Positions 1 to 64,000 of a stretch of DNA of 64,000 bases are shown here, piece by piece. Positions within the stretch are counted from its first letter, which is position 1. Every line of letters begins with the position of its first letter. This DNA comes from Podarcis pityusensis (taxonomy: Eukaryota). Where the stretch lies: assembly GCA_964106645.2 (NCBI GenBank), contig OZ067043.1, one strand, 5' to 3'. The position numbers and the translations under genes were made by a program. The notes below the pieces were generated by a model. The model saw only the letters and a list, made by a program, of their open reading frames with translations. It did no database searches and had not been told where the DNA came from.

Positions 1-781
1 CCATACTAGATTGCAGAGTAGGGTAATATAACCAAAAAGCTCCATTGCTATGTAGAAGATAAAGCCAAGAGAAATCTAGGGTGAAATTCAACATCTTGCT
101 ATTGCAAACATTCTGTCTCCACAAGTATATCAGCTGGCCAGAGAGAACAATCACCCCTCCCCATATGCTATTCTGGGTTCTTCTTACCCTCCCCCCAGCC
201 AATTTCACAGTGGGAATAGTGGGAGGAAAGCCCTGTTGCAAAGGCCTTCAACTGATGGGGTTTGTTAGGTAAATCCTGCCCCCCGATATTTGGGCAATCT
301 TCAGTGGTTCCAAGATGATTGGTGACTTGGAAGCATTTATTCTCCATGACATTTTGGTGCCATTCCACTGGTTTGGTTCAATAGACAATATTATATTCAT
401 TTAACAGCGTTCTCTGCTTTTTGATTTCAACCATTTTGCTAGGAATGTCAAGTTTCTTTGAGAGGACAGGAAAGTTGACCCAGTGTTGAGAGTGTCCAGG
501 GGGCATGAGGGGACATAATTTTTCCTTGTACATAGTAACTCCCTAGGGAACAAAGGCTGCTGGTGTATCACAGGGTCCAATCACAAGAGTTCAGGTTGCC
601 TTTTGTGGTTTTTTGTGGGGTGGGTTGAATTGACTGGCTTATTTCTTTTTTAAAAAAACACCTTCATGATTATAGTGTCAATAGTTGTATAGTGTATGGT
701 TGTCCTGTACCATTGGGTTAACTGATTTGGAGGGTTGAGGATTTGATGAAATTCTCCAACACTTTTGTTTATTTAGAAACT

Positions 782-917
782 CAGGGATGGGGAACCTGTA
801 GCCCTCTAGATGTTTTTGGACTCCAGCTCCCAATAGCCCCAGCCAGCATGGCTAATGGTCAAGGATAATAGCTGTTTTAGTCTAGGAAAACCAGGAAGGC
901 CTCAGGTTCATACTCTG
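782..917. mobile_element. Short hAT-like MITE (cagggatggggaacc... family), degenerate
   Basis: Imperfect terminal inverted repeats. Related copies at ~29390, ~29580, ~50307 and ~56695 share the ggactacaactccca / tgggagttgtagtcc core. Confidence 0.6.
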
Positions 918-3157
918 CCCTCAGTTAGGTAGACTAAGTACAGATTATCTCCTGTTTTGGCCCATTGCATGAAGAAAGAGGTTTTCTGAGGAGAGCATGA
1001 GCTGGGACCTAATTTTTCAAAGTAGATGTGCATCCATACCTTCTCCTTCAGGATTTTCTTTTCAAACAAAAATACAGGAAAACAGACTCCAAGCAGGAAT
1101 AAGGGAACCCAGAGTCCATTGGCCACATTAGAATGGGCCCAGTTAACATTTCGATCAGAATCCACAGGTTGAAGAACACTGCTCATTAGTCAAGAGGTTA
1201 TGTGACCTCAAATTGTTATTCTTTCGATTCAGAAAAGTGCAAATTGTAAGCACTAAAACAATGGACATTTTGTATTTTCTGGTGGCAGACAATGTGCCAC
1301 AAAGAAAGACTTAATCTTCCTCTCCCTCAATCTATCATTCATCCACCCATCCATCCCTTCTTCTTGTTTCCTCTTCACCCTCAAATCCATTTTTTACCTG
1401 CTATCAAAAAGATGGTTGTGGTGTCATTGGGGTGACCCACCTTTGATCAAATCTGAGTCCAGCTTTGAGCACAATCTACCAGCCAACAACCAAACACTAA
1501 TGCTGGTAGGAAGGAGGAAGATGGGCATTTAAAGCTGACAAGATTTCTAATTCTAAACCTTCTGCTCCCATTCCTCCCCCTCCATCCCATCTATGTGCCT
1601 GATAATTCTCCTGACGCAGCCTAAATGGAGAAGCAGTTGCCATTCCACCTTGGTGAAATGAAAAACACAAATGAAGTGCAGTTTGGTGCTAGAGCAGGGG
1701 CTTGACTCACTGATACAATGTTTAACATGCTGTCGAGGTATTTAGAATAGAACCGCTTGCTACAATTTTAAGAAGACAGTTTATTCATCTAAACGGCAAG
1801 CGTATGTAGAAGAGGGTCTGAGATTGACGTCTTTGGGATTAGTTTAGCCCTGCATTTTTTCTGGAGGTCGTTGTCATGGTGCTCAGGAGGTTTGTCGAAT
1901 AAATGGGGCCAGCGTTCTTCTTGGGACCACATGCTAAAAACTAATACATAACGTTTAATTTACTGTCTCCGTAGCTAGCCCAGCCATTTTTCAGATAATA
2001 ATATTGGATTAGAGCGACTTGCAAGGGTGGATGGGAGTGGGCAGGCAGGCATGTGGGGGCTGATGCGGAGCAATGAGAGTCGTTGTTGAGGTTCCTTGAA
2101 GCAGAGTCAATGGCTTGTGCACTTTTATTTCTTCACAGAAGCAAATTGAAAAGGGAAGTATCTTTAACTCCTGCGATCAGGTTGTTACATGCAATCTGAG
2201 AAAGAAGGCAAGGGTTTACATTGCAACCAGAGCCCTCCCTGATGTCAAAATATTGTATCTAGCCTATTATGATATGGGGAGAAGGATCCCATCCTTTAGC
2301 TTCAAGTTTTATTTTGCTATCTTGGCCCTTTCTGATACAAAGATGGTCACATTTTTGCAAGGTGGGTACTTCTCTGAAAATTGTTTCTTGCTGCAGTTAG
2401 ACGACCAGGGTATTTGTTCCTCAAATGGTTGGTTCGTGTGGGATTTTATAACCTTGTTTTATTTGCCTGTTTATTTAATAAACTTACACCCCTCTTTTTC
2501 AAATAAATTATAATAAACTACATGATCACAAAACACAAGGAAACATCAGTTAAAACAGCAAAACAGTAACAGTTTTCACCCCCTGCCAAAGTGGCCACTC
2601 CATTATCTCAAAAGACAGGGGCTTTCAGCTGTCACAAACTTATTTGGGTTTAAAGTGTCTGTGTATATGACTAATCTGAACTGAAGTTGAATCAGTCAAG
2701 ATTATAAATCTGAACCCAACTATAAGGCTGTGGTAAGTTTAGTGAGGAGCTATTGGTTAGTTTTTGCACGTTACACACCAGCCCAGAAAAATTAATGTAA
2801 TTGGGTTGGCAAATTTCCTAGAAAATAGGCTAATAGCCATTGACATGCAAATATATGCACACTTTAAGTTGTTCACTACTTAGCTGAGCTTATTTTACAG
2901 AGCTCAGATGGTTTGGAGTGGGTGGGCACCTTGCCTCAGGTCACCGCTGGGGATGGGGGATAATCCAGTGGCAACAGAGAAGTGGGTGATATGAAGCTAG
3001 GCTGGTTCAGAAAGGCTTTGCTTTTTTTAAAAATAGTGGCCTGAATAGAGTTACTTAGAGAGTTATCAGCTGGATTAATGGGAAAGAGAAGAAGACTATT
3101 TCAAGTATAACAAGCAGCATGGTAATTACACAAAAATGGAAGTCACATGAGACAATC

Positions 3158-3187
3158 TGTTTGTTTGTTTGTTTGTTTGTTTGTTTG
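3158..3187. repeat. (TTTG)n microsatellite
   Basis: Read directly from the sequence. Confidence 0.95.
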
Positions 3188-3414
3188 ACAATTATTTGCT
3201 CCCCTAAAGGGCAGCTGAGGAACTATAGGATTGGTAGAAGGGCCACAATGCTAACAGAGAGGGAGTCAGCTGCCAACTGACCACCAGTGAGTCAGAAAGC
3301 TCCACCAATAACACTGTCCCACTGACAGTGTTTTGTGAATGATGAAGACCAAAGCAGGACGTGATCAAAGGTAGCAAGAAAGAAAGAGTTCCTGAAACGT
3401 CCTGGAACTAAAAT

Positions 3415-4180
3415 TGCGTGGCGAGTTCCCGCCCCCCACCAAGGATAAATAAAGACACCAGACACCAGAATTTAAGGTTAAATGGGCGAATTAGGCCACA
3501 ACTTTATTGTATTCAGGAATGAGAGACATTGGCTTAGGCATTGGTCCTATCGACTATCCGGCTCCAGCCCATTTGCTGGAGACATGGGAAGGGTTAACAC
3601 CATAGTGGGGGAGTCTCCTGCTGAGGCACATCAACTAGGAGCACCCCCGGGTCACCGCTTGGGGGCGTGCCTTAGGCCCACACCTCCATAGGCTTCGGGC
3701 AGGGCCACGCCCCCCGGAGTCCTTTATCGGACCACCCTTCATTCTCTGGGGGGAGGTGATGGCGTTCCTCCCCCCCCCCATCCTCTAAACCCCTTCTTAC
3801 CAATGCCTAACCGCCAATGCTGAGAAGTTGTGACGAGTTGCTACGAGGTAGGCGAAAAACCAAAAGGCTGTAAATTGCCAATTGGGAAAAATTCCTACCA
3901 TGCCCCTTGCGGCGGCAGACTGTGAAGTCCATAGCAAAGTCAGAAACCTACCTAAAGGGAGGGAGGGTGGGAAAACGTGGGGGCTAGCCGGCAAAAGAGG
4001 GCGAGCCCCGGCCACGCCGGCCCTAAATAGGGCAGGCCACGCCCCCCCAGCCACCCGATTGGCTGGCTGGCTGGACGACGCGGCCGGGATTCCCCTGCTC
4101 TCGCGGGGGCTGAAACCAGCCCCCGCTTACGTGGGGTGGGCGTGAAGCCCGCAACCCCACCTCCTGGGCAGGCCGGAAGT
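3415..4180 (-). mobile_element. CpG-rich solo-LTR-like element (LTR retrotransposon, or DIRS/Ngaro-type terminal repeat), antisense to RNF220
   Basis: Sharp GC/CpG-rich block. On the minus strand, in order: CCAAT (~4060), GC box GGGGCGTGGC (~4040), TATA-like TATTTA (~4025), then AATAAAGTTGTGGCC (3494-3508). No TSD seen, ends approximate. Confidence 0.6.
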
Positions 4181-5761
4181 GGCTTTGTGGTTAATGAGGG
4201 GGGAAGAAGAGTGAAAAAAGAAAAAGCTATCTCCTGTTGCTGAGCATCTGAGCTTCACCTGCTCACCTGCTGTTTGTCAGTGACCACTGATTTTTTTGGG
4301 GGGAGGGGCTGCACTCCACCTGAAAATGAGAACATTTGCACAAATGACAAAGCATATGCAAATATATGCAAATGGGTGGAGAGTCAAATCAACATATAGT
4401 GAGCCCAGAAAATCCTGTTAGCATCCCTGTTCTCAGTAAATGAACCTCCTTAAAATATTGTCAAAGTGCTCTATCATTTCCCATAAATCTTTTTTGTGCA
4501 TGGGATTTATACCTCTGCCATTGCTCTGAAGTTTGCACAGTACTGATAACCTTCACAATTTCAAGTAAACTGCTGACCATTTTGCCTGCATAGCTTGTGG
4601 TAAAAGAAAGGAAATGTCTGTGTTATTTGGGATATTTCTGAGATTAACAGGAAATCCTATAATTAGAAAAAGGTTTAATAATATACTAATATTTGTAATT
4701 ACTGAATGGATCTATGCAGTTGAATAGTGTTTGGCACCAAATGCTTCTTCTGATTGTGCATTACTGCTTTTATGGCTTTTTGTTTGAGTACATTTTCTGA
4801 GAGATTTTCATACACGTTAAAAGTTAGAGGTGCAACTGAGGTGCTTTCGCTTGTATCCCTGTTTAAACCCTCAGATAGTATTTCAATGGCTAAGAAAATG
4901 CAAATAAAAAAGTTTTCTTTAACAAAAGCAATATTTAGCATGGGCGTCTTAGGGAGCCTCATATGTGGTCATTTGACCAAGGCACTGCTCACCTTTATCC
5001 TATGCATTTTTGGTGGCATCTTTCTTGTCCAGGTGCAGAGATAGTATTGCACATTCTTTTATAATCCCAGATGATGTATACTTTACCCGTATGTATAATT
5101 ATGTAGTTTCCCAATGTGTATGCCAGTGATACTGGAATCGAGATGATGGGGGAACATTATTTCATACAGTGCCTTTCACTTAACCCAACAATTCCAAGTT
5201 GCTGTCTTTACTTTTTCCAAATCATCTCTCTTTCCCTAATGGGCAGTAGTTCCTGCAAGATGTAGTTGTGTACTGGTGTTTCTATGTCATGACTGCTAGT
5301 GTTGTTCTTCAGTGATGTATTTCCATGTGAGAGATACAAAGCTAAATAATACAGCTACCTCTGCCACTAACACAAACTTAGGAGCACAATGGAGGACAGA
5401 GGAGGGACAATGTTCATGCATCCATTCCTAAACATAGGCACTGTATGCAAGCCACCACACATGAGGCCCAGAAATGATATTCTTGTTTGTCCCATGCTGG
5501 GTGACAGGTTTGGCATGAGGTGAATATTTAGCTCTCTGAATGACTTCCTGCATCATTCTCAAAAGCCTTCTCAAGAGTTATCACACCACATGTCCATCTA
5601 ACTTAGAAGATGTCCCTCTCTATAGCTGGTTGTTGGTGATCATGTTTTCTTAATTAGCATTTTTTGCTATTACATATCACACATCCTTCTACGCTTCCTC
5701 TTGAGAACAAGGAGCACTTTGCATTGTTAACTGCTTCTCGCTTTCCCCGCTTCTTCCACAG

Positions 5762-5857
5762 TCAATTTTGTTGTCAGCCTCAATCAAGCGAGAAGGAGAC
5801 TCTCCAACGGCATCACCTCACTCCTCAGATGATATCCATCACTCAGACAGATACCAG
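5762..5857 (+). CDS. RNF220: RNF220 internal coding exon (SILLSASIKREGDSPTASPHSSDDIHHSDRYQ), 96 nt, phase 0/0
   Basis: Pyrimidine tract plus cacag acceptor (5757-5761) and CAG|gtgaga donor. The translation matches the vertebrate RNF220 segment SLLLSASIKREGESPTASPHSS..DDLHHSDRYQ as recalled. Confidence 0.95.
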
Positions 5858-6176
5858 GTGAGAGAGCAACCAGGAGGACTCAGCTGATGACTGGAAACCA
5901 GGAGTTACTAAGTGCCACTACTAGTTCTTTCAGTGCTGCCATTCAAGTCCTTAACTTTTTAGCCTTTTATGTTTTTCAGGGATTATAATACCCCCCCTTG
6001 TTTAATGCATATCTCCTTGCATCTGGGAAATCTTGCCAAAAAAAGTACTATGGTATACAAATGTTAAATAATACCCTTAACAGGTTTGCACCCAGTATAG
6101 CTTTCTGGTTCCTAATGCTTCTTGGTGCATCATGGCATAAAATACAGTTGTTAAGTTAATAATAAAGTTACAGTTG

Positions 6177-6177
<1 letters not shown>

Positions 6178-6209
<32 letters not shown>

Positions 6210-6411
6210 CCCCACCCATCTCTGTTTATACCCCACCCACTCTGGGTGGCTTACAGTATATCTAAAAACATAAAATCTCCCAGTACAGGGCTGCCTTCAG
6301 ATGTCTTCTAAAAGTTATCTTCTAAAAGTTATCTCCTTGACACCTGAAGGGAGGGCGTTCCGCAGGGAGAGTGCCGCTACTGAGAAGGCCCTCTGCCTGG
6401 TACCCTGTAAC
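6178..6411 (-). mobile_element. L2-type LINE 3' end with (TAA)n tail
   Basis: (TTA)n followed by tataccccacccatc...gggctgccttcagatgtcttctaaa...gagaaggccctctgcctgg. A related end is at 51170. Confidence 0.65.
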
Positions 6412-6628
6412 TATTATTGAATAACGTTAGTTTTAATTTTGATATTACTGTATTTTGTAAATGGATGGAAAATAGGACTAAGCATAATGCCCCAATTAGC
6501 CAGAAACAAGTCACCACCAGTGGGACTCCATTCTGAAAATCATGTAAATGGAATTTGCAGGTGTAAAAAGTGTTGTAGCCTTGTCAATTTAATTGTTCAG
6601 TAAGTTTTGTATAGTTTATTAAGGTGTG

Positions 6629-6702
6629 AACACAAAGGTTATCTGCTGTAGTATGTCCAAAGCCAACACAAAGGTTATCTGCTGTACTGTGTCCAAAGCC
6701 AA
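6629..6702. repeat. 36-bp tandem duplication (2 copies, 2 mismatches)
   Basis: aacacaaaggttatctgctgta(g/c)t(a/g)tgtccaaagcc at 6629 and 6665. Confidence 0.9.
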
Positions 6703-7820
6703 TAGAAGGTCACTGTACAACTACAGTTCCTATTAGTCTGAAATATGCGCACACGCACACATTATGGGGTGCTGCCCATCATCTCTATGGGTATATGGTC
6801 TGTACTGCTAGTTGGAATGCAGCCAGTGCATAACTGTGCTAATGAATCAGTAGTGGTCTGAGGCTGGGATGGACGTTTGTGTCTATTGTATGACTAATAT
6901 ATCTAGCATTATATGTCTTTTCTTAATTGTTAGTAGCTCCTGCCATAGTCATAGTTTATATAGTTCAGACTATGCCAGAGAGATGAAGTGCTCACACTCT
7001 GTACTTTCTGCTAGTTCATGCTCTCAAAAATGAATCAACACTGTTCTGAATATTGTCAAATACAGATAAACATTGCTAATAGTATTCTTCTGTATGCAGT
7101 AAGTGATCCCAGTTTGCATTTGATGGCTTTACTTTTCACAACAGGCACTTCACGGAGACTCATAAATTCTTGATGGAGAGGCAAATGGGAATTATAGTTT
7201 GCTTTTATAGGGTAGAAGACTGGAGGATGATCCTTTTTTGTATTTTTACTGCTCTAGAATTTGCAGGCCGGAGTAGTACAAAGCAACTCCAGTGTATAAC
7301 TAGAATATGACTAGGGAAATACACAGGCATCAGAGATAAATCTCCTCTGGGAGCTAATCCAATGGGCTTTATGCAAATAAAATAAAATAAAATTCTCCCC
7401 TTGATTCCAAGAGCTGCAAGCTGAGCTTTTCACATGCTGGATGTGTGCCCTGGTTATATATTTCTTTAAAACTGCAGTGCTGGTAATTTTGCATTGCAAG
7501 TTCTTTATGGCATTTATGATCTGCTAGGAAACATACTGTATATATTAGTGAGAGATTGGGAAGCAAACTTTTGCTTATGAGGTTGTTCTGAAGGAAATTT
7601 CACAAAGTTTGCACTGATAAGCTCTGTTGGTGTCTTAGCAGGGACAGAAACAGTTCACCATTTAGCCCATAATTATCACATGAAAACTTAACCTGATGCA
7701 CCTGCAATTACATGGGGGAGCTCTCTGTGATAAAGCAAATATTTCCACATCCCTGCTACCAGTGATATGTAGAGAACATATATTTTATGTGGATAAATGG
7801 TGCAGTCAGCTGCCATGAGG

Positions 7821-7942
7821 TTACAAAAGGTAGGTGCAGATTACCATTTACTATGTAATTGCCACCTGCAAACACTACGGCATGCATGTGTTTGCAGGTG
7901 GCAATTACATAGTAAATGGTAATCTGCACCTACCTTTTGTAA
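7821..7942. repeat. Perfect inverted repeat: 55-bp arms, 12-nt spacer
   Basis: 7821-7875 is the exact reverse complement of 7888-7942. Spacer is tacggcatgcat. Confidence 0.97.
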
Positions 7943-8304
7943 AGCATCAACAGGGCTGTCCTGTCCAAGCTTTCTAAAATTCCTTACAAAATAACCACAT
8001 GAACCACAGCCATACATCTAGAGCTGTCAGAACTGGGCTATGGGTTGTGGTCTGCAGTTGGGAACATGGAGTCAGGACCCAAGGGAAGTGAGGAGGCAGG
8101 GTCAGAGAATAAAGACTGAATAGCAATTAGTACCAGAGGTGAAATCAGAAGACAGGACTCAGGAACATAGAGTAATAAGGATCAGAGGACAAAAACCAAC
8201 GCAGAGCCAGTAGGAGTCAGGACCATAGTAAAATCAGGATCAGAGGGTAAACCAGAAGGCAGAACTGGGGTACCTCCACATGACCTGTTTATTGAACATT
8301 CATC

Positions 8305-8355
8305 CTTGTTTTACTCTAAGGTGCTACTGGAAGGAATTTTTTTTATTTTGTTTCA
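8305..8355. mobile_element. Short fragment of a Penelope-like squamate repeat
   Basis: ctctaaggtgctactggaaggaatttttt. A reverse-complement copy lies at 43699-43747. Confidence 0.45.
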
Positions 8356-11300
8356 TCCTGGTTTGTTTGCATTGTTATATGGCTTCCCGTCAATCATTTC
8401 CAACACTTTCTAGTGCATTGCCTCATCACTTTCTGCACCACAAAAAGTCCTTTTTCTAAAGTGGGGTTGTTGTGCAAGAGCACCAGAATGCTTTAATCTA
8501 CTTTAATTGTGCAAACCTAAATTAGCTGGTATGCAATTGAATCTTTCCCGCAAAATAGTAACAGTATGGAATGGATCTTAGTAGAACAAGCAAAGTTCTA
8601 CTGAGACAGGAAGCCCTCTTGTTTTCCTTCCTGCCCAGGCTTGAATAGTCATTCTGGAAGGTACCTGCCCAAGAAATTGTAGTGATTTTGCTTGCCACAT
8701 GGGGTAATTAATGGTCAACAGTTCCAGAAATATGTATTTAGATCTAGTTGGATACAAATGTAATCTGGTAAAGCAAGGGAAAATTCAGTAGGAACAGAAT
8801 TAGGAAGTGAAGCATTATTATGAGAGCTGAAAGGTTGATCAGAAAACTAGGATCTAGTCCAAGTTATAATTTGGCAGCCAAAATTAGTTGCTAGCCCTCT
8901 CCTACTTGGCTGTTTGGCACCTATACTGCATTTTTCTGTGTTCTTATAGAAAAGGGGAGAAATGTTTTAAGTTAACAGTGTTGTCCCACATGCATTTGAT
9001 TTAAACTAGAGTTATAGAAAGGCTACTACAAATATTGTTGTGGAATTATGGTATAAAGAAAAAGAACAGATTATGTTGCAATTGAAACTTTCCCCTCTGC
9101 ATTTGCAGCTCAGGCCCAGAAGCCTTGAATTGTTTTCAGAGAGAGCAAGTGAAAGTGACAGGAAGTTGTTGTTTTTTTTGAGTGATCATGTTGAGTGAAA
9201 TAGCAATGGCAGGATGGTTGAGGAAAAGAGGTGAAAGGAAGCAGAAATGTAGGTAGGTAGGTAAATGAGAGGTTTGAAGTTGCTCTGGCTGCATTAATCT
9301 GACATCTCTTGAGTAACACAAGGAGAACAGTATTGCTTTTTGAAAATGGAATTTTTATACTGTGTCCTTTCTTCCCAGCTTTCTGCATAAGAATAGGATT
9401 AATGACATGACTGTTTCTTGACAAAAAGAAAGAACTGTTCCAGTTAAAGAGTATGTTAGCATTCTAACACAGAGAATCAATTTAGGTCAGGTCCTAGAAA
9501 ATATTGGAGCACTCCTATCTCTCCTTGTAATAAATGTGAAATGAGGATGCTAAACACTAGACAGAGTCGTCAGGTTCCAATATTCCAGACCAGGGTTTGG
9601 ATAGTAAGAAGAGTGGAGCTGCTTGGTAAAAGTGCAATTTGCCTGAAGAAAAATCCATTAAAAATAGGATTTCACCCTCTCTCTAGGCAGTCAAACTGAG
9701 AGGAGGAGCCAATCTCATTCAGCCCAGGTACATTCTGCCTTTGGCAGAATCAGTAGGCTATAGCTCCTTCTGTAAATGTGCCGGCCCATGTTCCCTCCAC
9801 CTTCCATAGATATTGCCAGCATGTACAGTACTAATCAGGCCATTAAAATACGCTTACATTATCCAGTTTATTACAGAGATTCGTTTTTGCTTTGCACAAG
9901 TACACACAATGCCTTTGTTGGTTACTGGCTGGTCTTAATATGGGCTGATCTTGTCTTCCAAAGATTCATAATACGCACATCCTTTGAAGATGTGCTTAAA
10001 CAGTAGAGTGAAGGAATTCCCTATGGTACTCCCTAAACTCCAAGATACGTTACAGTATTTTGCACCCAGAAATATAAAGACTAGTATATTGTGATGTGCT
10101 GCATTCTTGCACGAGTCACTGAGGGATAGTCCATTGGCAACTCAAGTGCATCAGATAATGTGGATAAAGCTTCTAAAGAAGAGGCTCAGTGTACTAGAAC
10201 GAAGCTGCCAGCCGAGACTTCACTTGAAACAATTGCCCTCCTCCTCTCTCCTCAAAACCTCAATAATATGTATTTTACTACTTGTTTTAGCTTACAAACT
10301 AATGTCTTAACATCTGTGAAATATAAAGCATTTCATTCATATATCAGTTTGTGACAGATGCAAGGCATTCGCTGTTTCTTAAAATCAGTGCAGACTTAGC
10401 ATACAGAGGTGCTAATTAGGAATATAAATAGACAGCAGACAGTTGAGATTGCCCAAAATACTTGATTTTTCTCTTTTCCCCCCTTCAAAATCATACTGTC
10501 TACTTCTGTGCATATTGACCTAAGATATCTTATCTGCAATTGACCCCAGTGAATTACAATGAATATGAATGGGAACAGACTACAATAAAAAAATAGTAAT
10601 CTCTCATTTAAGACTGTACAGCTAGTGTCCCCACCTTGTACGGGAGCTGTGCAAGAGATATCAAAATGAGTTAAAAAGTATAAAATAGCAGAGAGATGAG
10701 AAGGGTGCAGACCTGTCCCAAATTTCATCCCTTAAGTTAAGTATTTACTGAAAAGAAACATGGAAAAGCCCAGTATATTGAAATAATTCAAAAGCTTAGG
10801 AAAAAAGCATTTCGAGAGGCTTACGGTTTTTAAAGGGTTTTTTTTTTTAAAAGCAATTTAGGCCTCAGGATTGCAACACTGTCACACATGTTTGCCTTTA
10901 AACACTTGGATAGTCTTTGATGGCTTCAGCAGGATTGCTAATAGGATCAAAGTGAATCACTTCCCTTAAGTGTTTGCAGGATGTGGACCCTGGTTGGCAG
11001 GATAAAGGCCATTTTATAGATTTATCATTCTTGCAATCACTGACTGTGACTTTAGAGTCATAAAAGAATAAAATAATGACTGCTTTGTCCAATAACATGT
11101 TGTATTTGGTAAGGTTTTATCTTCATTTCATCCCTGTAGAGAACTTCAGCTCATCACTGCCTTTTGACAGGAAAAGGGAGGAATGCTTATGTTTCTAGGA
11201 GTCTACAAGACCTGCACACACCACTTTTTGTTAGCCTTTTTTATTATACATGCATACAACAGATAAAACACTAAGTATTTCACATAGCTTAATAAAACGC

Positions 11301-11648
11301 GAGACTTTCCACGCATGCCAAGAACAATTTACTGGATGTGATTCTTGCAACATACAGTGATACCTATAGCATTTCTTAGAAAAGAGGTGCCTCTCTGAAT
11401 GGAGACATCAATTTATCAAGAGGGGTACCTTTATACAGTTGCAGCTTGTGTGCAAGTGTGCACTGCTGGGTTGTTGGTTTTCCTCTGCTTAGCCTCACAA
11501 CTATTATTGCTGAGGGTTCTTAAGGTTCAAAGTTATGAAGCTGCTTATACCTGGGAAGTTACTTTATTGGTGCAGGGCACCCAAAAAGGCAGCTTGTCTT
11601 CCACAGAAAGTTGGTGTGGGTTCCTGCACTTTCTGTCATAGAAATAAG

Positions 11649-11795
11649 CCATGCTTTTCTTCTTAAAAAAATGTTTAGGCATACTCTTATTTTCCTACTC
11701 ATACTGAAATACTGCTCCTCAATGAGGCCAAACTTAAGATTCACAAAATGTTTAGGGGTATGCGAACCCCTGCATCCCCCAGAAGAAAAGCCCTG
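11649..11795. mobile_element. hAT MITE, ~147 bp
   Basis: Ends ccatgctttt / aaaagccctg. 8-bp TSD gaaataag (11641) / gatataag (11796), 7 of 8 identical. Internal repeated aaaatgtttagg. Confidence 0.7.
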
Positions 11796-12049
11796 GATAT
11801 AAGCTTGAACTTTCTGTTTACAAGGGAGACAATATCGGGGTACTTCTGTCCCTGCTAATTGCAAAGTTATCTTTACAAATTTTGTTAGCTTGAGCGGCTC
11901 ACTTGCCATTTTTCTGCTCATTTCTCTAAGTCTCGGCAAGTTAAATTTCTGCCTGGGGAGCAGATGCATCTTGTCTGTAGTTGTACAGGAATGCATGTAC
12001 ACGTATGAACACTTAAGACACAGGGAGGCAGCCTTGATGTGACGACAGG

Positions 12050-12850
12050 GGTTTTGCACGCATTTAGCAGTCTCCCTGTTTCCTTCGCCGACTTGCCGGA
12101 GGATTTGCTTGCGTAAAAGAATGTACCTTCCGTGCTTCTCTTCAAAACACAGACGTCCACTAAGGGGGCAGATTTTGGGGGAGACGCCGAGCGACGGGAG
12201 AGGAAGTGCTGCTTTGTGCCGGGGACGTTTCTAGCCCAGCGTGGGGATATGGGGAGTGAGCAGTTGCGTCTCGGGAATCGGGCTCCCGGTGTTGTTAGAG
12301 GAGGTGCTGAGGGAGATCGCATCAAGCCGAGTGGTATTTGCGGCGCGAAGAAGGAAGCGTGGTAGCAAAAGCAAAAGTCCCGAGTCCCAGACCGCTCTTT
12401 GCCGCCCCGTTGCCATGAGAACAGCTTCCTCCCCCTGAACTCTCACCCCGCGCAGGCCGCGGAGACGCCTGGTCACATGATCGGAGCTAACATGGCGGCG
12501 GCCGCTGTTATGGGGAGCTGATTGCAGGTGCCGGGGCCGTTGCCTGCATCCGCCCTCATCCCCGGCCATGCAGAGCGAGGGAAGGGAACCCGGTGGTCGA
12601 GAAGAGGTGCGAGCGGGGCGCGTCTGAGAGGCCGGAGCGTCTCTGGGGCCGGAGCCGCTAGGGCAGGAGATGGGGCTTGTTTACATCCGAACGGGGGTTG
12701 GGCCATCATCCCTGAGGTGGGAGGGGTCTGCTTATATCCATATCCATAAACTTGGAGGGTGCATTTTTTTCATTTAAGGACGAGGCATACCCTCCTCCCA
12801 TCTTCGGAGCCGTGCAGAACGGCTTTGTTTATCTAAGGATGACACGGGTC
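12050..12850 (+). promoter_or_regulatory. Intragenic CpG island, probable internal promoter of a short RNF220 isoform
   Basis: Abrupt GC/CpG-rich non-repeat block in a CpG-poor background. Motifs: ETS-like GAGGAAGTG (~12200), E2F-like GGCGCGAA (12342), RFX X-box-like GTTGCCATGAGAAC (12409-12422), E-box GGTCACATGA (12471), YY1-like AACATGGCGGC (12489). Candidate donor CAG|gtgccg at 12527/12528. Confidence 0.75.
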
Positions 12851-13372
12851 CCTGGAGGGGAAAGACCAGGAGGAGGTTGTTTATCTTTGGTATCTAGGAA
12901 CTAAGAGCAATACAGGTATACTTGCTCATTTGTAAGGAGATTAATTTATAGCTAAGCCAAAGCTAGACAGCATGCTGCAGGCTGCTTTTCCCCATACAGT
13001 AGTCTTGTAGGCTGAGGAATTAGGGAGTGGGGAAGTGGTATGGAACCTTGCAAGCAGTTGGGATGAACTACATTTAGGGTGCTGTGGATATCTATATTTG
13101 GACAACAGCCAAGTCAGAGGAAATGTGGGTGTATTTGTGTTTGAAGAAGTTATCTGGGGAAGATTAAATTGTGGTATTGGTTTGAATTGGTAAATATAGG
13201 CAACACCCAAAAGGGAAGTTTGTCAGGTAGATGAGAGTGCTGTGGTGGATTTTTCTAATCTAATTCCCCCATACACTCCCTAAGACTGCTTCTCAGAATG
13301 GGGTAAATAACTCTGTGGTTTTCTCACCAGCAAGTTCCTAATGCTTTTTTGCTCCTGATCTTCTCTTAACAG

Positions 13373-13415
13373 ACCTTCTTGCGAGTGAGGGCAAACAGAC
13401 AGACCCGGCTGAATG
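13373..13415 (+). CDS. RNF220: RNF220 coding exon (TFLRVRANRQTRLN), 43 nt, phase 0/1
   Basis: Acceptor ttctcttaacag, donor ATG|gtgagt. The peptide matches RNF220 and the phase joins both neighbouring exons. Confidence 0.96.
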
Positions 13416-16400
13416 GTGAGTGCAGCAGAAATCCTGTACCATTTTCCCCCTTGTTCCAAGATGAAGACTTTCATTATCTGGGCCTAACAAGTATAATGCT
13501 TCCTTTCTTTACAAGATTCCTGAACTAAATATGCCCCAAAGGGTTAAAGCTTCAAATCAATCATTTGTATTCCTAACACGTTTTGTTCCTCTCTGAACCC
13601 TGTCTTAAGTTGCTGCCCCTGGGTTACATTTATGTAGGCCTCCCAATGACATTGCTTTTCAGGCAGCTTGCAAACATAAAATATAATGCGGTAAAACAAC
13701 AATTGCAGGAAATTATTGTCAGCAAAGGTAAGAGAGAGAATCATTTACTCAGCATTATTAAAAACACACCATGTGGAAGCAGTAGATTACAGTTCAAAAC
13801 TTTAAATAATCACAGATCTGAAAATGCTTGGGATAATTATTTTTTTAAAGTATTTTACTTGGCATTGAAATGGCCATAAAGAGGTGGGAAGCAGGCCTCT
13901 CTGAGGAGGGCATGCCACAATTGGGGTACCACCACTTCTTGTTAAATGGCCTGGTTGATATTGCAAAGGAGAAATTATCAATTCCAAGTAGAAGAATTAT
14001 TTTACTGCTTGCCGTTTTAGAAATAATGATTTTCTTATGGGTGTAATGAGATTAGTCTTTTTTCCCCAATGGCATTGTTTTCACTTGCTTACCTGCTATA
14101 ATCTTCAGCTGTCAACAATACCTGCTTACAGCTAAAAAATACATACAACTATAATTCCTGTTTGTTTCATTTATTACAACTTTTTTTTAATTCCACCTTT
14201 CTTTCAACACCCTCCCCCAATGCTGTTTTGAAACAATGTGCAGGATAAATGCCTTTAATATCTCACCTGGTTATATGGACCTGATACCTCAGTAATTTGC
14301 AACTTGGAGCTGAACCTAGTACTACTGTGTATGTAATAGCAGATTCCATAATTTTTGGTCTTAGGATAGACCTGCCTTCAGAGAAGTAATTAATTCAAGA
14401 TGTATTTTGTAATTTTTATCCAATAGTACGTAAAACACAGTGTATTGTCACTAAGTAGGAATAATTTTTCAAACATTTTATATAGTGACCCTTTATTTTA
14501 ATTGATTCTACTTCCACTGCCAGTGAACAGAAAAACATGTACTTTTATCATCTTTAATTTGGTCAAGAGTAAAGATTATGAAAATTCATCCCTGAGAAGT
14601 TAAGAGCAACTTTAAATTATCCTGACAGTGCAAGAGGAAATTTTCCTTGAATTCTTGAATGCCAGCAATATTCAGAGCTGTAACATACTATGTTGGATAA
14701 AAGGAGAGAGCTCTTGAATTAATGAGGACTGTGCACTATGTAGTGAATACACGTGATCTGACTTTCACATACAACTACAATATATTTCTGCTACTGAATA
14801 ATTCTAGGATATGATTAATGAATACAATTGCAGTATTCTATTGATCATCTTGCAAACATTTCCTTAGGACACTTGGAGCTATTACTGGAAATGATTATAG
14901 CAGAAATGCTAATATTTTTCAAAAGAACATGATCATTTTTGAAAGCAGACCTAGGTTTTGCCAAATATATTGTATGTTGGCTGTATTTGGACATAATGCT
15001 AAACCAGCATTCCCCAACTGGTTGCCTCCAAATGCTTTCAACTTCATTTCCCATCTTCCCCAACCACTGAGCACGCTGGCTGGGGTTAATGGGAGTTGGC
15101 ATTCAAAGAATCTGGTGAGCATCAGATTGGAGAAGGCTGTGCTAAACCATGGTCTTGCATTATAAGAACAAACCTCAGTAAACCTTGGGCCAGTATACCC
15201 AACCCTCCCCTCTGGCTTGGCTATAACAGGAAGATCATCACCAGTTTAACATGTTGTGTAAACCATAAGCTGTCATTAGTTTTAACTGTGGTTGGCTTAA
15301 ATAAATTATCATCACAGACGTATGATATGAAGTTGTCTTGTTTCCACTAACTATAGTTTGACCTAGTTCAGAGGACACAGCAATCTGCAATGCATCTAAA
15401 ACCAGCATTGAAAGTTTCCAAACTCTTCTGCATGGCTGTGGTAGTGATAGGGGCATGAGTCCTGGGCAACCTGTTGTTCGTTCTCACAATGCTAAAGTGT
15501 GGTTTAATATTGCATCTAAACCATTTCATTGTTTCTGTGTTAGATCATTGTGAGTGTTTGGTGTCCCATCATAAACACATCACTTGCTCTTCTTCCTCAT
15601 TATCTTTACTAACTGCTGTGTTGTGTTAATTGTATATCTTGTGGTATTTGAAGAACAGCTAAAGTTATAGGATAGTTGGGAGTCTAAAATCAGCAAGGAA
15701 AAGACTGGAGCTTGGGTCTTAAGTCCTACAGTGCTTTGATTTTGCTTTGATTTGTTAAGTCACATAACATACAAGATTCACATTCCTCTTTCAGTCCCCC
15801 ACCCCACCTTTTCTATATACCTGAACACCATTACAGTTTCATTCTTTGGAATACTGTTATTAGCAAGCAGAACTAGCCCAGCCATAAGATTAAGTAACAA
15901 TAATGATTATCTGCCTAGGATTAGCAATATATGAGTAGTTCACAATCCTTCAGTTGGAGATTGCTTTACACTTGCTAAACAACTTAATCAACTCTTGTAT
16001 TTTTGTTCATCCTTCCTTCAGGTTATTTTTAGTCTAGATTGGCACTTTCTGTAGACATAGGCAGTTCATTTATCTTTTTACTTTGGGGTTCCACTGAACT
16101 CTCGGGATAGAAATCTGTCATTGAGACTGTATTTTGCCACACCACTGTTTCCAAAGTCTCTCTCTCTTTGTAGTCTTTTACAAGGACTTGGTCAAGATGT
16201 CTTTGAAGATCCAGGTGTGGTAAAATTCTCTTTGCAGATTCTCCCCTTCAACCAACTCATTTTTTTGGAAAATCAGTAACACTTCCAGCAACACAGAGGT
16301 TATTGTAAAGAGACTAGAAATCAACTGATCTCTGCCGAGTGGAGGAAGTGAGTAGATTAGCTTGCTGTTCCTACCTCTATACTTTATGTGAATGGGCTAA

Positions 16401-16439
16401 TGTCTGTACCTTGGAGAGTGCTGTTGCAAACTCATTCCC

Positions 16440-16515
16440 ATGGAGACACTATAGAACAGAGTATTGGATTAGATGGGCTTTTGGCCTGATCCAGAGGCGG
16501 ACTGTTATTATGGTT
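16440..16515 (+). mobile_element. CR1 LINE 3'-tail fragment
   Basis: ttggattagatgggcttttggcctgatccag matches the CR1 tail at ~24810-24860. Confidence 0.5.
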
Positions 16516-16564
16516 TCAGCTGATGGTCTAAAGCTGATGGAATGCACTCTGCGTCACTGAAGTC

Positions 16565-17230
16565 ACCTGAGCCTCAAGGGACAGCAAAGGATCCAGAAGC
16601 ACCACCAAGATGTATCCACTCCTTGAGAGGGAGTATAACCCCATCAGGAGCAGGCAGCTTCTCTTTCATCTAGTCTAAGGAACTACCCACTAACAATGCC
16701 TTTGCCTTATCTGGATTGAGGTTCAGTTTATTGGCTCTCACCCAATCCATTGCCGAGGCAAGACAACAGTCCAGCACATCCACTACCACACCTGCAGATA
16801 TAAAGGAGCAGCAGAGCTGTAAGTCATCATCAGATTGCTGATAATGTACTTCAAAACTCTGGATAACCCCAGTCAGCAGTTTCATGCAGATGTTAAAAAG
16901 CATAGGGGATAAAATTGAACCCTGAGGAACCGCACACTGAGGGCTCCACATTGCTAAAGAGCATCTCCCAAGCATCACCCTCTGGAAACAACCATCCAAG
17001 TAGGACCAGAACCATCACAAATTGGTGCTGCCCACCCCTATCTCGGACAGCTGCTCTAAAAGGAGATTCTTTGTGATGGTATCGAAAGAAGCTGAGAGAT
17101 CAAGGAGAATTAACAGGAACACATTTGCCCTGCTTTTTTCCTGACAGAGATAATCATACAGAGTGGCCATAGCAGTTTCTGTGCCAAAACTAGGCCTAAC
17201 CACCATTTGAAATGGATCTAGAAAATCAGG
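16565..17230 (-). mobile_element. L2-type LINE reverse transcriptase fragment (decayed)
   Basis: Minus-strand ORFs give RT motifs LILLDLSASFDTI, VPQGSILSPMLFN, QQSDDDLQL (degenerate YADD) and WVRANKLNLNPDK, with frameshifts. Confidence 0.9.
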
Positions 17231-19124
17231 TGAATAGAAGGCTTTGCCTGTACTAGATATTGCATAAGATAAAACTTACTTTTATGTTTCTTTTGTTTGT
17301 TTCTACTCTGTGTTCCATGACTTGGTCAAAGGCCTTAGAAGGTCCTTTATGAGAAGCCATGTTAGAAGAGTGCTAGTTTTTTTGGTGGGTTTTTTTAAAA
17401 AGTGGGATGCAAATCTACGCAGATCACAATAGCTGACTCTCTTCATTTTCCTGTGCCTCAAATAATTTAGCAAATAGTGATAGCTGCAAAGGGTGCACCA
17501 CCTCTTTATTAGCAGAATTAGAGGTGTTGGAAAGATACGTCTTTGAAAAATCTTTGACCTTGATATTGCTTCCCACTTAGAGTAGTTGTATGCAAAGATG
17601 GCGGTGGTAAATTACACACATCAAGGGGTGCAACAGCAGATCTTTAAGGATGGGCAGCTTCACATGAGACAGTCCTTCATGTAGCTTGGTTTCAAGCCGT
17701 TTAGAGTTTTATAGGTAACAACCAGCACTTTGAATTATGTTCTGAAATGGATTGGAAATTAATGTTGCTGATGGAATAAAAGGTTCACATGATCCCATCA
17801 CTTTGAAGTGATGAAGAACCAATGTGATCATTCCTCAAATACAATCATGCACACTCTACCAAACATAGGACCTTCATTTTTACTTCATGAAAATAAACTC
17901 TAGTTTGCCCAGTAACTCTCAAACCTTGCTTCAAGCTGTCAGTCATGAACATTTCAGTTTGTTTTTGTGTTTGACTTGGACCAATCCCACCTGTTCTGAA
18001 GCAGAACAGAACAATGCTGGAAAGAAAAAAAGACAATTTTTGTCCAGTGCTCAGATCCCTATATTCCCATAATTATTCACATAAATTGTCATGGCTATTT
18101 GTCACTAAAAAAAAAATTCTTATAGACTCTTAAAAAACAACAACCTCTAGAGTTAAAAAGAAAAGAAAGAATGGAAGAAAGTATGCAAAATGTATATAAT
18201 GTGAGAGAAAAATGCAAGGTCTAGTTATAAGAATGCCCAAATAATGTAAATATCACTCTATTAATTAGTTGTAAAGTAACATGTTTTAGTGGTCACATTT
18301 GCACCAAGTTTTAGAAAATATATGAAGAACTATTAATGAAGAAAAAGATACTAAAATTAAATATTTGGCATTTTTAAATGATTAAATTAAAAAATTGGCA
18401 TTTTAAATTATTTAAATCAATTCACTCTGACTAAAGTAGGTCTTAATATCCAGAAATCCTAATGCATCTCACAACAAACTGTTCAGGTACCTTGTTAGAC
18501 CTCATATCAGCACTGTACTTGGGACATGCATGCAGTCTTGTCCAGCACAAGAAACTGAAATGGAGAGGACTTGAACCAGTAATGATTGGCAAGCGGTCAG
18601 GACTGAGTGAGGAATCTGCCGGCATTGCCTCTTTAGCAGCAGCAGGCTGATGGAATCTACTCTAGAAGCTTCAGGATGAATAAATGGATAGACGAAACAA
18701 GTTAGGGGGTTGGAAATGATATTGACTGGGCCTCTTTAGCACAACTGGGTCCCTAGGATAGATGGGGTGCAGAGTTCAAGCTTGGGTTTTTGTGCATAAA
18801 TGGCAGACAAAACATAGATCAAGCATATACAAGATAGGTATGTAAGAGAACTCAGTATGAATTCCATGCTTCCACCCAGCAGCTGAGCTCAGCTTCAGAA
18901 GAGTTCCAGGGATCTGCTGCACAGTACACATGGAGGCATGGCAAGATAAAGGCAGGGGATTTGTGAGAAAATGAAGCAGAATAAAAAAAGACTTCAGAAA
19001 AGGAGGAGTGCTCCCATGCCCAGTAAGAATCATGAGAAGCCTACTTGTTTCCTAGAAAGACCTGTCAATCAGGAGCATAACACATGATAAACTCCCTTAA
19101 TAGAGCAAGAAAACAAGAGCCTGA

Positions 19125-19163
19125 TAAACATGTCAGTAACATAAAACATGTCAGTAACATAAA
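19125..19163. repeat. 18-bp tandem duplication
   Basis: aaacatgtcagtaacata occurs twice in tandem. Confidence 0.85.
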
Positions 19164-19194
19164 AGATCGAACTAAGCATTAGTTCTTCTATCTA

Positions 19195-19468
19195 TGAGAG
19201 CCAGTGTGCTATAGTGGTTAAGAGTGGTGGACTCGTAATCTGGGGGACCGGGTTCGAGTCTCCGCTCCTCCACATGCAGCTGCTGGATGACCTTGGGCTA
19301 GTCACACTTCTCTGAAGTCGCTCAGCCCCACTCACCTCACAGAGTGTTTGTTGTGGGGGAGGAAGGGAAAGGAGAATGTTAGTCACTTTGAGACTCCTTC
19401 AGGTAGTGATAAAGCAGGATATCAAATCCAAACTCCTCCTCCTCCTCCTCCTCCTCCTCCTCCTTCTT
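19195..19468 (+). mobile_element. tRNA-derived SINE (Squam3-like) with (TCC)n/(TTC)n tail
   Basis: A-box-like tgtgctatagtgg, B-box ggttcgagtc, ~240-bp body and a trinucleotide tail. Confidence 0.85.
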
Positions 19469-19469
19469 C

Positions 19470-19870
19470 ATCTGCAATACGCCAAGGACCACCTCTCTCC
19501 ATATGAACTTACTTGGACCCTGAGATCATTTTCTGAGGCCCTTCTTCATGTACCTCCTCCACAAGAGGTCTGAAGGGTGGCAACACGAGAATGGGCCTTT
19601 TCCGCAGTGGCTCCCCATTTGTGGAATGCTTTCCTCAGGCTGGCACCTTCATTATACACTTTTAGGAGCCAGGTGAAAATGTCCCTCTTTAACCAGGCCT
19701 TTGGCTGAGTGACATCTGATGCTCTTTAAAAGTATGTTTTGGAAGTGGGGATTATTGAGGAGTTTGTGTTTTTATTATGTATTTTGTGTCTTTTATGTTG
19801 TGATTTTATGTTGTGAACTGCCCTGAGATCTACAGGTATAGGGTGGTATACATTTTATAAATAAATAAAT
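19470..19870 (+). mobile_element. L2 LINE 3' end
   Basis: gggccttttccgcagtggctccccatttgtggaatgct (ORF2 C-terminal RAFS.A.P.LWN-like), then T-rich 3' UTR, gtgaactgccctgag...gggtggtata and a (TAAA)n tail. Confidence 0.75.
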
Positions 19871-22800
19871 TGGATCAACAAAATAGAGGCTGTCACAGAT
19901 GAGTGCTCAATGTGGAAGGGCAGGTCTCCCCCTGTATTTTAGGGTCCAGGCATAACAGTGCAGCTGAAGTAACTTTCTGCTGCAAGTCAAGGGCCAAATC
20001 AGTGTAGTCCAGGGTGAGCCACGGCCATAATGAAGAGGGAAATTTGGCAAGATAGATTGCTTGACGTTATGGACACGCTGGTGCACTGGCATCATTACTG
20101 TAATATAAGTGGCCTCCTTGCATCCTGGGTGAGAACTGGAATAAAGAAGCTTTTTTTAAGAAGAGATCCGTACTTAAATGAGGGACATTTAAGTGAAAGT
20201 CTTTTTTTCATGCTGTTTTATATTCAGATTTTTTTTTATAAAAAAAAAAAGCCCTGTGACTTAAGGGTAAGGAAAAATCAACCCAGCCCCCCTCTTTGCT
20301 CCTGCGACAGGAATACAGGGGAGAAGGATTAGCGAGCTAATTAGAAATGATTGCATCTATCAGCACTAATTAACAATACTGTGGTCTCACTTGTGTGTTC
20401 TTTTGAGCTGTTCTCCTTCGGGACAGCTCAGCAGTTGCCCCCCTTCCTCTGGGGCTCCTCCATCCCTCCTACGTTGATTAGAAGTGATAGTTGAGCTCTA
20501 TAGTAGCAATTGGAAATTCTGTTCAGTGGCTTTCAAACAGCCCCCCGTTTTTTCTCTCTCACACTCCAGATCCACCTCTGCCTGTATCAAGCTACTGCAA
20601 AAGGTGTTGGAACAGAAACTTTTTGTTAGCTCTTCTTCACTCCATTTACACTTTTGTTCATGCTGCTCTTACTTTGTGAGCAAAGCAATTTTTCTTTGCC
20701 CAGTGTCTCATGGGTCTCTAAGGTGGACTGTGTTGCTTAGAGCCCCTAATGCTCTTATTTGCTGGATGCTGTTGAAAAGTTTGCCAGCTGAGGCACAAAA
20801 ATCCTTTGCATTAGTACTGTGTGTGTCATGATAGCACACAAGCAATGATGGCAGAAAAATCTGCTGACGTATAACCGGTTCAAAAAGATTTAGGATCAGT
20901 ATAATGACAGGTCTAAAAGTTTTGCAAGGGCACTTAAAATTCAAGTTTAGTTTTTCATTAAGTGGACTTTTAAGTTTATAGAAATGATTATTCATGGACC
21001 CTGAGTTTTTATGAAGTGGTTTTCAAGTTCCGTTTCCGTTATTCTCACACCAGACTTATGGAATAAGTTACATTATGTCCATAGGGTTTGCAGTAAAATG
21101 TTTTACAAATCATGCCACTGGGAGTCAACAGGGAATGTTGCCCCAGCTGCTCCTTGAGGGCAATGAGAAATATTTCTGAAATCCAGCTGGTTCGAACCAT
21201 GCCTCATACATATTGAGGATCTGAGCGAGTATGACATCGGAGGGGAGTCATTATTGGCTCTGGATTTAGTAGTTGAGACCCACAAATGCAAGTCAGGTGG
21301 GTAAGACATACAGATTTAGGACAGATTTGCAAATCATATTCCTTGGGTGAATTAGGATTACCTTCACTTGCCAAAGTGAGAGAGCCCTGTGTGCAGCTTC
21401 TTGTGGGAGGGCTCTTGCTTCCACCTTGGAGAAAATGGGAAAGAAAAGTCCAAGAAAGCAACCTCTCTAACAGAGACCTGCTGAAAATGGAGCTGCAGTC
21501 TGGAGATAGTGCCTGAAACTGTTTCCTCTTCCTCGTTTCCCAGAAGTGTGAGAGAAATAGTTAGGTGTGCCCCATCCAGAATGGACTATCTCTCTTCAGA
21601 AGGCTGCATCAACTCTTCTCATTCCTGTACTCATTCCCACATACCAGAAAGGAGCTTTGTTATTCTAAACACAGTGTGCCAGCTGTTTAGACTTGCCCTC
21701 TTTTGTCTCCCTTTCCCTGCTGGAGAAGGGGGGACAGAAACTTTGAGTCCTCTTAGCTCCACTTCAAGTGTGATGGAGTTGGCTTTTTTGTTTCTTGAGA
21801 GAGTGTTTTAGTTCTAAGTATAGGAGGGAGAAAGTGGGCAGGTGCCCGTTAGCACTACACTGTATAAACAGCCTAGTGATAATGGTAGCTGCACCTCTCT
21901 GCCCTGTGTTCTTCAGGTGGGGAGAGGAGCTCTAGAGTAGCTGGAGTGAGGATAGTGGGGATGGCTCAGGCAAATGGATTGCAGGTGGATGTCTGATCCT
22001 CCTCTGCGGATTAAATAGCCTGTGTTGCCAGCCCAAAGTGCTTGAATTTGCTTATATGTTAACTCCAGAGAAAAAGGCCCCAAACAGAAAAAAAATTAAT
22101 ACCTTTATTGAGTCAACATTGGTCTGGTTAAAAGCTTTTGCTGGGTTCCTGTATTGCCTCCTTGGATTATGACTAAAAGCCTACCCTGCTTATGGCATTT
22201 GTCTTACTTTCCAGTGCCTCCCTTAATTTAGTTTTTGGGTCCTTTCTTCCCACTTGGTGTGTGCAGCATCTCGTTCTCGCAGTGCAGTTGCAATACATTA
22301 CAATTTCTGCAGCAAACTGGCAGGCTCATAATGTCAATAATTGTTACTGCATTAAGTGACTTCTCTGTCATGTCATCTCTTGTTACTACACAGAATATCC
22401 TTGGGCTCTTATTTTGGTCTCTGTCAGAATTCTGACCTTCCTTATTAAGTTGTTCATTTCCCCTGTCTGTGATTGAAATATCTGATAATATTTGCTTAAA
22501 GCCATCTCTCTTAATGATCAGTGTTGTTTTAATGCAAATTTTTCAGATGTTTTGTCCACATTTAATGAGGGTTCAAATTAATCAGCAGTTTGGTAAAGGA
22601 AAAAGTTCACCAGAGGGGCATGTCTCTTGAGCCTACAATAGAATTTTCTCCCCAAAAAGCAAACTTCAAGCTCCATAATTGGAATTACTTGTATATATTC
22701 TGCATTGCTTCTGCTTGTAGTCATTTTGGGATGAGATGTAGGAGATTAGGGATAGAATCTGAAATTGTAGGATTGAGCAAAGAGTACAAATAGGGATAGA

Positions 22801-24001
22801 GGGACATGGTGCTGTTCTAAGTGAAATCTTCTGAGCACAATTAAGTCCAGTATAGTCCTGCTGTGATTTCTAAATATTTACTGGAAACTGCCTGTGTGTG
22901 TTTGGGTCTTTTCTCTATATTTCAAAGCCTGCTTACCTTTTAAGCAGAAGCTCTCTTTCATAATTATAGAAATCATTTTGACGGAAACCCTTCTTTCTGA
23001 CATCTTCACAGCTGTGCAGATTACTAGGCTCTTGGGGCTTCCCATTTATACTGATTGGTGTCTTTTCTTAGAGCAAGCTTCAGGTAGTCATGTTAGTCTG
23101 CAGAAGTGTTTTGTGGCATCTTTTATAGCAGTTTGAAAACTGTTCTCTAGTCAGTATATTGTAAAACACAACTATTGAATAAGTCTGATTAGGAACAACG
23201 GAGGCAAAAATAAAATTGATGACTTATCCTAGGGTGGATTCAGGAGGCGAATAGGACCCAACTAGTATCTTCATCCTGACAGTGTGGGTTTTGTATTTGC
23301 AGGAGATGCTGAACATGAAAATAGTGGTTCTTAGGCTTTCCCAGGGGAGGAACAGTATTATAAAGATAATGGAATCAGATATGCCCTTTTGAGGGCAAGG
23401 CACTTGGTTTGTGTTTGACTTAATTTCTACTGTGCCGTGAGGATGGTCGCTGTTTTTGTTCACTAGGGGGGCATTTGGTTAAATTCATTAAAGGTTCTGT
23501 AACTGCACAAGATGAAACTTGAGCACAGCTTCTCAAGATGAAGCAGGTGGAGTGTGGTGGGGAGGAAACCACTGAGGCTCGGTGGAGGAAAGAGCAAATG
23601 TTTGCCTTGAAACCTTGCATCTATATCACACTCACTCTTTGTAGCTTTCAGTTATTCATATTGTTTAATACCTACAAAGCACCTGCAGTTTTAAAGTTCC
23701 CTATATATCTTAAATTAAGCTCACAGATTCACAGTCTTAATAGACATAATACAAAAGAAAAAAAGAAGGGAGAAGCAAGTGAGCATTGGAGCAGCAGGTC
23801 CTTTATTGGCCAATGGATGGGGCCAGGTTGGTCTCCCCATTGCCAGTGTTCTTTCTGAAAGGCATGAGATGAAGCCTCACAGGGGCTCTAGGCTTCCTGG
23901 CTGACATCAGAAACTAGTATGTTCTTCCCTTTGGTTCCTCAGTCACCGGGCAACTATATAACCCATTGTGTTTTTCTTTTCTCTCTGCTTTCCTCGCATA
24001 G

Positions 24002-24123
24002 CTCGGATTGGAAAAATGAAACGGAGGAAGCAAGACGAAGGACAGGTATGTCCCCTCTGCAGCCAACCTCTCTCAGGATCCGAGGAGGAGAGGAGTAGGC
24101 ATGTCGAACAATGCCTTGCAAAG
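24002..24123 (+). CDS. RNF220: RNF220 coding exon ARIGKMKRRKQDEGQ (short form ends 24045) with optional in-frame extension VCPLCSQPLSGSEEERSRHVEQCLAK (long form ends 24123)
   Basis: Long pyrimidine tract plus catag acceptor. Two phase-0 donors: CAG|gtatgt (24046) and AAG|gtagaa (24124). Contains the basic KMKRRK stretch. Confidence 0.95.
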
Positions 24124-24489
24124 GTAGAAGCACTGAGGGAACCCTACTGCCTCTCTCTCATTTCTTCCTACCCTCTGCTACTCCTGTGATCTGGGTAGAA
24201 ACCAAATTTGCAGATTGAAGTGCACATGGCCATGTAGATCTGTACTTGAGTTCTATCTTGAAGTTTGGAGTTCTGTCTTGAAGTCTGGATTTGGCAATCT
24301 CATTACTCTAAAGACAGTTTTCCTAACCTTTCAAATGAGAAGGGATAGCAGGTGCTATTTTTGACTGTTAACTAGGAGACCGCCTGGCTTACTGCTAGAC
24401 TTTGGTTATATCAGACAACTGTGGTTTAACCAAAATCCAGTAAAGCTCAGAGATGGACATAGATTGGAGAGAAGATGGTTATCAGAAAG

Positions 24490-24865
24490 TTTCTAATAGA
24501 CAGTAGTTTTTCTCCCTCATATAATAACTAGAATCCTCAGTCATCCTATGAAAGTGAATATGATGCAGCACATAGTTAATCTGCAGAATTCTCTGCCACA
24601 GGATCTAATGATAGCCATCAACTTGGATGGCTTTAAGAGGGGATTAGAAAAAATCAGGATAAGGCTTTCAGTGGCTACTAGTCATGATGGTTTTGTATTA
24701 CCTCCAGTATCAGAGGCAGCATGTCCCTGAACACCAGTTGCCCACAAGTGTGTTCTTGTCCTGCTTGCAGGTTTCCCTGTAGGAATCTGGTTGGCCACTG
24801 TGAGAACAGGATGCTGGATTAGATATGCCTTTGGTCTAATCCAGCAGGTTTCTTCTTCTGTTCTC
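24490..24865 (+). mobile_element. CR1 LINE 3' fragment
   Basis: Degenerate ORF2 C-terminus HIVNLQNSLPQDLMIAINLDGFKRGLEK, followed by the CR1 3' UTR tail. Confidence 0.85.
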
Positions 24866-25895
24866 TGATTTTTGAAGGAGGTGTTTATTTTTTAGTGTGG
24901 GGTTGGGGGACTCTGGTAGTACAACTGCACAGTATTAACATTCTGAGCTGATTTCACTTAGGTTCTGGTCTTCCTGCAGGATAGGTGACACTACTCCATC
25001 AACCTATCATTCTGGTCATGGTGGCTTTTATAGCAGCCTCTGATACAGCTGACTGTGGACTTCTGTTTTTCAGTTAACATACATTGCTGGCATAACTGGA
25101 GTTGCCTAATGGTGATTTGAACCATATTTTCAGGGTTGGAGTAAAACTGGCGATAAGATGATTAAGCATTGCCCTTGAAATGGAGCATTCCTTGAGGTTC
25201 TCTCCTATTGGCTGTATTGTTTGGTGTATTTGTGTAGTCCTGCCAGTGCTATATTAATAAATAAAAGTATTTTTGTAGCAGCACCTTCATACACTTCAGG
25301 CTGTCCTAAAGAGTTATCCAATAGCAACAGCGATCCTGAAACTTGATGTAGAGTGTTACCCTTTTGCTCCTAGAAGAGTTGCAGCTCCAGCTCCACTTTT
25401 TTGCCTTATCTAACTTTCTAGTTTTGCCTAGTTCAAATAGTTTCTAAATTTGAGGCATACTTTCCACACAGTAGCAAAGCTTATATGTGTGAAAGAACTT
25501 AATTCCTTTCATTGCAAGGAAGTATAGTTTTGATCAGAAACTGAACTGGAAAGTCTTGAATTCAAATTTGGCCATGAATTCAGTATTTGGCCTTGGGCAA
25601 TAATGTCACAGCCTCTGTCCCTATGGTTAAATGGGATACTCACCTCATCCCACACTACCTTGGGGGAGCCAGTAATATAAAGTGAGCACTCAATAAGCAG
25701 CAATGAATGTGGATGACATTCTTTTCCCTGCTTCGTTAGCTTTTGCCAGTACCCTGTGTCAACATGTGCTTGCCACTTTGTCCACGATTAGCTTTGTCTA
25801 TACAGCATGCATTGACAGGAATACTACCTACTAGCACCGTTTTTAACCCAGGACACTGAAATGATGCTTGGTGCTTTATTCTTTTCGCTTAATAG

Positions 25896-26028
25896 AGGGA
25901 AGGCTCATGCATGATGGAGGATGATGCAGTGGACATTGAAAATGAAAATGGTAATCGCTTTGAAGAATATGAATGGTGCGGGCAGAAGAGGATACGTGCC
26001 ACTACTCTCCTGGAAGGGGGATTCAGAG
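25896..26028 (+). CDS. RNF220: RNF220 coding exon (REGSCMMEDDAVDIENENGNRFEEYEWCGQKRIRATTLLEGGFR), 133 nt, phase 0/1
   Basis: Acceptor aatag, donor GAG|gtaagc. Contains the characteristic FEEYEWCGQKRIRAT motif of the RNF220 middle region. Confidence 0.97.
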
Positions 26029-29000
26029 GTAAGCGGGGCATTGTGAGGATTGCTGAGATGTGCTGCCGACTGAACAGTGCCCAGATCCCCTCCCTATCAT
26101 CCCAAGAACAAAACAGATTGCTAATATTGGAGCTATTGCCCTCCAAACTGTAGCCCAGGCTAAGGGCTCTTTCCCTCAGCAATTTTTGTTCATGCATGTA
26201 TACCCCCAAAAGTTATTCCCGTGACAGACATACTGTCTTCACAATGACAACATGTGGATGCTGATGACGGTTGAAGCAGCTTGTCATGCATGTGTGACTC
26301 TAAAGGAACATGGATGTAAATTCATCCAGAGAGTTGGCTTTCATCATAGTAATGATCTGTGGTATTAACATTAACAGAAATTTTATGTTATTTGTCTCCT
26401 GCCAGAAAATGCATTCACAAAAAGCAATCATACCTTACAAGATCAAGATAGTAAAGTTGCTTTTGTAAATTTCCCTTTGTAATTCTTAACTGTTAGAGAT
26501 TGCTTAAGGGAAGTGACTTTGCTGACATGGTCAGGAGGAAAAATGTTTTTTCCCATTCATTGCATCACTTGCCATTGAATGTTTTTTAAACTGTGTAACA
26601 GGCCAGGTGCTTGCTTCTCAGTGTAGGTGGGAAGTTGCACTTCTGCCAGCACCAATATTTATTTTCCAATGGCTATGAAAACAGCATAAAATAATAGTAG
26701 TTATGAGTAAAACCCTGCTTAAATTAGCCTTTGAGGAGGAAATGTGGCCCAAAGTTGGGAGACAACAGGAGCAGCTACAGGACAATCAGTTTCAGCAATA
26801 TTGTGCATATTTTTAAAAAATGGAAGTAGAGAATGAAATTGTAAAAAGCCCCAGTCTGGAGTGACGAAAGCTGGTTTATCAGCCGCTGGTGATGTATGGA
26901 AGTTGACAGCTAAGTCACTTTAGCACCTGCATAAAATATTAAAGGGCCGGTTATGCATTTATCACTCCATCTTTTTTAAGGCTGATAAATGAGAATTCAG
27001 CAACCTGCCATACACCTCCAGCACTGCAGCCCTCAGGGCTCCCAGACAAACACATCTTATTTTTCCTCCTTCTATTCCTTCCCCTGTGACAGGAAAATCG
27101 GCTGCAAAAGAGAGAATGAGTTATGGCAAAATGTGACCTTTGTGAGTTTTATTGGTGAATGTAATTTTAGCTGTGCACCTGACTCCTTTCTTACATTCAG
27201 CCTTTTGCTCTGTGTCAGAATTGACTAAACTGTCTGGTGTGAACATTGTGATTCTGTAGAAACAGTGTTCCACCCTTCCTTGACCAGAGAACCTAGTACA
27301 TTGCCTCATCAAAGTAAAAGTTGGCATCCTCTTGTATTTTCATAGATTGCCCTGGATTCTAATTTAAAATATCCCAAGGAAAATCCCCCTGGGAAAGGAA
27401 ATCAGGCTTAAAAGATGCATGAGTTACTAGGGCTTATAAATGATGCTCTTTCTTTCCTGTTTTCCTTCACACTTTAGTTTATGGATAAATCTGTACAAAA
27501 AATAGATAAATGAGACTTGAGAGGTAAGCAGCACCATGACAGATATTCAGGAGTTCAGCCATATGGGGAAAGTATTTTCTTTTACCTACCAATATATTCA
27601 GAATTTTGTCTACTGAATTGCAGTAGACAAATAATTTTTTGCTGTCCCGTGGGTTCCTTGCACCCACAAATTTTATTCATAATTCTCATTCAGCTGATTG
27701 ACTGTTGCAGGAATGTGTTAACTTTTCAGACCCTGGCTAAGCCTATGGAGTTGGTCTTCCTATGCGCCCCGAGGTCTGGGAAACAGAAGCAGTTAAGTTC
27801 CTACGTAACCAGGAATGTTGAGCAGTCTGCACTTTTGTGCACAGTCTTAGCATGGAAAACATAGGCAGCTAATGTAAATTATCCCTGTCTTGTTTGTGAA
27901 GTGGAAATATGGACGCTCATCAGTCATTTTCACTGCTGTTTTGTACCCTTTCCTGAAATACTTTGGATTAGTTTCTCAGCCATTTTGATAGGGATTATCA
28001 TTTTGCTTGTTGGCTTTGTCAATTAAGGAGCAATGGAAGCCATTTAGATATGTGTAAAGAAGCAAAATCTACTCTCCACGTATTCCGTGGAGTGTTTTCT
28101 TGATCAATCTATTGGCTTGTTTTTACCACATGATGTTTCTAAGCTATTGTCTCATTGTGATAGGTTGAGACAGGATTATTTGCATTGGGTTCTGCTGTTG
28201 CAGTGTTAGAAGATGATGCTAAAAATGACTGAATAAGGTATTCCATAGTGGATATATTTGAAAAGTGTAATTCCACACTTTATAAAGTGGAATAGTAACT
28301 TTTGTAGCCTTTAAGGCCTAATTCATCTTTAACATAAGAGTTCACTTATATTGACCATGTTTGGACTCAACACTTGGCCATAAAGTGCACATAGGTCCTG
28401 CTATCGGAAGGCTTACCATCTGAAATTTCAGTCATCTGAACACAAAAAATTACACCCAAACCTTGCTGCCCAAGTAGTTCATTCAGTTATCTAAATAGCT
28501 GGAGTTTGCTCATTTCCTTGCTTCTTTGTGTTTTGCTGGTCAGTGGCAGCCATTTTGATTAGAAACCAGGGACAAACGGAGGAAGGGAAAGAGATTGGGA
28601 CAAATCAAGGAGCAGGAAAGACTGTCTTTTGCTAGTTGGCTGCAGCAGTTTGGGGTGGAAACCAAGGAGAGAGGGCGATCAGACAATTCACAGATTTGAA
28701 ATGTTCCCATAGGAAATAATGTAAATAATCAGCTCATTGTGTGGTTGCTTGCCTAATGAATGATTTCCTGGGGACTCATTGTGTTCAGATAGCAAGACCT
28801 GCGTGTATAGATATGTGGATTAGTATGTTCATAGATGTGTGTTTGTGCATGCAGTTCAAGCACTCACTGTTGTGGTCCTCTCTTCTCAAAGCTGGGAAAC
28901 AACTTGCAGAACTGCTGGCTTAGCGTCATGTCCAAACTAGCTCTTGTGGCTTGTTTCTTATTAACAAACCACCACCAGGAACCCAAGGGTAGTTCTTTAT

Positions 29001-31959
29001 TTCTTGATTATAGTTTATTTGAGATAAAGCAACCAGGAGCATTGGTTCAGGTTTTGGTTCAGCTCCTGAATCAGATGCTTCTTGGTTTGTTTGCGTGCAC
29101 CTGGAAGGGAGGAATGAAGTGGGAAGTGCTTGATTTGTTTAAATGTGGTTTATGGCCATCATTGCATCCTAACATGACCATTGTGTGTGAGAGAGAAAGT
29201 GTGGGGATACAAGAGGCCTGATAGAGCTAGATGGGCTGTGAGGACAGAGCTTAGACCTAAGAAACAGGGCACTTGGTAGTACAATCCATACACTTTACCA
29301 GTTTCCACTTTCAATAAGGTAAGAAATATGATACAGCTGTTTGTAGTAATTGGTTAGCTTGATGTGTTCTCCCCTTGAATTTAGGTTAGTGCAGGCATAG
29401 GCAGACTCAGCCCTGCAGATGTTTTGAGACTACAACATTTACAATAACACTTGAGGAAGAGCTGAAACAGAACTACACCCCACCCCACCCCACCCCGGTT
29501 AACTGGAAGGAGGCATGGTTAGAACGGTGAATTATGCAGAGGTACAGCAACACCCTGTATGTGGGTGATACTTTAGGGCAGCATTCCCCAACCTGGTGGT
29601 CATCAGATATTTTTGGACTACAACTTCCATTAGCCTAGTGGCTACCAACTTTTTTTGACCACTAGGTGCATTTAAATTTTTGAGTGGGTTTGTAGGTTAT
29701 TCACAGAACAGCATGTCACCACGACATAGAGGAAGTAAAGGTGGAATCTAACATAGTACTAAGTCTCTCATTCAATCAACACAAGACTTTCTCCTTGCAC
29801 AAAGGAACCTTCTTCCCCTGAACATACCCTAAATTTATTCTATGGGTTCCCCCCACTCTCTGGAGCAGATTTAGGAAAGATGGGAATGTCCCTTTGAACA
29901 AGTTGAAATCCTTGCATTGATAGGGCATAGTAGTTGAAAACCACCCTAAGTGTTCATTTTGTTTGACAGTCTAAATATTTACAGGTTGGACAATAATAAG
30001 TATACATGATACTTTTGTGACATTTGTAATACTTGACCTAAAAACTACATTTCTCTATTATTACTTTTTTACATAGAAGAGTACACTTAATTCAGTCCCT
30101 CAATAAGGGTTATGAATTCAGTGTTAAGAGAATATATAATTTAAGATGTAATTTTAAACTGTTTTTAAGGGGCACACTGTGCCTGATATTTAAAAAACTA
30201 TGATTTAAATAATAACATTTGACATGAAAAATAGTGGGGCGGGGCGTACATTGGTTGGTTCAACTAGTGCTTTACCAGCAGTTTTGATTTCTGGATGCTG
30301 AAACTTGGGAGTGTTAGGCATAGTACAGCAGCAAACTGTGCCCAGGTTGGAGAATTCAGACTAATCTCACAACATTGTAAAGTTTTGTTGGAGACTCCCC
30401 AGTCAGTGGGGCCTGAATTTATATCTACTGAGCTTGATGAAGAATTGTTCCTGTGTTCTGCGTCTAATGCTCCAGCCTGCATCCTACTTGCTGAAATGCG
30501 GGAGGCACTGGGTTTCTTCTCACTTTTCCCCCCCTTTTAAATTCCCTGCATTTGTAGCAATCCCTCACTTGTTCTAAAGAACAGCTACTCATTTACTCTA
30601 ACTGTTTACATTGCAAGGTTATCCCTTTAAAGAATTGCAGAGAGAAGTTGGGGGGGGGGTGGAATGCCTTTTTTTCTTTGAAAGCTTAGCAGTTTTGTCT
30701 GTGCGTCTGTTATTTGTGAGTGGGAGGGAGGAAGAGCGGGTGAGAAAAAAGTGCTTTATCCGAAAAGAATCATATTGGCTTTGTGCTGATAGAGGCTGCT
30801 GTCATCTCTTAAACGGCTTAGCCCAGTCAAAAGGCTAGCGGACTTAAAACAGTGTCTTACACGAGGATCGATGGAGAAAACACGGCAGTGGTAACTGTGA
30901 GGAAAAAAGGGTGAATGCAAGAGAGATAACAGTAATGATTGCATGGAGGGGAGCTGGAGGCAGGCTTGTTCTTTGTAGGAACCTTGCTTCAAAGGAGTCT
31001 GAGCTGCCTGGTCCCCAGGATGTTGCTGCCTCTGTGTATCTAGGAAGAGAGCCCAAGCCCCCTCCCCCTTTGCTGGAGCAAATGGGCTAAGTAGATTAAA
31101 GCATGATAGGTTATCTCTTCCCCCTATGTTGTATCACTTTTAGGAGATTTTTTGGTCAATCAGCATATTGTGTCATTCCTTTAGCCAAAGGAGGTGAGTT
31201 GGTGTTGGGGAGGGGGGTAAGAGTCTAAACTGCACAGTGAGGGAGCCATTGGGAAAGGGAGAGTTGGGCGGAGGGGGGGGGTGAAACGGTATGTCAGTTT
31301 ATCGATCGCACCTCAGCCAGGAGAGCTGCAGGCACAGCTATGCGGGCACGAGCAGCAGCACTCCTAATGTGATTGAAAGGCAGTTAAAATGGCGGTGACC
31401 TTTTCAGGGGGAATTAGATTGCCTGCCAAGAGTGGTTAGAGGGAGTGATAACGCCAGCTTGAGGAAGCTGTCCAGGCAACTTCAAAGAGAGAGAGACAGA
31501 GACAGGAAAAGCAAGTGAGCGCAAGTCCCATTTAAACTCTGAGCTGTACTGTCTGATAGAGCCAAGATTGCTGTCCTCTCTAGATATGAAGGGTTTGAAG
31601 AATGTAGTCAAGTTCCCTGTCCTTGCCCTTCCTGCACTGCACCACCTTGTCAAGGAAAGCAACAACTGGCCAGCTGTCTATTCACCTGACACTCTTGGGG
31701 ATTTCAGTTGCCTTGAAAATAATACACAGAGGCAAAGCCCTAATGACTGAAAGACAGTATGCAAGGCTTCCTAGAAGAGTGATTACTAGAAACCTTCCTA
31801 TGAGGAACTGTGTGGTATGTTCTGAATTTGGAAGGTCTTTCACTTACAAGCAATTCAAAGGTGCTGGTGTTCCTACTAAATGAGAAACCCCATTGTTCTT
31901 GGTGTTCCAGGTTTCTTTGTCAAAAGATTACTAACCAGCTGGGTGGCTCCTAAATTGAG

Positions 31960-32120
31960 CCTTCATGGCCAGAGGCAGGATCCTTTGGAGTACCAGATAC
32001 TGGGGCCAACAATGTAGGGAGGTCATATCTTGCCGTTCAGCTTCATGGGGGCATCTGGCTGGCCTCTGTGGGAAGCAGGATACTGGACAAACCTGTGACC
32101 TTATCTAGTAGACCTTTTCT
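31960..32120 (+). mobile_element. Old CR1 3' UTR fragment
   Basis: gggcatctggctggcctctgtgggaagcaggatactggac resembles 24780-24850. Confidence 0.55.
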
Positions 32121-34099
32121 TAATTTGGAGATTGAAGGACTGGCTCAGGAGCCTAACTTCTGTGCCAGAGCAAAGTATTTAATAGATGGTATTGTCACCT
32201 ACACTTGTTATGACTATTTGAAGAGTCAGATGAATTGCTTGGCATTTCCTGCAGATGGCTGTCATCCCACTCTTGGCTTACAGCCTGTTTCCCCCTTTAA
32301 CTTCAAATGCTTTTTGCTCTGAGCACTGATGTCACAGCAGACGTTTTGCAAAATAAACTGCAGAAGTGGCACCACAACCAACAACAATAGTGATTGTACT
32401 TTTATGTGTGTAGAATCCAGAAGCATGCAAAGTAGGTATCTAGGAGTGGCACATGTCTGTTCCTACAGTAGGGGGAAATACAATTATGATACGTAATAGT
32501 TTTATAATATGAACATTCATGGAAACCCTGCACTTGACATATGGAAATGCATAGTCTCATCTCACTCAAGCTGTTTTGTTTTCTAATCATTTTGAAATAA
32601 TCTGCCTCTAGCAAAATGTGGATGTCATACAGTTGTTCTGCTAGGAATCTTAAAATATACAAAGGGTGACATCCCGCCTACTTTCTTTTGAAATTACTAG
32701 CTACATTTTCTTGTTTTTTCCCCTCTGGAGCACAAATAGGAAGATGCTTTTCTTTGAGAGCGCCTGCAAAGCTAACAGGCGTGTGCCTGATTTCCATCAT
32801 CCAGTTTGTTCAGTTAAAGTTGCATTTAAGGTCATATCAAAGAGAGCTGGCAGTGGCATTAGACAATGAGATTTCCCAGAGGACTGACCAGGAAATAAAA
32901 GGTATCTGTAGTGTGTACAGATCCTTGGATGAATGAATCTGTAACTAATATTTGTTATCCATGGATTTGAATGGACTTGGCAGAAGGAAGGAGAGCTGTC
33001 AGTGGAGCAGCTTTCGAATTTCATATCTGTGACGTCCTTAATGTCTCTCTCCTTCTCCCAGTTTTGAAAATCTGTTTCAGATATTGCTTCTTGGTAACAT
33101 GCTCTCTTTTGCCTTATCCCACAAATTAAAAAAATATCCTGGACTGTCTACTTCCATAGTTTAATGCTGTTCTTTTTTTAAAAAAAACACAACAAAAACA
33201 ACAACATTTCATTTTAATTTTTTTTTAATTTATCAGTTCAGAAACAAGTACACTGTGTGTCTTGAACAGTTGAACAAGAACCAGTAAAGACAACTAAAGG
33301 AATCCTCATGTTATTTCTGCTCATGTTAGCCCCTACAGATCTTTTCTAGCCCTTCTGCTGCTGCATACACAACACTTTGTTTTCTTTGTTTGCTTGGATA
33401 AAGATGAAATGCCATAGAATGAAACTCCCTTATGATACAAACTGTAATATGTATTTGTTTATATGTGCATGTCTCTCTCATTTATACACTAAGCAGCATG
33501 TTCGCTATTGCAAGGTGCCTGCCACATAGCTATCTCTTGTTTCACTCAAAGGCAGAAATTGCTCAAGACTGCTAACTAATCTAGTCTTGCTTGTCTTGAG
33601 CTGGCCTGCAACAGTTTTCCTTGTGTGATGTGGATTCCTGTTGTAAGCTTTTTGTGTATACTGCACTGACATGCAAAAGTCCTGCACCAAGGAAATGTAT
33701 CTCTCTGCAGAAGATAAATTAAATTGAAATACCTGAATGAATTTACTTCATACAATCATCACAGGATTTCTGAAGCAGAATTTAGAACCCTTTTCCCTCC
33801 ATTGAGCAGTAGTGACTTTAAAGATGTAGATTTAGCGCAGAGAGTTTTTTTGGAACAAAACACACTTTGGAAAGAAATTCAAATTGTAGTTTCTTTCAGA
33901 ATGGCACCATGAATAAGATAAGTAAAACCGACACAATTCAGAAGATGGAGATGTAATATGTTTGGTGCTTCTGTGCTATCAAAAGAGAAAGAGAAAGACA
34001 GAGAAAAGAGCCATTGTGTTTCCTAAGAGCCCTTTCACTAACTGAGGAATCCCATGCAATTGTTATGTAAGTCATATGCGTGATATCATCTGTTGGCTA

Positions 34100-34186
34100 A
34101 AGCTGAATCCTAACCCCACTTTTCCGGGAGTAAGCCCCACTGAATTCAGTAGGATTTTCTTCAGAGTAGGCATGGTTAGGACTGGG
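34100..34186. mobile_element. Short, imperfectly palindromic MITE-like element
   Basis: aatcctaacc...taagccccactgaattcagtagga...ggttaggact forms a loose hairpin. Confidence 0.4.
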
Positions 34187-34337
34187 TAATAGTCTGAACC
34201 AGAACTCAGGAACCAGGTCCTTACTTTTCAGTGCAGAGTTTTATTCTCATTTGGGATATTAATTATTAGTTCATCATAGATGCCTAACAGTTAAGCAAAC
34301 CCTGTCTTGGCATGGTCTACCTTTCTATTACCTAAGA

Positions 34338-34669
34338 CAGGGGTCTGCAACCCGCGGCTCCGGAGCCACATGTGGCTCTTTTACACCTTTGCCACGGCTC
34401 CGGGGCAGATACTAGCGAGGGGAAGAGGCGCATTGTGCGCCCCGACACTCCCCACTGTGGCGGGCGCTGTACTGGCTGTGACATCGCATGGGGGCGGTGC
34501 GTGCGTTAGTCACGCACCGTCCCGATGTCACCTTCCCGCCTGCTGTCAGATCGCGGCTCCGGAGATATATTTGTTTTAAATGTCGCAATGGTTTTGCGGC
34601 TCCCATGTTTTTTTTTCTTCGGAAATGGGTCCAAGTGGCTCTTTTTGTCTTAAAGGTTGCAGACCCCTG
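34338..34669. mobile_element. Young non-autonomous hAT (Charlie-like) DNA transposon, 332 bp
   Basis: Perfect 15-bp TIRs CAGGGGTCTGCAACC / GGTTGCAGACCCCTG. Perfect 8-bp TSD ACCTAAGA (34330-34337 and 34670-34677). Repeated CGGCTCC motifs; CpG-rich. Confidence 0.95.
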
Positions 34670-37600
34670 ACCTAAGAGGAGGCAGGATGAGCATTAGTGG
34701 ACTCCTCTAGTTTCCAGTCTACCAAGTGGGAAAATTTAAGTATTTGAAAAGTTAAGTATTTGAGGTGTTTAGTGAAATACGATTTAAGGATTTGTGGTAT
34801 GCTCATTCACACACATAGTGGAAGATGATATCTGGTTGCCTGATGAACCACCCAACCTTAGAATTAATACGGTGCTTGGGAAATACTCTTCTTTTCTTAA
34901 ACGACATACAAAACTTTATTGAAATTAGTTTTATGACATTTCTAGTTTACAAGGCGGAGAAACTACTCAACATCCTAAGTAGCTTATACTGTACAATGAA
35001 ATGCTGGGAATATTTTTTTTAATGTTGTTTATAGTTCAACACTCTGACGTATACTGCTACATTGTATAATCTGTAGCTACCACCAACCACTTTGTCCCAC
35101 TTAATGCATCTAATACATTCTTTTGTGAACCTCCCTGAGATCTGTGGATGAACGGTAGTATGCAAATTCAGTTAATAATAATAATAACAATCATAATGAA
35201 GTATCCTGTATAAGTGTTTTTTTTTCACAATAAATCGGCAAGTTGCTAAAGTTCTGGTGTACCTAGGACCTTTTTTGGCAACAGCGCAACGGCAGAAAAA
35301 ATTGCTATAGCCTTCATGCTCTGTACCACTTTGTAAGTCGTAAGAGAAAGATATAATTGAAAGTTTTTCTACTTCAGCAACTTGCTGTCTTTCCATACAG
35401 AAAGATTTTTTTTTTAACCTGAGAGATTTTAAAGGTTCACTTGGTTGCTTTTGTCACCCCGGAAGGCTATACAGTGTGTATTTCCTGAATGCCTGCTCAT
35501 TTCCATTCAAATTTCTGGAGTTTTGAAAGCGTAGATGACATATTTGAGGTCTCATTTCCTCATGAACATGGTAGAATACAACACAGTGTTAAAACTTATA
35601 TTTGAGTATTTATTGTCTGACTACAACACAAGCATAGGGAATCTGAAATGAAAATGACAGAGACGTGCAGCATTAATGTGTTGTAATGTATCTTTGTCCC
35701 CTAAGAGGAATATTCCTGTTCAGAGGCAGACTAGGGCAAAAGCTTGTAATACTTTCTGAGTGTGGGAGCACACACTTTTTTCTCTACTTGCCTAAAGCCG
35801 TCCCCACTATGCTATTTAATTCTGAAGGGCTCAGGACAATCTATGTACCATTTCTTGCTGCCTATCTTGGGGAGGACAGTTTCTGGAGAAGGAGAAGGTA
35901 TACTTGGGGGGGGGGGGAGTTATTGTGTAGTGCCTCAATTTTTCTTCCCTGATAAATATAAGCTACTAAGCAGCGTGAGCAAACTGGTTCCCTGTCTTTC
36001 TCCCTCTGGTTCCTTTTATTTTATTTTATTTGAATTGACAAACTCAACTTCATAGGTCCTAAAAGTTCACAGGTCCTTGTCGTGCTGACCCCCACCCCCA
36101 CCCCAGTTTTTCTTTTTCAATTAATTTAGAAACTACTATACTTCTGTATACCTAGGACATTCCCATGTAGAAACTACTACCTTATTTTTAGGTGAGTCAA
36201 TTTTGCTTATGAACAGGGTTGCCCAAGTGGTATTTTTTGAGGTGGGGTGAGGAATAATAGCAATGTATTTATAATGGCCTTGTGGGATGGATAAGTGGGA
36301 ATAAGTTCAAGTTACAGAAAGACAGGCTTCAATTAAATATTTGGGAAGGTTAAACTAGGGTTCACTGCTCTCCTGTAACCTTAAAAAATCAGGATAAGTA
36401 TTGCATGAAAATAATTCTGGTGCCTATTGCATGACAACTTGTGGCACCACTATTTCATTAGACAGTGCAGTTTAAATAAAGGGAATAACTGATGCTTTAT
36501 CTATTGCGTGCAAGATTATTGAAACTTGAAAGAGTTTAAGGAGAATCTTAGTATCTGTTCTCAGTTTACTCAAATGCAGCATTTGAGTAAACCATTTCCT
36601 TTATAGCATAGCCCTCATGTGCTGCAACAGGGGAGGAAGAGATTAACCGGCTGTCGGGGGACAAAATTTGATTGTTAGGTGCACTAAATTGGCAGGAGGA
36701 ATCTAGGGTAATGGGGTGACATTTAAAAGTACTCCATGCTGGAAACTGAGTAGGTTCCAAGTTGAGAACATACATTTTAATGTACATTTTCTTGGCTGTT
36801 GGACTAGCAGGCATGAGCTCATCTACTCTTGGTTCTCACAGCATTACTGAAACAATATTTTGTGTATGTGTGCACCCCCAGGCTTGGTAGGAAGGTTCTA
36901 GTCCATCATTTTTTTCTCCTTATCCCCTCTCCTCCCCCTGCAAAGCCATCTGCCTTGAATACAGCTTCTCCTGTGAGCTTTGGGGTTGCCCTTCAGCCTC
37001 AGCTGTCAAGATATTGATTGACGCAATTTTAATAGCATTTTAAAATACAGTTGTTAAGTTGGGGCAGTGGGACTCTTCTCTTCCTCCTCCTTCCTACACC
37101 TCCACCACCACCAAAGAGGGGAAGTGTGGTTTTTCAATGACTTTAAACTGCTTCTTGTCTTTGCATGTCGTCTCTTGCACCAAGCGGTGAAACGCATTAT
37201 CGAGTAGTGCCCAGAAAGTGGTTAACTGCGTTTGACACACGCCAACTCCCTGCCTCCACACTGGATAATTGCATTGTCAACTATTCAGTAAAGTGGCAGG
37301 TGACACTGCTGCCGGATTGATTGTCCTAGCATTGAGGCTCCTAAGACTGTCAGCTTCCCAATCGATAGCGTTTACACAAGACACCGTGACTGCATCTGTA
37401 ACTAATTTCAGTTTGAAACTTGCAAGACACTGCGCTGCCCCTGTTTTCTGGCTACATGTGTTTAGTGACTTGCTTCCTCTCTTTGGACCACAGGCTTGAT
37501 ACCATCCTGCTTCACCCCCCTCCTTCCTTGGAAAGTGCATTCCTGTTTTTATTTTGGTGTAGCAGGTGAAGAAATCGATGCTGTGTGCTGTGCCCTCAAA

Positions 37601-40171
37601 AGCAGGCAGAATTACTGCAGATGGCTAACTAGCAGCTCCAGTTTTGTAATCAATAGCCTGATCAATTGATTAAATTAACACTGATTTTCTTCCGTCTTCC
37701 TGGCCTATATGAAAAATTAGTTTGCAGTGAGCATGCAGGTTTGGCTTATAAAATACAGGCCTTGTTATGCTATCCCATGACTCTTTTCTATCAAGTTTGA
37801 GTGCATTGTTATTTAAATCAGTGGACAGCAAGACATGCTGCTTCCACTAGTGCCTTTAAATGGGGACATTGCTCTGGGTTGCTTACCAAACTTGACTACT
37901 TCATGCTCGGCTGCTTTAGAAAAGTCGTCCCCTCAGCTTTTCCGCCTTCCTCTGTTATTGGCAGAATTGCAATGTGACTGTGATCCCTGTCAGTGGTGCT
38001 TATTGATCCAGTGATGTGAACCTGTTTAGTGATTCAAGATTACTTTAATTCCCCTCTTTCCTTTTTTGTTTTCCCTCGCTCCTTACATGAACAAAAATTC
38101 CCCTGAGCCACCTTCATGGAAATTACGCCAATGATTGCTAAGCCTCTGCTTGCAAATTTCCCTTTGTATGGCAGCCTTCCACATACAAGCACACAAATGC
38201 ATGCACGCCTCCTGCTGAACATTAGCCTGGCACAGAACTGGAGGAATTGCCATAGCAGCTTGGATATGGGATCCTCTTTCCAGCTGTATCCACTGTGTGA
38301 TGGAGGCACAAAGGGGAACTTGTGTAGTGCTCTCAGCCAAGTTCTGAGGTGCTGTTTACAGGAGGAAAAATCCTTTTGCAGGCAACCAGCTTGCCCCCTG
38401 AGGCACAGGCTTGATGACTTTCACCTTGGCATGCAGCAGTACCACAAAATATTAATGGCCATAAAATTATACAGCCCCCTCTTAAAGTCTCCTCCTTGGT
38501 GTGTTAGTAAAGATGACTACAAGCAGTTGGGATGCAGACTTGCAGCCTAGGCTCTGTTTTCTTACAGCGTGAAAGATGACTTTAGAGTGGCAGCTCTACT
38601 ACAATGATCCATATGCATGGCCTCAAACACTGAAGACCTATGTGTGTATTTTATAAATCCCATGATCCTGATTAAGTTATTTCATAGCAGCCAGTGAAAA
38701 CCAGACTTTGCATTTTTCTGTGGTCAGGTTAGTTTTCCATCAACCTGGAGTCATGAACATTACTAATCCAATTCATCTTTACCTGATCGTTTATAGTGCA
38801 ACAGGGTAATAGAACAATGCAATTTAATAACTAATTCCAACAAACATTAGCCATCAAAGGTTGACTACAGTGATCCTTTCCTTTTGCCCTTTCTTTTTAA
38901 AAGAGTCAAGGCAGTTTGCTTTTCCCCAAGCCATTTTTAAAGAAAAGCTACATCCGTGCCACTATGCTCTCTTGATGCTAGTTTGGGGATGTTTCGGCAG
39001 CTGAGGAAACAAACACTGCCAAGAGCTGTTCCCAGGAAATGTGTGTGAGGCCTGGCAGCATTAAAACACTTTTATTGCTGCTTTTGGGGGTGGGGGAGAG
39101 TTATTCCTTATCCAGGAAGGAGCAAGCAACACTTTAGGCAAAGCAGGTGAATGAGCTCAGCCAGAGGTTGGTAGATGTTGTGGGAAAAGTAATTAACAAA
39201 ACCTGCTGTTTTTTTTTAGTCTTTAACTAGAGACTGTATTTTTTACCAAATCTCTCTATATTACCCACAAGCGCTGTAAACACTCATCTGATTTCTGGCC
39301 ATTACAGCCTTGGCTAGGTCTCTGCACCAAGTGAGAGGTAGAGCATAATTCAGTTTTTGGAGATTTTTTATAGTGAAGAATCAAGTGTTGTGCCTTGTGC
39401 ACCTTGAGCACATTAGGGACCAACACTAAAGACTCTTCCGTTGTAGGAGCAGGACAGACAAGATATGCATGTCATAAGCAGATTAGCTCTTCTGCTCTGC
39501 ACTAGAGCATTGCTAAAGGTTCTTCTGGCAGGTCATTATTTCATTTGTTATTTATATTTTGGATTTATGTCCTGTCAGTTTTATTCAAAAAGAGCCCTCT
39601 AGGTGGCTTACAATTTAAAATCAATAACAATACACAGCAACGTATCCATAAATGACAACCAGTGACACACAGTTAAATTATAAGCAGTAGCAACTTCAGT
39701 AGGAAGTAATCATGTGTGAGCAAATTTGGAATAATAAATAGTGAGTGAAAACAAATAGTCGACTCCTAGCATTCCGGACAGTGGAACTCTAAAGCCATTG
39801 TGTGCTACTATTCACAATGCCTAAATGATAATCAGACAAGTGGGAGATTTACCCCTTAAATGCTGTAAAGAATAAAACAGATTCTGTGCTTTATTTGCTT
39901 CAGTTCTACTCTTCACCTATATAAAGATGATGTGCAGTCTCATTTCTGTACAGAATCTGTTTTTAGCACTAGAAAGTTGCATACATAATGGTAAATAACC
40001 AGCCCAACTAAGGATACAATTGTACCCCAAGACCAGTTTTAGTTTTTTGTTTTTTTTTAAGTTTTCTTATTGCTAAGGAATTGCAAAGTGAATTACAATG
40101 CAACTGCTACTTATAACCAAGCAAAGCACGGTTCACGTATGGCCTTGTTATGATGCACCGTTGCCTGTACT

Positions 40172-40436
40172 CAGTGCTGGTGCCAGATATTTTGCACCCT
40201 AGGTAAAGCTAACCTTGCACACACGCATACCCCCCAAAATGGCTAACTTCAGTTTACAAAAAATGATGTATTGTAGAAATCATAAAATTCTTCAAAATAT
40301 AAAATATTACTAGAAATTCATAAGCTATAACAAAAAATCAATCTGTAAACTGTGCGCCTAAAAGGTCAGCACTGCGCGCCTCTGAGGTCTGTGCCCTAGG
40401 TGGCTGCCTAGTTGGCCTAATGATAGCACTGGCCTC
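40172..40436. mobile_element. Degenerate hAT-type MITE
   Basis: Ends cagtgctggtgc / gcactggcctc. 8-bp TSD cctgtact / cctttact (7 of 8). Repeated gc(a/c)cctagg motifs. Confidence 0.65.
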
Positions 40437-40839
40437 CCTTTACTGAATCCATGGTTCTGAACCCCACCTATGAGCAAAATTGGAATATATTTTTGTTTCT
40501 CTAGATTGAGTTGTGCAAGACACCGTATATGTTTCAAGTTTGAATCAGGTGAAATAATATGTTGCCTATCTTTGTGGTAAAAGCCGACTTAAAATACAGG
40601 TGGCAGTTTTGTGCACATCCAATTGATTCATGACTGCTGATGCCTGGGTACTTTTGGACTCCACCAACATTTGTAGGGCCCAGGAACAGAATTCCCATGC
40701 AAATTGGTCGCCACCTGTATTTATCTTTTTAGAGAAGATGGGCATGCTTGTATATAAAGACTTTAAACTATTTAAAGCGTGGAATGAGCTGTCCATGTTT
40801 GTGTGTGAGAGAGAAAGGGGGTGGGGACTTTCTGTGTAA

Positions 40840-41680
40840 TTTCATTCATTTATTTACATTTATACCCTGCACTCTCAATTTAAAGTCATTTTTTCTAATG
40901 CAGAAAAGCTAAAGCAACAACTAAGCTATAAATACCAATTTTTTTAGGAAAACAGAAATATATTTGCTAGGTACCTTAATGATAGTAGTAAGAGTGCTAG
41001 GTAGGTCTCTCTGGGAAGGGTATTCCAAAGAAAAGGCACCATCATTGCAAAGACTGGCTCTGTTACCTTCTGCTGCACTTCCATTTGGTGGGGGCTCCAA
41101 GAGAAGAGACAACAGAGGACAATCTCAGTAGATGAGCAGATTGATCCAAGATAAAGTAGTGAAACGGGTATCTGGATGCTGGGCTTTAAAGGTTAAGAAC
41201 AACCCTTTGAATTGAGCTTGGAAAGTTGCCTGGAATCAGCAAAGCTCTTTCAGTACAGACAAGATATGATCTCTACAGCTGGTCCCTGTTGGCTGTTTAG
41301 CCTCAGTATTCTAAATTAGCTTCAGTAATCCAACCCAGAATTTACCAGGACATGGCTAACTATGACTAGACTTTCAGGGGCAGGGGTGGGGGGTGGGGTG
41401 GGCAGTTATCAGCTTGAGTTGATAGGTCTTTTGTGCTGCTGAGGTTATTTGAGCCTCAAATGATGAATCTGAAAACACTCATAGTCTGAGTACCTGATCC
41501 TCTAGAGAGGGTGCAATCACTTCCAGATCTTGTTGAATACCACCTCTCTGCACCTCCGTCTTGTCTAGATTGAATTTCAATTTATTGACCCATATCCAGT
41601 CCATTACTTCTCCCAAATACTGAATCAGTACTTTTCTGACTCAGTTGGGGGAAAAGTAGAGCTATTATTGTATAACAGCA
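40840..41680 (-). mobile_element. Old decayed L2 LINE fragment
   Basis: Starts with cattcatttatttacatttataccctgc (tail). Contains ggctttaaaggttaagaacaaccctttgaattg and gtcttgtctagattgaatttcaatttattgacccatatcca (WxxxNKLKxNxDKT on minus). Confidence 0.6.
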
Positions 41681-43469
41681 ATATGGAATGTTCCATTACT
41701 TCCAGCTTCCAGAAGTGCAGTTCTATTGCAGCCCCAATTTTATTCGCAACACAAATATAATGGTGTTAGTTAGGGCTTTGCAGCAAGAGGAAAAATATTT
41801 ACATCTTTTAAAAAATATGTGGGTTTTAGTTCTGGAGTGATGGAATACAAATTCTTTCATGAAAAATAAATTTATTGAAATGGAATGCAGGGAAGATGTA
41901 GTTACGCACTTTACCAGTGAACATTCATGTGAGCGCTTACTCTGTACGACGTATAAAATATATATTTGTTTTTAAAGGGCATGGGATTTTATCTTACTAG
42001 CGTAGTCATGGGTGCTGTTAAACATACAGATGTCTAGCAAAACAGTGCTTCTAGGTTGTACTTCGAGTGGGGAGGCATTAGATTTTTTGGAAGTAAAAGG
42101 CCATGTATCTTCCCATCCCAGACATTCTAGTTTGATCATGATTGAAAAAACAGACCCACACATTGCATGCAAAAAGAGGATGGTGGAAGCGAAAATATGT
42201 CACAAGAGTGGAAAAGGAAAAAGATGTTGTGTTTATAGTCACCCAAGAGAATAATGCTGGTCACCTTCATTAATAAGATAATTAATTCATTTTAATCTAG
42301 GTATGCTTGTCATATCATCATATTCCGTGGCAGTGAATGCCACAGACTATTGATGCATTTCTGTTTTGCTTGTAAATGAATTTCATCACACCCTCTAATC
42401 TAGAAGTATACCAAGTAGTAGGTCAGTGTTCTCTATTATTTCCCTCCCAAACTGTTCATAATTTCAGTAACACCTATGTCATGCTATATATCTTATCCAC
42501 TCATACAGAAGAACCGTGGAAACAGATTATAGAAAAATGGTTCTTTAGAAAGGCATAAATAATCATTTTTAAACTCAGAAATTGGAGAGGGGGAGAGCTG
42601 TCTAATGTGTGCAGTTTAGATCTGGCCTGCTACACATATGAGATGGGCCTCTTTACTCGTAGCAAAGGTCCTGTGGCTCATATCTCTTGTGGGGCTGTTT
42701 CTTGCTCAGAACTCCTAGAATGTTCAGCATTAACTCAATTTTGGTGCTGGGTCCAGCTGCTTCAAGGCCAGGCAGAGCAGAGCTGTGTACACAGTGCTCG
42801 AGGGCTACTGTGCTCTCAAGGTAAGTGATCTTGATAGGTACATTCTGACTGATGAGAGAGTTTGTCTCCCGAACTGTCACAGGGTTTATAGAGGTGCCAC
42901 TCAACACTGGAGCTGGAATTGCTTGTCAGAGCAGCCGCCTACAAGAGCAATGGGGATTGGAGACAGAACAGTAACTTTGTTTTTTCTTGGCTTAATGGCT
43001 CCCGAGTCTGACCTGCATGCTCACTCTTGTTTGTCTGGACCTTTAGAAAGGCATCTTGGATTAAGACTGTCAGAAAATGGTGTTTCTTTAGCTTCAGTAG
43101 GGTTAGTTATATCACCAAAAGTAAATGGTATTCAGCCAAAAGCTAGCAGATTGGAAGGATGAGTTGGCAAAATTATTTTCTCTAAGGAATGCCAAATTGG
43201 GAATTAAGAAGTCTTACGACACAATTTTAATAATTTTAAATTTCAGTGATTTAACTGTAATACACTTGCCTCATCCGAAAGCAAAAATATGCTTTATCCC
43301 TTTAAAACTTCTCTACTACTTCTTCTTCTTTGAGTCTATTTAAGCTGCTGCATAAATACTAGTTAATAACACGATAGCCTGCTTTGTGTTCTTTTAACCA
43401 CCCCAGATGAGAAGACATCAAAATGGGCCTAAATACACAGCATTTTATTCTGATTAGTCATATTTGGAA

Positions 43470-43620
43470 GAATGTGGTGATGCCCAATGGCTTTAACAGA
43501 GATTTAGCAAATTCTTGGAGGATAGCCCTGTAAGCTGCTACTGGACATGATTACTAAATGGAACCTCCATCTTCAAAGGTGGTCTCCTGGGTACCCATTG
43601 CTGGGGCTAGCAGCACAGGA
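43470..43620 (+). mobile_element. CR1 fragment
   Basis: gtggtgatgcc...atggctttaacagagatttagcaaattcttggaggatag parallels the CR1 copy at 24600-24700. Confidence 0.5.
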
Positions 43621-43698
43621 GGTTGCATGACTTGAAAGTACTGAATGATAAGAAAGGGGGAACTTAATCTGGAACAAAGTTAATCATAATAATAATAA

Positions 43699-43747
43699 AA
43701 AAATCCTTCCAGTAGCACCTTTAAGACCAACTAAGTTAGTTCTTGGT
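43699..43747. mobile_element. Penelope-like repeat fragment
   Basis: aaaaatccttccagtagcacctttaagaccaactaag is the reverse-complement relative of 8305-8355. Confidence 0.45.
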
Positions 43748-46700
43748 AAGTTAATCATGACCTCTACTGCCCTCTGGGGGCTGGGTTTGGCCAAGATTCT
43801 GCCTTGGAATCTGATTTGTATCCCATTCAACAGCCCTGGAATATGTGAAATGTAAGGCAGCACATCTAAGCACTAGTCTGCCCAATCTAAAGTTTAAGAA
43901 TTTCTAGAACAGCAGGCATAGGTTCCAAGTAGGCTTCAGACCCAGCACATATCTTTTTGAAAACAAAACAATGCTCTTTCCCAAGCAGAGCCCAACCATC
44001 CTCTCTGAACCAGTGCAAAATAATAATAAAAATAATGCACCTCCTCTTTCTCGCACCTGAAGTCCTGACTTGAAAATTCATTGCTTTCTGGCTGCTACAA
44101 GGGAAATGTTGCCAGCGGTGTTCAGGATGAGATTGCTTATGGCTGACCAGAGAACTGAGGAAGCAGTGAGCTAGCCTAGACGAGTGAGGCTTGGGGATTT
44201 CATTGATGCATGCATGCACAATCCCACATCCTGCAGCTTTCTCCTCTACATAAATGGTTACTTTCTAAGTGAGAAGGTGGTAGGACTGAAATAAGCTTTG
44301 AAGTGTCTGAGAGGAAAGGTTTTCTGTTTTATTTTACAGTTAGAATTTGAAGCAAGGACTGCCCTTTTGTTGATAACATTAAGAATTGACAGGGAGGCAG
44401 CAGGAGAGAGAGGCTTATGCAGTATGAGTCCATTACCAGAAAGGCCCCGATTGCCTACCAATTAATAGATCTTAATGGCTGATTTACGAGCAGGACCCAG
44501 GCAGATTCATATGGGTACAGACTTTTCCTCAAATAGCCTACAAATTAAGAAAGGGATATGCATTCATAAACATGGAGGACAAATTGGTTTGAACCCTAAA
44601 AGCTAGTATGATTATGTCAGGTAAGAGGTCTGGTCTCCCTGAAATGCATTGCCCCAAGCAAGCAACCACCTGGGTATATTAGAACCATTAGCCTTATGGG
44701 CAGGGAAGTCATGGAATTGCCTTCAAGCATTTTTGTTGGAATTCTTCTCTCTCTTGGACTTCCTGTCCTTTTCCCCACTCAGGGTGGAATTGTGCTTGTG
44801 CCAAAGACTAGTAGTGTGGTTGGTTTTTTTTAGATCTTTACACTTCATTTGCACGTGTGCATGCACATATGTGCACACATAGCAGCTATGATCCTATTGG
44901 GTTGTCCTGCTTTTATAAACCCCATTTAATTCATTTATAAAGGTTCTTGTCCAGAAATCTGGTTTGAATGAGCCTGGGATGAATAATTAATGTAAATCGG
45001 TTTAGACCTCCAATATTTAAACAGCTGCTGGCGTGTTTTCACTGGCTCTGTACAGTGAAAAAATGTGAGTGAGTTGGGACACAAAAGTGTAACAAAAGCC
45101 TTGACCCTGTTGGAATCGTCCCTATATCCATCCTTATGCTGGGCACAGGGTCCCTTTTTATAGGTAGTGTCAGCCATGTAGGAGTCACTCTTGAGATTCT
45201 GGAGATACTATAATGTTACCCAGTGGCAACTCAAGAATTAAAAAATAAATAAATCTCCCTCAGTTACTGCATCATAGAGCAGAGACCCATGACTTTCTGA
45301 AGCTGGCAGGTAGATTGCTTATGCATCAAGTCTTCCTGTAGATGCATGAACTTGTTTTGTTCCACACAATGAGAACTCCAGACCACTTCTGCCACCCATA
45401 ACACTTCTGACTTCTGTTGTGCTCTCCTGATGAAGCATAAGAAGCTTTACAGACTTAATTTTCCTTCTTTGGCAAAGTCAGTTGACTGGAGGACAGAAAG
45501 GTAGGATGCTAAGTGTTGACTACAGTAAGTAAATTTCATGTGCATACATGCACAGCATTCCAAAATATGAAAGAAAAAAGATAGGCGACTAGAACTTTTA
45601 TGCATAATGAGTAATGCAACATTTTCTTAATTTACATTTTCTGGTTGCAGAATTTATTATTGTATTTAACGAAATGTATATACCACTTGCTAGGCTTCTT
45701 GTAAAGGGCTTAGAAGTTTTGCTGCAATCAAGTGGTATGTATGTTTTGTTAAATAAAGTAGTGACAACATTCCCCTAGTGTTCTGCAGTATCACCAAATC
45801 TTGCAAGTGATTCTGTAAGTCAGTATGAGATTTTTCTTTCCTTCCTTTTCTCTTCTCTCCCCGCCCCCACCCTGTGGCTATGGCCATTTCTGGCCAGCTA
45901 CCCATTTCAATTTTTAAGCCTCTTAAATACAGTACTATGGGCTATAGTTAACTAACTTGTTGGGCAGGTTGGCATAGCTTGGGGAAAACAGCCTGGCAGA
46001 CCAAGATTGGGCCAGGATTTGACAATATTTACTGGGTTCTAACAATAATTTCAGAAAATAAAGTTTCAACAGAGAGAAATCTGATCAAAATTCTACTTAC
46101 GACTCTTCCTCCTATCAGGAACCCGTGTTAGCCTTGCCCACTTACTGTCTCATTAGGACTTAATTTCAGGCCTGGTTGAAATGAAACTGTGATCATACTT
46201 TAGGTTCCTTCAAGGTGCAGCCCTAGTATTCCATATAACAATTTGGACTCCGGTGGCATCATAGGCTTCTCTCTTCTACTTTGCAGTCTTTTAACTGCGC
46301 TTCCTGAGCACATATAGAAAAATGCAACTGTGAAAACGAGATTCTTGTCTCTGACTTTGTATGGTAAACTTTTGTTGCTTGTACTGTATTCTGGTAGCTT
46401 AATTTGACATATAGGACAAGAAATTGGATTTCCTAAAAGCTGCTTCTTTCTCCCCATTTTTGTATCAATTCTGTTACTGAAGTGAAGCAGAGATGAAATT
46501 CATTTCTATTCAAGATTTCCTCCAGCCTCAAATCTTGTTCTACATCTTTAATATAGATGGCATTCAGATCACAGCCCAGGTCAAGCCATAACTTCTGCTT
46601 TGTATTTGAGAGATGGTGGGAAAGAAAGAAGCTTGTGTGTTTAGAGGCTGGGCTTTTTAGAAATTACAAGCTAAATTATACCTGATACTGGCATACTGCA

Positions 46701-48771
46701 GGCCAGTATCTGTGTGACCTCATTGTCTCTACCAGTGTGAAATAGCACTCATGCTCTTTGGGCAACTATGGAAAAGTACCACAGTCTTTAGCAACTCTGT
46801 CCTGTTTTAAATCTAAATAAACTGAAAAGTTGGTACTTGCTAGACAAACCATTGCTGAGGAGGCTTCAAAATCCTGGGCAATTTGGGGTACTTCCAGATG
46901 TGGGCGTTACAACATAAATAAGTTACAAAAATCCAGCTTTTCTATGTGTGGGTTTTAGCAGATAAGTTTCCACAAATTCCATTTTTTCAGTCATGAATAT
47001 TCATTGCTATTCCGTTTTCTACACCAGTGGGTAGAACTTGATGGAAAGTATCTGGGCTGTTTTTCTGTCCCTTATGTCAGTCATTCCCCATCCTTTCCCC
47101 CCCTCCACTACTGTTCTGGGGATTTTTGCAGGTATTTCAGTTCCTGTGCATGCACATCTTTAAAGAAAAGCAAAAACCCAGGAAGTCTGCAGGAGCAAAC
47201 ATTAGCAACCTTAGTTATCATTTTTCACAGTGGACAAAATGGAGGTGTGCAAAGGCTAGCCAGGATTTCTCTATAAACTGTATTGCCAAATTGTGTGTTG
47301 TCTTGAAAACATGGCATCCAACTACCATTGCAAAATGGCAGAAAATATCTGAGCTAACTTCTTTTGAAAGTAGTATTCTAGAGCAAAAGTGAGAGAGGTT
47401 GCTGATTTTTTTCTTTCCAAACATGTCCCCTTCCTGGAAAGTTGCTCTGGAAGCTCAGGGGACCATCTGAAACAACATGGGAGATGGCACTGAAAGGTGA
47501 AGGGAAAATCTGCAAAATATGCCGCCACCCTCTTCCTCCTAGAGGAGGAATGGAGCCCTTCCATTTTCAGAGGTTGAAATAGAAACTTACTCATAGAAAA
47601 ATAAGTTCCACACTACAGCCCAAAGTGGGTAAACAAAACAATTTTGCTTTTAAATCCTTCATTTGAGCTGTATAACACTGAATTATCTGAGTGCAGAATC
47701 TGGGATTCTAGCACAGAATTTTCGACTGCCCATAAGAGAGTTGTACAGGCAAGTACAATATTAGACTTAGGGGCTGGTGCAACTGAAAGGAATGAAAGGT
47801 TGATGGAGGGATTTTGCATTTGTGCATAAAGTCTAGATGCCAGATTTATGACTAGGATTGGATGCCTCTGGTAATTTGAGACGAGGATATTCCTTATAAC
47901 ATCACTTGATTTTTGCTTTTGTCCATTCAATACTAAATATACTCCTTTCTTTGAAACACCTCCAATAAACAACACCTTTGTCCCCTTGGCTCTCTGCTCA
48001 TTAAAATCTTTGTGATGTGATCTAACCCAGTGCATGGGCACGGGGTGGGGTGGGGGTGGGATGGCAAGCAATTCAGTTTTATGAAATTGTAAAGATCATG
48101 AAGGAAGTGATGATAGTGTTTGGAACCAGTTTCCTTCCTGCACACAAAAGTATTCTGCTTTACATATCAGTTTATGTGTGGTCCATCAAGCCTGCATTGA
48201 ACCCTTATTTCTCACTTCCCCATTTTTGCATTTGGAGTCTATAGAATTCTTCTGTGGTATACAAGCCTGGAGTGTGTTTTTCATCTCCCATATTAATTGG
48301 ATGTTTCTACGCATTTACCACCTCCTGTTTGCAACAAACCTAATAAATCACAGACTTGCTAGTTTTTGGCTTGAGTACACTTTTTCTGTTGCTGAGCAGT
48401 TCTGCTTCCCAGTCCAGTTTATCTCTGACAGACTGTGTCATGACTCACAATTCTCTTTGCTCCCCCAGCGCGCTCTGTCTCTCTATATAGAGAAAGAGAT
48501 TTATAGATCAAGATATATCGTGACCTCTCTTCATACTTATGAAATTTTACAATGTTACCATTGTATTACATACAGTTGAGACAGAGAGATAGCCTGGATC
48601 AAACCATAGCTAAAATGAGCCTGGAGGAAAGTGACTGCTGGAAACCTATGCAGCTAAAAGACTGCTTTCTCTCTCCCATGCCATCTTTCCCCTCCCCTAG
48701 ACTTGCCCAGGCCACATTTTGTTCCTCTGTGCCCTGTGGTGACACATTGCACATCTTTTCTTTTCCTTCAG

Positions 48772-48868
48772 GGTCCGGGTTTGTCATGTGCAGCGGCAAG
48801 GAGAATCCAGACAGTGATGCTGACCTTGATGTGGATGGAGATGACACACTGGAATATGGAAAGCCACA
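48772..48868 (+). CDS. RNF220: RNF220 coding exon (GSGFVMCSGKENPDSDADLDVDGDDTLEYGKP), 97 nt, phase 1/2
   Basis: Acceptor ttttccttcag. Donor CA|gtatcattt is U12-like. The peptide matches RNF220. Confidence 0.96.
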
Positions 48869-49265
48869 GTATCATTTTCTAGAGGTGCTGAACTCCCACC
48901 AAGAGACTGTGGCTCTGCTGTGCCAATAAAACTCTTGCTGCTCTTGCCTAATTCATACGTTTTCATTCAGTTAGGAGAGGATTCCACAAGTTCCCTGTTC
49001 ACTGAAATTGCTCTGTTAGCAACTTTATTTACTAGTCATGAGCTGGGTAGTAATTTCACCAGTTCCAGCATCTGATTCGTCGCTGAGGAGCGATGATTTC
49101 CTCCTCTGCTGTTTTAAGATGAGCATGTTCTTATTATCAGACAGCTGTTACTGTGTTTACACGTTCCTTGTGGTGAAAGGAACCTTGTGGTCTTTGAAAT
49201 GCATTCTTTAGTACTTCAGAATTTCTGGTGCCATTCTAATTGGTGCACTATATTGAATTTGTATG

Positions 49266-49296
<31 letters not shown>

Positions 49297-49543
49297 GAAA
49301 CTAGCCTAGTGTGGAAAGGTACATTCACATTCATTGATCTGCCCATTTTGCATCTGCCCCTGCTCACCACTGCTGTGTGGGCCCCAGAAAAAGTTACCCA
49401 GAAGGAAATGTGCCCCTTGGACTACAAACAGTTCCTACCCATCCCTCAAAGGAATTCTTGGCTGCTCTGCCTTGATGGCTTGGGATAAGCAGTGAAAGCT
49501 TCTTATTCATCAGGCTGTGCTCTCCTTAACCCTCCATGCTTAG
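48869..49543 (+). other. RNF220: Probable U12-type (minor spliceosome) GT-AG intron, 675 nt
   Basis: 5' site GTATCATTT against U12 consensus GTATCCTTT. Branch sequence TCCTTAAC at 49523-49530 ends 13 nt upstream of the 3' splice junction (49543/49544). The boundaries are forced by the reading frame (CA|A TAC = Q-Y). Confidence 0.85.
49266..49293. repeat. (TG)n microsatellite inside the U12-type intron
   Basis: Read directly from the sequence. Confidence 0.95.
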
Positions 49544-49630
49544 ATACACAGAGGCAGATATCATTCCATGCACTGGGGAAGAACCAGGTGAAGCCAAGGA
49601 GAGAGAGGCGCTTCGAGGTGCAGTCTTAAA
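49544..49630 (+). CDS. RNF220: RNF220 coding exon (YTEADIIPCTGEEPGEAKEREALRGAVL), 87 nt, phase 2/2
   Basis: TAG acceptor after the U12-type branch point, donor AAA|gtaagt. The peptide matches RNF220. Confidence 0.96.
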
Positions 49631-50183
49631 GTAAGTGTGGACTTTTAAAAGTACTGTCTGGGAGTGGAGCAGGACATGCTTCATGGTGCTGGGTGGGCGG
49701 TGAGGATGTTTCTCAAAGCAGATATATCATATCAGTGTGAGATGCAAGCAGGAAGAACTTCGGAAGCAGCTACTTGCAAAGAAATTGTTACCCATCTATA
49801 ACACAGCAGTAAAGTCCCACCCTACTCCTTGGCCACATTTATGCCAAAGGTAGTAGTTCTTGCTCTTTGAGAAATTAAATCCTGACTCTGGACATAGCAC
49901 CTCGTACATGAGGCATTGTTCACTGGAAAAAACTCTCAGCTCGCCCATTAGAAATATTAAAATCAGGTAGATTTGTATAATACTGATGAGCTTATTTATT
50001 TACAGTTGAGAAATATAGGCTTTGTACAATTTAGAATTTTTGATAAGACCCACATTATGAATTTTTGACAACAGGGCAGGGTGCAAAAGTTTTTCATTGT
50101 GTGGATAAGGAAAGGAGAAGGGGTGGAAACCCTGTTAAGCATGCTTGTGCCCCATTTGAAATAAGTAAGACAAGTGCATACAG

Positions 50184-50430
50184 ATCATAGAATTGTAGAG
50201 TTTGAAGGGACTACAAGGACCATCTAGTCCAAACCCCTGCAATGCAGAAATGTCAAACCCATATACTGAGTCAATCATTGGTCCATCTAGCTCGGTATTA
50301 TTCACATCAGCCTTTGCAGATGTTTTCTACAACTTCCATCAGGTGCAGTCAACGCATCCATGCTGACTGAAACTGATGGGAGTTGTAGTCCAAAACAAAC
50401 TGGGGGGACCAGGTTGGTGAAGGTCAGTCT
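50184..50430. mobile_element. Cluster: CR1 3' end (minus), Squam2-like tail fragment and hAT-like MITE
   Basis: atcatagaattgtagagtttgaaggg is the reverse complement of the 59750-59790 tail; tactgagtcaatcattggtccatctagctc; gatgggagttgtagtcc. Confidence 0.55.
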
Positions 50431-51159
50431 ACATTAAATATTTGAGGCTGTCTGTGGTTTCATATAGGGGTCTTACCTGCAAATGCAGATCTCATTAAAC
50501 GATAGGGAAGCCTTTTTCCACTGGTTAAGGTGGTACTCAAGAGTAGTTTTTTCAAATGACTCTGGCAATTACAAATCACAGTGACTGAACCACTGGCAAA
50601 AGCAGCTAAATCCCCCAGATCATTCTGGATTCTGGTAGGATCCATAAGTGTCTAGGAGTTGACCACTTCAATGGCTCTCAAGGTCCTTGCAGTGTTGATT
50701 ATGTATTCTGGGCTGCTGTCTGCTAGACTTCTCCACAGGCCTTGTGTGGAAGATTCTGGAAAGCATTTCAGGCAAATAACTGAATGGGTGTTAACAGAGA
50801 GCTAAGAAATGGATTGGTTTTTCAAGCCCTCTGCCCTGTGTGGAAACAGCACTTACATTGCTCCAGTCTCTTAGGCTGAGTGAGCCTTGGAGGTCAAGGT
50901 TGAAGAGATTGATAGAGCAGTGAAATGAAGTTTTCCTACTGCTTAGCTTGTTACAAGCAGTGGCCTGAAATCAGATTTCACTTCATAGAAACACATATCT
51001 GCCTCATACTATTGCTGCCTCCAGTAATTTGAATTGACAGTGACTAATATTTGATGTTGAAAGGAAGGCAGAAATGCCAGGGTGTTAGTGGGGAGTTCTG
51101 ATGGTTAACCTGCCCTATCCCTATAGCCCATAGTAGGTGGTAGCAATAATTTAAGCAGT

Positions 51160-51250
51160 GTAATAATAATTTATTATTTATACCCCACCCATCTGGCTGG
51201 GTTTTCCCCGCCACTCTGGACGGCTTCCATCAAAATATTAAAAATACAGT
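51160..51250 (-). mobile_element. L2 3' terminal fragment
   Basis: ttattatttataccccacccatctggctggg...ccactctggacggctt, same family as 6200. Confidence 0.6.
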
Positions 51251-51980
51251 AAAGTAACAGTAATTTAAAATTACGAAAACAGTGAGAGTATCTCTAGGTA
51301 TGCTTAAATTTAGCCATTTAAAGTCTGCTTGAATGCTTCTGAAAAAAATGCTATTTCAAGTATCAGTGAGTCTTGTTGGGAAAGAATTTCCACAGTTTGT
51401 AGGGAGTTATGGAAATCATTTCTGCATGCTATTCAAAGCTTAGCATGTGGCTGACACAAGTAAAGGGAGGTCTTGGTGCACTCTTGGTAAATCTTAAGAA
51501 AGTGACAGAACAGAAGATGAAAGGTGGGCTCTAAGTTCTGTAAATGCTTAAATCACTCAAGAACTAGGATCTTGAATTGCATGCAGAAGATGACAAGGAG
51601 TCAGTAAAGATGTAGCATTGGTGTAATCCACTCTTAACCCACCATTGCAGTAGCTGCATTCTGCACTGACTAGAACATGTCTTATCTCCCTTCCAGTGGA
51701 TACATAGTTATGGCTAGGCCTGGAAGGCCTCTGTTCAAGTTCATCTTCTGCTAGGGATTCATTGCATGGGCGGACAGATTTTTTTCTCAGTTTCCCATAT
51801 GTAAAATGAAAATAATAGTGTCCTGCTTTAACACAGTTGTGAGAGTAAACACAAATTGATTGTAAGGCAATTGACAAACTTTAAATACTATGTACATAAT
51901 CATTCCTAATAATGGTGAGAAGAAATGCATGCTGTGGGATTTTTCCTGGGACAAATTTTCACTGCTGTCTCTTTTTCCAG

Positions 51981-52036
51981 TGGTGGCACGCCTAGTACCC
52001 GAATAACACCAGAATTTTCTAAGTGGGCAAGTGACG
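51981..52036 (+). CDS. RNF220: RNF220 coding exon (GGTPSTRITPEFSKWASD), 56 nt, phase 2/1
   Basis: Acceptor ctttttccag, donor ACG|gtgagt. The peptide matches RNF220. Confidence 0.96.
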
Positions 52037-52852
52037 GTGAGTGTAAGATATATATGTGGCAATCTGTTGTGTTGGCTTGCATAGTGACAATCGGTATTTT
52101 ATGGTGCAGTTTTAGTATTCAGCATATTGGGAGTATTATTATTCCTGTGTGCCCAACACCAGAGATCTGAAGTAGTGTAATAGAGTGGTTACCAGCTTTT
52201 GAGTTTTGATAGGAGAATCCATGCAGCAGTTTAATTTGTGCTCCTGGAGATGGAGACAGGTTATTGCCTCCATTTTCAAATAGAAAAAACTGAAACTATG
52301 GAGTCACCCAGAGAAGATTATGGTGCATTATTTCTATCCCACACTTCTGCTAAATGCCCCCAGAGTGTTCTGGAATATATCCCAAGTCACAAGAAGTTTG
52401 AATATGATTTTCTGGCTTTGAATCCTGTGACTAGCCTGCAATGCATTCTCATTCCTCTTGGTTTGGAGGATGATTTGAGAGACATGAAAGCTTTCCATTT
52501 ATTACCATAATTGTGTTTGAGGTTATTATGCATTCTGAGATAGCAAATCCCGCCCCCTGCTTTTTTGCCTTCTATAGATATGCATGCCAGTGTCACAGTA
52601 TTTGTTTATATTACTAAATGATCAGCCATTAATATCTTTCTCAGAAGCCTTCAGAGGTAAGGTGTATAAGACCTTTTCAGTTCTGGGATTTTAACTTTGA
52701 AATGCCTGCCCAAGAAGGTTCATCTGGCTCTGGGTCTGATGCAATTTCAGTGCCTTTTGAGATAACTTTTTAATTTTCGATGTGTTTTGGTTTTTCACCC
52801 TTTTAATGCAATACTTTTATCTGGCTTCTGTTCATATTCTGCATTTTAGATA

Positions 52853-53949
52853 CCGTACTTTTCTCTCTATAACACGCAGATTTTTTCTCCTAAAAAGTAA
52901 GGGGAAATGTCTGTGCGTGTTACTGAGCGAATGTGTGGTCCCTGGAGCCGACCCTCCCGAGCGCAGGGGCAAAAATCAGGCAAAAATCCAATCGCGCGCG
53001 TCAGGGAGAAGGGAGCTCCGTGAGAGAGGAAGCTGTTGCTTTCCTGCATTCTGCCTCAGGGTCTTACTGCCCACCCTCTTCTGTTTCGGTTGCTGTTTGC
53101 TCAAACGGAACAAAGAGCAGCCAAATCCCCTCCCCTCCAGGCAAGCAGAGGGGAAAGGAAAGGATCGCGTCCTTCCTTCTAATTCCTCTCCATGCTCCGG
53201 TGCTGCTGCGTCCAGGGAAGCATTTTAGGGACTCGCAGGCAGCCGGAAAACATGCAGGTGGGAGAGAGAGAGAGAGGGCTGGCTTGGGTGGGTGTGTGTG
53301 GGAAAACTTTTGCCTTCCTTTCCTCCCTCCCGTTAAATCCCTCTCCTGCATTCTTAGCCAGCTGCTTCTCTGCACACCCCTCTTGTGCTCCTTGTCCCTT
53401 CTGTGTTTTTCCTTCCCTCCCCACTTAAAACGTGGATACAGAGCACGGATCCACATGGATCCTCAGGATCTTTGCATTGAGTTACCCCAAATTCACCATC
53501 AGATCACATAGCATGTCCATGGCTACAGCCTGCACCAAAAAATCACGCACCCACTGTTGCCTGGGGCTGCAATGGTGCAAAAATGTGGTTACAAAGCATG
53601 GATCCACATGGATCCTCAGGATCTTTGCTTTGGGTCACCCCAAATTCACCATCAGATTACATAGCATGTCTATGGCTACAGCCTGCACCAAAAAAATCAC
53701 GCACCCACTGTTGCCTGGGGCCACAATGGTGCAAAAACGTGATTACAAAGCACAGATCCACAGGGATTCTCAGGATTTTTGCACTGGGCTACCCCAAACT
53801 CACCATCAGATCACATGTCTGTGGCCACAGCGTGAGGCACAAAAATGATACATCCACTGTTTCATTCAGAATTTTTCCCCCTTGTTTTCCTCCTCTAAAA
53901 ACGATGTGCGTGTTATGATCAGGTACGTGTTATAGAGCGAAAAATACGG
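52853..53949. mobile_element. Non-autonomous Tc1/mariner-superfamily (pogo/Tc2-like) DNA transposon, ~1.1 kb
   Basis: TA TSD (52851-52852 and 53950-53951). ~26-bp TIRs ccgtacttttctctctataacacgca / tacgtgttatagagcgaaaaatacgg (3 mismatches). No transposase. Confidence 0.9.
53427..53860. repeat. 153-154-bp tandem repeat, ~2.8 copies, inside the DNA transposon
   Basis: Unit containing ggatccacatggatcctcaggatctttgc...caccatcagat recurs at ~53427, ~53580 and ~53734. Confidence 0.92.
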
Positions 53950-55723
53950 TACATGATCTTTATATGAATTGTTTTGTTTTCTTTCTGGTAACTGCATAGA
54001 AGCAGTGGATTGAAGAACAGTATAAAACTTTTCATAAGAAATGTAAAATATTTATTTTAAGGTATAAACAGGGCAGCGTTCATGAAGTCCCACCATTTTT
54101 ATTCTCTCAACCCTGTGAGATAGTTCGGTTTTTGAGAGAAATTGCACTTCTAGGAGCTTGATGACTAGGGTGTCCATAGTCCAAATCCCACTCACTCTCT
54201 CTGATATTGCCTCTTGGTTGCTATAACTATTGACAAGTGACATTTACATACAGGTTAGAAAAAAGATGGGGTGCTAATAGAAAGTATGGCTGGAAGTTCC
54301 CAGGCAGGATGTATTGATGGGGGGGAGAATTCTGCATTTGGAGTAGAGGGATATTTTAAATAAGTTTGGCGATCATTATCTTCTGGGGGTTTTTTCTGTG
54401 TGATTCCACATTCTTGTTTGTGATTTCACACCATTTTCTTTATCCATGGTATTAAAAAATAAAATATTATCACTATGGAAATTAGCTCAGGAATTGGGAC
54501 AATACTGTGCAAGTAGAGTTCAATTCAAGTTAAACTCCTGAGAAGTTCCAATGCTAGCTGTCCTGCAATGATTTTGATTTATTATATTTCTGTGCTGCTT
54601 TTCATTCAAATGAATCCCAAAGCAGCTTACAAACAATAAATAACAGCAACATAGTAGAACATAATGGAACATCACAAATACAGCATAAATCATATAGAAT
54701 AATTAACAAATAATCAATGAAGCAATTATAATAAAAAATAAGCTAAACATCACAGTTAAAGCAAAAGTCATAATATATGATTAAAAATTAATACAGAATT
54801 TATAATCTGTAAAACAATAACATTAACAAAATAGCAACCCCCAAAAATAAACTAGGCACTGTTAAGTTTAAACACACACTCTCCACAACCTCATGACTTT
54901 CACGCTATTCAGCACATTAAAATACACCTACACATAATGCCCCTGGCAGCAACTCCTTTCTGAAGGTTCCTCAGGATGGAAGTGAGGCAGCAGCTGCACC
55001 TGTAGAGCAAAACCAGCTGCCCCCTGATGGCAAACAGTCTCTCTCTTCTCACAATTCTTCCTCTGGAAACAGTGCTCCTCCCCTCATGATTTCAAAAGGC
55101 TTGTGAGAAAATTCTCAGCCTCTTCTGACCACAGAAATGGCGTTACTTTGATTCCTATGTGTGGGTAAACCTGTCTGGCTTGTAAACACATGTTTCTTCC
55201 AGAAAACCCCTTGAATAGAAAACCTCTAGAATCCTAACTGCAATTCACAGCATTGACAAAGAACAAATTGCACATACAGCCATTTACCAAATCGATTTCA
55301 TGAGAATTGCTCAAGGAAGTTGAAGTGGATCCTTTGTGTCTAACTGGTTTGAAAACTGCTCGTAATTCCGAGTGCTTCGGTTTTGGGTGAACAGTTGCCA
55401 ATGTAAAGCAGGAAATTGATGGATTGCTGCAATTTGTCATAATTTGGCATCCCAGCCTCATTATTTGCTTTGAGTAATCCATGGCCCTATCAGTTCCAGA
55501 ACTACTTTGTGGGCTATGAGTTCTGCAGGTCTGCCATACTTGGCAAGTCATGAATGCGTCTTGAGTGATACAACAGTACTTGTCACTTGGACACTCCAGC
55601 ATGTTATTGGTAGTTTCTTCTTGGGAACCAGCACTAGAACAATTCACCAACAATTGGGTTTCTCTGACTTTTTGTGAATAAACATTTCCCTTCACTGATC
55701 TGGGCTCTTCCTTACTTTTGCAG

Positions 55724-55802
55724 AAATGCCATCAACGAGTAACGGAGAGAGCAGTAAACAGGAGCCTATGCAAAAGACCTGCAAGAATAGTGACATAGAA
55801 AA
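55724..55802 (+). CDS. RNF220: RNF220 coding exon (MPSTSNGESSKQEPMQKTCKNSDIE), 79 nt, phase 1/2
   Basis: Acceptor cttttgcag, donor AAA|gtgagt. The peptide matches RNF220. I did not find the next (ITEDSAV../RING) exons before 64000. Confidence 0.95.
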
Positions 55803-56694
55803 GTGAGTATGGCTCAGGAATGTCTGTCTTTGTTAGGGATGGCAAAAAAGACTGCCAGGAGCTTTCTATCAAAGGGGCATCACTGTAGCACTGACATGCT
55901 GCTTATGGCTTTCCTTGTGTAGTTCCCACATGTTTCTCATGCGAAACATATCCAGCTTTTAAACTCACACACAGTATTTATCTCTCCCCTAGCTGAATGT
56001 CAGATAGGTTTCCCCCCAATTTTTGCTTGTTTTTCATTCTTCATAGGAATTCCCCATCTGTAGGATGGAGGAAAATCCATTTTGTTTGTTGACTCTAAAA
56101 GTGAAAGGATGATTTTATATTTCATTTCTAAGTCCCTATTGTAGTTTCTACAGCTTTAGAGGGATGATGGCAAATCTTCCCCTTGTGTTAAATTCTCAAC
56201 AGTATCAAAGTGCTGCCCTTTTCCTTCCCTTGGGATGTGTTATTTTTCAGAAGCTTTACTTGATATGGCCTGCCTCTGGAAAAGAATAAGATTATCTTAA
56301 CCTTCATTTCCATTGGGGATGAGTCACGTGGGACTGGATCTTTTGCTTCACCAAAGTGCAGGGGCAAGCCTAAGGATGATACATGATGTTGCACTGTCTC
56401 CTTGCAGCAAGGCAATGCTATGTGCAGTAATATCCTATGTCATTTTTGTATGCTCCTAATTAGCAGAGACAAAATTGAAGTCTTAAGCATAGAAATAGGC
56501 TAAGGTCATGAGAACAAAAATATGAGACTATAGATGCAAGTTCCTTAGACTGCACCATGTTTCCGATGTCCCACAGTGCATACAGGATTATTAGCCAGTG
56601 ATTTGTGTGAACAAGCCCAAAGTCTCAGGGCAATTATCTACCAGAACAAGGTGCTGGGGGGTCGAGTTGAATTCTCTGTTATTGTAGTCCAAAG

Positions 56695-56833
56695 CAGAGA
56701 TGGGTATCCTGAGACCCTCCAAATGTTATTTTACTCCTAACTCCCATCACTTCCACCTGGGGTGGCAAATGGTCAGGGATGATGGAAGTTGTAGTCCCAG
56801 AGCATCTGGTGAGATATTGGTTCCCTATGTCTG
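56695..56833. mobile_element. hAT-like MITE (same family as 782-917)
   Basis: ccctccaaatgtt...aactcccatca...ggtcagggatgatggaagttgtagtcc...ggttccctatgtctg. Confidence 0.6.
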
Positions 56834-59477
56834 CTCTTCTAGATTAACACTCTAGATTGGGCTACAATTTTAAATGAAATGCAGAAGGAAATATATTGCC
56901 TGCCTCAGCCTCCTGCATTTGTGTGCCTAGGAATTAAAAGCTAGGATTATAGGCTGTTCAGGACGTTGGAGGCAGAAATCAAGAGAGGGGTGAAAGGAGA
57001 ATTTCATGATTTGATTAGGCATGAATGTTAGTTGCCAATGCATGCCAGCTTCCTTTGCAGGGATTTTAGCTGCTTGTTGCCATTTTTTCACCTATCGCTT
57101 AGCCATCTTTTGATACTGCCTTCCATTTAGGAGACAGGAGAATTCAGTCTTCTTCAGCAGTCTGTGTCAATAGCATTAGTTACCAACACTTATCCCCCTT
57201 GGATCCTGGCCTCCCAAGCAGAGGTTTGACATTTTCCAGAACGATCAGTTGATGTCATCTTGATCAGATAATTTTAAAAGCTTTATTCAGTGTCTCTTGG
57301 CAGACCCCACATTCTTTCCAAGGTGGTGCATGCTATAATTCGGAGTTGTAAAGTATGGCACCCTCCTCTTTGTGACAAGTTAGGACCCCTTGTAGAGAGC
57401 ACTGAAAACTTCCTGACTTCAGAAGTCAAAAATTACACTTGGATACTCAGCCCGCTACTTTTCTTAAGAAGGTAAAAACCAAATGCCATTTATTGCACTT
57501 TACAGCAATTTCTTGGTTCATGAGAAATCCCTTGTGGTAAAGGGTTACTGTTTTTTAGTTAGAGACTTAAGTTCCAAAGGGAACAGAAAACAAAATGTTT
57601 AGAAGCAAAGGTTCCAGCTGTGCTCTCCCTGCTCCTCCGGGAGTTGTGTGTGATAAATAGTTTGTGTTGTGATGGTTAAGGAGCTAGAATGTTGTGTGCG
57701 AAGGGGTGGGCTCTGTTAAATTAATTGATAAGTGGGATCAGACCTTGGGGCTTGCAGAAAGGAAGGTGTTCTTTTATTCTTACTGTCTGGCTGCTTTCAC
57801 CTGCACTGCCAAGCCATGATGTATGGTGACCCAGTCCAGCTAGCTAAATTGATTCATCTCCAGTTCCTGCTTCTTAATCTAGAGCTAAATTGGTTTCATT
57901 TTTCTTGTTTTGGGTGGTGATTGTGGTGAGCTCTCCATGGGATCACTTCCTTCTGTTCATAACTTTAATTTTTGCTTTTAAATCTGGGCATTATTGATTA
58001 GTGTGTTAAGCTCCATGTAATGTCTGATTAGCATTTTAAAAAGTGTTTAGAAGCACATGGTTTATCACCTGTGTCAGCTGGGCTGTCCATTTAGAACAAT
58101 GGTTAATGGAGTTAGCAGTGATTCTCTTTATTGATCCTACTTTTATAAGAATGACATTCATTTTCTCTTCCCTTTCCAAAACAAAGTCTAGGCATGGAGC
58201 GTATATTTTTAATTAGCTAATACAATACAGTAAACTGTCCTTGTTTGGGCGCAGAGCTAATGTACTTGGGTTGAAAGTTAATGGAATGTGTGCTTCAGGC
58301 TGCTTGTAGCTGAATCACTTGCATGCCAAGCAACTTACCTCGGTTCAAGAGAAATGTATTTGCTGATGGATTCTTCTTTGTATCTCATTCATCTCATTTT
58401 TTGTTTGAATTTGATATGAAAGCTGCTATTGGCTCAGATCAGTCAAAATGGAAAATTGTGATTTGTTGTTGCATCTGAACTGGGTCGCTATGACAAGAAA
58501 AAAATAAAGATTTCTCTCTTTTTTCCCCTTTAACTGCATGTGATGATTTCTATATGTAATATAATGTAATATATTTTTAGTTGGTTTTTTTTAATGAGGA
58601 TATTGCTTATATCTGATGGTTCTAGTCTAGAAGATACTAAATAGAGCAGCGTGGGATGAAATGCTCAGCTGTAGAAAAACCATGTGGGGTTCAGCTTTGG
58701 TTGTGTTGGTTGATGTTCAAACTGGTTTTTCTAGTCTTCAGTGCTTGAGCGTGTATTCAGAAGTGATAGAATAACAGGGCTAGAAAGGGTTTACTGAGCT
58801 GTACAGCCAGCACAGGCATGCAACAAGAGCATCTGGCATAGGTTTTGCTAAGCTTAAAACAAGAACCTTTCAGTGCCTGGGCTCCACCTTGGCTCCTGAA
58901 CAACATGCAACCTGGGACTCAATATTCTATCTTGTGTGCTTTTTAAACTATATTTATTTTATTGTTTAATATGTTTCATAGATCTTTAATTCCCCTTTTA
59001 AGAATAATCTCTTCACAAAGCACCAAACATTTTATACATAAGCCACCTATATCCACCTCTCAGTCGCCTTATTTTTCTCCATCTCTTCTTTACATCAGTC
59101 TTTCTTCTGTAGTCACAGAGAATCTATTACATGCTGCTAGACCTTGCTGTACAGATGCAAGTGTGGCTTAGCCATCTGGACGGGCAACCAAGCCTCAGCT
59201 AGGGAATGCAAGAGTTAAGGAGAGTCTAGTTAGCCATCCTGACAATAGTTATTCTGTACTCAGGAAATCCAGCAGGCAGTCTAGTCAGTCAGTAATGACT
59301 GCAAACTAGTCCAGCAAGTCAGAAGCAGAATGCTGTAGCAGCAACTGCTTTTCTTGACAGGCAGATGCTCAAATTATTGTGAATAGCTGAACCTTGTAGT
59401 AAGGCAAGTGTTTTGCCTCCTTTGTTAATTCCTGTGGGACTGCTTTGTGAGGGATTTGGGTATTGGTGGACTGAAAG

Positions 59478-59790
59478 GGCTGTCACATGGAAGATGGGGC
59501 AAGTTTGTTGTCTCCTGCTCCAGATGGTAGGACCCAAACCAACAGATTCAAGTTATGGTAAAGGAGATTCCAACTAAACATCAGTAAGTACTTTGTGATG
59601 GTAAGAGCTGTTTGACAGTGGAACAGACTCCCTCAGAAAGTGGTGGACTCTCCTTCCTTGGAGGTTTTTAAGAAGAGGTTGGATGGCCATCTGTCATGGG
59701 TGCTTTAATTGAGATTCTTGCATTGTAGGGGGTTGAACTAGATGACCCTCAGATTCCCTTCCAACTCTACAATTATATGGTTCTATGATT
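59478..59790 (+). mobile_element. CR1 LINE 3' end
   Basis: ORF2 C-terminal pattern (TVRAV.QWNRLPQKVVDSPSLEVFKKRLDGHL) and tail cccttccaactctacaattatatggttctatgatt. Confidence 0.9.
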
Positions 59791-60314
59791 TAAGTTAAGA
59801 GGCTAGTAGGGAACATTTCTTGGGGGCCTTGTGAATGCACATAGAGGTTGTGTGGAAGAACTCCACAGGGAGTCTGTGTCTGCAAAGGAGCTAATTCCTC
59901 TGAGCATTCATCCTGAACTAATCTGGCAAAGTTGATAATAATGGATGAAAGCTTTTTGACCCATAATCCTGCCATATACTTTGTAAACAGGGTCTCATCC
60001 GTCCTCAAACAGTTTCCCCCCATCTATTCTTGCCACTGGAAAAATTGTCCCAATTCATTGGCATATGAAACTTTGAGACCATAAAGTAGCACAGAGGTAA
60101 AATGAAGCAGCTGCAAGCCACCAGCTTTCCTGCTGTTTTTTCTTCCAAACAGCTCTCCCAGTCTTTTTCGGTGTTTCTCTGTCATTCCACAACAGTATCC
60201 ACCATCACCTTTCCATCCAAGCTTTCTCTATAGCCTCTCCATTCATTCCTAGGCCAACATGCTTCTCTTTCCTCCCACTATTCCAACTCCCATCCATCTC
60301 ATTTTTAATATGGG

Positions 60315-60435
60315 ATGCTTCCTTCTACTGAGTCAGGCATCCATCTAGCTCAGCCAGCAACCCTAGGGCTTTGGACTGAATGCCAGGGGTTGAACCTGGG
60401 ATATTTTGCTTGCAAAACATGTGCTTCACCAATAT
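60315..60435 (-). mobile_element. Degenerate Squam2-like SINE
   Basis: Reverse-complement similarity to 62718-62916 (gccaggggttgaacctggg...tgcaaaacatgtgct). Confidence 0.5.
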
Positions 60436-62462
60436 ATGATTGGAGGGGGATGGAGCAGGAGAAAGCCTTTTGGGATTGTTTGGGCCTGCAGTTTCTGAAA
60501 AATAAACTACTCGAGAGCTATTAGTGGCTCTTGAACTTTAGCTTGGGATCCCTGCCCTAAGCCTTTCCTCTTGGAGTCTAACGCCAATGCATCTTATTCT
60601 GCCATCAGAATCAATTCCTACCTAGGAACAATTCTGCTGCTCCTCCTCTACAACAGCTTTTAAATTAGTTTAAGACTTGATGTCATGTTTTCCTTCTTTC
60701 GGTAGTATCTGCTTAGATCAGCCAACCTTTTCTGTCATTTCGGCCCTCCCTCCTGCATTGCTGTTCCCTGAATCTTAGGAGTGGTGCTAAGACTAGCCCA
60801 CCTGTGGGTAGGCTGCAAACTCGGCAACGGCTCGTTTTCTCCTCCCTGAAGATGCGAGCCACGTTGCCTGGTGCCATCTTGAAATCAAGGCTTCCTGGGG
60901 TTAAGAAGCCAGCCTCTTAATTCAGAGTGCCAATGTTCAATTTTGCTTTCTGCCACCAAACTAGATTGCAGGCCAAGGAAAGAGTCTGGGTTAGTGCCCC
61001 ACTGGGTCACCTCCCATTTGTTTTCCTCAATTTTGTGTTGTCATAAATTCATTCCAGCCCGTTGTGCTTGATCAGTTTATCTCTGTTGGGGCAGGGAGCC
61101 CTGCTAGCATGATATATGACATGAAACATTGTAGCCAGCCTCTCCATGAATCACTCCAGCTGTTTGTTGTCAGCATGAAAAGCAAACAGGCCAGGGCTGC
61201 CGAGTGTTGACTAGGATGAGCTCAGGTTGGGAAGAGACATGACGTATGAATGTTTATTTAATAATTCTCTAATATTTCCAGCGGAGTGTGGCTGTGCCTT
61301 CTGAGGTTGGGGGGGGGGAGGGGGGCGGTTGAAGAGGAAACTCTAATCTGTCAGGGTGGGTCATAAATCAGGCAGACAAGATCATTAATCAGGAATGGAG
61401 CAAAACTAAAGGGAGGTGGGACTCGGCTGCCGTTCCCAAGAGCAAAGGGGCACGCTCTTCTTTTCCATAAAACAAATCTCATTTTGGATGCGGCTCCGGC
61501 TGTGTCGCTTACATAAGAGCAAAGCCAGGGCACTGGGCCAGTTAAGCAAGCGTGTGTGCTACCTTTGTCATAAGCCTTGGCAATTTGAGCTCGCCAAGCA
61601 TTAAATCCCTTTATAATTATCTTCTTTATATAACTCTTCATGCTCCTCATGGTTGATTGGGCAAGGTGCTTGTTTGGTTTAGAAGAGGGTTTTAAAAAAG
61701 GGAGGTCAGTGTGTGTGTGTACACTCACGTGACAATCTTCTTCTTTCTTTCTTTTTTACTCAAATCCATTTTCTCGAATCCACTCCAAAAGTTAAGCTTT
61801 GGCATATTATCCTACAAGAATAGAAATGGTGTTCCAGAATTTGGCTCCTGAGATAAAACCAACTTTCTGGCTTTCATAGTCTGACAATTGCAGAAGCTAA
61901 CTTCCTATGACATTGTTTAAAAACAAAACCCCATTTCTAGCTTTTGAGGATATGAAAAATGTTGCAGGTGATATCTGTCTACTCAGGTGCTGATGAGGAC
62001 CTAGGGCTCCCATTCTGTCAGTAGAGGGAGCTGAGCCATTCATAGAATTGTAGAATTCAGTGGAGAAATTGGGTTTTCTCCACTGAAATGATGGGGAAAT
62101 TGTTCCAGGCAGGGGTGCAGCTATAGAGGAACGTTAGCCTGAAGAACAGATGATTGATTTAATGTATGTGGCAGAAATGAGAGAAGTTCCCGCTGTGGAA
62201 GAATAAGAGTGGGAAAGTCCCTGCCCTCTTTTCAAACTGTTCTGTAGCTTAAAGACCACCTCATTCCTTCTGTTGCACACTTTATACCATATTTCCAGAT
62301 ATTGCCTTCTCTGTTTGCTAATATTATAGTCCCTTGCCAGATTTCAGCAAAATTCTGTTCTCAGGAAATATCCAAATAGGACAAATGGAATAAATTGTAT
62401 ACAGCTAAACAGATGTATACAATTGTAATTATTTTGTCTCAATATAAAACTTTGGCTATTTT

Positions 62463-62564
62463 GACCAAACTGCGGGAGGCAGTGGAAGACAGGAGTGCCT
62501 GGCGTGCTCTGGTTCATGGGCTCACGAAAAGTCAGACACGACTAAACAACTAAACAACAACAAC
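62463..62564 (+). mobile_element. RTE/BovB LINE 3' end
   Basis: aaactgcgggaggcagtggaagacaggagtgcctggcgtgctctggttcatgggctcacgaaaagtcagacacgactaaac followed by a (CAA)n tail. Confidence 0.85.
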
Positions 62565-62717
62565 GTGTTCATTTAAATTATGGATGTGGGGGATGGGGTG
62601 AGGCAAACTATTTAAAGGGACTATTACTATTTAAGACACAGCCACTGGAGCATGGCAGATGCTGCCAAGTGTGCCTTAGAAAGCCATAGAGTTAATGCAG
62701 ATTTTTAAGAGAACTCT

Positions 62718-62916
62718 GGGGATGGGGCCATGCCTCAGTGGAAGAGCATCTGCTTTGCATGTAGAAGGTCCTTGGTTCAGTCCCCGGCATCTCCAGATAG
62801 GTCTGGGAGTAGCCCGTTTGAAACCCTGCAGAACTGCTGCCAATCAATGTAGGCAGTCCTGAGCTAGACGGGCCAATGGTCTGACTCTTTATAAGGCAGC
62901 TTCCTGTGCTTCCTAC
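62718..62916 (+). mobile_element. tRNA-derived SINE (Squam2-like) with CR1-like tail
   Basis: tRNA-like head (tcagtggaagagcatctgctttgcatg...ggttcagtcccc) and tail gagctagacgggccaatggtctgactc...aaggcagcttcct. Confidence 0.8.
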
Positions 62917-64000
62917 ATGAGATTTATTTGTGCTTAATTCAGCAAGTTGTTTCAGAGCAGAAAACTGGCTAATATAAAATTACCCAAGATGTTATCTGCA
63001 AGCAGTTCTCCATAAATGTTTTGGGATTAATAGGCTAAAAATACAGAAAAAGCAGACACATGCCAAAAATAAATATTCAGTAACACCACAAGCATAGCTG
63101 TTTACATCTGGAAATCCCAGTTGCCTGTTGAGTTTGTGACTCTGTTTGCAAAATGTAAGCCTCAGTTAGCCAAGGTCATTAACTGTTCAGTACTACTTCC
63201 TGCATTAATCATCTTCAGGGTATATGTAAAAGAATCTGTGGGTTTGGAGGAGAATTTAAGGCAACAGTAAGCAATTCACACTATTTTACTGGGGAAAAGG
63301 GGTGGATGCTACTAGTGTGTCTGGTACAGGATTTGGCATCCTATAAACTTGGGCAATTATTCACGATGGGGGGGGGGGAGTTTCATGGTAGCCCAGCGTA
63401 GGTTTACACTAATGGTGTAATACACCATCTGCTGTAATTTCTCTTCAAGCAGAGTTCTAGCCTAGCATATGGAAGAGATCAACCCCGTTTACCTTTCTCA
63501 AAAGCATTTTGAGTTCTTAGTTGCAGTTTTCCTTGGGATCCACTTGAGAGAAAAACTCCAGCACTTCTGAAGAGTAGGGCAACTAGTGTGGGAGGCCAAA
63601 TCAATTCTCCAAGGTAGCACAAGCAGTAGGACTTTCACTGCAGACTTTCAGGGGCAATAGAGAAACAAGTGAATCACACCCACCCACACCCCTTGCTAGG
63701 GCTCTTTAGCACATAGTTATTAGACATTAAAATGAAGAAGTTGGATCACCCTCATGGTATGAACTAAGCTGAAAGTTGCAACCCTTTGATAATAGATATA
63801 TTGCTTTTATATCCTCCCCTTTTGAATTAGATGCTTTGTATTTGCTATTGGTTTTATTTAAACAAATTAAGTTTAAAAAATTGCTAAAATGTGTCCTTGA
63901 ACTCATGCTTGTCTGGATGGGGGATAGAGAGGAGAAAGTGAGGGAGTTTAGAAACTAAACTGCTGCACATTGGTAAAATGTACATTTGTTCCTTCACTCA

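Follow-up and report, generated by a model that had tools for sequence, protein, structure and literature searches.

The 675-nt intron at 48869–49543 of the window (the whole 64,000-nt stretch of Podarcis pityusensis DNA analysed here) is, judged from its sequence, the squamate ortholog of an RNF220 minor intron that is already on record for human, mouse and zebrafish, and it carries A at donor position +6, where about 95% of mammalian minor donors have C. We consider it probable that this is an old, tolerated off-consensus minor intron in which a T run and a perfect branch point likely make up for the donor mismatch, and we predict that its removal in squamates is likely still the work of the minor spliceosome. 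The intron itself is already known, while a working A or G at +6 in its ortholog seems to be unreported: we found no description of the reptile RNF220 donor in the literature, and the databases MIDB, IAOD and U12DB may list a bird or lizard donor. The features considered below are as follows.

48772..48868, + strand: RNF220 coding exon, 97 nt, with two bases of a Gln codon at its 3' end (Pfam PF15926, tblastn, RNA reads and joints)
48869..49543, + strand: U12-type GT-AG intron, 675 nt (joint 48868>49544 in 7+13+21 raw reads; contigs of runs X15, X16 and X17)
48869..48878, + strand: off-consensus minor donor GTATCATTTT, with A at +6 (48874) and Ts from +7 to +10 (sequence; rarity in the human/mouse table)
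48925..48930, + strand: AATAAA over the read-through stop TAA (48927–48929), not conserved (organisms H and I have C for A at 48926)
49523..49530, + strand: perfect U12 branch motif TCCTTAAC (sequence; ortholog L011 has it equally far from the acceptor)
49536..49537, + strand: minor alternative acceptor ending AT, use of which adds 49538–49543 in frame (Q-L-R-Y; 3 reads)
49542..49543, + strand: main acceptor AG (sequence; RNA reads)
49544..49630, + strand: next coding exon of RNF220, 87 nt, with an ordinary U2 donor after it (Pfam PF15926, tblastn, joint 49630>51981)

The window holds middle exons of squamate RNF220 on the + strand, and Pfam PF15926 matched both exons flanking the intron. When snake proteins were used as tblastn queries, eight RNF220 exons fell inside the window and three RING-bearing exons beyond its end, at ~74.5, 77.1 and 88.1–88.2 kb from its start; together with the Pfam match, this bore out the preliminary description of the intron as lying upstream of the RNF220 RING exons. 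The RNF220 exon next to the minor intron is present as a single copy in the genome, and the preceding exon stops two bases into a Gln codon, so that the intron is in phase 2. A (GT)n run lies within the minor intron at 49257–49303, and the next RNF220 intron contains very high-copy repeats at ~50184–50410 and 51161–51270 (depth in the thousands to millions).

The exon–intron border reads CA/GTATCATTTT at 48869. Against the U2 donor consensus this donor matches at four of nine positions, in keeping with its earlier description as a poor U2 donor, while three correctly placed neighbouring donors match at 7–8 of nine; against the minor-donor consensus RTATCCTT it matches at seven of eight. The latter consensus was taken as printed in PMC10853781. 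Downstream, 15 and 14 nt separate the two As of the branch motif from the acceptor, which is slightly long as compared with the quoted optimum of 11–13 nt (PMC3584512), with ~11 nt, mostly pyrimidines, between the motif and the AG. TCCTTAAC pairs with the host U12 at a computed −6.7 kcal/mol, and the U12 core at U12-typical spacing that had been recognized from the letters is thus present. The intron is not a chance arrangement, since in RNA from a close relative 41 raw reads and the contigs of three runs connect its exact ends, and since the + strand of the 64 kb contains TCCTT[AG]AC just four times. Taken together, the donor, the TCCTTRAY branch motif, the short branch-to-acceptor distance, orthology and the host minor snRNAs are those of a U12-type GT-AG intron.

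The A at +6 was confirmed in the sequence and at the peptide level. Both P0001, a read-through peptide from the database whose last residue is not that of the window, and the Naja naja gene model P0002 read Y-H-F as well, which rules out an assembly error at this position. Reading into the intron, 19 intron-coded residues precede the in-frame stop TAA at 48927–48929, in agreement with the earlier estimate of ~20 codons, while the AATAAA overlapping it, previously placed at 48926–48931, is in fact at 48925–48930. Two cryptic U2 donors within the intron, at 49266 and 49319 (each matching at seven of nine positions), gave no joint in four RNA runs.

The counterpart of this intron is well documented in mammals. 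According to the supplement of PMC6717393, human and mouse RNF220 have the donor ACA/GTATCCTTG and the branch sequence TTGTCCTTGACC in introns of 200 and 177 nt; the human intron appears at chr1:44644795–44644994 in the supplements of PMC6717393, PMC6800510 and PMC11347168. The last of these supplements classes it as minor and responsive to U12, U4atac and U6atac morpholinos, lists the mouse intron as responding too, and lists that of zebrafish rnf220a as responding to rnpc3 loss. Retention of the human intron is given as 0.2% and 1.2% in controls and as 1.0% and 16% in U4atac patients (PMC6800510 supplement). These records, together with the sequence, uphold the earlier assignment of the squamate intron to the minor class. 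The human intron is also placed in category 2 (exon skipping), at 2–20% across tissues (PMC6717393 supplement), a skipping that touches the counterpart of the window exon 48772–48868.

The base at +6 is a rare one. Counting strings over the whole human/mouse minor-intron table, a few of which came from branch columns, we obtained 1,311 RTATCC, 56 RTATCT, 5 RTATCA and 1 RTATCG, i.e. a base other than C in 62 of the 1,373 RTATC-N strings and A in five (0.4%), two of these five being pseudogenes. In bare-duplex estimates, the computed pairing with U11 was 0.0 kcal/mol with A at +6 as compared with −5.7 kcal/mol with C, and that with U6atac −3.5 as compared with −6.7 kcal/mol. The A is thus predicted to weaken pairing with both snRNAs, as had been claimed, and because pairing with A was clearly weaker in the computation, the T run does not fully restore it.

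Host genes for U11, U12 and U6atac were found with standard pairing segments, the 5' end of U11 being AAAAAGGG and U6atac containing GAAAGGAGAG. U6atac is represented by two near-identical full genes (L007 and L008; G000 C5 and C17) and seven weaker copies, U12 by one gene, and U11 by one strong and one decayed copy. Three control minor donors, located where exons of ALG6, ALG8 and TAPT1 end, all have C at +6, whereas the VPS52 loci examined yielded no minor donor. Given the standard U11 and U6atac and the C in three of three control donors, a genome-wide shift of minor signals was ruled out.

Splicing was followed in RNA from a close relative (organism I), not from P. pityusensis itself; its intron differs at ~20 of 620 aligned bases, and 6–12% of each of three runs was read. 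We infer that organism I also has A at +6, because the X16 contig across the donor has 20 differences, which are filled by the at least 20 listed further into the intron plus that at 48926. The exact joint 48868>49544 was present in 7, 13 and 21 raw reads of the three runs (41 in total), and reads entering the intron numbered ~0, 0 and 2 against 44 spliced ones (about 2/46, 95% interval 0.5–15%), two of the runs having none against 23 spliced reads. The flanking U2 introns likewise gave 1–2 reads (X22, X23). Depth ratios of the retained contigs, a poor measure of retention, were 7.0%, 5.0% and 4.5%, which exceeds the 0.2% and 1.2% listed for human controls, obtained by different methods and in different tissues. 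In X16, the minor intron was covered end to end and the neighbouring U2 intron only patchily, a pattern that fits the ~2-fold excess of retention over neighbouring introns reported as the norm for minor introns (PMC4066798). Steady-state RNA under-counts retained transcripts if these are decayed, and mild leakiness of the minor intron in organism I could be present. The preliminary description had suggested that the intron may throttle RNF220 through retention; a strong throttle finds no support in the relative's RNA, in which some retention was seen at the contig level (~5% of depth), but splicing was accurate and retention low, with ~2 intron-entering reads against 44 spliced. Since a close relative splices accurately and with little retention, the +6 variant is likely tolerated rather than acting as a throttle.

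A second product was detected in the same RNA. The GT..AT joint 48868>49538, 6 nt upstream of the main acceptor and also readable one base further on, was represented by three reads with three different starts in X22 and by none in X23 and X24, i.e. by 3 of 44 junction reads, and adds two codons. Two gecko RefSeq isoforms (P0091 and P0106) share the Q-L-R-Y peptide. Since GT-AT is described as a productive U12 end pair (Sheth et al. 2006, in PMC1557818), the GT..AT product indirectly supports removal of the squamate RNF220 intron by the minor spliceosome. The 3' end would then be picked by its distance from the branch point, a choice under which a few percent of the transcripts may use the AT located 6 nt upstream and encode two more residues.

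To place the +6 base in a wider set of lineages, we read it from database ORFs that enter the intron, using the residue after Gln-Tyr. The 187 proteins comprised 108 with YTE (spliced or intronless), 36 with YRF, 27 with YP-, six with YHF, two with LRY, one with HPF and seven without a match; these residue counts are not frequencies, as they come from the best 120 of 1,226 matches ranked by likeness to the query and cluster members are redundant. Pro, corresponding to C at +6 (n=27), was found in named whale and lynx models and in fish-type sequences; Arg, corresponding to G, in 36; and His, corresponding to A, in six, including the Naja naja model. One family of Arg-type sequences also includes a His member (P0123). 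At the DNA level, G at +6 was confirmed in the ortholog L011, which reads CA/GTATCGTTTT, has TCCTTAAC at the same distance from the AG, and has an intron of 1,013 nt. Its exons are identical to those of the window at 85 of 97 and 73 of 87 nt, and over the final 32 bases of the intron 25 agree by eye. In their residues, the exons correspond to named birds and marsupials and to no named squamate; these residues, with an intron end like that of the window, make L011 likely a bird or other reptile. The comparison of +6 across lineages that had been proposed earlier gave A in cobra, G in a distant ortholog and C in human and mouse. The ancestral base would have been C, to judge from mammals and fish-type sequences; in the simplest history, an older lineage would have replaced this C by G, and the CpG so formed would have decayed to CpA in squamates.

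Several database entries showed further departures. The gene models of cobra (P0002), blue whale (P0053) and lynx (P0079) read through the donor and have false residues inserted, those of whale and lynx translating the branch-point region too. The read-through Q-H-P-F of P0139, a vertebrate sequence, implies at the peptide level C at +2, that is, a GC-type minor donor. P0148 and P0150–P0153 are fish-type ORFs, four of which begin in intron-like sequence and run on through Q-Y-T-E, so that the minor intron appears to have been lost in some fish RNF220 copies; for Tetraodon, the supplement of PMC2831892 lists intron 9 of C1orf164 (RNF220) as lost.

How the mismatch is accommodated can be proposed in outline: the Ts from +7 to +10, along with the perfect branch point, likely compensate for it, and U11 and U6atac may pair across the one mismatched base. 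The weak donor might instead have been selected as a mild, tunable brake that leaves a few percent of RNF220 transcripts unspliced and destroyed, and that acts more strongly under a shortage of U6atac or in certain tissues. A base other than C at +6 is common to squamates and a distant lineage, computed pairing is weaker with A, retention of ~5% stands against 0.2–1.2% in human controls, and the stop upstream of six further exons would make retained RNA a decay target that is under-counted, all of which could be expected of a brake. However, the absence of intron-entering reads in two runs, the fact that the two intron reads of X23 are equalled by the 1–2 reads that X22 and X23 show in the flanking U2 introns, and the ~2-fold excess that is normal for minor introns according to PMC4066798 speak against it, as does the tolerance of both A and G at +6, which is expected under relaxed constraint. 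We therefore regard a selected brake as unlikely. Likewise unlikely is a broader proposal, namely that a purine at +6 predates the divergence of reptiles and birds and has been retained in both as a weak site under selection, which would make RNF220 output unusually sensitive to U6atac and U11 and would come with a conserved GT..AT isoform two residues longer, while eutherian mammals and fish keep the standard donor.

That the intron is converting to the U2 type, as the preliminary description also suggested, or is already partly spliced by the major spliceosome, is very unlikely, even though it has GT-AG ends, a +6 base off the U12 consensus and a pyrimidine-rich stretch from the branch point to the AG. 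Converting introns are characterized in PMC11347168 by AG at −2/−1, a weakened branch CC and G at +1 of the next exon, and conversion is likewise tied to AG at −2/−1 and a weakened branch motif in PMC10853781. None of the former hallmarks is seen here: CA is at −2/−1, the branch CC is intact and the next exon starts with A. In L011, the next exon has G at +1 and the branch CC is intact; the branch point is unchanged and the base other than C at +6 is shared with this distant lineage. The match to the U2 donor, 4/9 as compared with 7–8/9 at the three neighbouring donors, and the use of GT..AT ends, better suited to U12 chemistry, also argue against conversion. Moreover, CA is fixed at −2/−1 by the invariant Gln codon, given the phase-2 position of the intron (an argument in line with the account in PMC7367187), so that the usual route to a U2 donor is likely blocked.

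Polyadenylation at the intronic AATAAA, put forward earlier as a source of RING-less RNF220, is the least probable of these readings: although the hexamer overlaps a stop 57 nt into the intron, and X2, a further, independent sample carrying the organism label of the best match, is unchanged at 48926, it is ACTAAA in two close relatives (organisms H and I), the L011 intron is without any A[AT]TAAA, retained contigs of organism I extend past the site into the next exon, and AATAAA is frequent by chance alone (present in 38% of random 675-nt and 6.6% of 100-nt window stretches). No pile of transcript ends was seen near the hexamer in four runs, all of them from the relative that has no AATAAA.

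An old, tolerated off-consensus minor intron thus remains our preferred reading. The natural series of C, G and A at +6 in one orthologous intron offers a test of compensation by the branch point or the T run, bears on minor-intron classifiers and on the interpretation of +6 variants in patients, and explains the mis-spliced public gene models of cobra, whale and lynx; the RNF220 donor finding does not demonstrate new regulation.

Compared with known systems, the squamate intron shares with the human, mouse and zebrafish RNF220 minor introns the gene, a GT donor and a U12 branch motif near the acceptor, and with those of human and mouse the exon end ACA/GTATC. In contrast, human and mouse have C at +6 followed by TTG and the branch motif TCCTTGAC, while the squamate intron, at 675 nt, has A followed by the T run at +7 to +10 and TCCTTAAC. 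With the minor-like introns described in PMC11347168 (Olthof et al. 2024) it shares a weaker match to the minor donor and GT-AG ends, but it differs from that description in having no AG at −2/−1, an intact branch CC and A at +1 of the next exon. The GT..AT form has the same ends as the non-canonical GT-AT U12 introns reported in PMC1557818, although here it is a minority form lying a short 8–9 nt from the branch As. A parallel for the donor is offered by catalogued mammalian minor introns that likewise have a purine at +6, for example that of PLCD4 (mouse GTATCAACC, human GTATCGGCA), A or G differing between the species; unlike these, the RNF220 intron combines this purine with consensus bases at +7 to +10, a perfect branch point and tested minor orthologs in mammals and fish.
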